DNA of 64,000 nucleotides from a candidate division WWE3 bacterium (lineage in GTDB: Bacteria > Patescibacteriota > WWE3 > JAUXAW01), in assembly GCA_030619715.1 (NCBI GenBank), contig JAUXAW010000002.1, positions 1,221-65,220 on the forward strand, in the 5' to 3' direction. Within the stretch, counting starts at the first letter, position 1. Each line of letters opens with the position of its first letter. Positions 1-64,000 of the stretch are shown one piece after another. The position numbers and the translations under genes are program-made. The notes below the pieces were generated by a model. That model was not told the DNA's origin and did not search any database. It was given only the letters and a program-made list of their open reading frames with translations.

Positions 1-736
1 TCAGCCCTGCCGAGTCTGGGCGAGGTAGGCGAACTTTTCTGCCCGGAGTGATGTTTCTCAAGGTAGTTACGTATTTAGTTTCCTTTTCGGTCGGGACCTT
101 GTAGGTCGGTTCCAGAGCAATATTTATCTCCGACGCCAGTTTGGGTACGGTGGGAAGCTCCTTGCGCTCGGGTAACTTCTCCTTCTTACTTTCAACCGGG
201 GGTTTGATTTCCGGCTCACGCGCGACCTCAATCCCCGGGGGGAGAGGAAGATCAAAGTTTAATTTTTCGATAAATTCTTGCTCGGCCAGCTCGCTTTTTG
301 GTATCTTTTCCTCAAAACCCTTAAGATACTGGAGCAGCTTGCGTCGGCTCTGGAGGGGTGTCAGCGAAAGAACTTGGGAGGTCAAAAACTGGGAGTAGTC
401 TTCACGGAGATACTCCGGCGGTAGCGGCTCCTTGCGCCAGACCCGTTGGGTCGGGGAGAAGATCGCCAGGATAAAATTGAAGAGCCACTGGTCGAGGGTG
501 CGGTCTTGAATCGGAAAAAAGGCCGTGCCCAATCCGAGGCCGGCGGCAAGAATAATGGTCGACCACTTGATAAGGAAGTTGAGGTCGGAAATCCAGGCGG
601 CGTAGGCGACGGCGATTCCGACGCCGGCAAACAAGAATTGCTTGATGGTCAAATCGCCGATCAGTTTGAACTCAAAGGCGGCGATGTGCTGGGGAACCGC
701 GTGTTGTTTGGACAGTTTCGGGGCTATCTCTGGCAT
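1..736 (-). CDS. PrgI/VirB3-like T4SS membrane protein; N-terminus at 736, gene continues beyond window start (partial)
   Basis: Minus-strand ORF from ATG at 736-734 with no stop inside the window, so it is absent from the ORF track. My translation is MPEIAPKLSKQHAVPQHIAAFEFKLIGDLTIKQFLFAGVGIAVAYAAWISDLNFLIKWSTIILAAGLGLGTAFFPIQDRTLDQWLFNF... This shows the PrgI-family pattern (VPQ.I..E.KLIG.LT.KQF followed by two TM helices), then a Lys/Glu/Pro-rich linker. It may continue into a VirB4-like ATPase outside the window. Confidence 0.5.
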   Translation of the reverse strand, partial: MPEIAPKLSKQHAVPQHIAAFEFKLIGDLTIKQFLFAGVGIAVAYAAWISDLNFLIKWSTIILAAGLGLGTAFFPIQDRTLDQWLFNFILAIFSPTQRVWRKEPLPPEYLREDYSQFLTSQVLSLTPLQSRRKLLQYLKGFEEKIPKSELAEQEFIEKLNFDLPLPPGIEVAREPEIKPPVESKKEKLPERKELPTVPKLASEINIALEPTYKVPTEKETKYVTTLRNITPGRKVRLPRPDSAGL

Positions 737-768
737 AGCTAATCTTAGTATACCAAACTTTAGATAGA

Positions 769-810
769 GATAAAGTAACTCAGTAATTCAGTAACATCAG
801 TAAAGACAAG
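769..810. repeat. S-type repeat (gtaactcagt...cagtaaagacaag); inverted copy of the gtctttactg repeats at 956-984 and 1339-1378, also at 60656-60694
   Basis: Direct reading of the sequence. agtaaagacaag at 798-810 is the reverse complement of cttgtctttact at 1337-1349. Confidence 0.5.
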
Positions 811-948
811 AAGAACCTGCTCGCTTCGCCAAGTCAGACTTGGCTTCGCTCGCAGAACCTTGCATTTGAGCAAAGCTCAAAAGTAGGCCTTCGGCTTTAG
901 ATCGCAGAACGATCGCCGCTTGCGGATTATTTAACGCGAAGCGCTATT
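811..948. repeat. about 130-nt repeated element (aagaacctgctcgc...cgcagaaccttgcatttgagca..agctcaaaagt...gcgctatt), second copy at 59927-60020; possible structured RNA
   Basis: Two copies with about 75% identity over shared blocks. Internal hairpins (gccaagtcagacttggc, gagcaaagctc). No ORF. Confidence 0.45.
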
Positions 949-981
949 GATTTATTGTCTTTACTGTCTTCACTGTCTTTA

Positions 982-1335
982 CTAATTCTTGAATTTGGAA
1001 ACGATAGAGGAGAAAATTTTGATCAACTCCGCACACTCTTTACCCAGCTTAATAATTTCATCTGACAACTGTGGATTATTTTTCAAAAGCAACTTGAGCC
1101 AGTATTTCGTCTCCCGAGCTTCCTTGAGGACAACACGAATTTTGTGAACAAAATCTTTACTACTTTCAGCTTCGCAAGCTTCGCGGTAGTTAGCTCCCAT
1201 TGATGTTCCCGAACGGAATGCCTGTCTTGAGATTTCTCGATTTACCAGATTTTTTGGGAGTTTATTGATTAGATTGATTAGATTCTCACTAAAATTCAGA
1301 GTCCTTCGGAGTAAATTCTCATTGTAATTTTTCAT
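982..1335 (-). CDS. four-helix-bundle protein (23S rRNA intervening-sequence protein family)
   Basis: 117-aa ORF. Signature FRSGTSMGANYREACEAESSKDFVHKIRVVLKEARETKYWLKLL is typical of the IVS 4HB family (PF05635-like). Paralog at 10260-10643. Flanked by gtctttactg repeats. Confidence 0.8.
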   Translation of the reverse strand: MKNYNENLLRRTLNFSENLINLINKLPKNLVNREISRQAFRSGTSMGANYREACEAESSKDFVHKIRVVLKEARETKYWLKLLLKNNPQLSDEIIKLGKECAELIKIFSSIVSKFKN

Positions 1336-1569
1336 TTTGTCTTTACTGTCTTTACTGATTTATTGTCTTTACTTTTGAAGGTATTCTACCACGCCATCGG
1401 GTTGAGTAAGGGTTTGGGGTTGACAAGGGACCTGTAATGTGGTATAGTAGTGGGATGGGATGGGGAGAGGTGGAGGGGCTTTTCCTACAAACTTCTCATC
1501 GAACTCTTATAAATCTGCTTTTCCCTCAGAAGCAAACAAAATATTACCACAAATAAAGGAGGTACGCAA

Positions 1570-3048
1570 ATGTACGAGTACGATTGGATGACACCCGAAT
1601 GGGTGTCGGAGGCGATCGTGGCGGAGAGGGCAGCAGCTGCGTTCATCACCGGCCGTCGGGGGACGAAGAAAACGGAGTTCATCATCGAGTATATCTCCGG
1701 TCCCCAAACAAAGAGCTGTCCAATTATCCTTGGTGGGCCCTTTAAGGGCCAGCGAGGGATGCGGGTCTTTATCGTTCCCAAGGGGGAAGATCCTCCGAAC
1801 GAGGCCGTCCTGTACGTCGAACTTGAGCCGGAGGAAATCGATCTGGCCCAAGTCAAGGACGTGCCGTTCGTCGTGATCCACCACGCGGCCGCGGTCTGGG
1901 CCTGTCCCGCGCTCGGTGCGGACAAGAAGTCCCTTGAGCTCGATACTCCAATTAGGAATAACGAGCTAACCCACAAGGACGCCGCAGAGTTCTACTCGGA
2001 GTTGGTGTGGGTTGGGCCATCGAATCCGAACGACCAGAAAGCCAGTGAGGAATTTGGCTGTAGACTGGTCTTTCTGGCCCTGGAGGGTATCCGCGGGGTC
2101 ATCGACCCGAAGAAGTTCGGCCCCGGAATATTCACCCCACTCCAGCGACCCGAGTATCGTCTGCGGGACACCCACTTCACCCACTGGATTTGGGAAATCC
2201 TGCAGCGGATTCGCACTGAGGGAATCCGGACCCGGGGGGCTTTCGCCGCCGACCGCGCGGGGAGTGACGAACTCTTTGGTATCAAAGCGGAATACGTCAA
2301 CTTCCTCCGTGCGAAAGCCGACGATGCTTATGAGCTCCAAAACCTGACACCCAATTGGGTGGATGGAGAGTTGACCCACAAGGATGTGAGGTCGGCGATC
2401 GATGACCAGGTTTGGCGCTTCCGGCCTGACCGGGACGTGATCATCCGGACGTGGCGCGAGCGAGCAGACGGATGTCTACTCGCCGGTCTGCGGGAAAAAA
2501 GGCGCCGTGGAGACCTGGATCTGGGTGACATCCATAAGGCCTTCAGCTCAGGTCGTCTGTTCCAGTGGATGGACGACGACGAGCGCGTTGAGCAGGAGAA
2601 CCAGCTCATCGAGTGGTGGTTCTGGGAGGTCTACATTCCGCGTCTGTATCGCCTTGCTACTTCCGGTGTCCGTGGGATCAACTACTCCGAAGTAGCCAAG
2701 CAGACGGTGAGCGGCCTCGGTGAGTGGGGTGGTTCTGCCCACGCAGATCTGATGACGGCTCGGGTCTTTGCAGTCGCCTACCTCTGCGAGCGGTTCGGTG
2801 AGATGGCCGCAGCTGCCCGACGGAAGGGTAGTGGGGTGCCGGACGAGGATATGAGGGATGAGGCCTTGAAGGCCTATCAAAAGGGTTCGGTCACTCCGCA
2901 AGAAGCTGCGGAGATGGATACGAGCAATACCCTCACCATTCCGGATGTCACTGCTGGTGCACGTAGCGAAAAAGATCTCTACGCCGAGTGGCTGAGAAAC
3001 TTCGAGTCCAAGCTGAAATGGATACTTGGGCCAGGGTTCACGCCTTAG
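1570..3048 (+). CDS. hypothetical protein, GC-rich (about 60%), with internal duplicated NNELTHKD/DGELTHKD segments
   Basis: 492-aa ORF with strong SD (aaaggaggtacgcaaATG). Codon usage and GC differ from flanking genes. No recognisable domain. Confidence 0.6.
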   Translation: MYEYDWMTPEWVSEAIVAERAAAAFITGRRGTKKTEFIIEYISGPQTKSCPIILGGPFKGQRGMRVFIVPKGEDPPNEAVLYVELEPEEIDLAQVKDVPFVVIHHAAAVWACPALGADKKSLELDTPIRNNELTHKDAAEFYSELVWVGPSNPNDQKASEEFGCRLVFLALEGIRGVIDPKKFGPGIFTPLQRPEYRLRDTHFTHWIWEILQRIRTEGIRTRGAFAADRAGSDELFGIKAEYVNFLRAKADDAYELQNLTPNWVDGELTHKDVRSAIDDQVWRFRPDRDVIIRTWRERADGCLLAGLREKRRRGDLDLGDIHKAFSSGRLFQWMDDDERVEQENQLIEWWFWEVYIPRLYRLATSGVRGINYSEVAKQTVSGLGEWGGSAHADLMTARVFAVAYLCERFGEMAAAARRKGSGVPDEDMRDEALKAYQKGSVTPQEAAEMDTSNTLTIPDVTAGARSEKDLYAEWLRNFESKLKWILGPGFTP

Positions 3049-3061
3049 GAGGAGGGAGAAA

Positions 3062-3712
3062 ATGCCAGAACCGTATGTTCCCAAACCGCGAAGACCTGTA
3101 CGTCAGAGAACGGCTGACAGCGCTATGCATTGGCTCGCTCGGTTATTCCGGGCCGACGTGGCCATTGGACCCCTGGAGAAGGGGTTCACCCTCGTCGTCT
3201 TCTTCCTTGCTGGATTGGTGGTTGGGGGAGCTCTTGGAGACATCCTTCCATTACCGTCACTCCTTTGCCGGCTGATAGGCGCTGGCATAGGTTTAGCGGT
3301 TGCCGGTCCTGCACGGAAACTCCCAATCCGCTGGGGGCAAGCGGGAGTAGTGGGGGCAACACTTCTTGCTATTCTCGTCTCCTGCGGTGCTGGTTCCGTA
3401 GGGCAGCTTGCTGCCCTGACCAAAGGAACGGTAACAGCTTACCGGCTGGAGAGTGGGGACAACACCATCCTCGCCACCGGACCCGCTCGGGGGTGCCAGA
3501 TAGCCATAAACGAGTTTAACCTTGGCCTCCTCTCCGAAGAAGAGATGAGGGAACAATGTGGTGACTCGTTAGCACCGGCGCAAGTAGAAGAAGGAGAAAA
3601 GACCGCCTTGCGGATACCCAAACCCAGTTTCCTTTTGTTCGTTTGGGCGGGTATCCAAATTCTGCTGGTGGCAGTGGTTTTGGTTTTCATCTTCAGAAAA
3701 CCGCCGCCCTAG
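3062..3712 (+). CDS. hypothetical polytopic membrane protein (GC-rich)
   Basis: ATG at 3062 preceded by ggaggagggag. Several hydrophobic helices. Starts 14 nt after the upstream stop, so likely co-transcribed. Confidence 0.5.
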   Translation: MPEPYVPKPRRPVRQRTADSAMHWLARLFRADVAIGPLEKGFTLVVFFLAGLVVGGALGDILPLPSLLCRLIGAGIGLAVAGPARKLPIRWGQAGVVGATLLAILVSCGAGSVGQLAALTKGTVTAYRLESGDNTILATGPARGCQIAINEFNLGLLSEEEMREQCGDSLAPAQVEEGEKTALRIPKPSFLLFVWAGIQILLVAVVLVFIFRKPPP

Positions 3713-3721
3713 CAGAAACAA

Positions 3722-3769
3722 GACCCTGAGGTTGATTTACATCAACAACCTCAGGGTCTGTTCTTTTTG
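3722..3769 (+). terminator. rho-independent terminator
   Basis: gaccctgaggttg...caacctcagggtc perfect stem followed by tgttcttttt. Confidence 0.65.
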
Positions 3770-3783
3770 TCAAGAAAAGGAGA

Positions 3784-5313
3784 TTATTTGATAACCTTTC
3801 CAATAACCGGCAGCTTGCCGAGGATCTTACCCGGCTCGAGGCCCGCCCTGGCAACCGCAGCGGGAGCGGTAACATCAAACGCATCGTCAAGCATTGCCGG
3901 CACGCGGGTCGCGGCCATAACCAAACCGAAGGCTACTAATCCTCCAACATTTGTACTTCCAAAAGGAGAAAAAACAGTTCCCCACCCCAAATCTTCGGGC
4001 ATCGGCATCGGGACGGTCATACTTTTCTCCGCAATATAAGTAGCGAAGTTTATTAGTAGATAGATCACCGGGAAGCACAAAACATTGACGGCGAAGCTCT
4101 TGAACCAACGGGTGGTGGTGTCCTCTTGGCCGGGGAGGGCCCCCCAAGCAAAAACGAAAGGAGCAAAAATGACCTGCATAAACAGTCCGGCGAAGCGGGT
4201 GATAAGAGTGAAAAAGAGCATAAAGGCGACGACGATGAGAATAACCCTCATACCTAAACCAATAATGTATGATGAAATTCCCGTACCCCCAAGATAAATG
4301 TTACTCCACCCAAAACCCCAACTCAAAGGGTCCCAGAATTTAATACCGGCAAACCGATCGAAAAGAGCGCCAATGATACGAAACGGTTCTATCATCGTCA
4401 TCGGCATTGGTGCTAGTATCGGTCCGAACTGAGAGTCAATCAGACCTTTGAGGACGCGGCCAAGGTCAACGATGATGCCAGCGATGGGATAGCTAAAGGT
4501 GATTAGAATCAAAGAGATGGCGATTCGAGGTAGAGCAGCGGTAACCGTCATCACTGTCCGAGGATCAATTTGGCTACGTATCATCACCATAAAACCCATT
4601 CCTACCAGAATGAGAACCATAAGAACATAACTGATATTACGCATTAGGCGCCAGATGCCGACGATTGACTTAAAGGTGTCACTTCCCGTTTGAGCATATG
4701 CCGGTGTACTGACGATGTTGTTGGCCAGCGCGTCTTTGATGAAAGAAGCGGTGTGAAGGTTGGGCGGGCTTTGCTCTAACATACCTACGGTCATCGATCC
4801 TATTTGTCCAGCAACACCTGAAGGAGGGAGGGCCTGCGGGCCGTTGGCGGTTTGTTTTATACATTTGCAGAAGTAATCCGCCCCCGTGTCTCCACCTCCG
4901 TAGACGGTCGCTGTGTAGCCTGGTGGACACTCGTCTACCTTAATCTCTCCAGTTTCTGGATCAGCTATACAGAGGTCGCCTCCTGTTTTGGCAACGGCGG
5001 TGTAGGCAACAAGAGTTCCCATATGACCCACATCCCCCAGCCACTTGAGCAACTGCTCACCCGTTAGCCCAAACTCCCTGTTTACGATCATCCCGAGAGT
5101 GTTTGTTATTATCCAGGGGAGTGTACCGGCCTGGGCGGTTTGGACCTCATATTTTTGACCCTCGTAGGGTGCGGTTTCGACTTTGTAATCATTGGGCGAG
5201 GCGTTGGGGAGAAGTTCGACGTCCTGGGCGAACACAAAAGACGCGAAAAACGGGGACGCCAAAAACGCAAAAGCGAGAAACGCTAAAAGGATTTTTTTGG
5301 ACAAGAGTCTCAT
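3784..5313 (-). CDS. secreted/polytopic membrane protein, VirB6/TrbL-like candidate (T4SS inner-membrane component)
   Basis: ATG at 5313. Signal peptide MRLLSKKILLAFLAFAFLASPFFASFVFA, about 200-aa Cys-containing periplasmic domain, then at least 6 TM helices. Assignment is by topology and context only. Confidence 0.45.
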   Translation of the reverse strand: MRLLSKKILLAFLAFAFLASPFFASFVFAQDVELLPNASPNDYKVETAPYEGQKYEVQTAQAGTLPWIITNTLGMIVNREFGLTGEQLLKWLGDVGHMGTLVAYTAVAKTGGDLCIADPETGEIKVDECPPGYTATVYGGGDTGADYFCKCIKQTANGPQALPPSGVAGQIGSMTVGMLEQSPPNLHTASFIKDALANNIVSTPAYAQTGSDTFKSIVGIWRLMRNISYVLMVLILVGMGFMVMIRSQIDPRTVMTVTAALPRIAISLILITFSYPIAGIIVDLGRVLKGLIDSQFGPILAPMPMTMIEPFRIIGALFDRFAGIKFWDPLSWGFGWSNIYLGGTGISSYIIGLGMRVILIVVAFMLFFTLITRFAGLFMQVIFAPFVFAWGALPGQEDTTTRWFKSFAVNVLCFPVIYLLINFATYIAEKSMTVPMPMPEDLGWGTVFSPFGSTNVGGLVAFGLVMAATRVPAMLDDAFDVTAPAAVARAGLEPGKILGKLPVIGKVIK

Positions 5314-5412
5314 CTTCGAAAAGATACTAACAAAGTTTCCTGCTTTTTGCAAGTATAACATCTCTGTTTGGCAATTGCAAGAGCAGGTGGGTTTTGTTAT
5401 TCTAAAACTGCT

Positions 5413-7314
5413 ATGGTCTTTGCCCTTCCCAAAATATTCAAGAAGAAGCCCAAGCCCAAATCAAAACCCTCCTATTCTCCCCGAACTGAGCAGCGAATCA
5501 CCGAATCGATGATGGAGTTAGCGTTAAAAGGTCCTCGCTGGATTGGGGAACAGATGGGGGCGGATCTCGATGAGGCCTTTGAGATCGGCAAGACCCGCGT
5601 TTCCCTGACCCAATTTATACGCCACCCAATCAAGACAGTTAAGAAAGTTGCTAAGGCGTGGACTATTAGTACTTGGACAAAAAATCTATCGGCGCAACTC
5701 GTAGCTGAGTATGTTTGGAAACCGCGTCTTGAGCACTTTAAAACGCAAGGAAATATTGACGATGACGAATTTGACTTTATCCTAAAAAAGTGGGCAGAAA
5801 AGCCGGATGGTTTTGAGAGAGATGTAGGTTTTGAGCGATTGGAGGAGTTGCATAAATATGGTCATCTTGATGATGATGTTTGGCAAGGAATCCACCGTCA
5901 GCACCAGTGGGATGAGTTTGCCCGTTTCCGCCGTAAGCCGGGGAGGTATGTTTGGCAAAAGTTTTTTGGCAAGAGGGGGCACTTAGGAGAGGGGCGCTTT
6001 TACAAATACACACCGAAGAAGTGGCTAGGCGAGCCGCTGGGTAAAGCACTGGCAAAAACTGGTTTGGGGAAGGCGGTTGCCGGAATTAGGGAAGCAGCTA
6101 AGCAGGTAGCTCGAAAGGTTGTAGATACGGCGAAGAAAGTTTTGGGAGTGGCGGCTAAAGCGGTGGCGAAGGTTGCCAAGAAGGTAATCATCAAGGTTGC
6201 TGGTCAGGCCGCGTGGGCAGCAATTCACTCAGCTGTTTTGTCCGCTCTTGGAACGGTTGCTCCGGGGGTTGGAAATGTGATTGGTTTTCTTGCCGGACCC
6301 TTTGTTGCCAAACTGACAGAATGGATTATAAAAATTGCTTGTTTGGGTTGTGGGTGCGCTACCTTGTTGTTCGTTGGCTCTATGATTTCTATCGTGATAG
6401 CAATATTCGGTGCTTTCCGCCCGCTGGAGGTGCTGGAGGCGTTGCCGGGGGAGCGGTTTGTGGAGATAAGCAAGACGGCTAATGGTGTCAATCCTTTGAG
6501 GTTAGATTTGGGGGCGGACCCGTTGGTTTTGTTTACAATCAGTTACGAAAATGTTGGCGAGTCCAAGCTGACCAGTGTTATTATCGAGGATGATTACGCC
6601 GGGGATCACGATGGAGATGTTATTATGATTGTTGACCCGGGCGGTGGGGTGAATATGGGCGGCAAGTTGATTTGGAATCTTTCTGACCTGGATTCGGGAG
6701 CTGGGAGCTCTGTTTCCTATCGGACGATGATTGTGGATACGAGCATTGAGCAGGTGATAATTAACCACGCTACTTTGACGGCGATGAACGAAGATGGAGA
6801 AACAATCAGTGTCAGCAGGCAAGGGGTGGTCATCGTCGGTGAGCCTGAGGGTCAGCCACCGTCCGGTTGGCCGGTGGACGAGGGTTGTGTTACCCAAGGA
6901 CCCTACACTGGGGATGATGATAGCCACAAAATCATTGACGCTATCGATATTGCGCCGGTGGTGGCGGGAACTCCGGGCCAGTCGATCTACGCCACTCACG
7001 ATGGGACGGCTTTGGTCTACGACCAGCCTTCTTCAACTTTAGGGAAGCACGTGGTCATTGTGTCACCGCTCGGTTTCAAAAGCCATTATGGGCATCTTGA
7101 CAGTATTTCTGTTGACCAAGACGCACAGGTCTACTCCGGTACTGTGATCGGAACGATGGGGAACACGGGTGAGTCGAGTAATGTGCACGTGCACTACCAG
7201 CTTGTGGGTCTTAAGACGAGCGAATATGTTCCGCGTGACAGTCTAGACGGTTGTGCTGGTCGGGGCGCTTGTGGTTGCTGTTTTACCAGTCGTAGTGCAA
7301 GGTGTGGAGAATGA
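5413..7314 (+). CDS. membrane-anchored M23 (LytM-type) metallopeptidase
   Basis: ATG at 5413. Basic KKKPKPKSKP N-terminus, Gly/Ala-rich TM block, C-terminal M23 motifs (HYGHLDS ... GNTGESSNVHVHYQL). Confidence 0.75.
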   Translation: MVFALPKIFKKKPKPKSKPSYSPRTEQRITESMMELALKGPRWIGEQMGADLDEAFEIGKTRVSLTQFIRHPIKTVKKVAKAWTISTWTKNLSAQLVAEYVWKPRLEHFKTQGNIDDDEFDFILKKWAEKPDGFERDVGFERLEELHKYGHLDDDVWQGIHRQHQWDEFARFRRKPGRYVWQKFFGKRGHLGEGRFYKYTPKKWLGEPLGKALAKTGLGKAVAGIREAAKQVARKVVDTAKKVLGVAAKAVAKVAKKVIIKVAGQAAWAAIHSAVLSALGTVAPGVGNVIGFLAGPFVAKLTEWIIKIACLGCGCATLLFVGSMISIVIAIFGAFRPLEVLEALPGERFVEISKTANGVNPLRLDLGADPLVLFTISYENVGESKLTSVIIEDDYAGDHDGDVIMIVDPGGGVNMGGKLIWNLSDLDSGAGSSVSYRTMIVDTSIEQVIINHATLTAMNEDGETISVSRQGVVIVGEPEGQPPSGWPVDEGCVTQGPYTGDDDSHKIIDAIDIAPVVAGTPGQSIYATHDGTALVYDQPSSTLGKHVVIVSPLGFKSHYGHLDSISVDQDAQVYSGTVIGTMGNTGESSNVHVHYQLVGLKTSEYVPRDSLDGCAGRGACGCCFTSRSARCGE

Positions 7315-8312
7315 AGAAAACTAATTTAATTTTAACCGCTACTATTACGATAGGTGTCCTCCTTCTGCTCGGAGTCGGGATGGGGATTTGGTGGAAGAGA
7401 GCTCAGCCCCAACCTCAGCCCGAGACTTTGCCCCAACTTCCGCCTCTGGAAATTTCTCCCACAGTGCCGCAACCCTCGGCCCCGATCTATACGCTGGAGG
7501 TAGCGGCACCAAAGGTTGAAAAATTGCCGGTTTATCAATATTCCTTCGCTTCCACTCCAGCGTCTTGGGCGCGGAATTTAGGGTTTGCCGGTGAGCCGGA
7601 GGAAATTGAGGATGCTTTGCGGGGAACGCTTTATCTTTGGACAAAACTAGGTCGGACACTGATTGTGGACAAAAAGGCCTTAAGTTTGTCATACAGCGTG
7701 GATCTTTTGGCCGACCCGGAGACTTTGGCCGGTTCGTTTCTGCCGACCTTTGAGCCGGCGGCGGCGATCGTCGAGCGAACTTTGCTGGAGCTTGAGCCCG
7801 CCTCTGGCGGGTCACCTCTCTTAAAACTTGACCCTCAAAAGAGCAAAGCCCTGAAAGCCGGTGTCGCCCGGGTCCGGGAAGTCAGCTTTGAAGAGGCCGA
7901 CCTCGTTGAAATTCACTTCACCGCCAAAGTTGACGACTATCCTATTTATTTAGAATCGGGCCCCGACGGAGACCCGGCCGTCGCCTGGGTCGGCAAAGAC
8001 GCCAAACTCTTGCGTCTCGAATATACGCCGCTGGGAACAGTGGGAGAAAAGATTGGTGAATACCCCCTCTGGTCGGCCGAGGAGGTCCTAGCGATGTTGG
8101 AGCGTGGCGAAGGGGTGGTTGTTAGTTCAACGCTTGAGGGGGGTCAGACGATTGCTTCGGCCACGGTGACCCGAATCGCCGCCGGTTATCTCCTGCCGCC
8201 GCCGGACGCGACCGTAATTCAGCCGGTGTTCGTGGTCTCGGCCAAGGTGACAACCACCAGTGGAAAGACCGGAGAAATGACAATATACCTTCCGGCGATC
8301 AGGAGCGACTAA
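7311..8312 (+). CDS. membrane-anchored hypothetical protein (N-terminal TM, Pro/Gln-rich linker, extracytoplasmic domain)
   Basis: ATG at 7311 overlapping the upstream stop. One N-terminal TM (LILTATITIGVLLLLGVGMGIWW). Confidence 0.5.
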   Translation: MKKTNLILTATITIGVLLLLGVGMGIWWKRAQPQPQPETLPQLPPLEISPTVPQPSAPIYTLEVAAPKVEKLPVYQYSFASTPASWARNLGFAGEPEEIEDALRGTLYLWTKLGRTLIVDKKALSLSYSVDLLADPETLAGSFLPTFEPAAAIVERTLLELEPASGGSPLLKLDPQKSKALKAGVARVREVSFEEADLVEIHFTAKVDDYPIYLESGPDGDPAVAWVGKDAKLLRLEYTPLGTVGEKIGEYPLWSAEEVLAMLERGEGVVVSSTLEGGQTIASATVTRIAAGYLLPPPDATVIQPVFVVSAKVTTTSGKTGEMTIYLPAIRSD

Positions 8313-10237
8313 ATGCCGGCCGCGTCGAGATAGGCGAGGATGTACTGGGCGGTGCGGACGATACGGCTGACCCAGGAGTAGTGCCGATTCCAGCCGAGGA
8401 GAACACCGATTTTGGTAGCAAGGCTCGCATTTTCCCGCCAGCCGAGGCGGTGCAGTTCAGAGGCCATTGTCTGCATCGCCGTCGTTTTGTTCCAAAGGTC
8501 AAAAGAGGGATCGCTGACTTTGTGACGGTGGGGCCAGGCGGTTCCGATTAGGAATTGAGAACAACCCAGTGCCCCGGCGCTGCTGCCGAGGGCGGCGGTG
8601 TAGCTTTCGTTGACGTAATAGGCCGCCCGGGAATTAGCGACGCGGATGTCATACTCTTCCCAGTGCTCTAGAGCTTTTTTCAAGATGGTGATCTGGCTCG
8701 GCCAGCCTCGGTTGCGGTAGGCAGTTTCGGCGTCGGAACGACCGCAGTTGGTGCAGTTCGCCGATTCGCCGCTGGTCAGAGCAATAAGAATGCCGCGGTC
8801 GATGCTCCAGCCCCGTCTCGCCGCCCAGGCGGAAATGGATGAGGCGCGGGCAACCAATTCCAGGTCAAGCCCTAACTCCCGGGCCCGCTGAATCTCTTCG
8901 GGAGTCAGTTCGTAGTCAACCGGCTCGGAGGGCGGTTCGTAGGGCTCGGGCTCTTCTTCGGTTGGGGGAGGAACATAGGCCCAAGGAAGAGACAGCTTTT
9001 CTTGAATGGTGAAATCTCCGTAGGCTACCGTTCCCGTGTTCCAGACTTTAGCTTCTTCATCAACGTCAACACCCCATCCCCAGTCGGGAACAAGGGGAAG
9101 ATTCAAAGAGATTCTGATTTCAAAATCCCCCTCTGTTTCACCGTCAAATTCTTCATGGGTTTCCCCGGGAAGGTCAAAGATGGCAAAGGTTGACTCCACC
9201 GTCTGGCCAAAGATGTTTCTTAGGAAGGAGAAGCGGGGGTAAATTTTTATTCTTCCACCGAGGATGTCTTCTAGGGCCTGGCTAACGGAAATTCCTACCT
9301 CCTTTTTGACGACGCAGGCACTGTGCTTGGGTCCCGGTAAGATTTCGTGGCAGAGATCCCCTTCTTCCTCTGCGAGCACCACACCCTCTCCCCGGCCCGG
9401 AGACTTGGACAGCACATCGCCGAGACTGATAAGGACGGGGTGGCAGAGGTCTCCCTCTTCCTTGGTAAGTGAGGCCTGTGAGTTCTCTTGACCGGGGATT
9501 TTGGTCAGAGCATCGCTGAGAAAGTTGGTGGCGTAGTCAAATTCGTAGAGATGCTCGTCGGCTCCTACGATTCTCCCCGTTTCCTCTTCCATCCCTTCAA
9601 CTTCAATTTCCCACCGGCCCCATTCGTTGTAAACTCTTTCCCTCTCCGCCTCTTCCTGGATAAAGAGATAGTTTGGGGGCATCAGTTTTTTCATCACCCC
9701 GTCGTCGAAATCTTCGGCCGGGGTTCCAAAGTAGCGCTGCGTTAATCTTTTGATATGGGCGTGGGGGAGTTCGTCTCCCTTAAGTCTAACCGTCGCCGTC
9801 AGGAGCGCGTTCAACAGGGTGTCGATCCATCCGGGAACGGAGGAGGGGAGTTCAACCACGGCCAGGGGACAACAGCGGTCGGTGGGATAGTCGGGAAGGG
9901 GACACTCTTCGGGTGGAGGAAGGCCGCCGTCGCAGCAGGCGTTATTGCAGGTCTGCTCGCAACCAGAACCGTATACGCAGACATTGGCGTGGCAATATTT
10001 ACAAGGACCATAAGGCTTGGTGTGTTGGGGGTTGTCAAAGTCTCCCATATAGCATCCGCCGCAACCGGGATCGCCAACATCAATGTGAGCGGGGTTTGTG
10101 TTCTTCTTGCCCCAATCGCAGCAATTTCCTGTGTGGTCCTCTTCGATCGGGCCCGGGCACATCCCGACGGCCCGGGCGGGGGAAGAGAAAACAAAGAGCA
10201 AAAAGCAAAAAGCAAAGATCGTGAAAAGCCTTCTCAT
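8309..10237 (-). CDS. secreted Cys-rich protein with C-terminal lytic transglycosylase (SLT_2/MltB-like) domain; VirB1-like candidate
   Basis: Signal peptide. About 100-aa region with more than 25 Cys. Repeated EEGDLCH motifs. C-terminal ...LTSGESANCTNCGRSDAETAYRNRGW...GALGCSQFLIGTAW resembles the E..S/GAMGQ.QFmp motifs of MltB-type transglycosylases. Confidence 0.6.
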   Translation of the reverse strand: MRRLFTIFAFCFLLFVFSSPARAVGMCPGPIEEDHTGNCCDWGKKNTNPAHIDVGDPGCGGCYMGDFDNPQHTKPYGPCKYCHANVCVYGSGCEQTCNNACCDGGLPPPEECPLPDYPTDRCCPLAVVELPSSVPGWIDTLLNALLTATVRLKGDELPHAHIKRLTQRYFGTPAEDFDDGVMKKLMPPNYLFIQEEAERERVYNEWGRWEIEVEGMEEETGRIVGADEHLYEFDYATNFLSDALTKIPGQENSQASLTKEEGDLCHPVLISLGDVLSKSPGRGEGVVLAEEEGDLCHEILPGPKHSACVVKKEVGISVSQALEDILGGRIKIYPRFSFLRNIFGQTVESTFAIFDLPGETHEEFDGETEGDFEIRISLNLPLVPDWGWGVDVDEEAKVWNTGTVAYGDFTIQEKLSLPWAYVPPPTEEEPEPYEPPSEPVDYELTPEEIQRARELGLDLELVARASSISAWAARRGWSIDRGILIALTSGESANCTNCGRSDAETAYRNRGWPSQITILKKALEHWEEYDIRVANSRAAYYVNESYTAALGSSAGALGCSQFLIGTAWPHRHKVSDPSFDLWNKTTAMQTMASELHRLGWRENASLATKIGVLLGWNRHYSWVSRIVRTAQYILAYLDAAGI

Positions 10238-10240
10238 TTT

Positions 10241-10270
10241 AATTTCTAATATCTAATTTCTAATTCCTAA
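10241..10270. repeat. left inverted repeat flanking the second 4HB gene (ttctaat/ttcctaa units)
   Basis: aatttctaatatctaatttctaattcctaa pairs with ttagaaattaggaattaggtaattaga at 10648-10674. Confidence 0.55.
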
Positions 10271-10643
10271 CCTTTTTCTTTCGTGAATTTCTCACAATCG
10301 TGGTAAATACCAGATTCAACTCGTTCGCCTCTTGCCAAAGTTTCCTCGCTTCTTCTTTTAGTTCTGGTATCGCTTTTGCAATCATTCTAAGCCAATGTTT
10401 AGATTCTTTAGATTCCTTCTTGCAGATCCCCAATTTATGTTCAAAATCTTTCTTTGATTCAGCACAATCTGCCTCACAGTAATTAGAACCAACACTAGTC
10501 CCTGCTCTAACTAGTTGACTTATTAGTGGGATAGTGACAACGTTCTTAGGAACTTTCTTGGCAAATTCAATAATATCTTCACCAAACCTAGCCGTTCTTT
10601 CTTCTAAATCGAATTTCCTTTTAGAGCTTTTGTCATTTGGCAT
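10260..10643 (-). CDS. four-helix-bundle protein (IVS protein family), paralog of 982-1335
   Basis: 127 aa. LVRAGTSVGSNYCEADCAESKKDFEHKLGICKKESKESKHWL signature. Confidence 0.8.
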   Translation of the reverse strand: MPNDKSSKRKFDLEERTARFGEDIIEFAKKVPKNVVTIPLISQLVRAGTSVGSNYCEADCAESKKDFEHKLGICKKESKESKHWLRMIAKAIPELKEEARKLWQEANELNLVFTTIVRNSRKKKVRN

Positions 10644-10647
10644 TTCA

Positions 10648-10674
10648 TTAGAAATTAGGAATTAGGTAATTAGA
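10648..10674. repeat. right inverted repeat flanking the second 4HB gene
   Basis: Reverse complement matches the 10241-10270 repeat units. Confidence 0.55.
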
Positions 10675-10684
10675 CATTCGTTTC

Positions 10685-11056
10685 TCACTTCGATGGTTCG
10701 GGGATGGTGAAAACTGGGATATCAAACCCTGCTCCAAGCAAAGTTCCAAGAATGGCAATGATGGCGTAGGCGCCGAGGACGCCGATAAAGCCGAGGACGG
10801 CGTAAGTCAGACTGCTACGCGCGGCGGCGATGGCCTTCTCGTCTCCACCGGCGGCCATATAGCGAATGCCGGAGATTATCATCCAGATGATAAAAACCGC
10901 CCCGGCGGAGAGAATCAGAGCGTTGTAGACACGATTAAAAATACAAACCAGGGCCCGCAGCTCCAACTTATCCCACTTAATGTTCTCACAGTAGTCCGCC
11001 GGTAGGGGTTCCGGAGGCTCAAAGTTGGCGTAGGCTTTGGGGATGAAGTTGAACAT
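10685..11056 (-). CDS. T4SS-type pilin (TrbC/VirB2-like)
   Basis: 123 aa. C-terminal IIWMIISGIRYMAAGGDEKAIAAARSSLTYAVLGFIGVLGAYAII is typical of CPR T4SS pilins (two TM helices flanking a G-rich loop). Confidence 0.7.
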   Translation of the reverse strand: MFNFIPKAYANFEPPEPLPADYCENIKWDKLELRALVCIFNRVYNALILSAGAVFIIWMIISGIRYMAAGGDEKAIAAARSSLTYAVLGFIGVLGAYAIIAILGTLLGAGFDIPVFTIPEPSK

Positions 11057-11158
11057 AACAGTTTAATTTTCAAATCCCAAATCTCAAATCCCAACGAAGC
11101 TCCAAATTGAGCCATTGAGATTTCATTGAAAATTGGAGCTTGAAAATTGTAAATTTCG

Positions 11159-11290
11159 TCATGGTGCCGCTAGCACCGAGACGACAGTCTTGGCCAGGTC
11201 GTTGGGGAAAATCCAGTTGTTCAAAAGCGACACGACCACCAACCCCAACAACAACCCAACGATTTTGGCAATGTCCTCGTTATCGTTCAT
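11159..11290 (-). CDS. candidate 43-aa membrane peptide (MNDNEDIAKIVGLLLGLVVVSLLNNWIFPNDLAKTVVSVLAAP)
   Basis: Below the ORF-track size cutoff. ATG at 11290 with upstream GGGGGTGA SD-like sequence. One TM helix. Sits between two pilin genes. Confidence 0.3.
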   Translation of the reverse strand: MNDNEDIAKIVGLLLGLVVVSLLNNWIFPNDLAKTVVSVLAAP

Positions 11291-11352
11291 AATCACCAAT
11301 CACCCCCTGACGTCTACTTCGAGCGTGTGGCAGTAGAATACTTAATCCAACC

Positions 11353-11697
11353 TTAGAACGGTGGAACGACGTTTGTAGGCACATTTGGCCCCAAGAGTCT
11401 GCCCATGATGACTCTGATAGCGAATGCCCCAATGACCACAATAAACCCAATCACCGCGTTGGTGATCATGTTCCTCGCCGCCTCGGTCCCTTCCTTAGAT
11501 CCGCCCGAGGTGATGTAGCGAATACCACCAACGATCAGAAAGATTACTGTTAAAGCAATACCTACCCAGAAGACGAGATTCATTATCCACCCGAAAATAT
11601 TGGCTAGTGAACCAAATCTGTTCCCGAGCGGGTCTTCCATTACGTCGACATTAACCGCATTTTGCGCCCAAGCAGTCTTTATTAAACTGAAATTCAT
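11353..11697 (-). CDS. T4SS-type pilin (TrbC/VirB2-like)
   Basis: 114 aa. FLIVGGIRYITSGGSKEGTEAARNMITNAVIGFIVVIGAFAI pilin signature. Confidence 0.7.
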   Translation of the reverse strand: MNFSLIKTAWAQNAVNVDVMEDPLGNRFGSLANIFGWIMNLVFWVGIALTVIFLIVGGIRYITSGGSKEGTEAARNMITNAVIGFIVVIGAFAIRVIMGRLLGPNVPTNVVPPF

Positions 11698-11730
11698 CCT
11701 TACCTTTCACCCCCTTCCAGATGCGAATGC

Positions 11731-12414
11731 TTACTGACCCCAAATTGGGATGTTTAAGATACTGATTCCAATTATATTCAAAATCGCCACCGAAAGCAAA
11801 ATCAAAAGGAGGCCGGCGATGGCTGAGGTAATCGTTTCCCTGCCAGCCATCACCGCTTTGGGATCGCCGCTGGAGGTTAAGAGTCTAAACGCGCCGGAGA
11901 TAAGAAGAAGCATCGCAATCCCGCTGGCGACCCCAATCGCAATCTGGAGAATTTTTTCGACCAACGCCGTCGGCTCGGTGGGAATACAGCCGAGCCCGGT
12001 TTCGATGCAGCCGCCTGGGTCAGGTGGGGGTGGTGTGGGTGGTGTGACGCCAGTTATGGTGAATGCAGCGGGGTCACAGATATCGACCACCCCGATGCCG
12101 GAACAGTAAATCTTCGCTTCGTAAGTTCCATTGCCGAAAGGCCCCCAAACAGCATGGACTGACCCATTCACGTCTGGTGTTCCGTCATCTATCTCATAGA
12201 AGAGGATGCTAACATCCTTCCAAACCTTTAGGTCGAATTCGTCACGGTAGCCGACCGGGCAGGTAGTGTCAAAGGAATAATATTCCTCACCTGTTACTGT
12301 GGTAGATGTTCTTGTAGCTTCGACGGTACAAGTGGCCCAGGCGGGGGAAGTGGAAGCGACCAACCAGAGGCTGGCAAGGAGGATTGTGAGTTTTAGTTTA
12401 GTTGAAAGGTTCAT
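11731..12414 (-). CDS. pilin-like protein with extra N-terminal extracellular domain
   Basis: 227 aa. Signal peptide, Cys-containing beta-rich domain, Pro-rich linker. C-terminal AMLLLISGAFRLLTSSGDPKAVMAGRETITSAIAGLLLILLSVAIL matches the pilin fold of the two upstream genes. Confidence 0.55.
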   Translation of the reverse strand: MNLSTKLKLTILLASLWLVASTSPAWATCTVEATRTSTTVTGEEYYSFDTTCPVGYRDEFDLKVWKDVSILFYEIDDGTPDVNGSVHAVWGPFGNGTYEAKIYCSGIGVVDICDPAAFTITGVTPPTPPPPDPGGCIETGLGCIPTEPTALVEKILQIAIGVASGIAMLLLISGAFRLLTSSGDPKAVMAGRETITSAIAGLLLILLSVAILNIIGISILNIPIWGQ

Positions 12415-12431
12415 CGTGTATAATAAAACAA

Positions 12432-14189
12432 ATGGCTATGAAACGCTTTCTACCAATCCTGCTAATTCTATCCCTATTTTCGATTCCCGTCAACCTAGTT
12501 TCGGCGGAAGATGAATACGACAAACTGCAACAGGAAAAAGAGCAGAAGGTGCAGGAGAAAACTGGAAAAGAGCAGGAGAAGGTGCAAGCGGAGCAAGAGC
12601 AGCAAAGCATAGGAACGCAAATATCAAATACCAAATATCAAATATCAAATGTCGAGGGGCAATTGGCCCAAAAGAGGGCGGAGATTGCGATGCTTGGGCA
12701 GAGTCGGGACGATGCCGAGGAACAGAAGCAGGAGAAAATTGCCCAGCGAAACGGCTTGTGGCGGACGCTTTATAAACAGAGTCGAGCCAGTGCGCTGGAG
12801 CTTTTTTTGGGAGCTAATACTTTTGTGAAATTGGCCCAACTTTGGGGTTATTTTGATGCGTCGGTCCAGTTGAGCCGTCAGAATATTCAAACGCTGAATC
12901 TGCAGGTTAACAATTTGACCAAAAATCTTTTGAGTGCCAACCAGCGGCGCGAGCAGCTGGAGGGCGAGATCGCCGGGTTGGAGTCGCAAAAGGTTGGTTT
13001 GGAAATACGCCGCGGCCAGCTGACCGCTTACCAAAATGAGTTGCTGGGTCAAATCGCGGGACTGGAGGGAGAAATTAAGAATATCACCGCCCGGCAGGAG
13101 GAATTGATTCGGCAAAAACTGGCGGCAACGGCGCATTTTACCTCGGTTGGGGAAATCGAGCACGCCGTCGAGGCCCTACCCGACCCACCATTTTCGCCGG
13201 CCTTTGCCGTTTTTTCTTTTGGTTATCCCCACCGGGTCGGGATGAATCAGTACGGCGCTTACGGACGAAGTAAAGCTGGTCAGTCGTACAGTGAGATTCT
13301 TAATACCTACTATAAAGATGTCGAAATCATTGAGTACAATGTTCCCGCAAAAATTAGGGTTGACGGCTACGGCGAGATTGATTTTGAGGGGAATTATCTC
13401 AAAGGCATTGCCGAGATGCCTTCGTCTTGGGGGGATAAGGGTGGAACGGAAGCGCTCAAAGCCCAGGCGATTGCCGCCCGGACCTATGCTCTGGCGGTAA
13501 CTAATAATGGTCAAACTTCAATTTGCGCAACTCAAGCCTGCCAAGTTTACCGTCCATCAAAAGCAGTTTACAGTGAGCGATCAGCGAACTGGCATCGGGC
13601 AGTCGAAGAAACTCGAGGCAAGGTGATTGTTCACGGCGGCGCGCCGATTAAGGCCTGGTATTCGTCAACCGATGGGGGCTACACTAGATTGCCGACCGAT
13701 TTCGATGTTGGGTGGAATTCTTCGCCGCCGTATACTCATCGGGTTAAGGATTTGGACGGTGAGGGGCGGGCCTACGACGGGCCAGGACACGGCGATTCGC
13801 CCTGGTTTCATAAGGCCTGGTACGATACAGCGACCGACAGGCATCCCTGGCTGACGAAAGAAGAACTGATAGATCTTTTTAACGCCACACTTTTGCCGGA
13901 GTCGTATAATGAGCATCTGTCTCAAGAAGTTCCGGTCATTTCCACCGAGCCGGGGTGGAGCAAGGAGGAGGTGCGTGAAGCCCTGCGCAACGAAGGCATT
14001 GAACCGATTGAAGATTTTTCCGAGGTTAAAGTCGCTCACTCCGACGAGGGTTACACGTTTTTGATTCGGGTTTCCACTCCCTCTGGTACACGAGATATTG
14101 ATGGCCGTAGATTTCGCCAAATCTTCGTCCTCCGCTCCCGCGGCCGTTTAGCGTTATGGAGCTCACTTTATGAAATTGTTCAGCGTTGA
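12432..14189 (+). CDS. SpoIID/LytB-domain protein (peptidoglycan-remodelling) with signal peptide and coiled-coil
   Basis: ATG at 12432 (MAMKRFLPILL...). Q/E/K-rich coiled-coil. SpoIID motifs GMNQYGAYG...AQAIAARTYAL...WYSSTDGGYT. Confidence 0.75.
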   Translation: MAMKRFLPILLILSLFSIPVNLVSAEDEYDKLQQEKEQKVQEKTGKEQEKVQAEQEQQSIGTQISNTKYQISNVEGQLAQKRAEIAMLGQSRDDAEEQKQEKIAQRNGLWRTLYKQSRASALELFLGANTFVKLAQLWGYFDASVQLSRQNIQTLNLQVNNLTKNLLSANQRREQLEGEIAGLESQKVGLEIRRGQLTAYQNELLGQIAGLEGEIKNITARQEELIRQKLAATAHFTSVGEIEHAVEALPDPPFSPAFAVFSFGYPHRVGMNQYGAYGRSKAGQSYSEILNTYYKDVEIIEYNVPAKIRVDGYGEIDFEGNYLKGIAEMPSSWGDKGGTEALKAQAIAARTYALAVTNNGQTSICATQACQVYRPSKAVYSERSANWHRAVEETRGKVIVHGGAPIKAWYSSTDGGYTRLPTDFDVGWNSSPPYTHRVKDLDGEGRAYDGPGHGDSPWFHKAWYDTATDRHPWLTKEELIDLFNATLLPESYNEHLSQEVPVISTEPGWSKEEVREALRNEGIEPIEDFSEVKVAHSDEGYTFLIRVSTPSGTRDIDGRRFRQIFVLRSRGRLALWSSLYEIVQR

Positions 14190-15720
14190 AATTCCCAAAA
14201 AAATTATCCTTATTGCTGTTTTAGTTTCTTTTCTAGCGCAGGTTCCTAATATCTACGCCTGGCTAAGAACTCCGGAAGGATACTGGTTTTCCGGATTTAA
14301 CAGTTATTTTAGTCCTGTGGATGTCAATACCTATCTGGCAACGATGCGTCAGGGATTTAGTGGCAATTGGTTGTGGCAAAATCGGTATACGGTTGAAGCC
14401 GTCTCTTCGTATTCTCTCTATACTTCTTACCTTTTTCTTGGGCACTTGGCTCGTTTGGGACGACTCCCTCTGCCTTTCGTTTTTCATCTTTCCAGTTTCG
14501 TTTTGAGTGTTATCTTTTTGTTAGTAATTTATGTTTTAGTTACCCATTTTTTGGAGGAAAAAAAGCTGCGCTATTTTTGCTTTTTTCTTATTGCTTTGGG
14601 AGGTGGGGTCGGGTGGGCGGCGTTACAATCTTCTCCTGATGTTCTCCATAGAGAGGTGCTTGTTTTCTCCACCCTGAATTTGCCTCACTTTGTTTTGGAC
14701 CAACTCCTTTTTATCCTCACTCTTTATTTCGGCTTTCTAGGAATTAGACAGCGAAATATTCGTTTGGCAGGGATTTCAGCGGTCAGTGGTCTCCTACTCT
14801 CAGCGATTCATCCTTACAGTTTGGTCGTGGTTAGCTTGGTTTTGGGAGGTTATGTTTTTCTTTCTGGAATCATTAAGGGTAGCTTTTTGGTGAGATTAAA
14901 ATTTCTTTCGCCGCTCTTGATTGCGAACGCTATTTCTCTGGCGTTTTTCGCGTACCTTTTTTACTTTCGAGCCGATCCTGTTTTGCAGGAATGGATGCGG
15001 CAGCAGGTAATACCATCTCCATCACCGCCTGTTTTCTTCTTTGGGTATGGCCTACTTTCGGTTTTGGGTCTCTTTGGTCTCTGGTATCTTTGGGAAAAGA
15101 GGAATGAAGAATCTCTTTTTCTTCTTTCTTGGATTGTTCTACATCTTTCGGTTATTTATCTTCCTGTCAGATTTCAACTTCTGATGATAAAGGGTTTCTT
15201 TATAGCCCTCTGTCTTCTAGCCACTTTTGGTGTTAAGAAACTTAGTTTTTTGAAAACGGAAAACATAATCTTAATTTTAGTTCTTTCTATGCTTACTCCG
15301 CTGACTTTGCAGATTCTACACATGACGGCGTTAGAAGAAAGGTCTCGTCTTGTTTATCTTACCGCGGGGGAGGGAGATTCTTTCTCTTGGGTTCGGGGAA
15401 ACGTCCCTCCGGATTCTCTCTTTTTGTCTTCGTATATTGTTGGGAACTTTCTTCCGGCGCAGACGGATAGCCGTGTATATTTTGGTCACGGAATCTTTAC
15501 CACCCGTTTTGATCAGAAGAAAAAACTGGTGGATAAGTTTTATGGTGATAAAATGAGTAGGGAGGAAAGGGGGCAATTTCTTGATGATGGAGGCATTGAT
15601 TATGTCTTCTGCGGGCCTGAGGAGAATCGTCTGGGTAGCGATTGTCTTTTCGCAGATCTTAATTTGAGCAAGGTTTATGAAAATGAAAAGATTAAAATCT
15701 TTAAAGTTAAAGAATTATAG
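14170..15720 (+). CDS. polytopic membrane protein, GT-C-like glycosyltransferase candidate
   Basis: 516 aa, about 12 predicted TM helices, large C-terminal soluble domain. Family assignment is tentative. Confidence 0.55.
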   Translation: MKLFSVEIPKKIILIAVLVSFLAQVPNIYAWLRTPEGYWFSGFNSYFSPVDVNTYLATMRQGFSGNWLWQNRYTVEAVSSYSLYTSYLFLGHLARLGRLPLPFVFHLSSFVLSVIFLLVIYVLVTHFLEEKKLRYFCFFLIALGGGVGWAALQSSPDVLHREVLVFSTLNLPHFVLDQLLFILTLYFGFLGIRQRNIRLAGISAVSGLLLSAIHPYSLVVVSLVLGGYVFLSGIIKGSFLVRLKFLSPLLIANAISLAFFAYLFYFRADPVLQEWMRQQVIPSPSPPVFFFGYGLLSVLGLFGLWYLWEKRNEESLFLLSWIVLHLSVIYLPVRFQLLMIKGFFIALCLLATFGVKKLSFLKTENIILILVLSMLTPLTLQILHMTALEERSRLVYLTAGEGDSFSWVRGNVPPDSLFLSSYIVGNFLPAQTDSRVYFGHGIFTTRFDQKKKLVDKFYGDKMSREERGQFLDDGGIDYVFCGPEENRLGSDCLFADLNLSKVYENEKIKIFKVKEL

Positions 15721-17089
15721 TCTGCTAGTCCTAGGATTTTTGGCGGTGTTTTTTGCTTTGTTAAAGCCGGCGACGGATCCCGATTGGGGTTGGCACCGGC
15801 GATTGGGGGAGTTTATTGTTGACCAGCGGCAAATTCCTCGACAAAACCTTTTTTCTTACACATTACCTAGCCATCTTTGGGCCGATTCTTATTGGGCAAC
15901 GCAGGTTTTGATGGTGTTGTTGGAAAGAGCCGTCGGCCTTTTGGGTCTTTCTCTGGTTTGTGCTTTCGTCGCCGCTATTGCCGTCGGTCTGGCGACCGGT
16001 TTCCATCCGTTTGCTTCTTTTCTGGTGGCGATGTGGTTGATACCTTCGACCGGAGTGCGGCCGCTTAATTTTGGTCTTTTATTTTTCTCTATTCTCTGGT
16101 TGCTGTTGCGCAAGCGTAAGTTTCGTATTCTCCCTTTCCTTTTTGTTTTGTGGGCAAATTTTTATGCCAACTTTGTTTTTGGATTAGTTGCCGTTTTTCT
16201 GTTTTTTGGATTGGAGGCGATCCGTCTGCGGAAGATTTCTTTAAGTTTCGTTCTTGTTCCGCTACTGAGCGCCGGCGCAACGCTGATTAATCCTTACGGT
16301 ATATTTCTTTGGAAGACTTTGTTTGCCGAGGCCGGTTCGGTTTTGATGCGCAACACGATTGCCGAGTGGCTGCCTCCCGATGCCCATACCGATTTTGGTT
16401 TATTCTTTTTTGTCTTTTTGTTTTTTGTGGCCTTTTTAATGATTCGCGAACCGAAGAAGTTGAATTTGACCGAGGTAGGTTTGATTGCCCTTTTTGCTTT
16501 GATGGGAATTTTCTCAATTTATTATGTTCCGCTTTTTGCCATTATCGCTGGGCCATTTCTGGTGCGGGGATTGGGGGTAGTTTCGCGGTTCTCAATTTTT
16601 AACGATTCAACGCGGCGGTTTATTAAATTGTATGCCGCTGTCTGCTTGGCGGTCTTTGCGCTGGTGGTTGGTCCCTTGGCGCAGCTACCAAAGGCGGGTT
16701 TGGAGGGGAAGGCTTTGGCGGAGGTTGGCGACTATCCCTACGAGGCGGTGGAGTTTCTAAAGGACAACCCGCAAGAAGGCCTGCCTGCCGGCAGGCAGGG
16801 AAATATTTTTAACGATTACGTTTGGGGCGGTTATCTCGTTTGGCAATTGCCGTCGGTGAAGACTTTTATCGACGGACGGATGCCGGCCTGGAAGGAGGGG
16901 GACGAATATGTTTTTGAAGATTACTTGACGGTAACCCAGCTCAAACCGGGATGGGAGGAGGTTTTGCAGGAATATCAGATCTCTTACTTTTTGATTCGCC
17001 GCGACTCGGCTCTGTCTCAAGCCCTGCGCGTTCATCCGGGGTGGGGGGTAGTTTATGAAGATGAGTTAGCAGTGATTTTTAGACGGTAA
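15683..17089 (+). CDS. polytopic membrane protein, GT-C-like glycosyltransferase candidate
   Basis: ATG at 15683 (MKRLKSLKL...). N-terminal DPDWGWH..LGE motif in the first loop, then 10-12 TM helices and a C-terminal soluble domain. Confidence 0.55.
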   Translation: MKRLKSLKLKNYSLLVLGFLAVFFALLKPATDPDWGWHRRLGEFIVDQRQIPRQNLFSYTLPSHLWADSYWATQVLMVLLERAVGLLGLSLVCAFVAAIAVGLATGFHPFASFLVAMWLIPSTGVRPLNFGLLFFSILWLLLRKRKFRILPFLFVLWANFYANFVFGLVAVFLFFGLEAIRLRKISLSFVLVPLLSAGATLINPYGIFLWKTLFAEAGSVLMRNTIAEWLPPDAHTDFGLFFFVFLFFVAFLMIREPKKLNLTEVGLIALFALMGIFSIYYVPLFAIIAGPFLVRGLGVVSRFSIFNDSTRRFIKLYAAVCLAVFALVVGPLAQLPKAGLEGKALAEVGDYPYEAVEFLKDNPQEGLPAGRQGNIFNDYVWGGYLVWQLPSVKTFIDGRMPAWKEGDEYVFEDYLTVTQLKPGWEEVLQEYQISYFLIRRDSALSQALRVHPGWGVVYEDELAVIFRR

Positions 17090-17140
17090 GTTGTTTCCCT
17101 TGCCCTTTTTGAACGCCTATTATACAATTACGATAGTTAA

Positions 17141-18091
17141 ATGAAGCCTAAAGATTTTCTTGTCCCTGCCATTATTGCTCTCGCTCTTACTGTCCTCAGC
17201 GGCCTGATTCGCGGTTTTCCTCTCCGTTTCCTTGAGCCTATTTTAACTATCCAGATGGTCGGCGCTCCAGCTTCTCTTTTTCCTTTCAGTATCCGCCTCG
17301 TCCCTCTGTTGATTGACTTAGTTTTTTGGTTTCTTCTAGTCTTTGGAGCTTGGTGGGTGTTCAAATCAAAATCAGCAGCTTCGTCGAAGGTAATTTTAGT
17401 CGTAGTTCTTGTTGCATTCGGCATATTTGTTTTCTGGCAATACAGTCTTCACCAAAAACTTTCCGAAACAGATATGAGTTGCGGCGGAGATTGGTCATAT
17501 GCGGTTAAATGTCCCCTCGGTTCCTCCTGCCGCTCTTTGGGACAAGGGCCGTTAGCCGGAGGGCTTTGCAAACCCTGGCTCTCGTCGGTGTTTGAAAGTT
17601 TTGAGAGTCAGGAAAAACAGAGGCAAGCCCCATCTACAGCCCCAACCACCGAACCGACACCTTCTCCTGTACCCACGCCGCCGGTTCAGAAGGGAGCAAG
17701 TGGTTGGTGGGTCTACCGCAACGATGATTACGAGTTTGCAATCGAGTATCCACCTGGTTGGGATTACAGGGATGTCGAAGGGCATCTTCTGGACCTCAAA
17801 GGTGTGGGTATGGGTACGTTCTTCGTCTACAGGCTCGGAGTAGGACCAACCCCGGATGGTATAGACGACCCCACGTTGAGGTTTGAAAGAGAGGAGACTA
17901 CTTTTCAAGGTAGAAAATCCCACTTGATTAAGATTTACAAGGACGGCTTATTGAAACAGATTATTAGGGATATTAATCTGGAAGGGGAAAGCTATTTGGT
18001 ACTGAATCTTGTGATAGAAAACGATGAATTTAGGGATGATGCAGCAACGCTTTTTGACCAAATCCTCTCCACCTTTAAGTTTTTAGAGTAG
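17141..18091 (+). CDS. membrane-anchored protein with conserved C-terminal domain ending ILSTFKFLE
   Basis: 3 N-terminal TM helices, Cys pair, Pro/Thr linker. C-terminal domain is paralogous to that of 50173-51093 (both end ...ILSTF[KE]FL). Confidence 0.55.
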   Translation: MKPKDFLVPAIIALALTVLSGLIRGFPLRFLEPILTIQMVGAPASLFPFSIRLVPLLIDLVFWFLLVFGAWWVFKSKSAASSKVILVVVLVAFGIFVFWQYSLHQKLSETDMSCGGDWSYAVKCPLGSSCRSLGQGPLAGGLCKPWLSSVFESFESQEKQRQAPSTAPTTEPTPSPVPTPPVQKGASGWWVYRNDDYEFAIEYPPGWDYRDVEGHLLDLKGVGMGTFFVYRLGVGPTPDGIDDPTLRFEREETTFQGRKSHLIKIYKDGLLKQIIRDINLEGESYLVLNLVIENDEFRDDAATLFDQILSTFKFLE

Positions 18092-18331
18092 TTCTCCATC
18101 CTCCTTCGCTCCCACCTTCGCTAAAGCTTCGGCGGGCAAGAAAGCTACGGAGGACCTTCGGCCTTCAAATTCCTCAACTAAGAAAGTTCGCCCTTTGGAG
18201 TTCCCCTACGGGTAAATTTGTCACTCCAGCCGACCGCAGTAAGTTTTGGTATAATTGAGTCAAGATGGTAACAAGAAATAGACTTTTGGCGGCTGGAGTT
18301 TTGCTTTTTGCATTAGTCATTCTTTGATCAA

Positions 18332-20257
18332 ATGGAGAAAAGATTATCCGTCTCGGTTAAAAAAATTGTTGGTCAGCCGAATCCCAAGGAGGGTAAATGG
18401 TCGGATTGTTTGGTTTTTGAACCGGAAGATGAGCACCGGATTAAAACTCGCGGCCGCCTCTTTGCCGTTTTGGATCTAACCGGTAGCACCGCTCTGGACC
18501 TAGCTCATTTCGGCAGGCTTAGTTTGGAAACTCTCAGGGAAGAATATTACGCCTCGGAAGAAACATCCCCGCTTAAGGCCTTAGAAGAAGCAATTCACAA
18601 AGCCCAGCACCGTTTGGTCGAGTTGGTCTTCGGTCCCAAGGGCGCCGTTGCCGACAGTGCCTTAAACTACAATTTTGCCGCCGCTGCCCTTTGGGGAACA
18701 ATTTTATACTTAGCCAAATTTGGCGCCTCGGGTCTTTATCTCTATCGAGGGAAGGTAATTGAGGAATTAGGGGAGGCGAAGGATGAAAAAGTTTTCAGCG
18801 CTTCGGGAATGGTGCGGGACGACGATGTGGTGATTTTGGGCTCAAGTGATTTTCGGCACACCTTTTCCGTCGGTGAACTACCCGAGTCCCTGGACAAGTT
18901 GGAATCTTTGGTCGCCGACCTCGGCAATCCTCCGGGGGTTTCGGTGCTGGTCCTGCGGCTTAAATTGGCGTCGGTGCCGGGCAAAGAAGAGGTGTTGGAG
19001 ATTGCGCCGGTGGTGAGGAGAGAGTCTCGTTTCGAGAAGTTGATTTCGTCGCTCTCCGAAAAAATTCGTACCCTTGTTCCTTTGGGACAGAAACCTCCGG
19101 AGATCTACGTTGAGCGAGAGGGAGAGGAAAGAATTCGTCCTCGGAAAAGACGGATACCCAAGGCTGCGCTTTTAGTTTTGGTCTCTCTGTTCCTAGCGGC
19201 TAGTGCGTTTACGATCAAAAGGCGTCAGAAAATTTTTAGGGCCTCCGAGGCGACCAAGTTGATTTCGGGAGCGGAGCAAACGATTTCCGACGCTCGGCAG
19301 TATGTTGACCTCAACAATTCACGCGCCCGGGAACTTTTGCTTCAGGCCCAATCGGACTTGCAAGCGGTGGGGGAGTTGGGGATTGAGTTGGCGGTGGTTG
19401 AGGAAGAGTTGGCCGAGATCAGGTCGCTGCTAGACGAAGTTAACAAGGTCAAAAGATTGAAAGATTTGGAAATTTTTTATGATTTGACGATTCAAAGCCC
19501 CTCCGCTTCTCCCACTTCGATTGCGGGAGACGGTGAGTCTCTATTTGTGACCGATCCCGCTTCGGAGGTTGTTTATCAAATCTCATCCGCCTCTGGCGGG
19601 CCGCCTGAAGTGGAGAATGCCGCCGGTCAGAAAGTTCTAGGAGCAAGGGTCATAAGAATTGTTGATGATAGACTTTTTATCTCCGGGGTAGAGGGAGTTT
19701 CGCAGTTGGATCTTAGAACCTTGGAGCTTGGGGTGGATTTGGTCGCCGGAGATTTTGTGATTGAGGATATCAAGGATTTAGGGATCTATTTTGGGAATGT
19801 TTATCTTTTGATTCCTTCCCAAAACCAGATCTTGCGGGCGGTGGTGGTTGAGGGTGGAGAGTATTCAACGGCGAAGTATTGGGTTACAACGGAGAACCCG
19901 CCTCTGGCGGACGCGGTTTCGATGACCATTGATGGGTTTATCTATGTTCTGAAGTCTAGTGGTGAGGTTTTGAAATTTGAGAAGGGGGAGCTTGTATTGG
20001 ATTCTCGCCTCAAAGAACTCGACCAGCCATTTTCCGACCCGCGGGCAATTTTCACGACGACCGATTCCGAATACCTTTATATCTTAGACGCCGGCAACAA
20101 GCGCATCGTCGTTACGGACAAGGACGGTCTTTACCAATCGCAATACCTCTGCGAGGGCGAGGGAGCATTTGCAGACCCTAAAGGTCTGTTTGTTGACGAG
20201 GTTGGAGGAGTAATCTATCTTCTGGACGGGACGAAGATTTACAAGATTGCTCTCTGA
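18332..20257 (+). CDS. transmembrane PP2C-type Ser/Thr phosphatase with extracellular NHL-repeat beta-propeller
   Basis: N-terminal PPM motifs (RLFAVLDLTGS, AAAALWGTILYLAKFGASGLYLYRG, DDDVVILGSSDF). Central TM (ALLVLVSLFLAASAF). C-terminal NHL-like repeats (YILDAGNKRIVVTDKDG). Confidence 0.55.
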   Translation: MEKRLSVSVKKIVGQPNPKEGKWSDCLVFEPEDEHRIKTRGRLFAVLDLTGSTALDLAHFGRLSLETLREEYYASEETSPLKALEEAIHKAQHRLVELVFGPKGAVADSALNYNFAAAALWGTILYLAKFGASGLYLYRGKVIEELGEAKDEKVFSASGMVRDDDVVILGSSDFRHTFSVGELPESLDKLESLVADLGNPPGVSVLVLRLKLASVPGKEEVLEIAPVVRRESRFEKLISSLSEKIRTLVPLGQKPPEIYVEREGEERIRPRKRRIPKAALLVLVSLFLAASAFTIKRRQKIFRASEATKLISGAEQTISDARQYVDLNNSRARELLLQAQSDLQAVGELGIELAVVEEELAEIRSLLDEVNKVKRLKDLEIFYDLTIQSPSASPTSIAGDGESLFVTDPASEVVYQISSASGGPPEVENAAGQKVLGARVIRIVDDRLFISGVEGVSQLDLRTLELGVDLVAGDFVIEDIKDLGIYFGNVYLLIPSQNQILRAVVVEGGEYSTAKYWVTTENPPLADAVSMTIDGFIYVLKSSGEVLKFEKGELVLDSRLKELDQPFSDPRAIFTTTDSEYLYILDAGNKRIVVTDKDGLYQSQYLCEGEGAFADPKGLFVDEVGGVIYLLDGTKIYKIAL

Positions 20258-20265
20258 GGAACTCG

Positions 20266-20715
20266 ATGGTGAAATTGATTGCCGAAAACCGCAGGGCTTT
20301 GGCAAATTACGAGATTGAGGAGAAGTTTGAGGCGGGGATTAGATTGACCGGCGCCGAGATAAAATCGGTCCGCCAGAGGCGGATTGATTTGCGGGGAAGT
20401 TTTGTCAAGATAGTTGATGACGAACCGTACGTTTTGAATCTTAAAATTCACCGGTATACACCTTCCGGCGACCGCGAATACGATCCCAAAAGAACTCGTA
20501 AGCTTTTGTTACAAAAACATCAGATTAAGCGACTGATAGGTAAAGACTCACAGAAAGGAGTAATGATTGTACCCTTAAGACTTTATCTTAAGAATAATGT
20601 GGCCAAGTTGGAGATTGGGGTGGGCAGGAAGAGAAAAAAATATGATAAGCGTGAGGTGCTTAAAGAACGTGACGACCGGCGGCGAGTAGAGCGAGAGACC
20701 CAAGAGAGACTATGA
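20266..20715 (+). CDS. smpB: SsrA-binding protein SmpB
   Basis: ENRRALANYEIEEKFEAGIRLTGAEIKSVR... is the canonical SmpB N-terminus. 149 aa. Confidence 0.9.
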   Translation: MVKLIAENRRALANYEIEEKFEAGIRLTGAEIKSVRQRRIDLRGSFVKIVDDEPYVLNLKIHRYTPSGDREYDPKRTRKLLLQKHQIKRLIGKDSQKGVMIVPLRLYLKNNVAKLEIGVGRKRKKYDKREVLKERDDRRRVERETQERL

Positions 20716-21482
20716 GCCCCGAACCCTCTTTACTATCACATAAACGCTCCCGAAACACTTTACTAACGGGAATAAAAACCATTGTGGAAAAGTGGGGGAG
20801 AAGTGTTTTAGATTTTATTTTTCCTCTACGCTGCCCCGGCTGCAACAAGAAAGGTACCTGGTTTTGCGACGACTGTTTGGCCAAGCTGACTTTTCTTGAA
20901 ACCTTTCCCTGCGCCGTTTGTGGCAAAGAGGCGATCAAGGGAATAACCCATCCCCGCTGTCAAACAAAGTATACGTTGGATCGGCTGATCAGTATCTACC
21001 AATATGAGGGCCCGATCAAGAAGGCGATTGCCTGGCTGAAATATAAAGATGTGACCGGTCTGGCCAAAATCCTTGCCAATCTAATGGTCGAGGAGGTACG
21101 AGAGTTAGGAATCGAGTTTGGTTCGAAAACGATCATTATCCCCGTCCCCCTGCATTGGAAAAGAGCTTGGGATCGGGGCTTTAATCAGGCCGAACTTTTG
21201 GCCCGACCTTTTGGTAAGAGCTTGGGTCTTGAGGTCCGAGACGACCTTTTGCGAAGGACGCGGCACACCGAGCCGCAGATTAGGTTAAAACACGATCAGC
21301 GGCAAAAAAACGTTTCCGGAGCGTTTGCCGTTCCGGATTCAAAGAGAAACGAGGTCAAGAACAAGGATTTTCTCCTCGTTGACGATGTCTGTACCACCGG
21401 GGCCACCCTTGATGCCTGCGCCAACGCCCTCAAGCGCGCCGGCGCTCGCTATGTTTGGGCTCTTACTTTAGCGGGGGATTGA
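20712..21482 (+). CDS. comF: ComF-family protein (double zinc ribbon plus phosphoribosyltransferase domain)
   Basis: CPGCNK...CDDC...CAVCGK...HPRC zinc ribbons. C-terminal PRTase motif FLLVDDVCTTGATL. ATGA overlap with smpB. Confidence 0.85.
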   Translation: MSPEPSLLSHKRSRNTLLTGIKTIVEKWGRSVLDFIFPLRCPGCNKKGTWFCDDCLAKLTFLETFPCAVCGKEAIKGITHPRCQTKYTLDRLISIYQYEGPIKKAIAWLKYKDVTGLAKILANLMVEEVRELGIEFGSKTIIIPVPLHWKRAWDRGFNQAELLARPFGKSLGLEVRDDLLRRTRHTEPQIRLKHDQRQKNVSGAFAVPDSKRNEVKNKDFLLVDDVCTTGATLDACANALKRAGARYVWALTLAGD

Positions 21483-21558
21483 AACCTCTCTACCTATTGG
21501 TGTTTAACGTTTGCGGATATACGAAGTCCTGATCTTAATTTTATCAGTCGAAAAACCT

Positions 21559-21822
21559 TTACTCATCCCACTCAATCAAATACATCCCGTGTTTTTCCAT
21601 CTGATTCGGGGTCCAGTATCTGGTCGGACTCCCATGCTTGGTAACTCTGCCTACCTTTTTAACACACTGTCTTCCGGTATACTCTTTTGTTTCGGGATCC
21701 CACTCCCTGAATACTATTTCATCACCGGCCTCTAATTCAAAGTCAGCCAGGCGGAAATCAACAGGGAGTTGTTGATCATTCTCAAACATGTCCGGCCAGA
21801 TCTTTTTTTCAATTCTTCTCAT
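21559..21822 (-). CDS. DUF3850-domain protein (PUA-like/ASCH-like)
   Basis: 87 aa. Paralog of 24952-25233 (shared KKIWP.YFE/ADFE...GD motifs). Confidence 0.65.
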   Translation of the reverse strand: MRRIEKKIWPDMFENDQQLPVDFRLADFELEAGDEIVFREWDPETKEYTGRQCVKKVGRVTKHGSPTRYWTPNQMEKHGMYLIEWDE

Positions 21823-21955
21823 TTGAACAATATAGTGTATAACTCGTTTTTATACGAAGTGTTTTCGTAAAACAACATCTTGATTTTATCATAATTTTAC
21901 GGATTGTGTGAAAACGGTTGATTTTTTCGGGGTTTGATGGTAGTATTTGTTTGCT

Positions 21956-22040
21956 GGAGGGTTGGCAGAGTGGTAATGCAGCGGCTTGCTAAGCCGTAAT
22001 CCTGACGGATTCACAGGTTCGAATCCTGTACCCTCCGCCA
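21956..22040 (+). tRNA. tRNA-Ser (anticodon GCT)
   Basis: Manual fold: acceptor ggagggt/accctcc, anticodon stem gcggc/gccgt, loop ttGCTaa, long variable arm, T-loop ttcgaat, encoded CCA. Preceded by promoter-like ttgatt..17..tggtagtat. Confidence 0.85.
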
Positions 22041-22041
22041 T

Positions 22042-22130
22042 GGAGGAGTGGCCGAGCGGTTTATGGCGCTGGTCTTGAAAACCAGTGGCGCGAAAGCGCC
22101 TCGCAGGTTCGAATCCTGTCTCCTCCGCCA
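22042..22130 (+). tRNA. tRNA-Ser (anticodon TGA)
   Basis: Anticodon stem ctggt/accag, loop ctTGAaa, long variable arm, CCA encoded. 1 nt after the previous tRNA. Confidence 0.85.
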
Positions 22131-22144
22131 CGTAAAAAATTATC

Positions 22145-22666
22145 ATGCCCGAAGAAGTAAAAGAAATAAACAAGTTTGTTTCTGACGAAATAAAAACTTT
22201 AGTTTCTTGGAAATCGCCGCTGCGGATTTTCAAAAAGCGGGACAAAAAGCACTTTACCAATTTAATTTTGGTCGTCTTTATCATCTCCCTCGTCTTGATC
22301 TTTTTCAAAGAGTTTCTGCTGGTCGGGGTGATTCTGGCTTTGGTTTTCGTCGCCTATGTCAATTCAAGTGTTGAGCCGCCGGAATTTGAGCACAAGATCA
22401 CGACCCAGGGCTTAACCTCCGGGGGGCACACTTATCTTTGGGACGAGTTGAAGGAGTTTTGGCTGGTTAAAAAGGATCGGCAGACGGTCCTAAACATCGA
22501 TACTAAGGTGCGGTTTCCCGGACGGCTTTTCATCGTCCTTAATGAGGGAAATGTGGAGGAGGTCAGGCAGGCTCTTTCTAAGTATATTTCCTTCCGCGAG
22601 CAGCCAAAAGTCGCCTGGCTCGACCAGCTGACCGATTGGTTTTCTCAAAAACTACAACTAGGTTGA
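22145..22666 (+). CDS. hypothetical membrane protein (2 TM)
   Basis: 173-aa ORF between tRNA pairs. Hydrophobic segment LILVVFIISLVLIFFKEFLLVGVILALVFVAYV. Confidence 0.5.
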   Translation: MPEEVKEINKFVSDEIKTLVSWKSPLRIFKKRDKKHFTNLILVVFIISLVLIFFKEFLLVGVILALVFVAYVNSSVEPPEFEHKITTQGLTSGGHTYLWDELKEFWLVKKDRQTVLNIDTKVRFPGRLFIVLNEGNVEEVRQALSKYISFREQPKVAWLDQLTDWFSQKLQLG

Positions 22667-22742
22667 GCGCCCATGGCTTAATGGACAGAGCGCATCCTTG
22701 CGGAGGATGAGGTTGCAGGTTCGAATCCTGCTGGGCGCGCCA
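22667..22742 (+). tRNA. tRNA-Arg (anticodon read as GCG)
   Basis: 76 nt. Acceptor gcgccca/tgggcgc, anticodon stem catcc/ggatg (5 bp, perfect), loop ttGCGga, T-loop ttcgaat, CCA. G34 rather than the usual bacterial A34. Confidence 0.7.
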
Positions 22743-22764
22743 TCCGCCAAAGGCGGATTTGCGT

Positions 22765-22853
22765 GGAGGAGTAGCCAAGTGGTCATACGGCGCCGCTCTC
22801 GAAAAGCGTGCGGGTGAAAGCCCACGTGGGTTCGAATCCCACCTCCTCCGCCA
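22765..22853 (+). tRNA. tRNA-Ser (anticodon CGA)
   Basis: Loop ctCGAaa, long variable arm gggtgaaagcccac, T-loop ttcgaat, CCA. Preceded by small hairpin tccgccaaaggcgga. Confidence 0.8.
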
Positions 22854-22862
22854 TACCACCGT

Positions 22863-23564
22863 TTAGTTGTACACCTCCCAAATCCAAAAGGCGCGATCGA
22901 ACTCGAGCCAGGAGACTTTTGCTTTCTGACAGGCGATTTTCCAAATTTGATCCACTTTTTGGCGATCTTCGCGGTTGTAATCTTCTTTGTTAATAAATCC
23001 CCACTCATAAGTCAGTCGTAGTTTGTGGCGGTCGATTGGCATCGGGACTTTATTGATGTCAGGGTAGGGAAGTTTGAAGGTATTAACCATGCTTCGAAAA
23101 AACAAATCTCCCGTCTTTTTTCCAAACCCGCGAAACTGATAGATATTTTTTAAGACCTCCAGAGCTGCGGGTTTGTTGAAGATTTCAAAAACATCGCCGT
23201 TGAATTCGGCTAGCAGTTTTTGGGAATTGACTACCCATCTTTTGGCGGCCTCATTGGGGAAGCGGGCGTGGAGGAATTGAAGTGATAGCTTAGCCAGTCT
23301 TTTTTCGTCTGCCCTAGATAGCCTCTTGGGATCTAATAATTCCCTCCTCTCTTTAAATAATTCGTTTGCTCCTTGGTAGAGAGTCGTTGATCTCATTCCG
23401 TAATCAAGGACGGTAACGAGAAATAAGAAAACCGCCTTCTCTTGCCTGTTTGCCCAATCAGGCACCCAATCTTCGACGTTAATCTTGTTCTGGAAAACTC
23501 CTTTTCGAGCGCGAAAATCGGCCACCAACTTTTTGACAATTTGTTCTGGTGTTTTGGTTTTCAT
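22863..23564 (-). CDS. HhH-GPD superfamily DNA glycosylase-like protein
   Basis: Start taken at ATG 23564 (MKTKTPEQ...), which avoids overlap with the next gene. HhH motif FRGFGKKTGDLFF and downstream PIDRHKLR resemble the EndoIII-type hairpin and catalytic Asp region. Confidence 0.5.
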   Translation of the reverse strand: MKTKTPEQIVKKLVADFRARKGVFQNKINVEDWVPDWANRQEKAVFLFLVTVLDYGMRSTTLYQGANELFKERRELLDPKRLSRADEKRLAKLSLQFLHARFPNEAAKRWVVNSQKLLAEFNGDVFEIFNKPAALEVLKNIYQFRGFGKKTGDLFFRSMVNTFKLPYPDINKVPMPIDRHKLRLTYEWGFINKEDYNREDRQKVDQIWKIACQKAKVSWLEFDRAFWIWEVYN

Positions 23565-23568
23565 ACAA

Positions 23569-24036
23569 CTACTCCCGCCGCTTGATTTTGTTGATGTCGT
23601 CAGTTGTAATCCAAGCCGCCATTGTGCCGAAGCTGGTTTTGTCGATCGTGAAAGGTTTAACTTTTTCGACCGAATCGAGAAAGACAAAGATAGCGTAGTT
23701 TTTGTTGAGGATGTAGTTTTTAATCTCTCTGGGTATGGCTTCGAGGCCGAGGTCTTTTTTGGCGTGCTTTTTCATAACTTCTAACGCGTGATCGTTGTTT
23801 TTGATTTCGTATTGGAGAACCTTGGAGACTCTGGTTTTGACGGTAACCGGTTCTCCCGAGTTTTTGAAATAAAGATTATCTCCCGGATGAATCCGGTCCC
23901 ACGGCGTTATCTTTGATTTGTACCATCGCGACTCGGCGATCCTTGTTCCGTCTAGGATTTTAGGGATCAATCCCCACGACTTCTTCATAATCGCCACGTG
24001 GTCGCGTTTTGGTAAATCCCTAAGCGGTAGTTTCAT
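23569..24036 (-). CDS. ASCH-domain protein (PUA-like fold)
   Basis: 155 aa. ASCH-like N-terminus (ILDGTRIAESRWYK...GDNLYFK). Confidence 0.55.
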   Translation of the reverse strand: MKLPLRDLPKRDHVAIMKKSWGLIPKILDGTRIAESRWYKSKITPWDRIHPGDNLYFKNSGEPVTVKTRVSKVLQYEIKNNDHALEVMKKHAKKDLGLEAIPREIKNYILNKNYAIFVFLDSVEKVKPFTIDKTSFGTMAAWITTDDINKIKRRE

Positions 24037-24094
24037 TTCTAACCGATTTTAGCATAGTGTGAGAAGGGAAGGTGTGGAGAAGTTTTCCATTAAA

Positions 24095-24198
24095 CTCACG
24101 ATCGTGAGTTTAAATACCCCATTTTTAAAAAGTTTTGAAAGTTTGAAATGTCTTGAAACTTTCAAGAAAAGACCGTCTTTAATTCACGATCGTGAGTT
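24095..24198. promoter_or_regulatory. two direct copies of palindrome-containing motif (t)tcacgatcgtgagtt flanking an imperfect palindrome ttgaaagtttgaaatgtcttgaaactttcaag
   Basis: Read directly. Copies at 24096-24111 and 24183-24198. Lies upstream of the tRNA-Arg(CCG) promoter (tgttacaat at about 24252). Confidence 0.4.
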
Positions 24199-24270
24199 AA
24201 CCGCGCTCTATTATGAAATAGGGTGGGGATTGGGTTTTAGGGCTGGGTGTGTTACAATGTGGGTGGTTGT

Positions 24271-24346
24271 GCCTCCGTAGCTTAATGGACAGAGCGTCGG
24301 TTTCCGGAACCGAAGGTTGTGAGTTCGAGTCTCGCCGGAGGCGCCA
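24271..24346 (+). tRNA. tRNA-Arg (anticodon CCG)
   Basis: Acceptor gcctccg/cggaggc, anticodon stem tcggt/accga, loop ttCCGga, T-loop ttcgagt, CCA encoded. Confidence 0.85.
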
Positions 24347-24350
24347 CCCT

Positions 24351-24944
24351 TTACAATAAATGATCGGGGATTGGAAATTTTTTGAACTCCTCAAGTAACG
24401 GTTTCCCAAAAACAAATCTCGAAAATGCCTCGGCCTCTACTTTTGCACCGGTAAGCGCGTTGTGTGGTTTTGGCTCATCTGGCAATCCCACATAGTTCAA
24501 AATTTTGTCTAAGTTTAGAGCCGTTCTCCCTTCCTTGCTGGGTGGAGCTATGCCTCTTTTGAGGTGGTGAAAATGGCAGATGGAGTGTAAATCTACAGTT
24601 CTGTGGCCGAGCGCCCACCCGATACCGTACCTCTCCGCTGACGCTTTCAGAAAACCTTTGTCAAACGAGGGGTCTTGGCCAGCAAGCGTTTTTTCTTGCA
24701 ATTTTTCTACCCACCCAAAAAATCCTTTTATTACTTCTTCTAAAGTTTTCTTGTTGGGATCTCTAACTTCTTTCTCGGAGAAACCGTTTACTTCCAACGC
24801 TTCTTGTGATACTTCCGCACCATCCCAAATTCTACATTCTTGATAAAACTGATTTTCGGGATTGGAAAAATTAACAGCACCGATACTGACGATAGAGTGT
24901 TTTCTAAGGTCTAATCCTGTTGTTTCAACATCAACAACGATCAT
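24351..24944 (-). CDS. DEDDh 3'-5' exonuclease (DnaQ/epsilon-like)
   Basis: Start at ATG 24944 (MIVVDVETTGLD...). Exo I motif DVETTG; later H..D motifs. Confidence 0.75.
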   Translation of the reverse strand: MIVVDVETTGLDLRKHSIVSIGAVNFSNPENQFYQECRIWDGAEVSQEALEVNGFSEKEVRDPNKKTLEEVIKGFFGWVEKLQEKTLAGQDPSFDKGFLKASAERYGIGWALGHRTVDLHSICHFHHLKRGIAPPSKEGRTALNLDKILNYVGLPDEPKPHNALTGAKVEAEAFSRFVFGKPLLEEFKKFPIPDHLL

Positions 24945-24951
24945 AGGGATT

Positions 24952-25233
24952 TTACTCAAACCTGGACTTCTTCCTGATCGCCAGGACGACGAAGCCGTGC
25001 TTTTCGATTTCCTCTTTCGTATGGAACTTTTCCATCTCTTTCGTGTTGAATTTATACAGAACCTCACATTCTATTTCTCGCCCGGTGAGGTCTTTAGTTC
25101 TCTGTTTTTGTTCTTTGAGAACGAGGGTATCGCCGGGTTGGCATTCAAAATCGGCCAACCGAACCTCAAAAGGTTTCTTGCCTTCTACCACGGCTTCAAA
25201 ATATTTTTGCTGAACCTTCTTCTCGATTTTCAT
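24952..25233 (-). CDS. DUF3850-domain protein, paralog of 21559-21822
   Basis: 93 aa. QQKYFEAVVEGKKPFEVRLADFECQPGDTLVLKE. Confidence 0.65.
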   Translation of the reverse strand: MKIEKKVQQKYFEAVVEGKKPFEVRLADFECQPGDTLVLKEQKQRTKDLTGREIECEVLYKFNTKEMEKFHTKEEIEKHGFVVLAIRKKSRFE

Positions 25234-25280
25234 AACTTAATTTGCTTAGTAACCGCTTTCTTCGTATAATATCACATGCT

Positions 25281-25370
25281 GGAGGAGTCGCATAGTGGCC
25301 TAGTGCGCACGCCTGGAAAGCGTGTTTACCCGCAAGGGTATCGTGGGTTCGAATCCCACCTCCTCCGCCA
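25281..25370 (+). tRNA. tRNA-Ser (anticodon GGA)
   Basis: Anticodon stem cacgc/gcgtg, loop ctGGAaa, long variable arm, CCA encoded. Confidence 0.85.
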
Positions 25371-25418
25371 CCACCACCCCCCAATCCTTAAGAGACTTTA
25401 TGATAAAATCAAGGGGAA

Positions 25419-25709
25419 GTGGAAAAGGAAATCGCTGATAAAATAACTCACACCCTTCTTGGCTTTTCGAGCGGTTTTATATTTGCGTTCCTGTTGTGGA
25501 AGATTACCGCATCCAAAATTGGTTATCTAACTCACCAAGGGGGTTATCATTTCCACCACAGCCTTTTTGGATTGTTGGCGTTTCTTTTTATTCCTATATT
25601 CCGAAGTGATTCTAACAAGACGTTTTTTATTGTGGGTTTTGGTCTGGGGGTAATATTACAACATACAATCAAGGAGAGGTTCGTGTTTATCACCAAAGAT
25701 AGTATCTGA
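25419..25709 (+). CDS. small membrane protein (3 TM)
   Basis: 96-aa hydrophobic ORF following the tRNA. Confidence 0.4.
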   Translation: MEKEIADKITHTLLGFSSGFIFAFLLWKITASKIGYLTHQGGYHFHHSLFGLLAFLFIPIFRSDSNKTFFIVGFGLGVILQHTIKERFVFITKDSI

Positions 25710-25772
25710 GTTGCTCTGATCTATCACCAAAACTACACAAAATACATCATTTCCTGCTAAAATAGAGATACT

Positions 25773-27545
25773 GTGGCTGACCAAATCCAAGAAATCAAGT
25801 CAAAGGTTGATATTGTCGACCTTGTTTCCGGCTATGTGCCGCTGAAGAAGGCCGGGAAGAATTACAAGGCCCTCTGTCCCTTCCACAAGGAGAAAACACC
25901 TTCGTTCATGGTCTCACCGGAATTGCAGATTTTCAAATGTTTTGGCTGCGGACGCGGTGGGGACATTTACGCTTTTCTTCAGGAAATTGAGGGAATGGAG
26001 TTTGGCGAAGCTCTAAGGATTTTGGCCGAAAGGACCGGTGTCAAGCTAGAGTCGCGTCGGCCCTCACCGCAGGAGGAAAAGCGCAAGCAGATTCTGGAAG
26101 TTAACAGTTTAACCAAAGAATACTTCGGCTATATTTTGACCAAACATCGGGTCGGGGAGCGGGCTCGAGATTACCTAAATAAGAGAGGGATAAAAAAAGA
26201 GACAATTGAGACTTTTGGCCTCGGTTACGCGCCGGATTCCTGGGAAAGTTTGGCCCAATTTTTACGAAGTAAAAACTACCCAATAACCGCACTTTTGGCC
26301 GCCGGTTTGGTCAGATTGCGGGAGCGAGATAAGACTCCTTATGATTTTTTTCGCGGACGGCTCATCTTTCCCTTCTTTGGCCATAACAAAAGGATTATCG
26401 GTTTTGCCGGTCGAACCTTAGGGGAAGATGAACCCAAATACATCAACATCGGCGAAACTCCCGCCTTCCGAAAAGGGTCGTTCTTGTATGGTTTAGAGCA
26501 GGCCAAGACGGAGATTAAGAAGCAAAATTCGGCCATTGTTGTCGAGGGGCCTTTTGATGTCATTTCCCCCTTTCAGTCCGGAACCCAGAACATCGTCGGT
26601 TCGCAGGGGACGGCATTGACCTTAGACCAGATCAAAATTCTCAAACGCTACACCCCGAATATTTCCCTCTGCTACGATACCGACCTGGCCGGTGATGCCG
26701 CGGCGAAGCGGGGAATTGATCTGGCCGAAGAAAGAGGATTAAACGTCAAAGTGATCACCCTGCCAAATGAGTACAAAGACCCCGACGAAATTGCCCAGAA
26801 AGACGCCGCTCTTTGGAAAGAAGTGGTTGACTCTGCCGTTTCCGTCTACGATTTCTTTTTTTCCTCGGCTTTCAAACGACACGATGTGGCCAAACCATTA
26901 GGTAAAAAGCAGATCGCCGCCGAGCTCTTGCCGATTATCAAGGCCATTCCCGACGAGATTGAGCGGGAGCATTATGTTCAGCGTCTAGCTTTAGAGCTGG
27001 AGGTTGATGAAGGAGTTGTCCGGTCGGCGATGGAAAAAACAGGGAGGAGAGAGGAGAGAGGAGAGAGGAGAGAGGAGAAGGAGGTTGAGGTTAAGGAGGA
27101 GAAGTTAGGGCTTGAAGAGTACGTGTTGGCTTTGGTTTTACACTCCCCTTTGGAGCTGGCGCAAAAGACGCTGCACAAGCTGGGTAAGGGCGATTTTGGA
27201 AACGAGACTACTTTAGGTCTTTTCGAAGAGCTAAAGAGCTACTTTTCCGGCCGTAAGAGGAAATTGGATATTAAAGCTCTTGGTGGTAAACTTGGGGGGA
27301 AGGGTAAGGATCTGTTAGGCAAGATTTACCTTTGGAACCTTGGAGAGCTTCCAGGTCAAGAGACAAAATTGGAAGAGGAAATTGAGGGAGCGTCGCGGTT
27401 ATTAAAGAAGCGTGGTCTCCAGCGGGAACTCAAAAATTTAAGTCTCAAGATTAAAGACGCGGAGCTGATGGGGGATAAGAGGACTTTAGAGTCAGCTCGA
27501 GAGGCCTTCCAAAAGGTTTCCCAACAGCTAGCAAAAATATCTTAA
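25773..27545 (+). CDS. dnaG: DNA primase DnaG
   Basis: CHC2 zinc finger CPFHKEKTPSF...CFGCGRGGD. TOPRIM motifs (VVEGPFDV, YDTDLAGDAAAKRG). GTG start. Contains a low-complexity (gagaggagagaggaga) run encoding RREERGERREEKE. Confidence 0.95.
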   Translation: MADQIQEIKSKVDIVDLVSGYVPLKKAGKNYKALCPFHKEKTPSFMVSPELQIFKCFGCGRGGDIYAFLQEIEGMEFGEALRILAERTGVKLESRRPSPQEEKRKQILEVNSLTKEYFGYILTKHRVGERARDYLNKRGIKKETIETFGLGYAPDSWESLAQFLRSKNYPITALLAAGLVRLRERDKTPYDFFRGRLIFPFFGHNKRIIGFAGRTLGEDEPKYINIGETPAFRKGSFLYGLEQAKTEIKKQNSAIVVEGPFDVISPFQSGTQNIVGSQGTALTLDQIKILKRYTPNISLCYDTDLAGDAAAKRGIDLAEERGLNVKVITLPNEYKDPDEIAQKDAALWKEVVDSAVSVYDFFFSSAFKRHDVAKPLGKKQIAAELLPIIKAIPDEIEREHYVQRLALELEVDEGVVRSAMEKTGRREERGERREEKEVEVKEEKLGLEEYVLALVLHSPLELAQKTLHKLGKGDFGNETTLGLFEELKSYFSGRKRKLDIKALGGKLGGKGKDLLGKIYLWNLGELPGQETKLEEEIEGASRLLKKRGLQRELKNLSLKIKDAELMGDKRTLESAREAFQKVSQQLAKIS

Positions 27546-27551
27546 GTAAAG

Positions 27552-28619
<1,068 letters not shown>

Positions 28620-28776
28620 CTCTCCCCAAGTTAGGAAGTTAGGTGATGCCTATTCTGTTTCTGTGGTTTTGCGTCAAATACTTCAGCGCTATGTAGTGCT
28701 AAATAATTCGTCAATTTTTACACCGAATGTTGCCGGTTGCTTTTGGTTCCTTTTTATGATATAAAAGAAAATGCGT

Positions 28777-28819
28777 TCCGCGGTAGCTCTCCGCCAGCTG
28801 GCGGAGGTAGAGCGAAGGC
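28777..28819 (+). pseudogene. partial duplicate of the tRNA-Asn 5' half (acceptor-D-anticodon stem) carrying a 16-nt palindromic insertion in the D-loop
   Basis: tccgcggtagctc[tccgccagctggcgga]ggtagagcgaaggc(atgtt) versus the genuine tRNA-Asn tccggggtagctc[aat]ggtagagcgaaggc(ctgtt) at 29062. The GIY-YIG start codon sits where the anticodon loop would be. Confidence 0.6.
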
Positions 28820-29071
28820 ATGTTCGAAGTGTACGCTATTTACAATAGAAAGAATGACAAGATATACATAGGGCAAACAAGGGATTTGGAGGCGAGGTTA
28901 AAGGCTCATAATGATGGGAGATTTACTAACTCTTATACGGCGAGGTTTGACGGCGGGTGGGAATTAATTTATAGTGAGCCAAGCCGGACCCACGCCCAAG
29001 CTTTAAGGAGGGAGAAGCAATTGAAGAGTTATAGAGGTAGGGAGTTTATTAAGCAACACATTCCGGGGTAG
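28820..29071 (+). CDS. GIY-YIG nuclease family protein (small stand-alone URI domain)
   Basis: MFEVYAIYNRKNDKIYIGQTRDLEARLKAHN (GIY...YIG...R..H/N). 83 aa. Stop codon overlaps the first bases of tRNA-Asn. Confidence 0.85.
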   Translation: MFEVYAIYNRKNDKIYIGQTRDLEARLKAHNDGRFTNSYTARFDGGWELIYSEPSRTHAQALRREKQLKSYRGREFIKQHIPG

Positions 29072-29136
29072 CTCAATGGTAGAGCGAAGGCCTGTTAAGC
29101 CTGCGGTTGAGAGTTCGAATCTCTCCCCCGGAGCCA
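29062..29136 (+). tRNA. tRNA-Asn (anticodon GTT)
   Basis: Acceptor tccgggg/ccccgga, loop ctGTTaa, T-arm gagagttcgaatctctc, CCA encoded. Short D-loop. Confidence 0.85.
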
Positions 29137-29190
29137 AACCCTTTAGAATGGCGTGATTACGCCATTTTCTTGTTTTGTGATAAGATTGAT
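29130..29190 (+). repeat. junction site F0: tRNA-Asn 3' end GGAGCCA core plus aaccctttaRaatggcgtRRYtacgccRttttcttgttttgtg arm; also at 33289-33345 and 34475-34540
   Basis: Three copies read directly. Arm contains hairpin ggcgt..acgcc plus T-run (terminator-like). Followed within 15-25 nt by a gene start in two of the three copies. Confidence 0.6.
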
Positions 29191-29193
29191 GCA

Positions 29194-29946
29194 ATGGGGT
29201 TCAAGCTATTGATCTTCGATCTTGACGGAACGGCTGTGCCTAACAAACCGGACGGGCTGCCTTCTGAGGCGGTTATCGGTGCGGTGGAGAAGGCAAAGAA
29301 ATTTGTTGAGGTCAGTGTAGCAACAGGTAGAGCTATTACCATGGCCCGACCGATCCTTAAAAAGTTCAACCTAACCTCTCCGTGCATCATCTCTGGTGGA
29401 ACACAAATCATCAATCCACAAACAGAAGAAACATTGTGGGAGAAAAGATTATCAAAGCATCAGGTTGAGAGAATAATCCAAGTTTGCTTTCCGTACCATT
29501 ACGAAATTCTGTTTGCGGAAGAGACCAACGGTTCTTCAGCAAAAGAAAAAAACGTCGTGGGGTCAGAGAGAATCGTGTATATCATGAACGTTGAAGAGGG
29601 GGATGATCATAAGATGCTAAGGGAATTAGATGAGCTAGATGAGGTGGCAGCCTACGGAGTTAAATCTTGGACTAAGGGTTGTACCGATATCCATGCTACT
29701 CACAAACAAGCCACAAAGAAGTACGCCATGAAGACTTTGTTAGAAATGATTGGGGTGGACAAAGAGGCAGTACTTTGTGTGGGTGATAGTACTAACGATT
29801 TACCGCTCTTTGAAACATCCGGCTTTAAGGTGGCAATGGGGAACGCGTCCGAAGAGATCAAGCAGCTTGCCGATTACATCGCCCCTTCAGTAGAAGAAGA
29901 TGGGATGGTGGAGGTTATAAATAAACTCATCGTCTCGAAGCGGTAG
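29194..29946 (+). CDS. HAD-superfamily hydrolase (Cof-like)
   Basis: MGFKLLIFDLDGTAV (DxDGT motif I). Later VGDSTNDLPLF (motif IV). Confidence 0.8.
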   Translation: MGFKLLIFDLDGTAVPNKPDGLPSEAVIGAVEKAKKFVEVSVATGRAITMARPILKKFNLTSPCIISGGTQIINPQTEETLWEKRLSKHQVERIIQVCFPYHYEILFAEETNGSSAKEKNVVGSERIVYIMNVEEGDDHKMLRELDELDEVAAYGVKSWTKGCTDIHATHKQATKKYAMKTLLEMIGVDKEAVLCVGDSTNDLPLFETSGFKVAMGNASEEIKQLADYIAPSVEEDGMVEVINKLIVSKR

Positions 29947-30122
29947 CTAGTTCCAGCTCCATCCCCTACACAAATCTTGCCAAAGCGGGTACCGATGTTC
30001 TATCTTTGACAAAATAGGTTCGAAGTTCCGCCTCGGTTTCGCCCACGGCGGGACGGATTGTACGACCGGGGCCACCCCCTTCGCCAAGGCTTCGGAGGGC
30101 AAGCCCCTCCCGTCACATATTG

Positions 30123-30150
30123 CCACCCCCACCCCAAAATCTGATACAAT
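30123..30150 (+). promoter_or_regulatory. cassette promoter module Mp (ccacccccaccccaaaatcTGataCAAT), partial copy
   Basis: Extended -10-like TGATACAAT lies 10 nt before the SDR start. Same module at 32407-32470 and 39402-39465. Confidence 0.5.
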
Positions 30151-30159
30151 AATCGTACG

Positions 30160-30900
30160 ATGGCAAAAACAGCTTTAGTTACTGGTGTTTCTCGAGGAAT
30201 TGGTCGAGCAATTGCTAAAAAATTAGCGAGTGAAGGCTATTTTATTCATGGAACTTACAATACTGGCAAAAAGGAAGCTGAGGAGTTAAAAAAGGAAATT
30301 AAAAATATCGAGATTTACCAAGCTAACTTCAGACATAGAAAACAAACCCAGCAGTTGGTAGAAAAACTAAAGGAGATTAAATTTGACGCTTTGGTTAACA
30401 ATGCAGGGGTTTTCCAACTTGAAGATTTTGATAATTATGATTTTGAGATTTGGGATAGTACCTTTGAGATAAATCTTAATGCTATTTTAGTTATTTGTTT
30501 AGGATTGAAAGATAACATTAGAAAGGGTGGGGCGATTGTTAACATTACAAGCACAGATGGGATGACCGGCTCCTTTGGGGGAATGGCATATTCAGCGAGT
30601 AAAGCAGCATTGATAAACCTGACAAAGAGTTTGGGTAACAATTTTGGACCAAAAGGTATTAGGGTTAACGCAATAGCTCCGGGGTGGGTCAATACCGATA
30701 TGGACACTGAGGTTGTAGGTGATGCTCCCGGCCTAACTCCCTTAGGAAGAAATGCTAAGCCGGAAGAAATTGCGAACGTTGTAAGTTTTTTGCTTTCCGA
30801 TGGGGCTAGTTTTGCCAACGGCGCCACTTTCGTTATTGACGGAGGTTATACCAACGTTGACCCCATTATGAAGAAGGAGGCGGAATTGGAGAAAAAATGA
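30160..30900 (+). CDS. short-chain dehydrogenase/reductase (SDR)
   Basis: TGVSRGIGRAIA (TGxxxGIG). YSASKAA (YxxxK). 246 aa. Confidence 0.85.
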   Translation: MAKTALVTGVSRGIGRAIAKKLASEGYFIHGTYNTGKKEAEELKKEIKNIEIYQANFRHRKQTQQLVEKLKEIKFDALVNNAGVFQLEDFDNYDFEIWDSTFEINLNAILVICLGLKDNIRKGGAIVNITSTDGMTGSFGGMAYSASKAALINLTKSLGNNFGPKGIRVNAIAPGWVNTDMDTEVVGDAPGLTPLGRNAKPEEIANVVSFLLSDGASFANGATFVIDGGYTNVDPIMKKEAELEKK

Positions 30901-31865
30901 AGATTACTGTTTTGTGCCCCAAATTAGAATTTACCAAAGCTCAACAGGAAAGATTAGCGAAGCTCGGTGAGGTTGTTTATACCGACAGCAGGCAAGAGTA
31001 TCCAACGGAAGAACTTATTAAATTAGCCAAAGGCTCCGAGATTTTAGGTGCAGACCCGGACAATTTAGGCGGCTTTGAGAAAGCTAAGCCAGAATTGACC
31101 AAACTAATGGAAAGCCTACCTAAGCTTCAGGGAGTGGCTCTAGCTTCAAGCTCATTTGAATGGATTGATTTAGCTTATTGTCGAAAAAGGAGAGTCGTAG
31201 TAACGAGTGTTCCCCACTACTCAACGGAGTCAGTTGCTGAACACGCTTTAGGACTAATGATTTGTTTAGCGAAAAACATTATTATCAATGATCGAAAATT
31301 TTGGTCAGGCGAGGAGAGTAAGTTTGGTTCGGGCCCTGGTTTTGAGTTGAAGGGAAAAACGCTGGGAGTGATTGTTCTAGGGAACATTTGAAGTCGAATA
31401 GCTGAACTGGGTCAAGCAATAGGTATGAGGGTTATCGCGTATAATCGGACCCCAAAAAGACAGAAGGGAGTTGAGATGAAATCTCTAGATAAAGTTTTGT
31501 CAGAATCTGATGTGCTTTCAGTTAACCTTGCCTGTAACAAAGAAACCTATCGCTTTATTTCAGAACAACAGATTAGAAAAATGAAAAAAGGAGTGGTTAT
31601 TGTTAATCTAGTCGGTCCTGTTACACCAGATAGAGAAGTGGTTGACAAAAAAGCCATGGCCAGAGCTCTTGGGGCGGGTATAGTAGCGGCCTATGCTTAT
31701 GAGGCCGAGGATCTGACAAATAATCCGCTGTCTAAGATTGAGAATGCGATTGGTCTAAAAGGTTTTGCGTGGTACACAAAAGACGCTTTAGAACGGGCAA
31801 AAGAAATTTGGACTGACAGCATTATTTCGATTGCCAAAGGAAGTCCCATCAACGCAGTAAGCTAG
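30897..31865 (+). pseudogene. D-isomer-specific 2-hydroxyacid dehydrogenase interrupted by a single in-frame TGA (31389-31391) at the first Gly of the NAD-binding GxGxxG motif
   Basis: ORFs 30897-31391 and 31425-31865 are in the same frame. Read-through gives ...GKTLGVIVLGNI[TGA]SRIAELGQAIGMRVIAYN..., i.e. G-N-I-[G]-S-R-I. The paralog at 35521-36420 has IVGKGSIGTKIA. Confidence 0.6.
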
Positions 31866-31873
31866 GCTGTAGT

Positions 31874-31910
31874 CATACAGGCGTTCCGAACATCGTTTGC
31901 GATTCGGAAG
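31874..31910 (+). repeat. junction site C (degenerate): catacaggcgttccgaacatcgtttgcgattcggaag
   Basis: Aligns with site A at 32319-32356 (catacaggcgttccagacatcatttgcgatgcggagcca). Confidence 0.45.
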
Positions 31911-32038
31911 TCTTATTCGCTACCGCAGATGAGATGATTGTAGAAAGCGCAAGGTAATTATTTTAGTTTGCGCTATTTGTAAGCTTGATTTTTAAATGTG
32001 TTATTGTTATTAAAGTAATGAGAAGGAGGTGATAAATA

Positions 32039-32155
32039 GTGGCAAAAACAAAAACTTCTACCTACGGTAAAAAGAAGCAGAAAATTGTACCGGTTCGCCG
32101 TTACAAAAGAGGTGGTAAGTGGGTTAGAGGGCATAGACGCTCTACACCAAATTAA
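32039..32155 (+). CDS. candidate 38-aa highly basic protein (VAKTKTSTYGKKKQKIVPVRRYKRGGKWVRGHRRSTPN)
   Basis: GTG start 9 nt downstream of a strong SD (agaaggaggtg). Below the ORF-track cutoff. Lies in a cassette junction region. Confidence 0.35.
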   Translation: MAKTKTSTYGKKKQKIVPVRRYKRGGKWVRGHRRSTPN

Positions 32156-32273
32156 TAATAAATGCTTATTTTTGAAAAAGACATGGAGATTTTATGCAAT
32201 ATAAAGATTTTAAAATTGTGAAGTGGACTAATGGATTTCAGTTAGCTCCAGGGAGCTGAGGCGGTCTTCTATT

Positions 32274-32360
32274 GGAACTGGATCCAAATTTGGAAATCTG
32301 ATATAGTCTTCCGTGGATATACAGGCGTTCCAGACATCATTTGCGATGCGGAGCCATCCT
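32274..32360 (+). repeat. junction site A: X-type left arm (gaactggatccaaatttggaaatctgatatagtc...) + gatgcGGAGCCA core + tccttcttcgcc right arm
   Basis: Left arm is about 85% identical to 37666-37731. Core at 32350-32356. Confidence 0.6.
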
Positions 32361-32378
32361 TCTTCGCCAAAGATTTGT

Positions 32379-32404
32379 GCGGCCTTCGGGCCGCTTTGTT
32401 TTTG
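32379..32404 (+). terminator. cassette terminator module Mt (gcggccttcgggccgc + tttgttttt)
   Basis: Perfect 6-bp GC stem, 4-nt loop, T-run. Near-identical copies at 36476-36502, 37758-37786, 41425-41451. Confidence 0.7.
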
Positions 32405-32406
32405 CT

Positions 32407-32470
32407 GCGGAGACCCCACCCCCACCCCAAAATCTGATACAATGACCACACGCGGAGGCGAGGAAAAATG
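32407..32470 (+). promoter_or_regulatory. cassette promoter/5'UTR/start module Mp (gcggagaccccacccccaccccaaaatcTGataCAATgaccacacgcggaggcgaggaaaaATG)
   Basis: 62/64 identical to 39402-39465, which supplies the ALDH start codon. Here the module ATG opens only a 13-codon uORF (MSDEKYLKLGIKT) before the nitrilase ATG. Confidence 0.55.
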
Positions 32471-32512
32471 AGTGATGAAAAATATCTTAAACTTGGCATC
32501 AAGACTTGAAAG

Positions 32513-33265
32513 ATGGATAAATTTAGAGTAGCAGCGATTAATGCTGACCCCGCTAAGCCGACAGAGAGTTATCTTAGGAAGGTAAAAAGCCTAGATTGCA
32601 AATTAATTTGCTTCCCTGCTTACTATCGGAGAAATGAAAATTTGCCTGAAATGACTCGACTGGCTAAGGCTTATAAAACCTACATTCTGGCCGGTATTGA
32701 TGAGGTAAATAGCCGGAGCGGTTATAAAAGTGTCTTTCTTTTCTTCCCAGATGGGAAGAAAAGGAGACTTCATCGAAAAACAATTCTTGCCAATTTCGAG
32801 AAAAAAGATGGGTTTAGAGAAGGGAAAAGTATCAAAGTTTTTGCGTCGCCTTTTGGTAAAATCGGTGTTTCCATTTGTCTTGAGAGTTGGTATCCAGAAA
32901 CCCCGCGGATCCTGGCTTTAAAAGGAGCAGAGATCATTTTTGCCCCTGCCGGATTTGGAATGAAGAAGGGCCTGAAGTTTGACTTTTATGACAATTGGCG
33001 GGATATGCTCAAAATTAGGGCGATCGAGAATCTAGCCTACGTCATTTGTTGCACCAATGCGGTTGGTGAGAAGCCATTGGGGGTAATTATTAATCCAGAG
33101 GGCCGGATTTTGGCCGAAAGGATGGGCGAGGGGATTGTTACTACCACAATTAGCCTTAAGTGGGTAAGAAAAATGAAGACAGGCGATTATGAGGAGAGAA
33201 TCGCCGCCAAGATTCGTTTGGAGAAGAGACAACCTGGGTTGTATAGAGATCTAATTAGGAAGTAG
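32513..33265 (+). CDS. carbon-nitrogen hydrolase (nitrilase superfamily)
   Basis: E-K-C triad context: ...RKTIL..FEK... and GVSICLESWYPE (catalytic Cys in the C-[EW] motif). 250 aa. Confidence 0.75.
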   Translation: MDKFRVAAINADPAKPTESYLRKVKSLDCKLICFPAYYRRNENLPEMTRLAKAYKTYILAGIDEVNSRSGYKSVFLFFPDGKKRRLHRKTILANFEKKDGFREGKSIKVFASPFGKIGVSICLESWYPETPRILALKGAEIIFAPAGFGMKKGLKFDFYDNWRDMLKIRAIENLAYVICCTNAVGEKPLGVIINPEGRILAERMGEGIVTTTISLKWVRKMKTGDYEERIAAKIRLEKRQPGLYRDLIRK

Positions 33266-33288
33266 CTCTCAACTAATAATTTCAGGAT

Positions 33289-33345
33289 TGGAGAGCCAAA
33301 CCCTTTAAAACGGCGTAACTACGCCGTTTTCTTGTTTTGTGGTAA
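33289..33345 (+). repeat. junction site F1: ggaGAGCCA core + tRNA-Asn-downstream-type right arm
   Basis: gagccaaaccctttaaaacggcgtaactacgccgttttcttgttttgtggtaaaattggtct precedes the MBL gene start. Confidence 0.6.
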
Positions 33346-33354
33346 AATTGGTCT

Positions 33355-33939
33355 ATGGCAAAAGTTAAAGTTCTGATCGAGGGTTACGCAAAAGAAATCA
33401 AGGGCGGGTGGTTGGCTAGTTCAACCACGACTCTCATTCGGGATCGGGGTTTAAACATCGTCGTCGATCCGGGTAAGAACAGGTCACTTCTACTCCAGAA
33501 ATTCAAAGAAGAAAACCTCAGACCCGAAGACACCGACTTTGTCTTAGTGACACACACCCACCTCGACCACAGTTATCTACTAGGTATTTTTCCTAACGCC
33601 AGGGCCTTAGATGATGAGGTCGTTTACGATCAGGACAAAGAAGGCGAGCATGGCGGAACCATTCCCGGAACGGCTATTAAAATTATCTCTACTCCCGGCC
33701 ACGACCAGTTTCACAGCTCGCTCGTCGTTCCGACCGAAAAGGGAACTGTGGTTGTTGCTGGCGATGTCTTTTGGTGGGCGGACAACGAGGAGCAAAAGAC
33801 AGACGAAACGAGTTTATTAGAACGCAAAGACCCATTCGTCAAAGACGAGAAGGCTCTGCTTGAGAGTCGTAAAGAGGTTTTGAAAATCGCCGATTGGATT
33901 ATTCCAGGACACGGGAAGATGTTTAAGGTGGAAAAATGA
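33355..33939 (+). CDS. MBL-fold metallo-hydrolase
   Basis: VTHTHLDH (HxHxDH motif). Later GHDQFH, HG. 194 aa. Confidence 0.8.
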   Translation: MAKVKVLIEGYAKEIKGGWLASSTTTLIRDRGLNIVVDPGKNRSLLLQKFKEENLRPEDTDFVLVTHTHLDHSYLLGIFPNARALDDEVVYDQDKEGEHGGTIPGTAIKIISTPGHDQFHSSLVVPTEKGTVVVAGDVFWWADNEEQKTDETSLLERKDPFVKDEKALLESRKEVLKIADWIIPGHGKMFKVEK

Positions 33940-34415
33940 AATTAACAGCTAAACAAATCGAGCTCTTGAAAGAACTAATGATTAACTCTGCAAAGAAGGG
34001 AAATCTTGCCAATTCTGCTATGGTCCTGGAGAACGGCAAGCTGGTAGCTTCGGCCGAGAGTCTGGTTGTTTCAAATCACGATGCGACCGCCCATTCAGAG
34101 AGGATGTTGGTTGAGGAAGTATGCAAAAGGAAAAAGGAAAACTATACCCCGGGTTTAACCATGGTCACAGTTGCTGAGCCTTGCCTGATGTGTATGAGTG
34201 CCTGTGCCTGGGCCGGTTACAAAGAGGTTGCCTATATCATTCCAGCCGAGAAGTACATAGATAAGATTCCGTGGATGGCCGAGACCAAGGGACTCGACAA
34301 ACAGAAAATAGCCAACTCTTTTAGTGAGCCAATTAAGCTAACACACCTGAATCAATACGAAGATGAGTTTAGCGAGATATTTGAACAGGAAATGAAAGGG
34401 CTGTTAGAAGGCTAG
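33936..34415 (+). CDS. CMP/dCMP-type zinc deaminase (nucleoside/tRNA-adenosine deaminase-like)
   Basis: HSERMLVEE (H[AC]E motif). EPCLMCMSAC (PCxxC motif). ATGA overlap with the upstream gene. Confidence 0.7.
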   Translation: MKLTAKQIELLKELMINSAKKGNLANSAMVLENGKLVASAESLVVSNHDATAHSERMLVEEVCKRKKENYTPGLTMVTVAEPCLMCMSACAWAGYKEVAYIIPAEKYIDKIPWMAETKGLDKQKIANSFSEPIKLTHLNQYEDEFSEIFEQEMKGLLEG

Positions 34416-34450
34416 CATCGGCACTACCGCCGAACAAATCTCCTGAAAGT

Positions 34451-34540
34451 AGGTTCCGACGTGTTCAACCACGTGGAGCCAAACCCTTTAAAATGGCGTA
34501 ACTACGCCATTTTCTTGTTTTGTGGTAGAATTGGTCCTGT
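34451..34540 (+). repeat. junction site F2: Y-type left arm (aggttccgacgtgttcaaccacgt) + GGAGCCA core + tRNA-Asn-downstream-type right arm
   Basis: Left arm matches site E (41385-41399). Right arm matches F0/F1. Core at 34475-34481. Confidence 0.6.
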
Positions 34541-34709
34541 AGGTAAAAAACTAGTGGTAAGGTTGATTGTTGCAAGCGATTACGACCTTGACCTGGCATT
34601 ACTTAAAGTTCCTAAGGGAGTAGAGTTGGAATTTTATAAATTATAAAGTAACCATAATTCTATGGTTTATTCGTCAAAATTGTTTCTTAACAGATAAGAA
34701 TAATCAAAA

Positions 34710-35351
34710 ATGGCATTCAAAAGAAACATGAACCAGGAGGAAATGATTAGTTTTATTGATAATGAATTATTTCCTCAAATTAAGAAAGAGATTAAAAATT
34801 GGATTTATCCAAAAAAACAGACTGGTGGATATTTTGCAGTAACCAGGCAAATATTTTGCATGGTTGATTTCTTGGGTGCGGTGTATGCGGGATACCCTTT
34901 AGTGGAAAAGAGAAATGACGAAAGAGGAGAGAAAATTGCTACATCTAAAAAAGCCATAAAGTTCATTACTACGTTTTTTGAGCCGGAAGAAACCTATCAG
35001 CAGGATATTGTAACTAAACTATATAAAATGTACCGCCATGGACTTGTGCATCTCTACCAACCCAAGATTCTAAAATTGGGCTCTAGAAAAAGACTGAAGT
35101 GGTTTTTTTACAGGGGCGCAAGACACAAAGAAGAAATAAAAATAGGGGAAATAGTATTCAAAGATATTAATCATCTTCAGATATACATCGATGAAAATAA
35201 CAGAAAGCACAGCTATCTTGTTATTAGTATTGATTGTCTTTATAAGGACTTTGAAGAGGCAATCAAGCGATATAGGTACAAGTTAGCAAATACAAAGTGT
35301 TTACAAAGAAACTGGCGTACGGCTGTTAATGCTATCTGTAAGCCCCGATGA
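34710..35351 (+). CDS. hypothetical protein in AT-rich (about 37% GC) segment; contains Rx4H (RHGLVH) HEPN-like motif
   Basis: 213-aa ORF. Composition is distinct from neighbours. The motif is the only hint of function. Confidence 0.5.
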   Translation: MAFKRNMNQEEMISFIDNELFPQIKKEIKNWIYPKKQTGGYFAVTRQIFCMVDFLGAVYAGYPLVEKRNDERGEKIATSKKAIKFITTFFEPEETYQQDIVTKLYKMYRHGLVHLYQPKILKLGSRKRLKWFFYRGARHKEEIKIGEIVFKDINHLQIYIDENNRKHSYLVISIDCLYKDFEEAIKRYRYKLANTKCLQRNWRTAVNAICKPR

Positions 35352-35520
35352 AAGTACTAAAGCAAGAGGATGGTTGGACTATTTGAGCTTCTTTTGCTCT
35401 TTGTGTAAAACCTTAACTTGAGTTAAAATATAGGAAAATGAAGATGAGGAGTAATATGAATAAATTTATCAAAAATTTACTAGAGTAATTGCATCCAGTA
35501 TAATTGATAGAAAGGACAAT

Positions 35521-36420
35521 ATGAAAAAGGTTGTAGTATTAGGTGCTAAACCAAACGATGACCAGAAGACGCGATTAGAGGCGTTGGGTGAAGTAAAGTA
35601 TCTTCCAAGTCCGTCTAACTCCGATGAGTTAATGAAGCAGGCTGGAGGAGCTGATGTTCTTTACAGTGATGGTGCATTTTTACTTGAGAGCTTGCCAAAG
35701 TTGAAAAATGTATTTGTAACATATCCATATGTTGAACTTGGAGTTTTTAATTCGGAAGAGTTGAAGAAAAATGGTGTGTTGGTTGCAAACTCTCAAGGAG
35801 GCAATAGACCTTCAATTATTGAGTGGGTAATGTTTATGGTTTTGTCTTTGTTTAGGAAATTCACCCCTATGGTTAGAGCCACAGAAAATTTTCCTGTGGA
35901 GTTACAACAAAGTTTGAGTGGAAAGAAAGTACTGATAGTTGGGAAGGGTAGCATTGGGACTAAGATTGCAATACCTTGTGAGGCTTTTGGAATGGAAGTT
36001 TCATTTTTCGAGCGTGGAGACAATTTACACGCAAAATCTGCAGATGCTGACTTGGTGATAAATTCGCTTAACTGCAACTCTACCAGCAAGAACCTACTTG
36101 ATGAGAAATTCTTCATGTCGCTTAAGAAGGGAGCATACTACATTACATTTGTTAGGCCATATACCTATGATTTGGATGGATTACTAAAATCAATTGACAA
36201 TGGGGTGGTGGCAGGAGCGGCAATTGACTGCGACCCAGAGAAATTTGGGGATACTACAAACGAGTTTTATAAAAAAGCCCTAAGCGATCCAAAAGTGCTA
36301 GTAACCCCCCACATAGCCTTTTCTACTAAACAGGCAATAGTAAATGGTGGAGAAATAGCCGTAAAAAATATTGAGGCTTTCGTTGCAGGTAAACCCCAGA
36401 ATGTGCTAACTAAGAAGTAA
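35521..36420 (+). CDS. D-isomer-specific 2-hydroxyacid dehydrogenase family protein
   Basis: VGKGSIGTKIA NAD-binding motif. Catalytic region ...TPHIAFSTKQA... AT-rich. Paralog of the interrupted gene at 30897-31865. Confidence 0.8.
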   Translation: MKKVVVLGAKPNDDQKTRLEALGEVKYLPSPSNSDELMKQAGGADVLYSDGAFLLESLPKLKNVFVTYPYVELGVFNSEELKKNGVLVANSQGGNRPSIIEWVMFMVLSLFRKFTPMVRATENFPVELQQSLSGKKVLIVGKGSIGTKIAIPCEAFGMEVSFFERGDNLHAKSADADLVINSLNCNSTSKNLLDEKFFMSLKKGAYYITFVRPYTYDLDGLLKSIDNGVVAGAAIDCDPEKFGDTTNEFYKKALSDPKVLVTPHIAFSTKQAIVNGGEIAVKNIEAFVAGKPQNVLTKK

Positions 36421-36437
36421 GCCAGTTCTAACTTCTT

Positions 36438-36502
36438 CCACTACGGGGAGCCATCCTCCTTCGCTAAAGATTTATGCGGCCTGCGGGCCGCTTTGTTTTT
36501 GT
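36438..36502 (+). repeat. junction site D: ccactacggGGAGCCA core + tcctccttcgctaaagattta right arm + Mt terminator
   Basis: Left part resembles site E (ttactacgtggagtca). Right arm resembles site A. Core at 36447-36453. Terminator gcggcctgcgggccgctttgtttttg at 36476-36502. Confidence 0.55.
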
Positions 36503-36625
36503 TCTCACCGACTTGACAAAACTATGAGTTTACGATAGAGTTACCAGTGTAGTACTCAAAACCCTACAAAAGGGGGTATTACAACAAATAAGGGTGGCGA
36601 CCTAACCGCCAGAAAGGGGTGTGAC

Positions 36626-37567
36626 GTGGTAAAGAGATCTTTGTTCACGAGTTTTCCCATTTTAGCAGCGCTTCAGGAGGCCGACAAGTTCATAGCAGGC
36701 GTCCTCTGGGAGGAGAAGCAGGTGAGACCTGAAGGACCTCTCCAGTGGGTTGCCAGCAATGACATGCAGGCCGCCCTGATCGGTCCGCGCATTTGGGGCC
36801 AGACGTTGGCCGCACTGGCTGGCTTTGCAGAAGGGGAAATGTCTTCCATTGCCGACTGGGACGTGGAGGTCATCAACGCCTTCCTACGTGGAGAGGAGTT
36901 TGAGATTCAACTGCGTCCTTGGCCCAAGGAGGATCGGCTCACCTTCGGTATTGCGGCCATCATCAAGCTGCTACGCGAATGGCGCGTCCGGGGAGAGGAG
37001 GGTTACAAGGTGGTCGATTGGCGCAAGGCCTTCCGTCTAGGGGCTCCTGCAGCGCAAGGTGGGGTGGAGTTCTACCGTGCCTCTGGCGAAGTCGTGGTTC
37101 GCATCCCGACCAAGGTTCGTGGCGACTACGTCTGCGTCACTAAGGCATCGGAGCCAAAGACCCACTTTGACCTGCTGTTCTTCTGCATGGATACCCGGAG
37201 TGCGATGGAGCCGACCGACGAGTTCACCGGAGCCATCTTGCCCAACTGGACGTTCCAGGAAGAGGTTGACGTTTCGGATCTCATCAACCTTCGGACGGAA
37301 GACGCCGTTGGCCAGCCATGGTGGCTCGCTCAGGCGCTGATGGAAGGCAAGTCCGCCTTCTGCGCGGAGGGAATTTCCTTCAAGGCTGCCTTCGCCGCCG
37401 CCGTCATGCTCGGTGGGTCTCGGCCGAAGGAACCCGGCCCACGTGACCACGTTGTAGATTACGATTTGGTCATGTGGATCGATCGCGAAGACGTCCCTGT
37501 TCCTTTGGGTGCCGTTTATGTAGCGACCGACGAATTCTCACAGACTGACGTTCGCCTGGAGTGGTAG
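36626..37567 (+). CDS. hypothetical protein, GC-rich (about 60%)
   Basis: 313-aa ORF, GTG start after aaaggggtg. No recognisable motif. Composition suggests foreign origin. Confidence 0.5.
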   Translation: MVKRSLFTSFPILAALQEADKFIAGVLWEEKQVRPEGPLQWVASNDMQAALIGPRIWGQTLAALAGFAEGEMSSIADWDVEVINAFLRGEEFEIQLRPWPKEDRLTFGIAAIIKLLREWRVRGEEGYKVVDWRKAFRLGAPAAQGGVEFYRASGEVVVRIPTKVRGDYVCVTKASEPKTHFDLLFFCMDTRSAMEPTDEFTGAILPNWTFQEEVDVSDLINLRTEDAVGQPWWLAQALMEGKSAFCAEGISFKAAFAAAVMLGGSRPKEPGPRDHVVDYDLVMWIDREDVPVPLGAVYVATDEFSQTDVRLEW

Positions 37568-37583
37568 TCTTGAGGAGTGATTA

Positions 37584-37640
37584 GGGCTAGTATCCACACA
37601 CAAGTTTGACTTGTGGATACTAGCCTGTTTTTGTTTTGAG
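37584..37640 (+). terminator. long palindromic terminator (ctagtatccacacacaag ttt gac ttgtggatactag + T-run)
   Basis: About 17-bp imperfect stem followed by cctgtttttgttttg. Confidence 0.6.
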
Positions 37641-37665
37641 AATTAAGCTGTTAGGGGAACTGGAT

Positions 37666-37738
37666 CCAAACTCGGAAATCTGATATATTCCTCGGTAGCC
37701 ATACAAGTGCTCCGAACGTCGTCCACGATGCGGAGCCA
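37666..37738 (+). repeat. junction site B: X-type left arm + cgatgcGGAGCCA core + gttttgagtttt right arm
   Basis: Left arm matches site A. Right arm matches site E. Core at 37732-37738. Followed by Mt terminator at 37758-37786. Confidence 0.6.
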
Positions 37739-37824
37739 GTTTTGAGTTTTAATAGAAGTGGCCTGCGGGCCGTTTTGTTTTTTCCCCAGAAATTTTTCTT
37801 TACCCTTGTGTTAAAATCTAGACC

Positions 37825-39342
37825 ATGAATGAGGACGAGAAGTACGAGGGAGAAGTTGACTTCGAAGGTGAGAAAGAGGGAATAGGAAAGAAAGTTAGGA
37901 AATTGCCGCCGGCTCCGGTTGCCGCCGCCGTTGTTGTCCTTGTCTTGGCGGGGGTCCTCGGCGGCTATTTTTTATACCAGCGGTATTTTGGGAGAACCGC
38001 TCCGGAGGAAGTTTCTGCACCCGCTACCCAAACCAAAGTTCCCAAATTAGATCCCCAGAAAGAAAAAACCCATCTTTCCAGAGTGGCCGATACCCAAGGT
38101 GCCTACTTTGCCCGAGCCTTCGATCTGTTTTGGGGCGATGTGGAAACCCAAAGAGGGAAATTTGATTGGTCTTTGACCGACGAACAAATAAGATGGCTTA
38201 ACGAGGAGGAGATTTACCCTTTGGTTATTGTCAAACCCTTTGCTCTTTGGGACCAAGAAAGTTGCCACCCGGAGGAAAGATACGAAGCCGAATTTGACCC
38301 CCGGAAAGGCTACCGAATCAAGGTCGGTAAACCTTGCGACCTAATAGCTTTCGGTCAGTTTTTGGAAAAAGCGGTCGAGCGCTACGATGGTGATGGGATC
38401 GAAGATATGCCCGGTCTGACGATTCCGATTAAATACTGGGAGATTATGAACGAGCCGACGATGCAAGGTGGCGTCACCGGCGGGATGGGCGAGGAATTGA
38501 AATTCTTTGTCGGCACCTCTAAGGATTATCTAGAAATTCTCAAAACTTCCTATCAAGCGATCAAAAAAGCCGATCCGGAGGCAAAAGTTCTACACGCGGG
38601 AATGGCGGGGATGGACCGAAACTTTCGAGATTTCTGGCGGCCGGTTTTTGCTCAAGGCGGTGGGCAATATTTTGACATCGCCAATATCCATACCATTTCG
38701 ACCGATCAAAGGAGAGAGGATTTGTTTGTGATCAGGTTCAAAAGATTTTTGCAAGAATTTGGTCTGCAAGGCAAGCCGATCTGGATCACCGAGGTTCAGT
38801 TTGGCCGTCTGGCGGAAAAACCTGAAGATTTAGAAAGTTTTGAGATTTTGGTGACCAAAGCCTCGGTTTTTGCCCTGGCCCAAGGGACGGATAAACTAAT
38901 TTACATCTCAAATTGGACGGACTTTTGGCCCTCCTTCGCCAACCCACTTCGCCAAGGCTACGAGGGTCAAGAGGCTTCGGAGGGTAAGGAAGAAATGAAA
39001 AAGGAGAAGAAATTTAAAGTTAGCCCTGAGGTTTTAGCAAGTTCCACTCACCAAGTTTACCTCAATTTGGTCGATAAGGTTAATCAGTTTGACCGGATAG
39101 AAAAGATTAAGGAGGAGTACATCGAAAATCAGGGCGACCACGATGGCGCCACCTCCAACATTGGGCAGTATAAGTTTGTTTCCGGCGATAAATCGGTTTA
39201 TGTTCTTTGGGGTCAAGCCGAACTTCCCGCGGAAATTTCCGGCCAAGTTAGAGTGACGGATATTTATGGTCAGACAGGGACGATGGACGCCTCTTTAATC
39301 AATCTTTCCGCCGCGCCAATTTTTGTCGAGCCCAGCCGTTGA
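37825..39342 (+). CDS. membrane-anchored clan GH-A glycoside hydrolase (GH5-like)
   Basis: N-terminal TM. WEIMNEP (acid/base NEP). IWITEVQFG (nucleophile TE) spaced as in GH5/GH-A (beta/alpha)8 enzymes. Confidence 0.6.
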   Translation: MNEDEKYEGEVDFEGEKEGIGKKVRKLPPAPVAAAVVVLVLAGVLGGYFLYQRYFGRTAPEEVSAPATQTKVPKLDPQKEKTHLSRVADTQGAYFARAFDLFWGDVETQRGKFDWSLTDEQIRWLNEEEIYPLVIVKPFALWDQESCHPEERYEAEFDPRKGYRIKVGKPCDLIAFGQFLEKAVERYDGDGIEDMPGLTIPIKYWEIMNEPTMQGGVTGGMGEELKFFVGTSKDYLEILKTSYQAIKKADPEAKVLHAGMAGMDRNFRDFWRPVFAQGGGQYFDIANIHTISTDQRREDLFVIRFKRFLQEFGLQGKPIWITEVQFGRLAEKPEDLESFEILVTKASVFALAQGTDKLIYISNWTDFWPSFANPLRQGYEGQEASEGKEEMKKEKKFKVSPEVLASSTHQVYLNLVDKVNQFDRIEKIKEEYIENQGDHDGATSNIGQYKFVSGDKSVYVLWGQAELPAEISGQVRVTDIYGQTGTMDASLINLSAAPIFVEPSR

Positions 39343-39401
39343 TGATTCCGGCCGTTGTGTGTCCAACAGAAATTTATTCACTAGGCCGCTTTGTTTTTGT
39401 T

Positions 39402-39465
39402 GCGGAGACCCCACCCCCACCCCAAAATCTGATACAATGACCGTACGCGGAGGCGAGGAAAAATG
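39402..39465 (+). promoter_or_regulatory. cassette promoter/5'UTR/start module Mp, supplies the ALDH start codon
   Basis: 62/64 identical to 32407-32470. Preceded by a degenerate Mt remnant (ggccgctttgtttttg). Confidence 0.55.
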
Positions 39466-40845
39466 AAATTGAAATCGATCAACCCACACGACCAGTCAGT
39501 AGTTGGGGAATTGAAAATCTCTACCCAGCAAGATGTTAAGAGGGCAGTGAAGAAAGCGAAAAAGGCCTTTGGCCCGTGGCAAGCTTTGTCGGTGGCTGAA
39601 AGAGTTGAATATATTAAAAGATTTAGGACAAAGGTAGCCAAGAACAAGGAGAAGATTGCCAAGCTCACGACACTTGAGATGGGTAAGCCTCTGCAGCAAT
39701 CACTTGACGATGTTAGCTGGGAACTTGAGTTTCTCGATTACTACATTAAAAAGGGACCCGAATACCTAGCTGACGAGACTGTCTACAAGAAAGGGAAAGA
39801 ACATTTTCGAGTAAGTTACGAACCTTATGGCGTTTGTGCCTGTATCGCCCCCTGGAATTTTCCGCTTTCGATGGCCAACTCCGGTGTTATTCCCGCTTTG
39901 ATTGCGGGAAACACGGTCATTCTTAAGCCTTCCGAATACACCAGTCTAAGCCAGAAGATAATCATCGATTTGTTACAGAAATCTAGAATACCCGATGGAG
40001 TCGCCAATCTCTTAATCGGTGGTGGTGAGGTTGGGAAAATGCTCATTGACGAGCCGATCGATCTGGCTTGGTTCACTGGTAGCACTAAGGTTGGTCAGGA
40101 GATTTACAGAAAATGTGGCAAGAAGTTTATCAAAGCGTTGCTAGAGATGGGTGGAAGCAGTCCCGGTATCATTTTCGCCGACGCCAATCTTGATTTAACG
40201 ATGGATAATCTCTACTGGGCCAGGTTTCTAAACTGTGGTCAGGTTTGCACCGCTATCAAGAGACTATTTGTTGAGATGCCAGTTTATAGAAAAGTGGTCA
40301 ATCTTTTCGTAGATAAGCTTAAAACGGTAAAAGTTGGTAACCCAATGGATAAGAAAACCGATATTGGCCCGCTCGTTTCCCAAAAACAACTTAAGTTATT
40401 AAAAGAGCAGGTGGCGGACGCAATTTCTAAAGGAGCAAAAGTAGAGATCGGTGGCAAACAGCCCGAAGGCAAAGAGTTCGAGAAGGGTAACTATTTTGAA
40501 CCCACGGTTCTCACGGACATTACCACAGATATGAGGGTATTTACCGAAGAAACATTTGGTCCTGTACTGCCAATTATCCCTTTTAAGACGGAGGAAGAAG
40601 CAATAAGACTCGCTAACAGAACGGAGTATGGTTTAAGTGCTGAAATTTACACCACCGACCTTGAGAAAGGCGAACGGGTCGCTAAACAAATAGAAGCGGG
40701 TACGGTCGCCATCAACACCGACGATTTCTTCAAGCCAGAATGTCCCTTCGGTGGATACAAGAAAAGTGGGATGGGTAGAGAGTATGGTGAAATTGGAATG
40801 AAGGAGTTCTCACAAGTAAAATTGATCGCTGTTGTTAGACCCTAA
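39463..40845 (+). CDS. NAD(P)-dependent aldehyde dehydrogenase
   Basis: LEMGGSSP (ELGGKSP-type motif). FLNCGQVCTA (catalytic Cys). 460 aa. Confidence 0.9.
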   Translation: MKLKSINPHDQSVVGELKISTQQDVKRAVKKAKKAFGPWQALSVAERVEYIKRFRTKVAKNKEKIAKLTTLEMGKPLQQSLDDVSWELEFLDYYIKKGPEYLADETVYKKGKEHFRVSYEPYGVCACIAPWNFPLSMANSGVIPALIAGNTVILKPSEYTSLSQKIIIDLLQKSRIPDGVANLLIGGGEVGKMLIDEPIDLAWFTGSTKVGQEIYRKCGKKFIKALLEMGGSSPGIIFADANLDLTMDNLYWARFLNCGQVCTAIKRLFVEMPVYRKVVNLFVDKLKTVKVGNPMDKKTDIGPLVSQKQLKLLKEQVADAISKGAKVEIGGKQPEGKEFEKGNYFEPTVLTDITTDMRVFTEETFGPVLPIIPFKTEEEAIRLANRTEYGLSAEIYTTDLEKGERVAKQIEAGTVAINTDDFFKPECPFGGYKKSGMGREYGEIGMKEFSQVKLIAVVRP

Positions 40846-40861
40846 GGATGGGGGAGGAAAA

Positions 40862-41377
40862 ATGAAAGTAATACTTTATGTGGCTACTTCGATTAACGGA
40901 TTAATAACTAAGGGGGAGGATGATTCTGACTGGGTAACAGAAACAGACTGGAAGGAATTTGGCAGTTTGATGAGAGATTGCGGCATTATGGTAATGGGCA
41001 GAAGGACTTATGAAATTTTTGGTGATGATTTCCCTTGCGAGGGGGCGGTTAACGTAGTTATGACTAGCCAAAGGAAATTGTTGGGCCAAGAGACCTCAAA
41101 GGATGTAATCTTCACAGACAAAACTCCCAGGGATGTTGTAAAGATGGCGGAAGAAGAGGGATTCAAAAAATTAATGCTTATTGGGGGTATGAAGCTTAAT
41201 ACTTCCTTTTTCGAGGAGGATTTGATCGATGAAGTCTGGCTTAGTGTTCACCCACTTCTGATAGGTAACGGCAAGATGATTATGGATAAGATTAATTATG
41301 ATAGAAAAGTAAAACTACTCGGCATTAAGGAGTTAGATGAGGGTCTAGTCCAACTCCGTTACGAGATTGTAAAATAG
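40862..41377 (+). CDS. dihydrofolate reductase family protein (RibD C-terminal domain-like)
   Basis: MKVILYVATSINGLITKGEDDSDW...MGRRTYE is typical of the RibD_C/DHFR-like family. Confidence 0.7.
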   Translation: MKVILYVATSINGLITKGEDDSDWVTETDWKEFGSLMRDCGIMVMGRRTYEIFGDDFPCEGAVNVVMTSQRKLLGQETSKDVIFTDKTPRDVVKMAEEEGFKKLMLIGGMKLNTSFFEEDLIDEVWLSVHPLLIGNGKMIMDKINYDRKVKLLGIKELDEGLVQLRYEIVK

Positions 41378-41384
41378 GTTCCGA

Positions 41385-41451
41385 CGACGTTTACTACGTG
41401 GAGTCAGTTTTGAGTTCTGAAGAGGCGGCCTGCGGGCCGCTTTGTTCTCGC
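41385..41451 (+). repeat. junction site E: Y-type left arm (aggttccgacgacgtttactacgt) + GGAGTCA core + gttttgagttctg right arm + Mt terminator
   Basis: Core at 41400-41406. Terminator ggcggcctgcgggccgctttgtt at 41425-41451. Confidence 0.55.
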
Positions 41452-41502
41452 CGTTGGTCTTTATGGTAGAATGAGTAGAGCAACGTTTGGGGGTGATTAA
41501 AG

Positions 41503-41691
41503 ATGGTTAAATTTTACAGCGTTCAGATAAAAGACCACGTTGAGGTCGATGAGAGCGAGGTCGAAGTGGTGACGATGGAAAACGGCCGCAAGGCGGCTAA
41601 GGCCGAGGTGGTCAGAGACGGCAAGACCCTCAAGCTGTTCAAATTCTTGTCCGAGGAGGATGCCCAGCGCTTGTCTGGAGCCAGTGAATGA
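41503..41691 (+). CDS. small acidic hypothetical protein (62 aa)
   Basis: Good SD (gggggtgattaaagATG). Forms an apparent bicistron with the following small ORF. Confidence 0.4.
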   Translation: MVKFYSVQIKDHVEVDESEVEVVTMENGRKAAKAEVVRDGKTLKLFKFLSEEDAQRLSGASE

Positions 41692-41705
41692 GGAGGTGAT
41701 TCTAA

Positions 41706-41885
41706 ATGATGGGAATGCATTTTGGCCATTTTTGTAAAGATCTTGAGTGTGAAATCGAGAACCAAGGAGGTAAGCTAGTGATTACTCTCTCAGGGGATGC
41801 TGAGAAGATCGCTATGGTGGAAAGAAAGCTTAAGGCCTTAAAAGAGCTTTGTCACTGCGGGGAGGAAGGTGGTGGCTGTTGTTGA
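41706..41885 (+). CDS. candidate 59-aa Cys/His-rich protein (MMGMHFGHFCKDLECEIENQGGKLVITLSGDAEKIAMVERKLKALKELCHCGEEGGGCC)
   Basis: Strong SD (tgaggaggtgattctaaATG) 14 nt after the previous stop. Below the ORF-track cutoff. Confidence 0.4.
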   Translation: MMGMHFGHFCKDLECEIENQGGKLVITLSGDAEKIAMVERKLKALKELCHCGEEGGGCC

Positions 41886-41921
41886 CGGCTGGGTTTGGAG
41901 TTTGGTATAGTTAGATCACGG

Positions 41922-42887
41922 ATGAAGAAATTACTTGCCCTCTTCTTCTTTTTTATAACTTTAGGAATAACCCCAGCTTTGGCTGCTCCGGCTACTCTAA
42001 ATCCCACCGCTGATTCCTATGTTTATTCCACCAGCCCAAGTAGTACTCATGGTGACGAGACCTTATTGCGGTCTGGTTTCTGGGTTGAATTCCGGCAAAA
42101 ATATATCTCTCTTTTAAAATTTGATCTCTCGAGTATTCCCGACGATGCAGTGATTACTTCGGCCGAACTTAAGCTCTATGTATCCAGTGGAATTTCTTCG
42201 GGGACGATGACCGCTTCTCGGAATACCGAGGATTGGGCGGAGAGCAGTGTCAATTGGAGTACCCGTCCGTCAAACGACGATCCACGAGCTTCGGCGTTGG
42301 TGAGTTCGGGGTCGAGCTATATTCCCTGGGATGTGACCGAGCTGGTCCAAGATTGGTTTAGTGGCGACCACACCAACTACGGTTTTTCGATTGTTGCCAC
42401 CGCCCAAGAAACCGATTTTTCAGTTGATTTCTATAGCCGAGAGGCCAGCGAAGATCATCCAGAATTGGTCGTTAGCTACGATCGTCCACTACCGACTCCT
42501 GACACGGAGACCGATGACGAAACCGACGACGAGACCGACGACGAGGCCGACTCTGATGATGAAGTTGTCCCCTCAGATGAAGCTCCGCCTACAACTCCTT
42601 CAGAACCAACCCCAGACAGACCAGCGGTGGTCGAAGAGGAAACCCCCTCCCCGAGCACCCCGTCGGCGACTCCTTCAGCCGCCCCGGTAAGAGCGGCCAC
42701 CCCGAGCGGGTCGGTAAAAATCTCGCCTTTGGGTAAAATATTGCGGCTGACTTCTATCATCTCCGGTTTGTCATTTTTTGGGGTGGTAGGTTATATTCTT
42801 TATGAGGAAATAAAAAAGCGCCGCGCGCAAAACAAGCAAAAAATTGAAAATCAGAATGTAGATCAGGAGGTTACACAAAGTGCCTGA
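41922..42887 (+). CDS. secreted acidic-repeat protein with C-terminal TM anchor
   Basis: Signal peptide MKKLLALFFFFITLGITPALA. TETDDETDDETDDEADSDDE repeats. Pro/Thr/Ser-rich linker. C-terminal TM plus basic tail. Confidence 0.5.
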   Translation: MKKLLALFFFFITLGITPALAAPATLNPTADSYVYSTSPSSTHGDETLLRSGFWVEFRQKYISLLKFDLSSIPDDAVITSAELKLYVSSGISSGTMTASRNTEDWAESSVNWSTRPSNDDPRASALVSSGSSYIPWDVTELVQDWFSGDHTNYGFSIVATAQETDFSVDFYSREASEDHPELVVSYDRPLPTPDTETDDETDDETDDEADSDDEVVPSDEAPPTTPSEPTPDRPAVVEEETPSPSTPSATPSAAPVRAATPSGSVKISPLGKILRLTSIISGLSFFGVVGYILYEEIKKRRAQNKQKIENQNVDQEVTQSA

Positions 42888-44079
42888 AGGAAGATTCGCC
42901 CCGAATCAGAACCAAGTTCCAGACAAGAAGTTTAAATATCTTCTCCTTCTAGCTGCGGGGCTTCTTTTGGTGAGTGTTGGGTCCGGGTTGACGTATTGGT
43001 ATTTTACTCGCCAAGCCCCGCCGGCCGATGTACAACCCCCACCAACTTCGCTGCCAACGTCGGTGCCTGAAACAACCCCCGTTGCCGAGGGGAAGGTGTT
43101 TTATTCCGAGGACGAAAACATCTTTTCCTACGATACAGAAACCCAAGAAGTAGAAAAATGGACAAATTATCCTCAAGACGACCTACCGGCGAGTACCGGT
43201 GTTTCCGACATCAAAGTTATCGACGAAAATACGTTGGGATTTGGTAGATGTAGTGGTGCCAGCGGCTATCGTGACTGCGGTTTGTATCTTCTTGATCTTA
43301 AAACCGGAGAGGTAACTCAGAAGTTGGAACTCGATGAGACGTACCATCTTTCAAGGTCCTGTTGGTTTAGTAAGGATAAGCTGGCTTATCTGGTGACCAC
43401 CGATGACAAATGGCGGTTGTATCTTACTGATGGCAGTAGTACTCGGCTGTTGGTTGATCTCGAAAACACCCCGTACGGAAGAGGCGGTTTTGTTGAGGAT
43501 AGTAGCAAACTTGAATTTTCTCCCGACGGGTCTCGTTTGTTTCATATTTCCACCGGCTCGCCGCGAGCGATCGTTGACTTGACCACCCACATTTATAATG
43601 CTTCCACCGGCGAGGAGCTGGCTGTGATTGAGAATTCGACCCAGCCCGATTGGTTGGATGATCAGAGGATTGTTTTTAGAAGATACGACGCTGATGCATC
43701 TTCGGAGAATGGTCTTTACGTTTACATCGTTGGTTCGGGTAGGGAAACGAAATTTTCCGGTGTTACAGAAACAGCGTACAGACCCGAGGTCTTACCGGGC
43801 ACGGATCAAGTTCTTTATGAAGACAATCCCGAAAAACAACTTTGGCTCTACGATGTAAGCTCGAAAGAGAGCACGCTGGTTGTTGAAAACGCTCTGTCTG
43901 GCTTTTGGCTCTCGCCGACGCAGGTCGTTTACAGTAATGTCACCTCCTGCGGTGGTGAGTGTGGGATGGTTGATTACGAGGTTGAGTCGATTGATATTTA
44001 TGATTTAAGTCTGGGCCAAAAAGCTGGCTCCATCCCTGGTTTGCAAGATACTTACGGTATCTCTTCCCTTTACCGCTAA
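42880..44079 (+). CDS. membrane-anchored beta-propeller protein (TolB-like)
   Basis: N-terminal TM. Repeated FSPDGSRLF-type blades typical of TolB-like propellers. Confidence 0.5.
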   Translation: MPEGRFAPNQNQVPDKKFKYLLLLAAGLLLVSVGSGLTYWYFTRQAPPADVQPPPTSLPTSVPETTPVAEGKVFYSEDENIFSYDTETQEVEKWTNYPQDDLPASTGVSDIKVIDENTLGFGRCSGASGYRDCGLYLLDLKTGEVTQKLELDETYHLSRSCWFSKDKLAYLVTTDDKWRLYLTDGSSTRLLVDLENTPYGRGGFVEDSSKLEFSPDGSRLFHISTGSPRAIVDLTTHIYNASTGEELAVIENSTQPDWLDDQRIVFRRYDADASSENGLYVYIVGSGRETKFSGVTETAYRPEVLPGTDQVLYEDNPEKQLWLYDVSSKESTLVVENALSGFWLSPTQVVYSNVTSCGGECGMVDYEVESIDIYDLSLGQKAGSIPGLQDTYGISSLYR

Positions 44080-44122
44080 TTACCTTTCGGCTCTAGTGTT
44101 CGGATAAAATCACACACGGGGA

Positions 44123-44932
44123 CTAAACCGCGAGGTCTCTTTTTTGGAAGCGGAAAAGACCGATTACGATACAAACCAGACTTACTCCCAAAAACACCCC
44201 AATTGTCAGGGGTTCGATTTTACCTTCAATCAGCGCCGCGTTGTAGTCATAATAATGAAAAAAGGACAAGTATTTTAGGTTTTCCAAATTTTCTTTTAAA
44301 GCGGCGGCAATGTTTAAGGCATACATCATCAGCAAAATTCCACCTGTTAGTGAAGCAACCTTACCTCTTTCGGAGAAAAAGCTGGAAAACATCATCGTTA
44401 AGCTTAAAATCGTCAGGCCAAAGAGTCCTCCCAACACCGCCATTGTCAAGTTGTGTTTGAAGGAAGCATCAACATTGTAGATTTGGGCAAAGGGAAGAAC
44501 CGGAAAGACAGAAAGCAAAGTAAAAATCGAAAGAAGTAAAAGTCCGGCAAAATATTTTGCGAAAAAAACTTTAAAGCGGGAGAGGGGTTGGGAAAGAAGA
44601 ATTTCAATCGTTCCCTTTTCAATTTCACCAGCGACGGCGGTACTGCCAAAAGAAATAAGAAGGGCGATCAAAAGAAGTGGCCACATCAAACTGTAATGCT
44701 CAACCGCCAAAAACGACTCTAGGCGTGAAAAAATCATCATATTTTTATCGACACCAAAAGCTTTCAAGAAAGCCTCGGGATAATTTTCCATTAACTCCGA
44801 AAACTGCTCCGCCCCCTTGGCAATAGTGGGGAAAAAGGCGACAAACATCCACAGCAGCACTACCCCAATCACAATGTAAGCCAGAAGGGTCTTTCTTTGA
44901 TCTTTAATTGTTCTTTTTATTAGTGTGAGCAT
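44123..44932 (-). CDS. ABC-2 type transporter permease
   Basis: 6 TM helices. Immediately downstream of the ABC ATPase on the same strand. Confidence 0.7.
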   Translation of the reverse strand: MLTLIKRTIKDQRKTLLAYIVIGVVLLWMFVAFFPTIAKGAEQFSELMENYPEAFLKAFGVDKNMMIFSRLESFLAVEHYSLMWPLLLIALLISFGSTAVAGEIEKGTIEILLSQPLSRFKVFFAKYFAGLLLLSIFTLLSVFPVLPFAQIYNVDASFKHNLTMAVLGGLFGLTILSLTMMFSSFFSERGKVASLTGGILLMMYALNIAAALKENLENLKYLSFFHYYDYNAALIEGKIEPLTIGVFLGVSLVCIVIGLFRFQKRDLAV

Positions 44933-44938
44933 TTTTGC

Positions 44939-45640
44939 CTACTTGTAGAATCCCAGAAATATTTCCTCGAGTCGGGAGCGGGGAAGTTTCTTTCTTCTTT
45001 CTTCGGGAATACTCTCGATGGCAACAATCTTGCCATTTTTAATAATGCAGACGCGGTCGCAAAGCCGTTCCACCTCAAAAAGATTATGCGAAGACATAAA
45101 GATAGTGTTTCCTTTCTGCGCTTCTGATTGGAGAATCTCGTAAATGGTCTGTTGGAGGAGGGGATCGAGGCCGGTGGTTGGTTCGTCTAAGATGAGAATT
45201 TTTGGTTGGTGCATCAGCGCCAGAATTAATCCCAATTTTTGTTTATTTCCCAAAGATAGCTTTTTGACTTTCTTTTGGGGATTAAAATCAAGTTTGGCAA
45301 TCAGGTCAGATTCGTCGATGCCGCCGCCTCTTATTTTTTTGACAAGATTGATGTGCTCTTGACCGGTCCAGTTGTGATAGAGATTAACCTCTTCGGATAA
45401 AAAGCCGATGTCACCTTTTAGTTTCGGGGAGTCAGTTTGGGCATCAAGACCCAGAATCTCGATGGTACCTTCGTCGGGACGCAAAAAATCCATCATACAG
45501 CGAATGGTGGTCGTTTTTCCGGCCCCATTTGGACCCAGAAACCCGAAAATCTCACCTTTTTTCACCTCAAACGAAATCCCATCCACAGCCTTAGTTTGAC
45601 CAAAATATTTTTTTAGATTGTCGATCTGGATAACACTCAT
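44939..45640 (-). CDS. ABC transporter ATP-binding protein
   Basis: Start at ATG 45640 (MSVIQIDNL...). Walker A GPNGAGKTT. Signature LSLGNKQKL. Walker B ILILDEPTTGLD. Confidence 0.85.
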   Translation of the reverse strand: MSVIQIDNLKKYFGQTKAVDGISFEVKKGEIFGFLGPNGAGKTTTIRCMMDFLRPDEGTIEILGLDAQTDSPKLKGDIGFLSEEVNLYHNWTGQEHINLVKKIRGGGIDESDLIAKLDFNPQKKVKKLSLGNKQKLGLILALMHQPKILILDEPTTGLDPLLQQTIYEILQSEAQKGNTIFMSSHNLFEVERLCDRVCIIKNGKIVAIESIPEERRKKLPRSRLEEIFLGFYK

Positions 45641-45826
45641 CTTCTCAATACTACCATAATGAGGGTTTACTTTTCTTGTCCTTCGTGTTAGAATGTGACC
45701 CGTTGTCTGTGTTTGTGAGGTTTTCTTTCGACTCCGGCAAGGTTTCCAGCCCCTAAGGTCTCCGAAGAACTCCCGCATTAGATGTTTTTAATTTTTCAAA
45801 CAAAGTTTGAGAGGTGGTGAAAGAAA

Positions 45827-46090
45827 GTGAATAAGAAATTGTATGTTGGCAATCTTGATTACAGCGTTACCGATGATCAATTGACAGAACTGTTTTCTCA
45901 GGCGGGTAAAGTAGAAAGCGCGGTGGTGATTATCGACCGCGCCACCGGCCGGTCAAAGGGATTTGGTTTTGTCGAAATGGGTAGCGAGAAAGAAGCAGAA
46001 GAAGCAATTAAGACGTGTAACGAAAAAGAGCTCCAGGGGAGAAATATCGTCGTCAATGAGGCTCGGCCGATGCGGTCCAGAGAGTTCTAG
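45827..46090 (+). CDS. RRM-type RNA-binding protein
   Basis: RNP2 LYVGNL and RNP1 KGFGFVEM motifs. 87 aa. GTG start. Confidence 0.85.
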   Translation: MNKKLYVGNLDYSVTDDQLTELFSQAGKVESAVVIIDRATGRSKGFGFVEMGSEKEAEEAIKTCNEKELQGRNIVVNEARPMRSREF

Positions 46091-46322
46091 CACCGATTAT
46101 CTCAACAAGCCCGTAAGTTTGTGATGCCCCCCCCAGCGGTCCTGTGGTGGAGGCTTCGCTGCTGCATTAGCAAGGCAAGGCCTTGCTAACCTTCTTCAAA
46201 CGCCCCCAACTTATAGAATTTGACTTTTGATTTCCTTTTGTGGTATACTCTGGGTTGTCGTTTCGCCGGAGGGAGTAGAGTTTTGCTCTTTCCAATAATA
46301 AATAAGTAGAAAGGAGAGGATT

Positions 46323-47429
46323 ATGACTACCGAGGGGACTACCTTGAGTGTCATCAAGGCCGACGTTGGTGGCTTCGTTGGGCACTCGAGTATGCACGAG
46401 GCCTTGCTGGAGGAGGCAAAGGAGTGTTTGGGAGACGCTGAGCAGAGGGGGCTGCTCATTGACTTCCATGTCACTCGCTGTGGCGACGATCTGGAGCTGA
46501 TTATGAGCCACAGGCGGGGGGTGGCCAACACCGAGATTCATGGGCTGGCTTGGAGCACTTTTGAGGAGTGTACCGCGGTGGCCGAGGGTCTCAATCTCTA
46601 CAGTTCTGGCCAGGATCTAATCCGAGCACCCTCCCCAGGCGGACTCATAAGAGGAGCGGGTCCTGGTGTGGCGGAGATGGAGTTGGTCGAAAGGAAGGGG
46701 GAAACGGTGATCGTCTTGATGGCCGACAAAACATCAGCGGGAGCATGGAATCTGCCCCTCTACAAGATGTTTGCCGATCCCTTTAACACGGCGGGGTTGG
46801 TCATAGCGCCTGGAATGCACGAAGGTTTCTGGTTCGAGGTGCACGATGTCAAAGAGCATAAGAAGATTGTCTTTGAGACACCCGAGGACATCTATGATTT
46901 GTTGCTCTTCATCGGGGCGCCGGGGCGCTATCTGATCAAAGCGGTCTACTGCAAGGTGGGCAAGGAAATCGCGGCCGTTTCCTCGACAGAACGTTTGAGC
47001 CTGATTGCCGGCCGGAATGTAGGTAAGGATGATCCTGTATGCATTGTTCGATGTCAGGAACAATTCCCCGCTGTGGGCGAAGTGTTGGAGCCCTTTAGTT
47101 GGCCTTACCTCGTTCAGGGCTTTATGCGGGGTTCTCACTGGGGACCCTTGATGCCGGTGGCTGTTCGCGAGAGTAACCCCACCCGCTTTGATGGCCCCCC
47201 ACGAGCGGTAGCATTGGGCTTCCAGCTTTCCAACGGACGGTTGATCGGGCCACGGGACATGTTTGATGATCCCAGCTTCGACGAAGCACGCCACATGTGC
47301 AACACTGTTGCTGATTACCTACGCCGGCACGGCCCTTTCGAGCCCCATCGTCTCCCTCTAGGCGAGATGGAGTATACCACCCTGCCTCTGGTAATGGAGG
47401 GTTTGAAGGGAAGGTGGGAAGACTTGTAG
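46323..47429 (+). CDS. fbp: fructose-1,6-bisphosphate aldolase/phosphatase (class V, archaeal-type bifunctional)
   Basis: N-terminus MTTEGTTLSVIKADVGGFVGH is the hallmark start of FBP aldolase/phosphatase. 368 aa. GC-rich. Confidence 0.8.
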   Translation: MTTEGTTLSVIKADVGGFVGHSSMHEALLEEAKECLGDAEQRGLLIDFHVTRCGDDLELIMSHRRGVANTEIHGLAWSTFEECTAVAEGLNLYSSGQDLIRAPSPGGLIRGAGPGVAEMELVERKGETVIVLMADKTSAGAWNLPLYKMFADPFNTAGLVIAPGMHEGFWFEVHDVKEHKKIVFETPEDIYDLLLFIGAPGRYLIKAVYCKVGKEIAAVSSTERLSLIAGRNVGKDDPVCIVRCQEQFPAVGEVLEPFSWPYLVQGFMRGSHWGPLMPVAVRESNPTRFDGPPRAVALGFQLSNGRLIGPRDMFDDPSFDEARHMCNTVADYLRRHGPFEPHRLPLGEMEYTTLPLVMEGLKGRWEDL

Positions 47430-47559
47430 GTTTTGAAAACCTACGAACACCCTTGAGGGTAGCAATACCTTCGGGGGTGTTTCTTTTTGCGGGCGGAAAA
47501 TTGAGGTGGGGGAATTTATCTTCTTGACTTTCGGGTTTTGTTTGGATTAAGATAGATGT

Positions 47560-48645
47560 ATGGATCTCTATCAGAAGATTTCGGTTTTGGGACCGGGTGC
47601 GCGGTACGACACCTGCGGCCCCAAGGATTTTGGAAAGACGACGAACATTCCCGGTGTTTATCATGCCAAAGTTGGCGGCAGCCGGATTTGCCGACTTTTT
47701 AAGGTTTTGCAAACTAACAGCTGCGTTAATAATTGCCGCTACTGCGCCTTTCGCCGCGACCGCGATTGTGAGAGAACCTCTGCTAGCCCAGACGAAATGG
47801 CTCGCGCCTTCGACTCAGCCCACTCCCGCCGGCTGGTTGATGGTTTGTTCCTTTCCTCAGGCATCGCCCAAAGCCCGGAAACAACAATGACGCGGATGCT
47901 GGACACCGCCCGAATCTTGCGAGAAAAATATCACTACCGCGGTTATTTGCATCTGAAGATTATGCCCGGCGTTTCAGCTAGCTGTATCCAAGAGTCGTTG
48001 AAATTAGCCAACCGCATTTCGTTGAACATCGAGTCGCCGACGGAATCGGAATTGACGACGCTGGCGCCGGACAAGGATTTGAAAAAAGGGTTTTTCTACA
48101 CCCTGTCTGTGATTAAGAGAGAATTGAGTAAATTTTGTTGGGTGGGGAAAAAGGTGCCGAGCTTGACGACGCAGTTTGTCGTCGGCGCCGGGGAGGAAAA
48201 AGATCGCGATATCATTCAAAGCACCCATTTTCTTTATAAAAATTTTGGCCTTAAGCGAGTTTTTTATTCGGCCTTTCGACCCGTTCCCGGAACACCTTTG
48301 GAGCAGAGGCCAGGGGCCTCTCTTGTTCGCGAGCATCGTTTGTACCAGGCCGATTTTCTGATGCGCTTCTATCGTTTTTTGCCGCAGGAAATTCCGTTGG
48401 ACGAAGGTGGTTTCCTGTCCGAAGTCAGCGACCCAAAAATGCTCTGGGCGCAAAACCACCCCGAACTTTTTCCGATTAACCTAAATACCGCCGGCTATTG
48501 GCAACTGCTTAAAGTTCCCGGCATCGGTCCCGTCTCGGCTAAGAAAATTATCAAGATCAGAGGGGAGAGTCGCCTCCGAGATTTTTCCCAACTCTCCGGC
48601 TCCCGCCTCCAACTCCAAAAACTTTCCGCCTTTGCTTGTTTGTGA
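47560..48645 (+). CDS. radical SAM protein, putative DNA modification/repair (TIGR03916-like) with C-terminal HhH
   Basis: CVNNCRYC (Cx3Cx2C). C-terminal LNTAGYWQLLKVPGIGPVSAKKII helix-hairpin-helix. Confidence 0.7.
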   Translation: MDLYQKISVLGPGARYDTCGPKDFGKTTNIPGVYHAKVGGSRICRLFKVLQTNSCVNNCRYCAFRRDRDCERTSASPDEMARAFDSAHSRRLVDGLFLSSGIAQSPETTMTRMLDTARILREKYHYRGYLHLKIMPGVSASCIQESLKLANRISLNIESPTESELTTLAPDKDLKKGFFYTLSVIKRELSKFCWVGKKVPSLTTQFVVGAGEEKDRDIIQSTHFLYKNFGLKRVFYSAFRPVPGTPLEQRPGASLVREHRLYQADFLMRFYRFLPQEIPLDEGGFLSEVSDPKMLWAQNHPELFPINLNTAGYWQLLKVPGIGPVSAKKIIKIRGESRLRDFSQLSGSRLQLQKLSAFACL

Positions 48646-48673
48646 CTCTCTGCCCCTTGACTTTCTACCCAGG

Positions 48674-48695
48674 AAATTATAGTATTGTTTATGTA
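48674..48695 (+). promoter_or_regulatory. shared promoter motif aaattatagtattgtttatgta (also 61941-61962)
   Basis: Identical 22-mer upstream of two unrelated small membrane-protein genes. TTGACT sits 17 nt upstream of TATAGT at the first copy. Confidence 0.45.
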
Positions 48696-48754
48696 GCACA
48701 TTGCTGAGAGGATCAACTGCCCGCAAAATTTTAGATTAGAAGGGAGATGAGGCG

Positions 48755-49072
48755 ATGAGAAAGAGACTTAAAAAGAGTGACTGGCGGTTTTGGGCTCTCC
48801 TTGTGCTGGGGCTCGGGACATGTGTGGTGATGGCGTGGAAGCTTATGCCTCTCAGTGTTGGAGAGTTTACCTTCGTCATTCTGATGACCATCCTAGGGAC
48901 AGCCGGTTACTGCTGGCTCCAAGTGAGAGAGGAGGAGGAAATGAACTGCAGACAAGCGGGGTCTGGTTGGGAGACCTTTCTTGTGGTCGGGGCTATTCTC
49001 ATAGTGGGGATAATCGTCGCCGCCGTGTTGGTTGCGGTCTACGGACCGGAGATTCTTGGTCCGACCATGTGA
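48755..49072 (+). CDS. small membrane protein (3 TM)
   Basis: 105-aa hydrophobic ORF with SD aagggagatgaggcgATG. Confidence 0.45.
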   Translation: MRKRLKKSDWRFWALLVLGLGTCVVMAWKLMPLSVGEFTFVILMTILGTAGYCWLQVREEEEMNCRQAGSGWETFLVVGAILIVGIIVAAVLVAVYGPEILGPTM

Positions 49073-49213
49073 GTCTCGATCAGCAAAAGCCGCTCCGGAG
49101 GAATCCAATGGAGGAATTCTTCGGGCGGCTTTTCTTCTTTTTGCCCCCCCTTCGACGAGCTCCCGCCAGAGGCGGGCAGGCAGGGCAAGCTTTTTCTGTG
49201 CTAGAATTGGGGC

Positions 49214-49552
49214 ATGGAGAAATTCTTTCACAAAAAGCTAGTTCGGGATAAACTTCCCGAAATTATCAAGGCCACTGGTGAGGAAGGTGAAGTTAGGGTA
49301 ATGGGTAAGAGGGAGTTTGAAGGCGAACTCGAAAAGAAACTTGTTGAGGAGACAAAGGAGCTTTTGGGGGTACCGAGGAAAGATCTACCAAAGGAAATGG
49401 CTGATGTTTTAGAGCTCCTCAAGTCGATAGCAGAACTTCACAAAATAGACTTCAAGTCAGTGGAAGAAAAGCAAATTGAGAAAAGAAAAGAGCGCGGCGG
49501 CTTTAAAAAGCGCCTTTTTCTTATTTGGTCCAGTCGAAAAGCAGGTGAGTAA
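49214..49552 (+). CDS. MazG-like nucleotide pyrophosphohydrolase (small all-alpha NTP-PPase)
   Basis: KLVRDKLPEII...EE..E..EL.. pattern of house-cleaning NTP pyrophosphatases. 112 aa. Confidence 0.65.
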   Translation: MEKFFHKKLVRDKLPEIIKATGEEGEVRVMGKREFEGELEKKLVEETKELLGVPRKDLPKEMADVLELLKSIAELHKIDFKSVEEKQIEKRKERGGFKKRLFLIWSSRKAGE

Positions 49553-49565
49553 TTAGCTTTTAAAG

Positions 49566-49748
49566 ATGAGGAAAATTGTTAGAGTAATTAGAGTAATTAT
49601 TGTTTCCATTTTTCTCCTCGCCGGATTTCTTGTGCTGGCGCGGCTTTTGGTCGGGGGAGGGGAGGATACTTGGATTTGCGTTGACGGAGAGTGGGTTAAA
49701 CATGGGGTTCCCTACGCTCCGATGCCGGAGAAGGGGTGTGGGATTTGA
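49566..49748 (+). CDS. small membrane-anchored protein (60 aa)
   Basis: N-terminal TM, then DGEWVKHG.PY.PMPEKGC. Confidence 0.4.
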   Translation: MRKIVRVIRVIIVSIFLLAGFLVLARLLVGGGEDTWICVDGEWVKHGVPYAPMPEKGCGI

Positions 49749-49784
49749 CAACCGAGAATTTTTTGTTTACCTTTAAATTCGAAG

Positions 49785-50006
49785 ATGTTTAAAGATAAAA
49801 AACCCTTGATAATTGGTGGAGCCCTGCTGGGCGTTCTTCTTATTGCCGGTGGGGGCTTTTTCTTTTGGCGTCAGCGGAAGCCGGCCGTTGTTCCGGAGGA
49901 AGAGACGCGGACGGAAAGAAGCGAACCTCTGGTCGTCCCACCTTCGGCCGAAGAGATGCCCTACGAAACCTATCAAACCATAGATGGTAGCTTTTGTAAG
50001 GAGTAG
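49785..50006 (+). CDS. small membrane-anchored protein (73 aa)
   Basis: N-terminal TM (LIIGGALLGVLLIAGGGFFFW), acidic tail. Confidence 0.4.
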   Translation: MFKDKKPLIIGGALLGVLLIAGGGFFFWRQRKPAVVPEEETRTERSEPLVVPPSAEEMPYETYQTIDGSFCKE

Positions 50007-50172
50007 TAGTAGCCTCCCAAAAAGAAAATTTCCAGAAGAAAAAAGTAGCCAATTATGGCCAGTTCGATTTTGTTTTCGGTAGCAAAAGATTTGAGTAAAT
50101 TTTTAAGGTCGGTATTTTTTGGCAGGACGATCATTGTGTAGATAAATTGTAACACATGTGGTATAATACCAA

Positions 50173-51093
50173 ATGATGGCTGAAGAGAAAGAAACAAAAG
50201 AGAATGCCAACAAGTGGTTGGTGGTGGTCGGTTTGATTATGACCGGTCTGTTGATCGGTGGGGGACTGGTTTTTGCCGGCTACAAGTTGACCCAGCAAAA
50301 GGTTCCCGAAGCAGCACCAACACTGCCTGTTGAAAGGCCTGAAGTTGAGGAGGCAACTCCTTCGCCGGCCCCGGCCGCCCCGGTCGAAACGCTCCCCGGA
50401 AATTGCGATGACGAATGTGTTGCCCAAGGATTTGTGTCGGGCTACTGCGGTTCGGCGGCTGTCTATCCCGGTGAGGAACCGTGCGAGTCCGGTGAGACAA
50501 ACATCGGTTGGACAAAGGACTGCCAGATTCCCGAAGGTTTAATTGGGGTACAGAAGGGGTGTTGCTGTGTCCCCGATGGGGAATCCGCCTCTGGCGGACC
50601 GACGGCCGACTGGGAGATCTACACCAACACCGATTACGGTTATCAATTCAAGCATCCCGCCGGCTGGATTTTTACCGCCCGGATGGTAGCGACCGATCCT
50701 TCCAAGCCTCTCTACGTAATTCGTCAAGAGGTTCAGAGTAATAATATTGATGATTATCTGGTCTCGGTTAGGGCTTGGGACAACCCCGATGGGCTTTCTT
50801 TAGCTGATTGGATTCAGTTTATGAAGGACTCCAATGCTTTTGCGACGCCGACGGAGGATATGGACACGACGGCCAACACCGAGGTTGGTGGGGAGCAAGC
50901 GCTGCAGTTTTGGAGCGACCCTTTATCTGGTGGTCAGGAACCGGGGGAGTGCTTCCAGGCCTGTCCGGTTTTAAGTGTCTATTTTGTCCACGGGGACAAG
51001 GCCTATGCGGTTGAACTTAATTATATGCGCGAGTTTGACGAAGATAGCTTCATCCTCTTCTCCCAAATCCTTTCCACTTTTGAGTTCCTCTAA
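50173..51093 (+). CDS. membrane-anchored Cys-rich secreted protein with conserved C-terminal ...ILSTFEFL domain
   Basis: TM. 10-Cys module (NCDDECVAQGFVSGYCG...CCCVPDG). C-terminal domain is paralogous to 17141-18091. Confidence 0.55.
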   Translation: MMAEEKETKENANKWLVVVGLIMTGLLIGGGLVFAGYKLTQQKVPEAAPTLPVERPEVEEATPSPAPAAPVETLPGNCDDECVAQGFVSGYCGSAAVYPGEEPCESGETNIGWTKDCQIPEGLIGVQKGCCCVPDGESASGGPTADWEIYTNTDYGYQFKHPAGWIFTARMVATDPSKPLYVIRQEVQSNNIDDYLVSVRAWDNPDGLSLADWIQFMKDSNAFATPTEDMDTTANTEVGGEQALQFWSDPLSGGQEPGECFQACPVLSVYFVHGDKAYAVELNYMREFDEDSFILFSQILSTFEFL

Positions 51094-51133
51094 CCATTTT
51101 ACCCGCCTAAATTTCGAAAATTATGGCGGGTTG

Positions 51134-51236
51134 ACAACCCTCCAAGTTAGTGCTATAAGGACACTGCAAGGGGAGACTTTTTCTATCCGCTGGAGCGTTT
51201 TGCTCCGTTTAGTATCTCAAAATAAGGAGGAGAGGG
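51134..51236 (+). promoter_or_regulatory. promoter (TTGACA-17-TATAAG) plus conserved about 80-nt leader with GGAGC/GCTCC hairpin and SD AAGGAGGAGAG; copy 1
   Basis: Aligned by eye with 52080-52183. Conserved blocks tgcaaggRgagWcttt, tggagcNtttYgctcc, atctcaaaataaggaggagag. Confidence 0.5.
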
Positions 51237-51902
51237 ATGCAAAAGAACAGTCTTATCAAAAGGTACTTTCTGCGGTACATAACCTCAATTTTCGCAGTAT
51301 GCTTCCTAAGCTTGGTTGTGGCAGCATCAGCCGTTGCGGTTGGGGTGTACAGACTTTCCCCGGATCGATTAGACTTAGCTCCCTTATCCATGGTTGGGGT
51401 GGCGGGGTTAACGCTGATACTGACGATCCTGCACGTTGTGGTCGCTAGACTCCTCGTCAACTACAACCTCAAGGAGTCGGGGCTCTACTTCCGGGTCAAG
51501 GATGGGAAGGTCGACGCGGCCAACCCCCAGTGGGGGAAGGATGGGGTTTGGGTCAGCTTGCCTCGGACCGACCAGCCGCACGAGATTGGGTTTCCTCGTT
51601 ACGAGGTTCCCATCTGGAGCGAACCCATAGTCCTGAAGGTCTTTTTCAGGGATGTGTTTAATCCCCAGGAGGTGTACGAGAAGGTCTTCGCCGTTGGGTA
51701 TGGTAGCTTCGATCTCTGGTTGCGAGATAGGTTTCTTGCAGCAGTAGCGGGCTCTCCAGTTCAGGATGCGCTCCGCCTCACTCGCCAGCGCTCGTCGGAT
51801 GAGTTGGAGAAGGCGTTGCTTGGATTGGAATTCTCCGGCGGCCTGGAAAATATCGGCTATGTTGAGGCCACCGCTACCACGAGTGTGACGGTCCGCTTCT
51901 AG
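51237..51902 (+). CDS. membrane protein, paralog A (2-3 N-terminal TM + conserved soluble domain with SLPRTDQP motif)
   Basis: 221 aa. Shares NP.WGK....SLPRTDQP.E......P....P.V.LKVFF...F.P.EVY with 52184-52909. Confidence 0.55.
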   Translation: MQKNSLIKRYFLRYITSIFAVCFLSLVVAASAVAVGVYRLSPDRLDLAPLSMVGVAGLTLILTILHVVVARLLVNYNLKESGLYFRVKDGKVDAANPQWGKDGVWVSLPRTDQPHEIGFPRYEVPIWSEPIVLKVFFRDVFNPQEVYEKVFAVGYGSFDLWLRDRFLAAVAGSPVQDALRLTRQRSSDELEKALLGLEFSGGLENIGYVEATATTSVTVRF

Positions 51903-51924
51903 CCACCGGAAGGTACCACGCCAA

Positions 51925-51975
51925 AAAGGGGCGTCGAGATTCTCTTTTTGAGACTTGAGACTCGACGCCTTCATT
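51925..51975 (+). terminator. conserved hairpin ggggcgtcgagattctctttttgagacttgagactcgacgcc (copy 1; copy 2 at 52925-52978)
   Basis: 9-bp outer stem ggcgtcgag/ctcgacgcc with T-rich interior. Both copies follow the paralogous genes. Confidence 0.5.
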
Positions 51976-52079
51976 CTTTTTTCCTCCTCTTCGATAATTC
52001 AATTCATCGAATTATTAGAATTCAGCCATCCGCCAGAGGCGGACAAGTTTAACAATTTAACCATTTAGCCATTTATCTT

Positions 52080-52183
52080 CTTGACAACCCCACAAACTAG
52101 TGCTATAAGGGTATTGTTGCAAGGAGAGTCTTTAAGCCAATGGAGCTTTCGCTCCACATCTCAAAATAAGGAGGAGAGAGAAA
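52080..52183 (+). promoter_or_regulatory. promoter plus conserved leader, copy 2
   Basis: TTGACA-17-TATAAG. Hairpin tggagctttcgctcca. Identical SD block atctcaaaataaggaggagag. Confidence 0.5.
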
Positions 52184-52909
52184 ATGAAAAACAGAATATT
52201 CGATTGGGGCAAAAGGTACTTTCTGATAACGGCTAAGGCTCAGGGCGGTTCTTTTAGGATGGGCTTCCTCATTGGCTTGCTATTGTTCGCGATCACCGGG
52301 TTCGCGACGATAACCTTGCAGCTCGCAGGTCACGACATCGGTCCCGGTGTAGCGTTCAGCTGTCTCGGGTCCGCTCTGGTGCTAGGGATCGTGAATACCC
52401 GCGTCGTTGATCGCTACATCTGCTACAGCGAGGAGCCGGGGCTTTTCTTCCTGACCAACGGTGGGCCCATCCGTCTAGACGAAGAGGGAAGAGCTATTGG
52501 GGCAAACCCGCTGTGGGGGAAGGGGCTTTTCATCAGTCTTCCCCGAACCGACCAGCCGTACGAGAAGCAGGTTCTCCGGAGGGATTTTCCTGAAACGAAA
52601 ATCCCCTTGGTAGTGTTGAGGGTCTTCTTCAAAGGAGAGTTTGATCCTCACGAAGTGTACCAAGGTATCTACAGATCCGGATTCGATCCCAGTAGCTTCA
52701 ACCGTTCGTTGTCGTCGGCGTTCCTGCACGCGGTGCGGAATGCCGGCGAGGAGGAGGTGTTTTATTCGCAGGCCTATGAGCTCCCTCCGGATGAGATAGA
52801 GGCAAAGCTGGGAAAAGTGCGTTCGCACTTCACCGCTTGGAGAGATTTCAGCAACATCGACCACATCGATCTTGAAGTCTCTCCGACTGTGACAATCAGC
52901 TTCAACTAA
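52184..52909 (+). CDS. membrane protein, paralog B
   Basis: 241 aa. See 51237-51902. Confidence 0.55.
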   Translation: MKNRIFDWGKRYFLITAKAQGGSFRMGFLIGLLLFAITGFATITLQLAGHDIGPGVAFSCLGSALVLGIVNTRVVDRYICYSEEPGLFFLTNGGPIRLDEEGRAIGANPLWGKGLFISLPRTDQPYEKQVLRRDFPETKIPLVVLRVFFKGEFDPHEVYQGIYRSGFDPSSFNRSLSSAFLHAVRNAGEEEVFYSQAYELPPDEIEAKLGKVRSHFTAWRDFSNIDHIDLEVSPTVTISFN

Positions 52910-53092
52910 CTTCTATCAGAAAGTACCAAACGCCGAGGGGCGTCGAGGTTCTCTTTTTGAGATTCAAGACTCGACGCCCTTCCACATCTTCTCGTTACTA
53001 CTGCCTATTCCCTAGTGCCTATTGCCTAGCGTTTGCTTTTTCCCCATTTTTGTGCTAAAAATAAGGCAAATACAGCCAAGGGAGAGGAGAGG

Positions 53093-53536
53093 GTGAAAAA
53101 AGCACAAGTTCTATTACTGTTGGCTGCGGCGCTCGTTCTGTGCGCGTGCGCACCAGCGGTGGCAGCACCGGAACCAACTCCCACACAGGAACCGGCCCCA
53201 ACACCAATCGGGACGCCGGATCCAAGGTGGGCGGTAATGTGTGTGGAATTGGAAGAAAATCTTGATGTGTGTTTTTTGGCACCGGACAAGATTAAAACCA
53301 ACCTGTTCACCGGCCCAGTCGTCAAAGTTAAACTCAATTTGGTCACTTTGGCGGGCGGAATCCGGACCCGCACCATTGAGGTAGGGGAGGTGCAGAAGGA
53401 AGAGATCGGCTACGAGACTTTCGTTCTCGAGATAACAAAAGACGTAACCAACTTTGATCGCGTCTTCGTCTACATCGTGATTGAGGGTCGAGAGTTTGAG
53501 TTCGGCTTTCCGATCGTGGAGTGTTCGCCGCAGTGA
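53093..53536 (+). CDS. secreted/lipoprotein-like hypothetical protein
   Basis: Probable GTG start after gggagaggagagg. Signal peptide KKAQVLLLLAAALVLCACAPAVAA. Pro/Thr-rich linker. Confidence 0.45.
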   Translation: MKKAQVLLLLAAALVLCACAPAVAAPEPTPTQEPAPTPIGTPDPRWAVMCVELEENLDVCFLAPDKIKTNLFTGPVVKVKLNLVTLAGGIRTRTIEVGEVQKEEIGYETFVLEITKDVTNFDRVFVYIVIEGREFEFGFPIVECSPQ

Positions 53537-53608
53537 GGCTAGGACCCTGAAAGTTCTAGCCTCCTTTCTTTTTAATTGTCCTCAAAAGTCTGATAAGATT
53601 AGGTTGAG

Positions 53609-55762
53609 ATGAAAAGTCCGCTCATTTTCCGCCTGCTTTTTCTAAATTTGGGGATAAGCTCCCTTCTTTTTCAGACCCTGCTCTTGCGGGAGCTGGTCGT
53701 CAGTTTTTATGGTAACGAGTTTTTTGTCGGAGTGGTTTTGGCCCTCTGGCTTTTTTGGACGGCGGTTGGAAGCTTCGCAGCGAGTAGGATTAAAAAGGAT
53801 CCGAGTAGGATTAAGAGGGATCTTGTTGGTGTTCATGTCTTTTTATCCTTCTTAATCCCTGTTTTATCCTTTTTAATTAGATTCCTCAAAATTCCCGGCA
53901 CAACCGGGGGAGAGATTCCCGATTTTTTTAGCTCTTTAATTTTTGTCGGAGCACTTTTGGCCCCCAGCGGTTTGGCTTTTGGTAGTATTTTTACCCTCGG
54001 CGCCAAGATTTGGGTGCAGGTCGGCGAGGCCTATTTCTGGGAAACTTTGGGCCATATATTAATCGGCTTGGTTTTCAGCTTCTTCTTAGTGACGGTACCG
54101 ACCCTCCCGGTGGCGTTTTTAATTTCGGCTTTAAATCTGGCTTTGGTGTCTCTACTGCTTCCGAAAGGGTCTAAACTGCCGAAAACTTTGTGTTTCACAC
54201 TTGGTCTGCTTCTCGTTTTCTTTAGTGTCTTTTGCGGCAAGGAGATTGAGTTTTTAAGTCAAGGCTGGCGTTTTCCCAATTTGGTTCATCAGGAAAATTC
54301 TTTCTACGGTCACATCGCCGTAACCGAAAGTGAGGACCAATACAATTTTTACGAAAGCGGACTTTTGGTCGGAGCCGACGAGGATTATTATGGAAGTGAG
54401 TTTCTGGTCCACCCGACCCTGATTCAACACTCTGACCCACGTCAGGTTCTCCTCATCGGTGGGGGATGGAACGGGGTTTTGGCCGAGATTTTGAAATATC
54501 CCAGCGTGGAAAAGATTGATTACGTTGAGCTCGACCCGCAATTTTTGAGGATCGTCGAGAAGTATCTTCCAGAAGATCTCAAAAAAGCTTTCTCCGACCC
54601 AAGAGTCCAGAAACACTTTGTTGACGGGCGGTATTTTTTGAAGCACGCGGACGGCACCTACGATGTGGTCATTTTTAACCTTCCCAACCCCTCGACGGCT
54701 CTAATCAACCGCTTCTACACAAAAGAATGCTTTGAAGAGGTTAAAAGAATTACAGACCCTAAGGGTCTGTTTGCTTTGCCGTTATCGACTCCGACGGATT
54801 ACCTCAGTGCGGAAACGGAAAATTTGCTGGCCTCGGTTTATAAGACTTTAAAAAGGGAGTTTCCCCAGGTTCGAATTTTGGCCGAGGAAAATGTATTGTT
54901 TCTAGCCGCGAAAGACGCGGACGCGAAAAACGCGAAAAATTTGAACGTCTCAGAAGTTCTAAAACATTGGAAAGATTTGAAACTTGAGACCTCGTTTTTG
55001 ACCACCGCTGAGCTGGAATATCGTTTCACAAACGATAAAAATACTCGGATTCAGCAGATTCTTGAGGCCAATCGGGAGGCAGCGCTGAATTCTGATTTTT
55101 ATCCCGCGGCTTATTTTTACCAAACACTCTTCTGGCAGACAAAGTTCAGCTTCCTTTTTGCCAAGATTCTAGCTAGCTTGCAACAGCCGTTGTTCTGGGT
55201 TTTGGTCAGTCTTCTGCTTTCCGCCGGCGGCCTTCTCTTTGTTTGGAGAAAACCCTCACTTTTGAGCACGTCCAATGTAGCAGTTTTGACCGTGGGTTTG
55301 GGGGGCCTGACCCTGATGGCGATGGAGATAATTCTAATCTTTCTTTTCCAAACCATCTTGGGCTTTGTTTACTCACGGATAGCACTATTAATGGCTCTAA
55401 TCCTGGCGGGTCTAGCTCTCGGAAATTTTGGGGCCCGGAGGTTTCTACGAACAGTGAGTAGGGGACTGTTGTTAGTTCAAATTCTGATTGTTTTCTATCT
55501 TTTCTCCTTCTTGCAATTTATTCCCCATCTGACAAGCGAGATTCATTTTTATATTTTGGGGATAGTGGCCGGAGTTTTGGTGGGGCTTATTTTCCCGCTG
55601 GCAAGTAATTACACCGCCGACCTCGCAGGCTCGTTTTTCGGAGCGCTGCTGCCCTCGTTGTTCCTAATCCCTCTCTTCGGTGTCTTTAATACCATTACCC
55701 TTCTCGCTGCCCTAAACCTTATTGGGACCCTGCTTCTTCTTCGGCGAAGATTTGGGCGGTGA
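53609..55762 (+). CDS. membrane-embedded spermidine/spermine synthase-like protein (polyamine aminopropyltransferase family fused to a polytopic membrane domain)
   Basis: Many TM helices on both sides of a central soluble domain. VLLIGGGWNGVLAEILKYPSVEKIDYVELDP...VVIFNLPNP resembles the SpeE SAM-dependent fold. Confidence 0.7.
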   Translation: MKSPLIFRLLFLNLGISSLLFQTLLLRELVVSFYGNEFFVGVVLALWLFWTAVGSFAASRIKKDPSRIKRDLVGVHVFLSFLIPVLSFLIRFLKIPGTTGGEIPDFFSSLIFVGALLAPSGLAFGSIFTLGAKIWVQVGEAYFWETLGHILIGLVFSFFLVTVPTLPVAFLISALNLALVSLLLPKGSKLPKTLCFTLGLLLVFFSVFCGKEIEFLSQGWRFPNLVHQENSFYGHIAVTESEDQYNFYESGLLVGADEDYYGSEFLVHPTLIQHSDPRQVLLIGGGWNGVLAEILKYPSVEKIDYVELDPQFLRIVEKYLPEDLKKAFSDPRVQKHFVDGRYFLKHADGTYDVVIFNLPNPSTALINRFYTKECFEEVKRITDPKGLFALPLSTPTDYLSAETENLLASVYKTLKREFPQVRILAEENVLFLAAKDADAKNAKNLNVSEVLKHWKDLKLETSFLTTAELEYRFTNDKNTRIQQILEANREAALNSDFYPAAYFYQTLFWQTKFSFLFAKILASLQQPLFWVLVSLLLSAGGLLFVWRKPSLLSTSNVAVLTVGLGGLTLMAMEIILIFLFQTILGFVYSRIALLMALILAGLALGNFGARRFLRTVSRGLLLVQILIVFYLFSFLQFIPHLTSEIHFYILGIVAGVLVGLIFPLASNYTADLAGSFFGALLPSLFLIPLFGVFNTITLLAALNLIGTLLLLRRRFGR

Positions 55763-57275
55763 AGACGAAGATTTGGGTGGTGGGGTCTTGCCAGCAAGAA
55801 GAGGAAAGACCTATTTTCTGGGTACAAAGTTCACTCATAAATTTGTTTAAATCCCAGTTGTTTTCGGTCGCCACATGGGGCAAAAAGACACCGTGACGGT
55901 TACTTCTACTTAGCGAGACCCCGTGTTTGCCGACCTCAATGTTGTAGGGGTCAAAGATTCTTCGCCGCGGGGACAAAACGGAGATTTCGATTTCAATTGC
56001 TTCAAGCTCGTTGGGTTTAACCGGAGTGAAGCGACGGTCTTTAGTCGCGGCGGCGATCGTCATCTGTTGGACCACCTGCCAAAGAGGTTCCTCGGGTTCA
56101 AAGCGGCCGATGCAGCCGTGCAGCGCTCCATTTTTGTGGAGGGTGACAAAAGCCCCCAGTGGGGTGTTGAGGAACTCGTGCTCAATTTCGACCCCCGGGG
56201 TTTGATTGGTTGCAATAAAGGTCTTCAGGGTTTGGCGGGAAATTTTTAAAAGCTCCTGCTTCTCTTCCTCATTGAGTTCGGTGCCAAACCTTTCACCATA
56301 AAAAGCGATCGCGGCATAACCAACGACCCGATTTTTGTCTCCGGCAGGCAGGTCGCCAGAATTGGCATAATTCAAAAGTTGGATATCAGAAAGCCCTAAA
56401 TTTTCGGACAGGATCAGCCCCGTCTTGATTGCTCCCGCCCCGCAGGCGGCGGTTTGTAAATTGGGGATTCCACTTTGAGGTAGCTGCTCGACCAGCTGGG
56501 AGAATTTTTCCAAATCGTTTTCAAGAATGCTGTTAATAATCTGCCGGTCGGCCTGTGTGGCGTCTTCGTAGTTGGGATAGTGGGAAAGGTCACTGCTGAT
56601 AACGATTAGGGTGTAGGGGTTAGTGTGTTTGGCCAGAGCACTTGCCAAGATTTGGGCCGTTTCCGTCGTCTGGTCACCTAATATAACAGGCACGATCTGA
56701 AAGTCTTTGAGCGTTTTTTGGAGGAGGGGAATTTCTACCTCTAAGGAGTGCTCTTTGTCATGATACTGGGGGCCGGCGAAGATAAGGGGGCTCTCGCTGG
56801 TTAGTTTTTGAGCAAGGATTTCGTCAATTGGAATCTGACCGAGCGGGGTTTCAAAGAAACCCTCGGTGTAGACAGCGGCACCGTCAAAATGATAATGGTG
56901 GGAGTTGCCGATGATGACGATGGTCGAATATTCTCTATCTTTAATTTCGGAGAAAGCATAAGCGGCTACTTGGCCGGAAAATTGGTAGCCGGCGTGGGGG
57001 ACGACGATAATCTTCGGGGGTTTGGGGGTTAGGGGAGAGGGGATAGTGACGAGGAATCCATCAATTTGGGCGGAGAGTTCCTCTCTGTTTCCCGGATAAA
57101 AAGTGCCGGCGGCGGCCGGTTTTCTGACGTTCTTAGTTTCGACCTTGGTTTCAGTCGCGGGGAGAACTTCTGCAGGCGATAGCGGCTCTTTTTGCAGATT
57201 TTCGTAAACAAAAATCCCGCCGATGGCGAGGGCGGCAGTGGCCGCAATGAGTAAGAGGTATTTTTTTACTTCCAT
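55719..57275 (-). CDS. AmmeMemoRadiSam system protein B (Memo-like) fused to an AMMECR1 domain, with N-terminal TM anchor
   Basis: Memo motif VVPHAGYQFSGQVAAYAF in the N-terminal half. AMMECR1 motif GAFVTLHKNGALHGCIG in the C-terminal half. Adjacent to a radical SAM gene. Confidence 0.75.
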   Translation of the reverse strand: MEVKKYLLLIAATAALAIGGIFVYENLQKEPLSPAEVLPATETKVETKNVRKPAAAGTFYPGNREELSAQIDGFLVTIPSPLTPKPPKIIVVPHAGYQFSGQVAAYAFSEIKDREYSTIVIIGNSHHYHFDGAAVYTEGFFETPLGQIPIDEILAQKLTSESPLIFAGPQYHDKEHSLEVEIPLLQKTLKDFQIVPVILGDQTTETAQILASALAKHTNPYTLIVISSDLSHYPNYEDATQADRQIINSILENDLEKFSQLVEQLPQSGIPNLQTAACGAGAIKTGLILSENLGLSDIQLLNYANSGDLPAGDKNRVVGYAAIAFYGERFGTELNEEEKQELLKISRQTLKTFIATNQTPGVEIEHEFLNTPLGAFVTLHKNGALHGCIGRFEPEEPLWQVVQQMTIAAATKDRRFTPVKPNELEAIEIEISVLSPRRRIFDPYNIEVGKHGVSLSRSNRHGVFLPHVATENNWDLNKFMSELCTQKIGLSSSCWQDPTTQIFVFTAQIFAEEEAGSQ

Positions 57276-58411
57276 ATTCCTGGAACCTCAACGTCGCACA
57301 AACCCTCGTTAAGATGATTCTCAATCACGGTATGGCCTTTGCGGACGATCAGGGCTTCGCCGTTGGTCGGACAGTAGGTGGTCTGGCCCTCAACGTCGAT
57401 GATATTTCCGGTATAAACATAATTTAGTCCGACGTCGAGACAAATCTGGCGGGCTTCTTTGACCGTTTTCTCCGGGGTTGCGGGGACATTGAGCAGTTTG
57501 TAATCGGGATGAAAGCGGGAAAAATGCAGCGGCACATCGGGACCGAGATTCTCCAGAATCCACTGACACATCTCTTTAATCTCCTCCGGATCGTCATTTT
57601 TGCCGGGGACCACAAGATTAACAATTTCCAGCCAGGTTCCTTCCTCTTTGATGATTTTTAAGTTTTCAAGCACCGGCTGGAGCTTTCCGCCTACAATCTC
57701 TCGGTAGAAATCCTCGTTGAATCCCTTAAGATCAATCTTGATCGCGTCCAAAAGGGGCAGTAGCTCTTTCAGTGGTTCAGGGTTGACATAACCGCTGCTG
57801 ATGACGACATTTTTCAGACCCTTTTCCCGCGCTATTTTGGCCGTATCGTACATATATTCATAAAAGACCATCGGCTCGGAGTAGGTGTAGGCGATGCTGG
57901 TTGCGCCGGACTGGAGGGCCCGCTCAACTACTTTTTCCGGAGGCAGGTCAATGCTTTTTAAATCCTCGGGGAAGCGTTGGGCAATATCCCAGTTTTGGCA
58001 GTATTTGCAGGCGAGGGAACAGCCGCCGGTGGCGATGGAGTAGGCGTTGCTTCCGGGGAGAAAATGATTAAACGGTTTTTTCTCGATCGGGTCAACGTGG
58101 ATGGAAACTGGTTGCCCGTAAACTAAAGAGACCAACTCACCATTTTGGTTTTCACGAACTTTACAAATTCCTCTTTGGCCTTCGGCAAGGATACAGCGGT
58201 TGGGGCAGAGGTTACACTGAACCCGACCACCGTCTAATTTTTCGTAAAACCGCGCTTCCTGATAGACGGTCGCCGACAGCGTTTCCCCCTCTTTTTCAAC
58301 AGCTTCTTCGCCTCCTTTTCTCAAAACCAAAAAGGAAACCCCCACGCCGAAAATAATAATCGCTAAGCCAATAAGATATTTTTTCATCGATTCAATTATA
58401 CCATTTCGCAA
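57266..58411 (-). CDS. AmmeMemoRadiSam system radical SAM enzyme, with N-terminal TM anchor
   Basis: GGCSLACKYCQNW (Cx3Cx2C). Additional Cys cluster CNLCPNRC...C. 381 aa. Confidence 0.75.
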   Translation of the reverse strand: MRNGIIESMKKYLIGLAIIIFGVGVSFLVLRKGGEEAVEKEGETLSATVYQEARFYEKLDGGRVQCNLCPNRCILAEGQRGICKVRENQNGELVSLVYGQPVSIHVDPIEKKPFNHFLPGSNAYSIATGGCSLACKYCQNWDIAQRFPEDLKSIDLPPEKVVERALQSGATSIAYTYSEPMVFYEYMYDTAKIAREKGLKNVVISSGYVNPEPLKELLPLLDAIKIDLKGFNEDFYREIVGGKLQPVLENLKIIKEEGTWLEIVNLVVPGKNDDPEEIKEMCQWILENLGPDVPLHFSRFHPDYKLLNVPATPEKTVKEARQICLDVGLNYVYTGNIIDVEGQTTYCPTNGEALIVRKGHTVIENHLNEGLCDVEVPGIWK

Positions 58412-58430
58412 TCTGCTAAAATAGAAAGTG

Positions 58431-58871
58431 ATGGCGGAAATTGCTTGGCTCGATTGTCCGTATGGAAATGTTAATGACCCCTATCCCGGGCAGTGCGAGC
58501 TTTACACCGATACCAACAGTAACCAAATCTGCGACCACAGTGAGCCCCCCCTCTCTCCGATGAAAAGCTTTGTTTTGTGGGCAAGCTTTGTTGTAGTAGC
58601 TTTATACTTTCTCCACTGGTATCTTTCTCATAAAACCACAATCGGAAAAAGATTTAAGTTTCTTAGCCGCGTGTGGTTTCGTTATTTTTGGAATTTGGTT
58701 TTACTTTTGAGTTTTATTCCCGCCGCCGTTTCCGGTGTTCTGTGGGTATTTGGGGTTACAAGTTTTGATTTTAATCTCTGGCACAATAAAGCAGGCATTA
58801 TCTTCACCATCGTCGTCGCTCTCCACCTCCTCAAACGCTTTCGCCACATCCTCAACTTTCCGCGCTGGTAG
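58431..58871 (+). CDS. membrane protein with Cys-rich N-terminus ([14 protein letters not shown]...C)
   Basis: 3 TM helices after a Cys motif. Divergent from the radical SAM gene. Confidence 0.45.
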
Positions 58872-58953
58872 GGAGTGTCCGCGGTGTCAATTGTGTCGGT
58901 GGTGTCAGTGGGGGCGAGTGCCCCTTAGATGTTACGTAACAGGTCGTGTTTGT

Positions 58954-59161
58954 TTGACAGAATCCTGTAAAAGTTGTAAAATTTACTCGGCCTTTTAAAA
59001 CCTGCCCAGGACAAAAACGTCTTGGGTTTTTAAGGTTTTAGCGGTGCTCGCACCGCTCGTACATTAACAATTGAGTAGGGTGAGGTCGAGTCTAGTCTGC
59101 GCTGTGCGCTAATGGGACAAACCTGCTAGATAGGAGCAAGACTATTATTAGGGAGGAGGAA
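58954..59161 (+). promoter_or_regulatory. promoter (TTGACA-17-TGTAAAAT) and about 165-nt structured leader upstream of small-peptide cluster
   Basis: Hairpins cccaggacaaaaacgtcttggg and agcggtgctcgcaccgct read directly. No ORF. Confidence 0.4.
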
Positions 59162-59308
59162 ATGAGCGAGTTCTTGAGAGAAAACCTTTCAGCTCTCTGG
59201 TGTGAATGGTGGCCACTCATGTTGGGCAAAATGATCGAACTGGGAATCATTATTGCCTACGTTATTGAAAATAAGGAAGAGCTGATAAAGGGAAGGGTAA
59301 AAAGGTAA
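59162..59308 (+). CDS. candidate 48-aa hydrophobic peptide (MSEFLRENLSALWCEWWPLMLGKMIELGIIIAYVIENKEELIKGRVKR)
   Basis: Strong SD agggaggaggaaATG. Below the ORF-track cutoff. Confidence 0.4.
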   Translation: MSEFLRENLSALWCEWWPLMLGKMIELGIIIAYVIENKEELIKGRVKR

Positions 59309-59369
59309 TGGCCGTTCGGCAACTCATTTAGGATAAGCCGGACAAATAAGCTTCAAAGGAGGGAAGAAA

Positions 59370-59612
59370 ATGGCTGAGGTTTTAAGGGGGTTCGGTAAGA
59401 TGAAAGGATGGGTGGTATGTGTGGTGATAGGCACAGGCATCGCGTGCATCATCCCGGCTCTCTCTGGAGATCTCCAGTCCGCATTTGCAATAGCAGCCAC
59501 AGGAGGCGTGTTCATTGTTGGGGCTCTCCTCCTCGTTGCTTTGGGTACAGTATTCGGTTGTCGAGAGGCAAAGCGGATCGTCGAGGAGATGAGGGAGAGA
59601 AACAGGGAGTGA
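59370..59612 (+). CDS. small membrane protein (80 aa, 2 TM)
   Basis: SD caaaggagggaagaaaATG. GVFIVGALLLVALG hydrophobic core. Charged C-terminal tail. Confidence 0.45.
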   Translation: MAEVLRGFGKMKGWVVCVVIGTGIACIIPALSGDLQSAFAIAATGGVFIVGALLLVALGTVFGCREAKRIVEEMRERNRE

Positions 59613-59671
59613 CCGAGGCCAAAAGAAGCTCGCCTTGAGAGCTAGAAAATCTTAGAAGGAGGTGGACGAGA

Positions 59672-59758
59672 TGGAATGGCTAAGAGAAAACTGGCAGTGG
59701 TTGCTGTGGCTGGGACTCCTCGGCCTTCTCTCTCTCGCTGTGCCCGCAGCGTTGTAGT
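59672..59758 (+). CDS. candidate 28-aa hydrophobic peptide (MEWLRENWQWLLWLGLLGLLSLAVPAAL)
   Basis: SD gaaggaggtggacgagATG. Shares the LRENW/L motif with the 48-aa peptide. Confidence 0.35.
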
Positions 59759-59926
59759 GAGAGAACACTGCGAGTCTGAGGAGTAGACCACCATCACGGG
59801 GGCGGTGGTCTAGATTGAGAAGGAGGTTCGAATCCTCCCTTGACAAGCCTGCTGACGGTTTGAAAACGCGAAAAAAACTTCAGACCCGAGGCAGGCTTTT
59901 ATCTTTAGAAAATTGTGGCGCGCGGT

Positions 59927-60020
59927 AAGAACCTGCTCGCTACGCTCGCAGAACCTTGCATTTGAGCATAGCCTCCGCTTCGCTACGACTATTAGCTCAA
60001 AAGTGAATTGCGCTATTACC
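59927..60020. repeat. second copy of the about 130-nt element seen at 811-948
   Basis: Shared aagaacctgctcgct.cgctcgcagaaccttgcatttgagca.agc...agctcaaaagt...gcgctatt. Confidence 0.45.
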
Positions 60021-60021
60021 G

Positions 60022-60621
60022 CTACCGTAGGACGGCGAGAGTACTTTGGAGGACGAAATAGAGGCCGACGAGGACTCCGGAGACGCGGGCCAATTTTTGC
60101 ATCCAGGCAAATCTGGTGAAGACACCCAGCAAAGCCGCGGGAACGATATAAACGCTGGTGCCGAGGAAGAACATCAGGAAATATAAAACGGCGGCGAAGG
60201 CCCCTTGCAAGTTGAAAACGTAAGTTAGGGAAGCCAGAAACGGGGGACAGATGTTGACGCCGGTTAGGAATCCCAAAAGAAATATCCATTTAATTTTTTG
60301 GAAGGGGAGAAAGCTGCAGAATTTTTTGTCAATTGTGCCCAAGGAATAAAGAATCATCAAAAGCCCGGTCCAGATATTGCCGAGAGCAACGATTTGGTGA
60401 ATAGTGACACTGGTGACTTGTTCTCCCAACCAGCCGAGGGCAAGCCCAAAAGTGAGATAGCCCAAAAGTCTTCCCAGAGAAAATTCAAGAATAACTCTTA
60501 AACTCGATTTTGGTGTCCGGCTTTGGGACAAAAGGTAGGGGACAACAATCGGTAGGCAGAGACCGAGGCAGTAGACGCCGACGGAGAGACCAGCTAAAAA
60601 GCCTGCTGTAAGGGTTTCCAT
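60022..60621 (-). CDS. CcdA/DsbD-family thiol-disulfide transporter-like membrane protein
   Basis: 6 TM helices. Cys pair in TM1 (GVYCLGLCLP) as in cytochrome c biogenesis CcdA-type proteins. Confidence 0.55.
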   Translation of the reverse strand: METLTAGFLAGLSVGVYCLGLCLPIVVPYLLSQSRTPKSSLRVILEFSLGRLLGYLTFGLALGWLGEQVTSVTIHQIVALGNIWTGLLMILYSLGTIDKKFCSFLPFQKIKWIFLLGFLTGVNICPPFLASLTYVFNLQGAFAAVLYFLMFFLGTSVYIVPAALLGVFTRFAWMQKLARVSGVLVGLYFVLQSTLAVLR

Positions 60622-60655
60622 GACACCTTTATTCTACCACGCGTTTTTTAGGATA

Positions 60656-60694
60656 AGTAAAGACAGTAACTCAGTGAAGACAGTAAAGACAAAA
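60656..60694. repeat. S-type repeat gtaaagacagtaactcagtgaagacagtaaagacaaaag (reverse complement of the gtctttactg repeats flanking the first 4HB gene)
   Basis: Direct comparison with 769-810, 956-984 and 1339-1378. Confidence 0.5.
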
Positions 60695-60711
60695 GAGTGT
60701 GGTAAAATCGG

Positions 60712-61185
60712 ATGGTAATGAAAATTTATCTGATTCGGCATGCGGAGGAGGGGGAGGGTGGGGGAGTCTCTGACTTGGGTCGGAGGCAATCGGAAGCGTT
60801 AGGGCGGTGGCTCAAAGAAAAAAATATCGTTGCTCTTTATTCCAGCGACCGAGCGCGGGCTTCGGAAACGGCGGCGGTCGTCGGTCCGATTCTTAAACTT
60901 TCGTCGCAAATTATTCCCAATTTTGAAGAAGTTCGTGAGCTGAAACCTCTGGAATCAATTGTGGAAGCTCAGGACCGGGCCCAAGCGGGTCTCAAATTTG
61001 CCATTGATAAAAATCCCGGCAGAAATATTGCCATTGTGGCCCACTCCAAGTTAATCCGTCAGCTTTTGGACAAATTGGATTTGCGGGAATTTGTTGAAGG
61101 CGAAGATTTGCCCAACACCGGTATTGTTGCCCTCAACTACCAAGACGGAAAATTTAAGTTGCTCGATTACGCAATTGTTCCATGA
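60712..61185 (+). CDS. histidine phosphatase family protein (phosphoglycerate mutase-like)
   Basis: LIRHAE (RHG-type motif), SD..RA..T. Confidence 0.75.
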   Translation: MVMKIYLIRHAEEGEGGGVSDLGRRQSEALGRWLKEKNIVALYSSDRARASETAAVVGPILKLSSQIIPNFEEVRELKPLESIVEAQDRAQAGLKFAIDKNPGRNIAIVAHSKLIRQLLDKLDLREFVEGEDLPNTGIVALNYQDGKFKLLDYAIVP

Positions 61186-61949
61186 GTTTTCCGCTGGCAA
61201 TTTTTTTGGGTCTGGTTCAAGGTCTAACCGAATTTTTACCCGTTTCCTCTTCGGGGCATTTGGTTTTGATGCAGAAGATTTTGGGGATTAACGCGCTACC
61301 AGTTTTCTTTATGGCAATGGTTCATCTGGGGACGTTGGGAGCGGTTTTGCTTTTTTTCCGGAAGGAGTTGGTTAGGGAGTTTAGAGACCCGCCAGAGGCG
61401 GGTAAGTTGTTAAAAAGAGTCGTGATCGGGAGTGTGCCGGTGGTTTTGGTGGGCTGTGTAGCCCAGCAATTTGTCAAAGCAATTTTTGGGAATTTGGTTT
61501 TGGTGGGGTTGGGTTTTTTGGTAACCGCTGCACTTTTGTTCTGGAGCAAGAGATTGGCTTTAGGTCAAAAGAGATTTCAGGATCTTACGAATCTTCAGAC
61601 TCTCACCATCGGTTTGTTTCAGGCGGTGGCCGTTTTCCCCGGGATCTCCCGGTCGGGGGCGACGATCGTTGGTGGGCTCTCGCAAAAACTTGATCGTGAA
61701 TCAGCTTTTAAATTTTCTTTTTATCTTTCGATTCCAGCCATCATCGGAGCCAATGTTTTGCAACTTAAAAATTTACCCAACTTGACTTTTTTGCCGCAGA
61801 GTTTGGTGGGAATGGTTGCCGCCTTCGTCGTCGGCTATTTCGCCCTCAAACTTTTGCAAAAAGTTCTGATCGCCGGAAAGCTTTACTGTTTCTCTGGTTA
61901 TTGCCTTTTGATTGGAGCGATCTCTCTTGCTTTTTCTGTAAAATTATAG
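61182..61949 (+). CDS. uppP: undecaprenyl-diphosphatase UppP (BacA)
   Basis: GLVQGLTEFLPVSSSGHL canonical UppP motif. Later PGISRSG motif. 8 TM helices. Confidence 0.9.
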   Translation: MSFPLAIFLGLVQGLTEFLPVSSSGHLVLMQKILGINALPVFFMAMVHLGTLGAVLLFFRKELVREFRDPPEAGKLLKRVVIGSVPVVLVGCVAQQFVKAIFGNLVLVGLGFLVTAALLFWSKRLALGQKRFQDLTNLQTLTIGLFQAVAVFPGISRSGATIVGGLSQKLDRESAFKFSFYLSIPAIIGANVLQLKNLPNLTFLPQSLVGMVAAFVVGYFALKLLQKVLIAGKLYCFSGYCLLIGAISLAFSVKL

Positions 61950-62019
61950 TATTGTTTATGTAACGCGGCTACGGGGCGTTTCATCAGTGATTTGAGAGGG
62001 AAGTGAGAAGGGAGGGAAA

Positions 62020-62229
62020 ATGTCAAACAAAGTGATGTGGCTCTTCATCATAGTCATCGTGGTCTTGCTGATATCCATGGCGGTTGGAATACGTCGCTTG
62101 GAGAAGCTGGACGCGGCGGACTATGAGGAGATCGAGCAAAAGCTGGGGGAGGAAGATCTCCAGGGGGCGTTTGAGATTCTGACACGAATCGTCAAGCGCC
62201 ATCACAGCGGGGGGCCGCTTCCTTGGTAG
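62020..62229 (+). CDS. small membrane-anchored protein (69 aa)
   Basis: N-terminal TM (MWLFIIVIVVLLISMAVG), acidic helix. Shares the promoter motif with 48755-49072. Confidence 0.4.
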   Translation: MSNKVMWLFIIVIVVLLISMAVGIRRLEKLDAADYEEIEQKLGEEDLQGAFEILTRIVKRHHSGGPLPW

Positions 62230-62369
62230 AAGCTCGATTGCCGAAAGCCGGAGGATTCACTACGAGCCCTCCGGCTCTTTCTTTTTGATGGTTGCTTAGC
62301 GAGCGCAGCGAGTGGTTGCCCCCCAGACCCTTTTTTTGGTTTTTGGCTTAAACTTGGTAAAATGGGAAT

Positions 62370-63107
62370 ATGCGATGGGGAATTTTGGCGATTGGTTTTA
62401 TTGCATTTTTAATTTTAGCAGGAGTATCAGCGATGTTTGAGCCAGAGCCGCAACCACCCTTCGATAAGCTCAGGGCAAGCTCAAGTGCGATTCCGCTTCC
62501 CGCGCCAAAGACGAGAGGGGAAATGTCTTTGGAGGAGGCAATCCAAAAAAGAAGGTCAAAAAGAGAATTTTTGGACAAGCCTCTGACTTTGGAGCAGGTT
62601 TCTCAAATTCTCTGGGTGGCTCAGGGGATTACTGATGAGCAAAGCGGTTACCGAGCCGCTCCATCGGCGGGGGCTTTGTATCCTCTGGAAGTTTATCTGG
62701 TTGTTGGTGAGGGTGGTGTGGATCCGCCTCTGGCGGATGGCGCGGGGGTCTATCACTACCTTCCCGAGAACCATTCTTTGGAAAAACTTTTGGAGGGGGA
62801 TGTGCGGCAGGATTTAATGCGAGCAAGTCTTGGTCAGAGTTTCATCGCCGATGCTCCTGTTGATTTGGTCATCGCCGCCGAGTATGAGAGAACGACGGGG
62901 AAGTATGGCGAGCGCGGCATCCGCTATGTTCACATGGAGGTTGGCCACGCGGCGCAGAACGTCTACTTACAGGTGACCGCTTTAGGATTGGGAACCGTTA
63001 CCATCGGCGCCTTCGACGACGAGGAGGTTGCCAGAGTTTTGCATCTTCCCTCAGAGCACGAACCTTTATGTGTGATGCCAGTTGGACATCTCAAAAATGA
63101 AAATTGA
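62370..63107 (+). CDS. SagB/ThcOx-type nitroreductase-family dehydrogenase with N-terminal TM
   Basis: RRSKREF...PSAGALYP...YHY...HMEVGHAAQN pattern of SagB-type nitroreductase fold. Confidence 0.7.
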   Translation: MRWGILAIGFIAFLILAGVSAMFEPEPQPPFDKLRASSSAIPLPAPKTRGEMSLEEAIQKRRSKREFLDKPLTLEQVSQILWVAQGITDEQSGYRAAPSAGALYPLEVYLVVGEGGVDPPLADGAGVYHYLPENHSLEKLLEGDVRQDLMRASLGQSFIADAPVDLVIAAEYERTTGKYGERGIRYVHMEVGHAAQNVYLQVTALGLGTVTIGAFDDEEVARVLHLPSEHEPLCVMPVGHLKNEN

Positions 63108-63435
63108 TTCCTATCGTTTTGGACAGATTGTAATTGACGGCAAAGTTTACGAGCACGATGTGGTTTTGGCGGGCAAAGAGGTCAGGCGTTGGGTCAGGAA
63201 AGAATCTCATCATGTTTTCTGGGAGGATGTTGAAGGCCTGTTAGACCTTAAGCCGGAGGTTGTTATTTTCGGCACCGGGGCGATGGGGGTGATGAATGTT
63301 CCACCGGAGGTCGTCTCAAGGCTTCAAGAGCAAGGTATTGAGGTTATTGTCGAGCGAACGGGGAAGGCTTGTGAAGTTTATAATGAGATTTCAAAGGAGA
63401 AAAAGGTTGTAGCAGTGTTGCATTTGACGTGTTGA
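63096..63435 (+). CDS. Mth938-like domain protein (DUF498 family)
   Basis: MKIDSYRFGQIVIDGKVYEHDVV....EVVIFGTGAMG... is typical of Mth938-like proteins. Confidence 0.65.
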
Positions 63436-63461
63436 AAAGTGTGATATAATATGTTTCGCTC

Positions 63462-63537
63462 GGGCCGTTAGCTCAGTTGGAAGAGCGTTTGCATGGCATG
63501 CAAGAGGTCAGGAGTTCAAGTCTCCTACGGTCCACCA
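63462..63537 (+). tRNA. tRNA-Ala (anticodon GGC) with G3:U70
   Basis: Acceptor gggccgt/acggtcc (G3-U70 wobble), loop atGGCat, T-arm aggagttcaagtctcct, CCA encoded. Promoter tgtgatataat lies upstream. Confidence 0.85.
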
Positions 63538-63616
63538 TTTATAGGGGCTAAAGATCCGGCGGATTCATCTCCCTCGTTCTTCAGCCAAAAGATTTTTCGA
63601 CGGGAGGTGAATCAAG

Positions 63617-63895
63617 GTGCCTTTTGAGGATAAAAATAAAGTTTGTGAGGACTGCGGTGCGGAGTTTGTTTTCACCGCTTCCGAGCAAGAATTTTACCAG
63701 GAGCGCGGGTTCGAAAACGAACCCAAGCGTTGCCCCGATTGCCGCGCCAAGCGCAAGGAGGAGCGGCGGTCACAGAGAGTGGAAACCCCGATCGTTTGCA
63801 GCGAGTGTGGGAAGGAGGACACGGTTCCTTTTGTCCCGACCGCCGGTCGGCCGGTTCTCTGCCGCGAGTGTTTTGCCAAGGCGAAGACGGCGTAA
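63617..63895 (+). CDS. zinc-ribbon protein with four CxxC pairs
   Basis: CEDCG...CPDCR...CSECG...CRECF. 92 aa. GTG start after gggaggtga. Confidence 0.65.
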   Translation: MPFEDKNKVCEDCGAEFVFTASEQEFYQERGFENEPKRCPDCRAKRKEERRSQRVETPIVCSECGKEDTVPFVPTAGRPVLCRECFAKAKTA

Positions 63896-63936
63896 CGGTA
63901 ATTGATAACTAGTTATCAGTGACTGGTATAAAACAA

Positions 63937-63964
63937 AAGCCCGAAGTACTTCGGGCTTTTGTCG
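63937..63964 (+). terminator. rho-independent terminator
   Basis: aaagcccgaagtacttcgggcttttgtcgtt. Confidence 0.7.
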
Positions 63965-64000
63965 TTCTGTTGTATAATGAATCTTGAGATGATTCGGAAT

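What the first reader, a model, noticed from the sequence alone, without database searches (positions are those of the whole stretch)
58954..59760. Cluster of tiny hydrophobic peptides with shared LRENW motif behind a long structured leader
Three consecutive ORFs (48, 80 and 28 aa) each have a near-perfect SD. The 48- and 28-aa peptides both begin M-x(1-3)-LRENL/W followed by a Trp-rich TM segment (MSEFLRENLSALWCEWW... and MEWLRENWQWLLW...). The operon follows TTGACA-17-TGTAAAAT and an about 165-nt leader with two strong hairpins. Such arrays resemble membrane-active toxin, bacteriocin or signalling peptide loci. Two of the three are below standard gene-calling thresholds.
Basis: seen in the sequence. 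Interest (0 to 1): 0.55.

Follow-up and report, generated by a model that had tools for sequence, protein, structure and literature searches.

The report
Strain-variable small-membrane-peptide micro-operon island
A 1.1-kb piece of extra DNA sits between two conserved genes of an uncultured Patescibacteria (CPR) bacterium and has its own promoter, three tiny membrane-peptide genes and a terminator; the first peptide is kept in related strains and the others are swapped, but what they do is unknown.

Summary
Three ORFs lie at 59162-59308 (48 aa), 59370-59612 (80 aa) and 59671-59757 (28 aa). Each follows a GGAGG Shine-Dalgarno site. Upstream is a consensus promoter (58954-58982) and a structured leader of about 173 nt; downstream is a long terminator hairpin (59845-59898).

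The main new result is context. The unit is a roughly 1.14-kb island (about 58872-60010) inserted between two convergent conserved genes, MJ0753_N-like and DsbD_2. Seven related Microgenomates-type lineages have an empty site.

Three occupied alleles exist:
- window: [48][80][28]
- L002: [52][63][78]
- L003: [52] only

Promoter, 5' hairpin, first peptide and 3' hairpins are constant, at about 94% nt identity against 70-90% for flanking genes. The downstream ORFs are unrelated orphans, exchanged at conserved SD-bearing junction repeats.

All window peptides have a TM-grade hydrophobic segment. None is cationic or amphipathic. None matches Pfam, NCBIfam, PHROGs, PADLOC or PDB.

No double-glycine leader, adjacent transporter, antisense promoter, endolysin or adjacent integrase was found. 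The bacteriocin, toxin or signalling reading therefore stays untested.

Best reading: an accessory micro-operon for small integral membrane proteins, recently exchanged among strains, with a cassette-like variable part. A conflict or immunity role is inferred only.

The parts
58872..60010 (.). The inserted island: extra DNA between the stop of the MJ0753_N-like gene (58871) and the 3' end of the convergent DsbD_2 gene (60022).
   Evidence: The two genes abut or overlap at their 3' ends, 0-63 nt apart, in L126-L130, L133, L135 and L136. The site is occupied only in the window/L001, L002/L134 and L003.
58954..58982 (+). Sigma-70-type promoter TTGACA-17-TAAAAT.
   Evidence: Scored 11/12 and is the best site in a relaxed scan. 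It is nearly invariant in all three alleles.
58995..59041 (+). Conserved 5'-terminal stem-loop. It looks like an intrinsic terminator: a 9-bp GC-rich stem followed by U5, extended by A-tract/U-tract pairing.
   Evidence: z = -4.0, -3.5 and -2.9 in the three alleles. All 51 pair cells are standard pairs, with one UA<->CG compensatory change and two one-sided changes that keep pairing.
59040..59057 (+). Window-specific GC hairpin in the leader (AGCGGTGC-TCGC-ACCGCT).
   Evidence: Absent from L002 and L003.
59091..59132 (+). 43-nt leader indel.
   Evidence: Present in the window and L003, absent in L002 (alignment A1).
59151..59159 (+). SD of ORF48 (GGGAGGAGG).
   Evidence: Conserved in L002 and L003. 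The core is not sequestered in the leader MFE.
59162..59308 (+). ORF48, the constant core peptide (MSEFLRENL..., one hydrophobic segment, charged C-tail).
   Evidence: An intact homologue of 52 aa is present in L002 and L003. Codon-usage score of 0.236 equals the host-gene mean. There are no indels, while the leader has three.
59331..59380 (+). Junction J2: 3' hairpin, then AAATAAGCTT, then the SD and the first 3-4 codons (M-A/S-E-V).
   Evidence: 94% identical to L002 1949-2000, where it precedes an unrelated 78-aa ORF.
59370..59612 (+). ORF80, a variable cassette ORF with two hydrophobic segments and a charged C-tail.
   Evidence: It is an orphan. The codon score of 0.031 is below the 5th percentile of host genes. 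The weak CopD hit is below the Pfam cutoff.
59628..59663 (+). Junction J1, right half of repeat R: GCTCGCCTTGAGAGCTAGAA..TTAGAAGGAGG, including the SD.
   Evidence: Matches two places in L002 (1695-1727 and 2256-2289) and one in L003. It occurs once in the window.
59671..59757 (+). ORF28, a variable cassette ORF (MEWLRENW..., one hydrophobic segment).
   Evidence: Absent in L002 and L003. Not called by public annotation.
59784..59815 (+). Decayed remnant of the left part of repeat R. In L002 and L003 this part encodes the C-terminus EDTSEV* of the 52-aa peptide.
   Evidence: From my own reading of the sequences.
59821..59837 (+). SD/anti-SD hairpin GGAGG-TTCGAAT-CCTCC, which looks like a tRNA T-arm. 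It marks the constant right end of the cassette region.
   Evidence: Present in all three alleles and folds in all of them. The 11-mer GGTTCGAATCC occurs otherwise only in the window's true tRNAs.
59845..59905 (+). Long terminator hairpin followed by a T-run.
   Evidence: Inverted repeat I3. It folds in all alleles. Identity to L002 is 88%.
59920..59994 (+). 75-nt insertion of a short dispersed repeat. It is not part of the operon.
   Evidence: Absent in L002 and L134. A second copy lies at window about 808-885.

Best explanation
This is an accessory micro-operon carried on a roughly 1.14-kb island. The island was inserted between two convergent, conserved membrane-protein genes in one narrow clade of a Microgenomates-type CPR bacterium.

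Shown:
- The island is absent from seven related lineages.
- It brings its own consensus promoter, a conserved 5'-terminal stem-loop, SD-led small ORFs and a terminal hairpin plus terminator.
- Its constant parts are more similar between strains than the flanking genes.
- The ORFs after the first one differ completely between alleles and are bounded by conserved junction repeats (J1/R and J2) that contain the SD.

Inferred:
- Transcription starts near 58989.
- The 5' stem-loop stabilises or attenuates the transcript.
- Ribosomes load at each SD, which is exceptional in a largely SD-less, leaderless genome.
- The products are small integral membrane proteins: a constant 48-52-aa single-pass peptive core is not implied; rather, a constant 48-52-aa single-pass peptide plus 0-2 interchangeable ones.
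- The variable ORFs are exchanged by recombination at the junction repeats. This could be RecA-type exchange between strains, or Campbell-type insertion of a small circle at R.

Most speculative step: the locus acts in membrane-level conflict, such as toxin/immunity, exclusion or host-interaction. That would explain the strain variability and the apparent recent spread.
For: Island and empty sites.

Three alleles with constant ends and variable middle.

In L002 an 83-bp direct repeat flanks a 561-bp two-ORF segment that L003 lacks.

Mosaicism: the L003 flank is 96% identical to the window, while its peptide gene is 97% identical to L002.

Constant parts are 94% identical against 87% for flanking CDS (Fisher p=1e-4). 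Flanking pS is 0.19-0.38 against 0 in ORF48.

Two alleles occur in sister samples.

SD rarity in the host: 6 of 49 genes.

Promoter. Conserved 5' hairpin with pairing-preserving changes.

TM-grade hydrophobicity with low amphipathicity.

ORF48 has host-like codon usage and no indels. The ORF regions show no excess RNA structure.
Against: - There is no expression data.
- ORF48 shows 6 nonsynonymous and 0 synonymous differences to L002, so purifying selection on the protein is not demonstrated.
- ORF80 has atypical codon usage and no homologue anywhere.
- A 28-codon open frame after an ATG is not improbable by chance.
- In L002 and L003 the last J1 SD precedes no ORF, so an SD in this locus does not by itself prove a gene.
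- Only three alleles are known.
- No family, defence-system or structure match gives a function.
Confidence: 0.5

Rival explanations
1. Decaying inserted DNA with fortuitous ORFs. The island would be a remnant of a mobile element or an illegitimate insertion in a harmless 3'-3' intergenic site. The ORFs would not be functional genes, and allele differences would reflect indel churn.
For: - The region has many indels and small hairpin insertions, a decayed remnant of R (59784-59815), and a dispersed 75-nt repeat.
- The N:S ratio in ORF48 looks neutral.
- ORF80 and the L002 ORFs are orphans, and ORF80 has poor codon usage.
- GGAGG followed by ATG also occurs about 20 times at non-gene positions in the window.
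Against: - The constant parts are more conserved than the flanking coding DNA.
- The consensus promoter, the 5' hairpin with compensatory change and the terminator are retained in all alleles.
- Three non-overlapping SD-ATG ORFs lie on one strand within about 600 nt, in a genome where SD sites are rare.
- ORF48 is intact and indel-free in three alleles.
Confidence: 0.2
2. Type I toxin-antitoxin-like module or modules. Small hydrophobic toxins would be kept silent by a structured leader and an antisense RNA, with the island persisting by addiction.
For: - The peptides are small TM peptides with charged tails.
- The leader is long and structured.
- The presence/absence polymorphism and apparent recent spread fit a selfish element.
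Against: - No antisense promoter-like site was found inside the island.
- The SD of ORF48 is not sequestered in the predicted leader fold.
- Three ORFs in one operon, each with an exposed strong SD, is atypical.
- Most of the leader is not conserved.
Confidence: 0.1
3. Secreted bacteriocin or signalling peptides with immunity proteins.
For: - It is a multi-peptide operon of Trp-rich small peptides.
- The N-terminal motif M-x-E-phi-L-R(-E-N) is shared and could be a leader.
- The content varies between strains, as in bacteriocin loci.
Against: - Net charge is 0, +2 and -1, and -4 and -5 in the two L002 peptides scored; the hydrophobic moment is low.
- There is no double-glycine or signal-peptidase motif in the sequences.
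- No transporter, protease or modification enzyme is adjacent. The neighbours are the AmmeMemoRadiSam genes, MJ0753_N, DsbD_2, His_Phos_1 and UppP, which are also present where the island is absent.
- Part of the shared N-terminus belongs to the recombining junction J2.
Confidence: 0.08
4. Integron-like cassette array without integrase (CALIN-like). R would be an attC-like folded recombination site, and the ORFs would be promoterless cassettes expressed from the island promoter.
For: - R is an imperfect hairpin of about 61 nt with outer inverted repeats TCTAGACTT/AAGTTTAGA and unpaired bases.
- The L002 allele looks like the insertion of a 561-bp circle carrying one R.
- There is one upstream promoter and the cassettes have none.
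Against: - The R boxes match RYYYAAC and GTTRRRY at only 5 of 7 positions each (my reading).
- No recombinase is among the 17 neighbouring long ORFs (44.9-63.4 kb) scanned against Pfam.
- J2 is a different junction.
- Very small genomes lack integrons (PMC4889954).
- Homologous recombination explains the data without a dedicated site.
Confidence: 0.07
5. Phage-derived moron or holin-like remnant. ORF80 (two hydrophobic segments, charged C-tail, Met1/Met11) would be a holin-type protein.
For: Its topology and size fit class II holins. The SD-led genes look foreign in this genome.
Against: There is no endolysin or other phage gene nearby. There is no PHROGs hit at E<0.01 and no match in viral contigs or phage genomes.
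Confidence: 0.05

Closest known systems
Strain-variable bacteriocin/immunity loci and orphan toxin-immunity cassette arrays (for example streptococcal blp-type loci and CDI/Rhs orphan modules). The comparison is from my own knowledge, not tested here.
   Same: A constant upstream part is followed by interchangeable small genes. Conserved junction sequences allow recombination between alleles. Alleles are mosaic among co-occurring strains, and many products are small membrane proteins.
   Different: There is no recognisable toxin domain, double-glycine leader, transporter or regulator. The peptides are not cationic. The whole locus is only 1.1 kb, and every ORF is an orphan.
Integron cassette arrays / CALIN (Cury et al. 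2016, PMC4889954).
   Same: One promoter serves an array of promoterless ORFs separated by hairpin-forming repeats. One allele looks like the integration of a small circle at the repeat.
   Different: There is no IntI, the R boxes are non-canonical, the two junctions are of different types, and the genome is tiny. Homologous recombination is sufficient to explain the data.
Type I toxin-antitoxin toxins (Hok, Fst, TisB, Ibs, Ldr classes). The comparison is from my own knowledge.
   Same: Hydrophobic single-pass peptides of 28-50 aa with short charged ends, behind a long structured 5' UTR, in an accessory intergenic location.
   Different: No antisense RNA promoter was found, the SD is exposed, the ORFs form a three-gene operon, and there is no sequence similarity to any family.
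5'-terminal stabilising stem-loops and leader attenuators of bacterial mRNAs (for example the ompA and ermC leaders). The comparison is from my own knowledge.
   Same: A stable hairpin begins within a few nucleotides of the inferred 5' end and is conserved with pairing-preserving substitutions.
   Different: This hairpin also has the full anatomy of an intrinsic terminator (GC stem plus U5), and there is no room upstream for a sensor. Its role is untested.

Membership tests
Class II / leaderless bacteriocin locus | The peptide has a double-glycine or Sec leader, or is a cationic amphipathic leaderless peptide. | tested here: not met
   There is no GG motif in the sequences. Net charge is 0, +2 and -1, and the hydrophobic moment is at most 0.26 over the hydrophobic parts.
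Class II / leaderless bacteriocin locus | A dedicated transporter, protease or immunity genes are adjacent. | tested here: not met
   The flanking genes are AmmeMemoRadiSam, MJ0753_N, DsbD_2, His_Phos_1 and UppP. They are also present where the island is absent. The nearest ABC ATPase is about 13 kb away.
Type I toxin-antitoxin | A small hydrophobic toxin ORF under 60 aa. | tested here: met
   ORF48 and ORF28 each have one TM-grade segment.
Type I toxin-antitoxin | An overlapping or adjacent antisense sRNA gene. | tested here: not met
   There is no promoter-like site on the minus strand inside the island, either in the standard scan or in a relaxed scan. The promoter model is sigma-70 only, so this is not absolute.
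Type I toxin-antitoxin | Toxin translation is blocked by 5' UTR structure that sequesters the SD. | tested here: not met
   The GGAGG core of the ORF48 SD is unpaired in the leader MFE and centroid.
Integron / CALIN | At least two attC sites with R''/L''/L'/R' boxes (RYYYAAC...GTTRRRY), scored by the attC covariance model. | tested here: inconclusive
   R folds as an imperfect hairpin of about 61 nt, but each box matches at only 5 of 7 positions by eye. The IntegronFinder attC model is not available here. The definition is from PMC4889954.
Integron / CALIN | An IntI tyrosine recombinase nearby (complete integron). | tested here: not met
   No Phage_integrase hit among the 17 neighbouring long ORFs scanned, which span about 44.9-63.4 kb of the window. 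The rest of the window was not scanned.
Phage holin | A small protein with one or more TMDs and a charged C-terminus. | tested here: met
   ORF80 has two hydrophobic segments and the tail CREAKRIVEEMRERNRE.
Phage holin | An adjacent endolysin or a phage context. | tested here: not met
   There are no phage genes nearby, no PHROGs hit, and no viral or phage DNA or protein match.
Known structured RNA (Rfam) | A match at or above a family's gathering score. | tested here: not met
   Only tRNAs were found in the window. In 58850-60050 the best match has E=0.24, far below gathering.
tRNA / tRNA-derived att site | A cloverleaf, or a 3' tRNA half matching a tRNA of the genome. | tested here: not met
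   ARAGORN finds nothing at the locus in the window, L001, L002 or L003. No tRNA in the window has the 3' end CCTCCCTTGACA. The rest of the genome is not available.

The most novel reading that the evidence does not exclude
The island is a miniature expression-and-capture platform for small ORFs in a CPR bacterium. A fixed promoter and a fixed first gene would be followed by slots, delimited by a hairpin repeat (R/J1, J2) that ends in a ready-made Shine-Dalgarno site. Any short ORF recombined in, possibly as a circle of about 0.5 kb at R, would then be translated at once in a genome that otherwise rarely uses SD sites. The SD/anti-SD T-arm-like hairpin would cap the empty last slot. This would be an integrase-independent analogue of an integron, or one that uses a recombinase encoded elsewhere, working on micro-proteins.
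Probability: 0.12. Interest if true: 0.75.

Novelty: new variant of a known kind. Interest (0 to 1): 0.42.

Why it matters
CPR/Patescibacteria have tiny genomes, depend on host cells, and carry many unannotated small membrane proteins. This locus is polymorphic by presence/absence and by cassette content, and its only cargo is micro-proteins.

If the peptides are made, it is a compact and tractable example of how such organisms diversify their membrane or surface repertoire between co-occurring strains. It would also show how foreign-style SD-led genes are expressed in a mostly leaderless genome.

If the junction repeats turn out to be dedicated recombination sites, the locus would be a new small-gene capture system.

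If the peptides are not made, it is simply a hot spot of intergenic insertions and of little further interest.

Tried and rejected
None carries the extended motif or any island similarity.
2. The genome-contig scan with DsbD_2 found only 45%-identity relatives (Saccharibacteria, Treponema). In the Saccharibacteria locus the conserved genes are contiguous with no island.
3. Viral-contig scans with J1, J2, ORF48 and ORF80 found nothing. ORF28 was too short for the tool.
4. Pfam, NCBIfam, PHROGs, PADLOC and PDB sequence searches of the three window peptides and the three L002 peptides gave nothing above noise; NCBIfam was run on the window peptides only, and PDB on ORF48, ORF80 and the L002 78-aa ORF only.
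5. Phage and plasmid BLAST of the whole island gave no match.
6. The idea that CTAG is a recombination core was rejected, because its local density is within the window's range.
7. The idea that synonymous-site conservation in ORF48 reflects RNA structure was rejected, because z is about -1.
8. The idea of a tRNA or tmRNA at the T-arm-like hairpin was rejected by ARAGORN and Rfam.
9. No terminal inverted repeats or target-site duplication were seen at the island borders by eye.
10. Apparent similarity of the L002 63-aa ORF to window 49813-49887 falls in a non-gene frame and was discarded.
11. Structure prediction was not run. Single helical peptides without an alignment would give uninformative fold matches.
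Full report
**1. What is in the sequence**

The three ORFs exist as described: 59162-59308 (48 aa), 59370-59612 (80 aa) and 59671-59757 (28 aa), all on the + strand and non-overlapping.

Each is preceded by an extended Shine-Dalgarno site. The motif LREN[LW] occurs in the six-frame translation of the whole 64-kb window only at the N-termini of the 48-aa and 28-aa ORFs. A shared exact 4-mer near both N-termini arises in 0.3-0.5% of composition-preserving shuffles. A general local-alignment test is not significant (p=0.17), because both peptides are rich in Trp and Leu.

The promoter TTGACA-17-TAAAAT (58954-58982) is the best sigma-70-like site in the region. From an inferred start near 58989 the leader is about 173 nt, and it folds better than shuffles (z=-3.3).

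All three peptides contain a TM-grade hydrophobic segment. They are neutral or nearly so and have low helical hydrophobic moments. They therefore look like integral membrane micro-proteins rather than secreted cationic lytic peptides.

One correction to the finding: the 48-aa and 80-aa ORFs are called in public annotations. Only the 28-aa ORF is missed.

**2. Host and translation background**

Named homologues of the neighbouring DsbD_2 gene come from Patescibacteria, the Microgenomates group and Shapirobacteria, so the organism is a CPR bacterium.

In the window only 6 of 49 long genes have GGAGG upstream. Many have a TAAAAT or TATAAT box a few bases before the ATG, which suggests leaderless mRNAs.

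Three strong SD sites in a row are thus unusual for this genome. However, GGAGG followed by ATG also occurs about 20 times at non-gene positions, so an SD alone is not proof of a gene.

**3. The locus is an inserted island**

In relatives the MJ0753_N-like gene and the DsbD_2 gene are convergent. Their 3' ends overlap or lie 0-63 nt apart, with nothing between them. This holds for relatives whose DsbD_2 is 69-84% identical: L126-L130, L133, L135 and L136. In a Saccharibacteria relative the same conserved genes are contiguous.

In the window about 1.14 kb (about 58872-60010) lies between the two genes. L133 has the same C-terminal gene ends as the window but an empty site, which fixes the borders.

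I saw no terminal inverted repeats or target duplication. No recombinase or phage gene is among the 17 neighbouring long ORFs scanned against Pfam.

**4. Three alleles with constant ends and a variable middle**

Only one homologue of the 48-aa peptide exists among 5.8 billion proteins. It is a 52-aa protein with 87% identity. It lies at the same site in L002 (GCA_030602025.1) and L003 (a Logan contig).

The allele contents are:

| Allele | ORF content |
|---|---|
| window | [48][80][28] |
| L002 | [52][63][78] |
| L003 | [52] only |

The parts constant in all alleles are the promoter, the first leader hairpin, ORF48/52 with its SD, a GGAGG-TTCGAAT-CCTCC hairpin and the long terminator hairpin.

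The 80-aa, 28-aa, 63-aa and 78-aa ORFs are mutually unrelated. ORF80 has no homologue in 5.8 billion proteins or in 1.84 billion cluster representatives.

The variable ORFs are bounded by conserved junction DNA:
- J1 (GCTCGCCTTGAGAGCTAGAA..TTAGAAGGAGG) is at window 59628-59663, occurs twice in L002 and once in L003.
- J2 is at window 59331-59380 and L002 1949-2000. It includes the SD and the first 3-4 codons.

The same junction precedes different ORFs. J2 precedes ORF80 or ORF78. J1 precedes ORF28, ORF63 or nothing.

In L002 an 83-bp direct repeat R, which contains J1 and the last codons EDTSEV*, flanks a 561-bp two-ORF segment that L003 lacks. This is the product expected from deletion between repeats, or from Campbell-type insertion of a circle carrying one R.

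The window retains a decayed copy of the left part of R at 59784-59815 (my reading).

**5. Evidence for recent exchange**

Constant island parts are about 94% identical between the window and L002, while flanking genes are 70-90% identical. The contrast is significant: 18/320 against 157/1197 differences, Fisher p=1e-4.

Flanking genes have pS of 0.19-0.38. ORF48 has 0 synonymous and 6 nonsynonymous differences over 46 aligned codons.

The ORF regions show no excess RNA structure (z between -1.1 and +1.0). RNA-level constraint is therefore an unlikely cause, and recent exchange among strains is the simpler one.

Mosaicism agrees with this. The flank of L003 is 96% identical to the window, but its peptide gene is 97% identical to L002.

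The L002 allele is present, at 100% identity over a 955-bp contig covering the island's right end and DsbD_2, in SRR14872664. The window allele is in SRR14872668. Two alleles therefore occur in sister samples.

**6. The leader**

Only the first hairpin is conserved. It has a 9-bp GC-rich stem, a 6-nt loop and U5, and is extended by A-tract/U-tract pairing.

It is significantly stable in all three alleles (z=-4.0, -3.5 and -2.9). All four substitutions in paired columns keep pairing, including one UA<->CG double change. With three sequences this is supportive, not significant.

It begins within a few nucleotides of the inferred 5' end and has the anatomy of an intrinsic terminator. I read it as a 5' stabiliser or a constitutive attenuator, and I cannot tell which.

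**7. Are the ORFs genes?**

For:
- The operon anatomy and SD enrichment.
- ORF48 is intact and indel-free in three alleles, while the leader has three indels.
- ORF48's codon score equals the host mean, and the annotated frame is the best of six for ORF48 and ORF28; for ORF80 it ties with one antisense frame.

Against:
- The N:S ratio in ORF48 looks neutral.
- ORF80's codon score is below the 5th percentile of host genes.
- A 28-codon open frame is not rare.
- J1's SD precedes no ORF at the array end in L002 and L003.

My estimates that each ORF is translated, which are judgement and not computed, are about 0.7 for ORF48, 0.55 for ORF80 and 0.45 for ORF28.

**8. Comparison with known systems**

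No family or defence-system model and no solved structure matches. No Rfam family matches.

- Bacteriocin features are not met: there is no leader motif, cationic amphipathic character or adjacent transporter.
- Type I toxin-antitoxin features are half met. Small hydrophobic ORFs are present. No antisense promoter was found and the SD is exposed.
- The holin reading has ORF80's topology only, with no lysin or phage context.
- The integron/CALIN reading has one promoter, hairpin repeats between promoterless ORFs and a circle-like insertion. Against it, the R boxes match the consensus at only 5 of 7 positions, no integrase is nearby, and very small genomes are reported to lack integrons (PMC4889954).

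**9. Verdict**

It is an accessory, recently exchanged micro-operon island with one constant small membrane peptide and a cassette-like variable tail.

Its biochemical role is unknown. I favour a membrane-level conflict, immunity or exclusion role because of the strain variability, but that step is inference.

Novelty lies in the architecture and the host, not in any demonstrated function. Interest is moderate.

Noticed in passing
window 59920-59994 and window about 808-885: A short dispersed repeat (core ...CGCTCGCAGAACCTTGCATTTGAGCA..., with TCAAAAGT at its 3' edge) is inserted downstream of the island terminator in the window. It is absent in L002 and L134. A second copy lies near the start of the window. 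It may be a MITE-like element.
   Followed up: partly
whole window, gene starts (for example 50173, 60712, 62370, 37825): Most genes lack an SD and have a TAAAAT or TATAAT box 5-10 nt upstream of the start codon, suggesting widespread leaderless mRNAs. Only 6 of 49 genes have GGAGG.
   Followed up: partly
window 51237-51902 and 52184-52909: Two adjacent paralogous genes of unknown function (29% identity, E=1e-23) share a nearly identical translation-initiation region, aaaataaggaggagag. Neither has a Pfam hit.
   Followed up: partly
window 59821-59837; L002 about 2283-2299; L003 about 783-805: The hairpin GGAGG-TTCGAAT-CCTCC is a perfect tRNA T-arm look-alike. In L003 the loop is TTCAAAT and the stem has 8 bp. 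The 11-mer GGTTCGAATCC occurs otherwise only in true tRNAs of the window, and no tRNA is predicted here.
   Followed up: partly
window 58878-58912; empty sites in L135 and L136: GTGTCA occurs three times between the MJ0753_N stop and the island promoter. Relatives without the island carry TTGTCACAAA repeats at the same gene junction. This may be a protein-binding motif.
   Followed up: no
window 55719-58871 and 60022-60621; L004 and L130: The gene set Memo/AMMECR1 fusion, AmmeMemoRadiSam radical SAM enzyme, MJ0753_N/DUF4405-like Cys-rich membrane protein and DsbD_2 stays linked from Microgenomates-type relatives to Saccharibacteria. This suggests that the AmmeMemoRadiSam system works with a membrane redox pair.
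   Followed up: no
window 48755-50006: A run of small predicted membrane ORFs (105, 60 and 73 aa) lies next to a MazG-like 112-aa gene. They are unrelated to the island peptides.
   Followed up: no
window 21956-25370: A cluster of six tRNA genes (four Ser, two Arg) is interspersed with short ORFs. All tRNA genes in the window encode CCA.
   Followed up: no
L002 918-1331 against window 58428-58871 and L003 1-373: The MJ0753_N-like gene is far more diverged between L002 and the window (64% aa, 70% nt) than its neighbours are. L003 is 96% identical to the window here. This points to recombination breakpoints at or near the island.
   Followed up: partly
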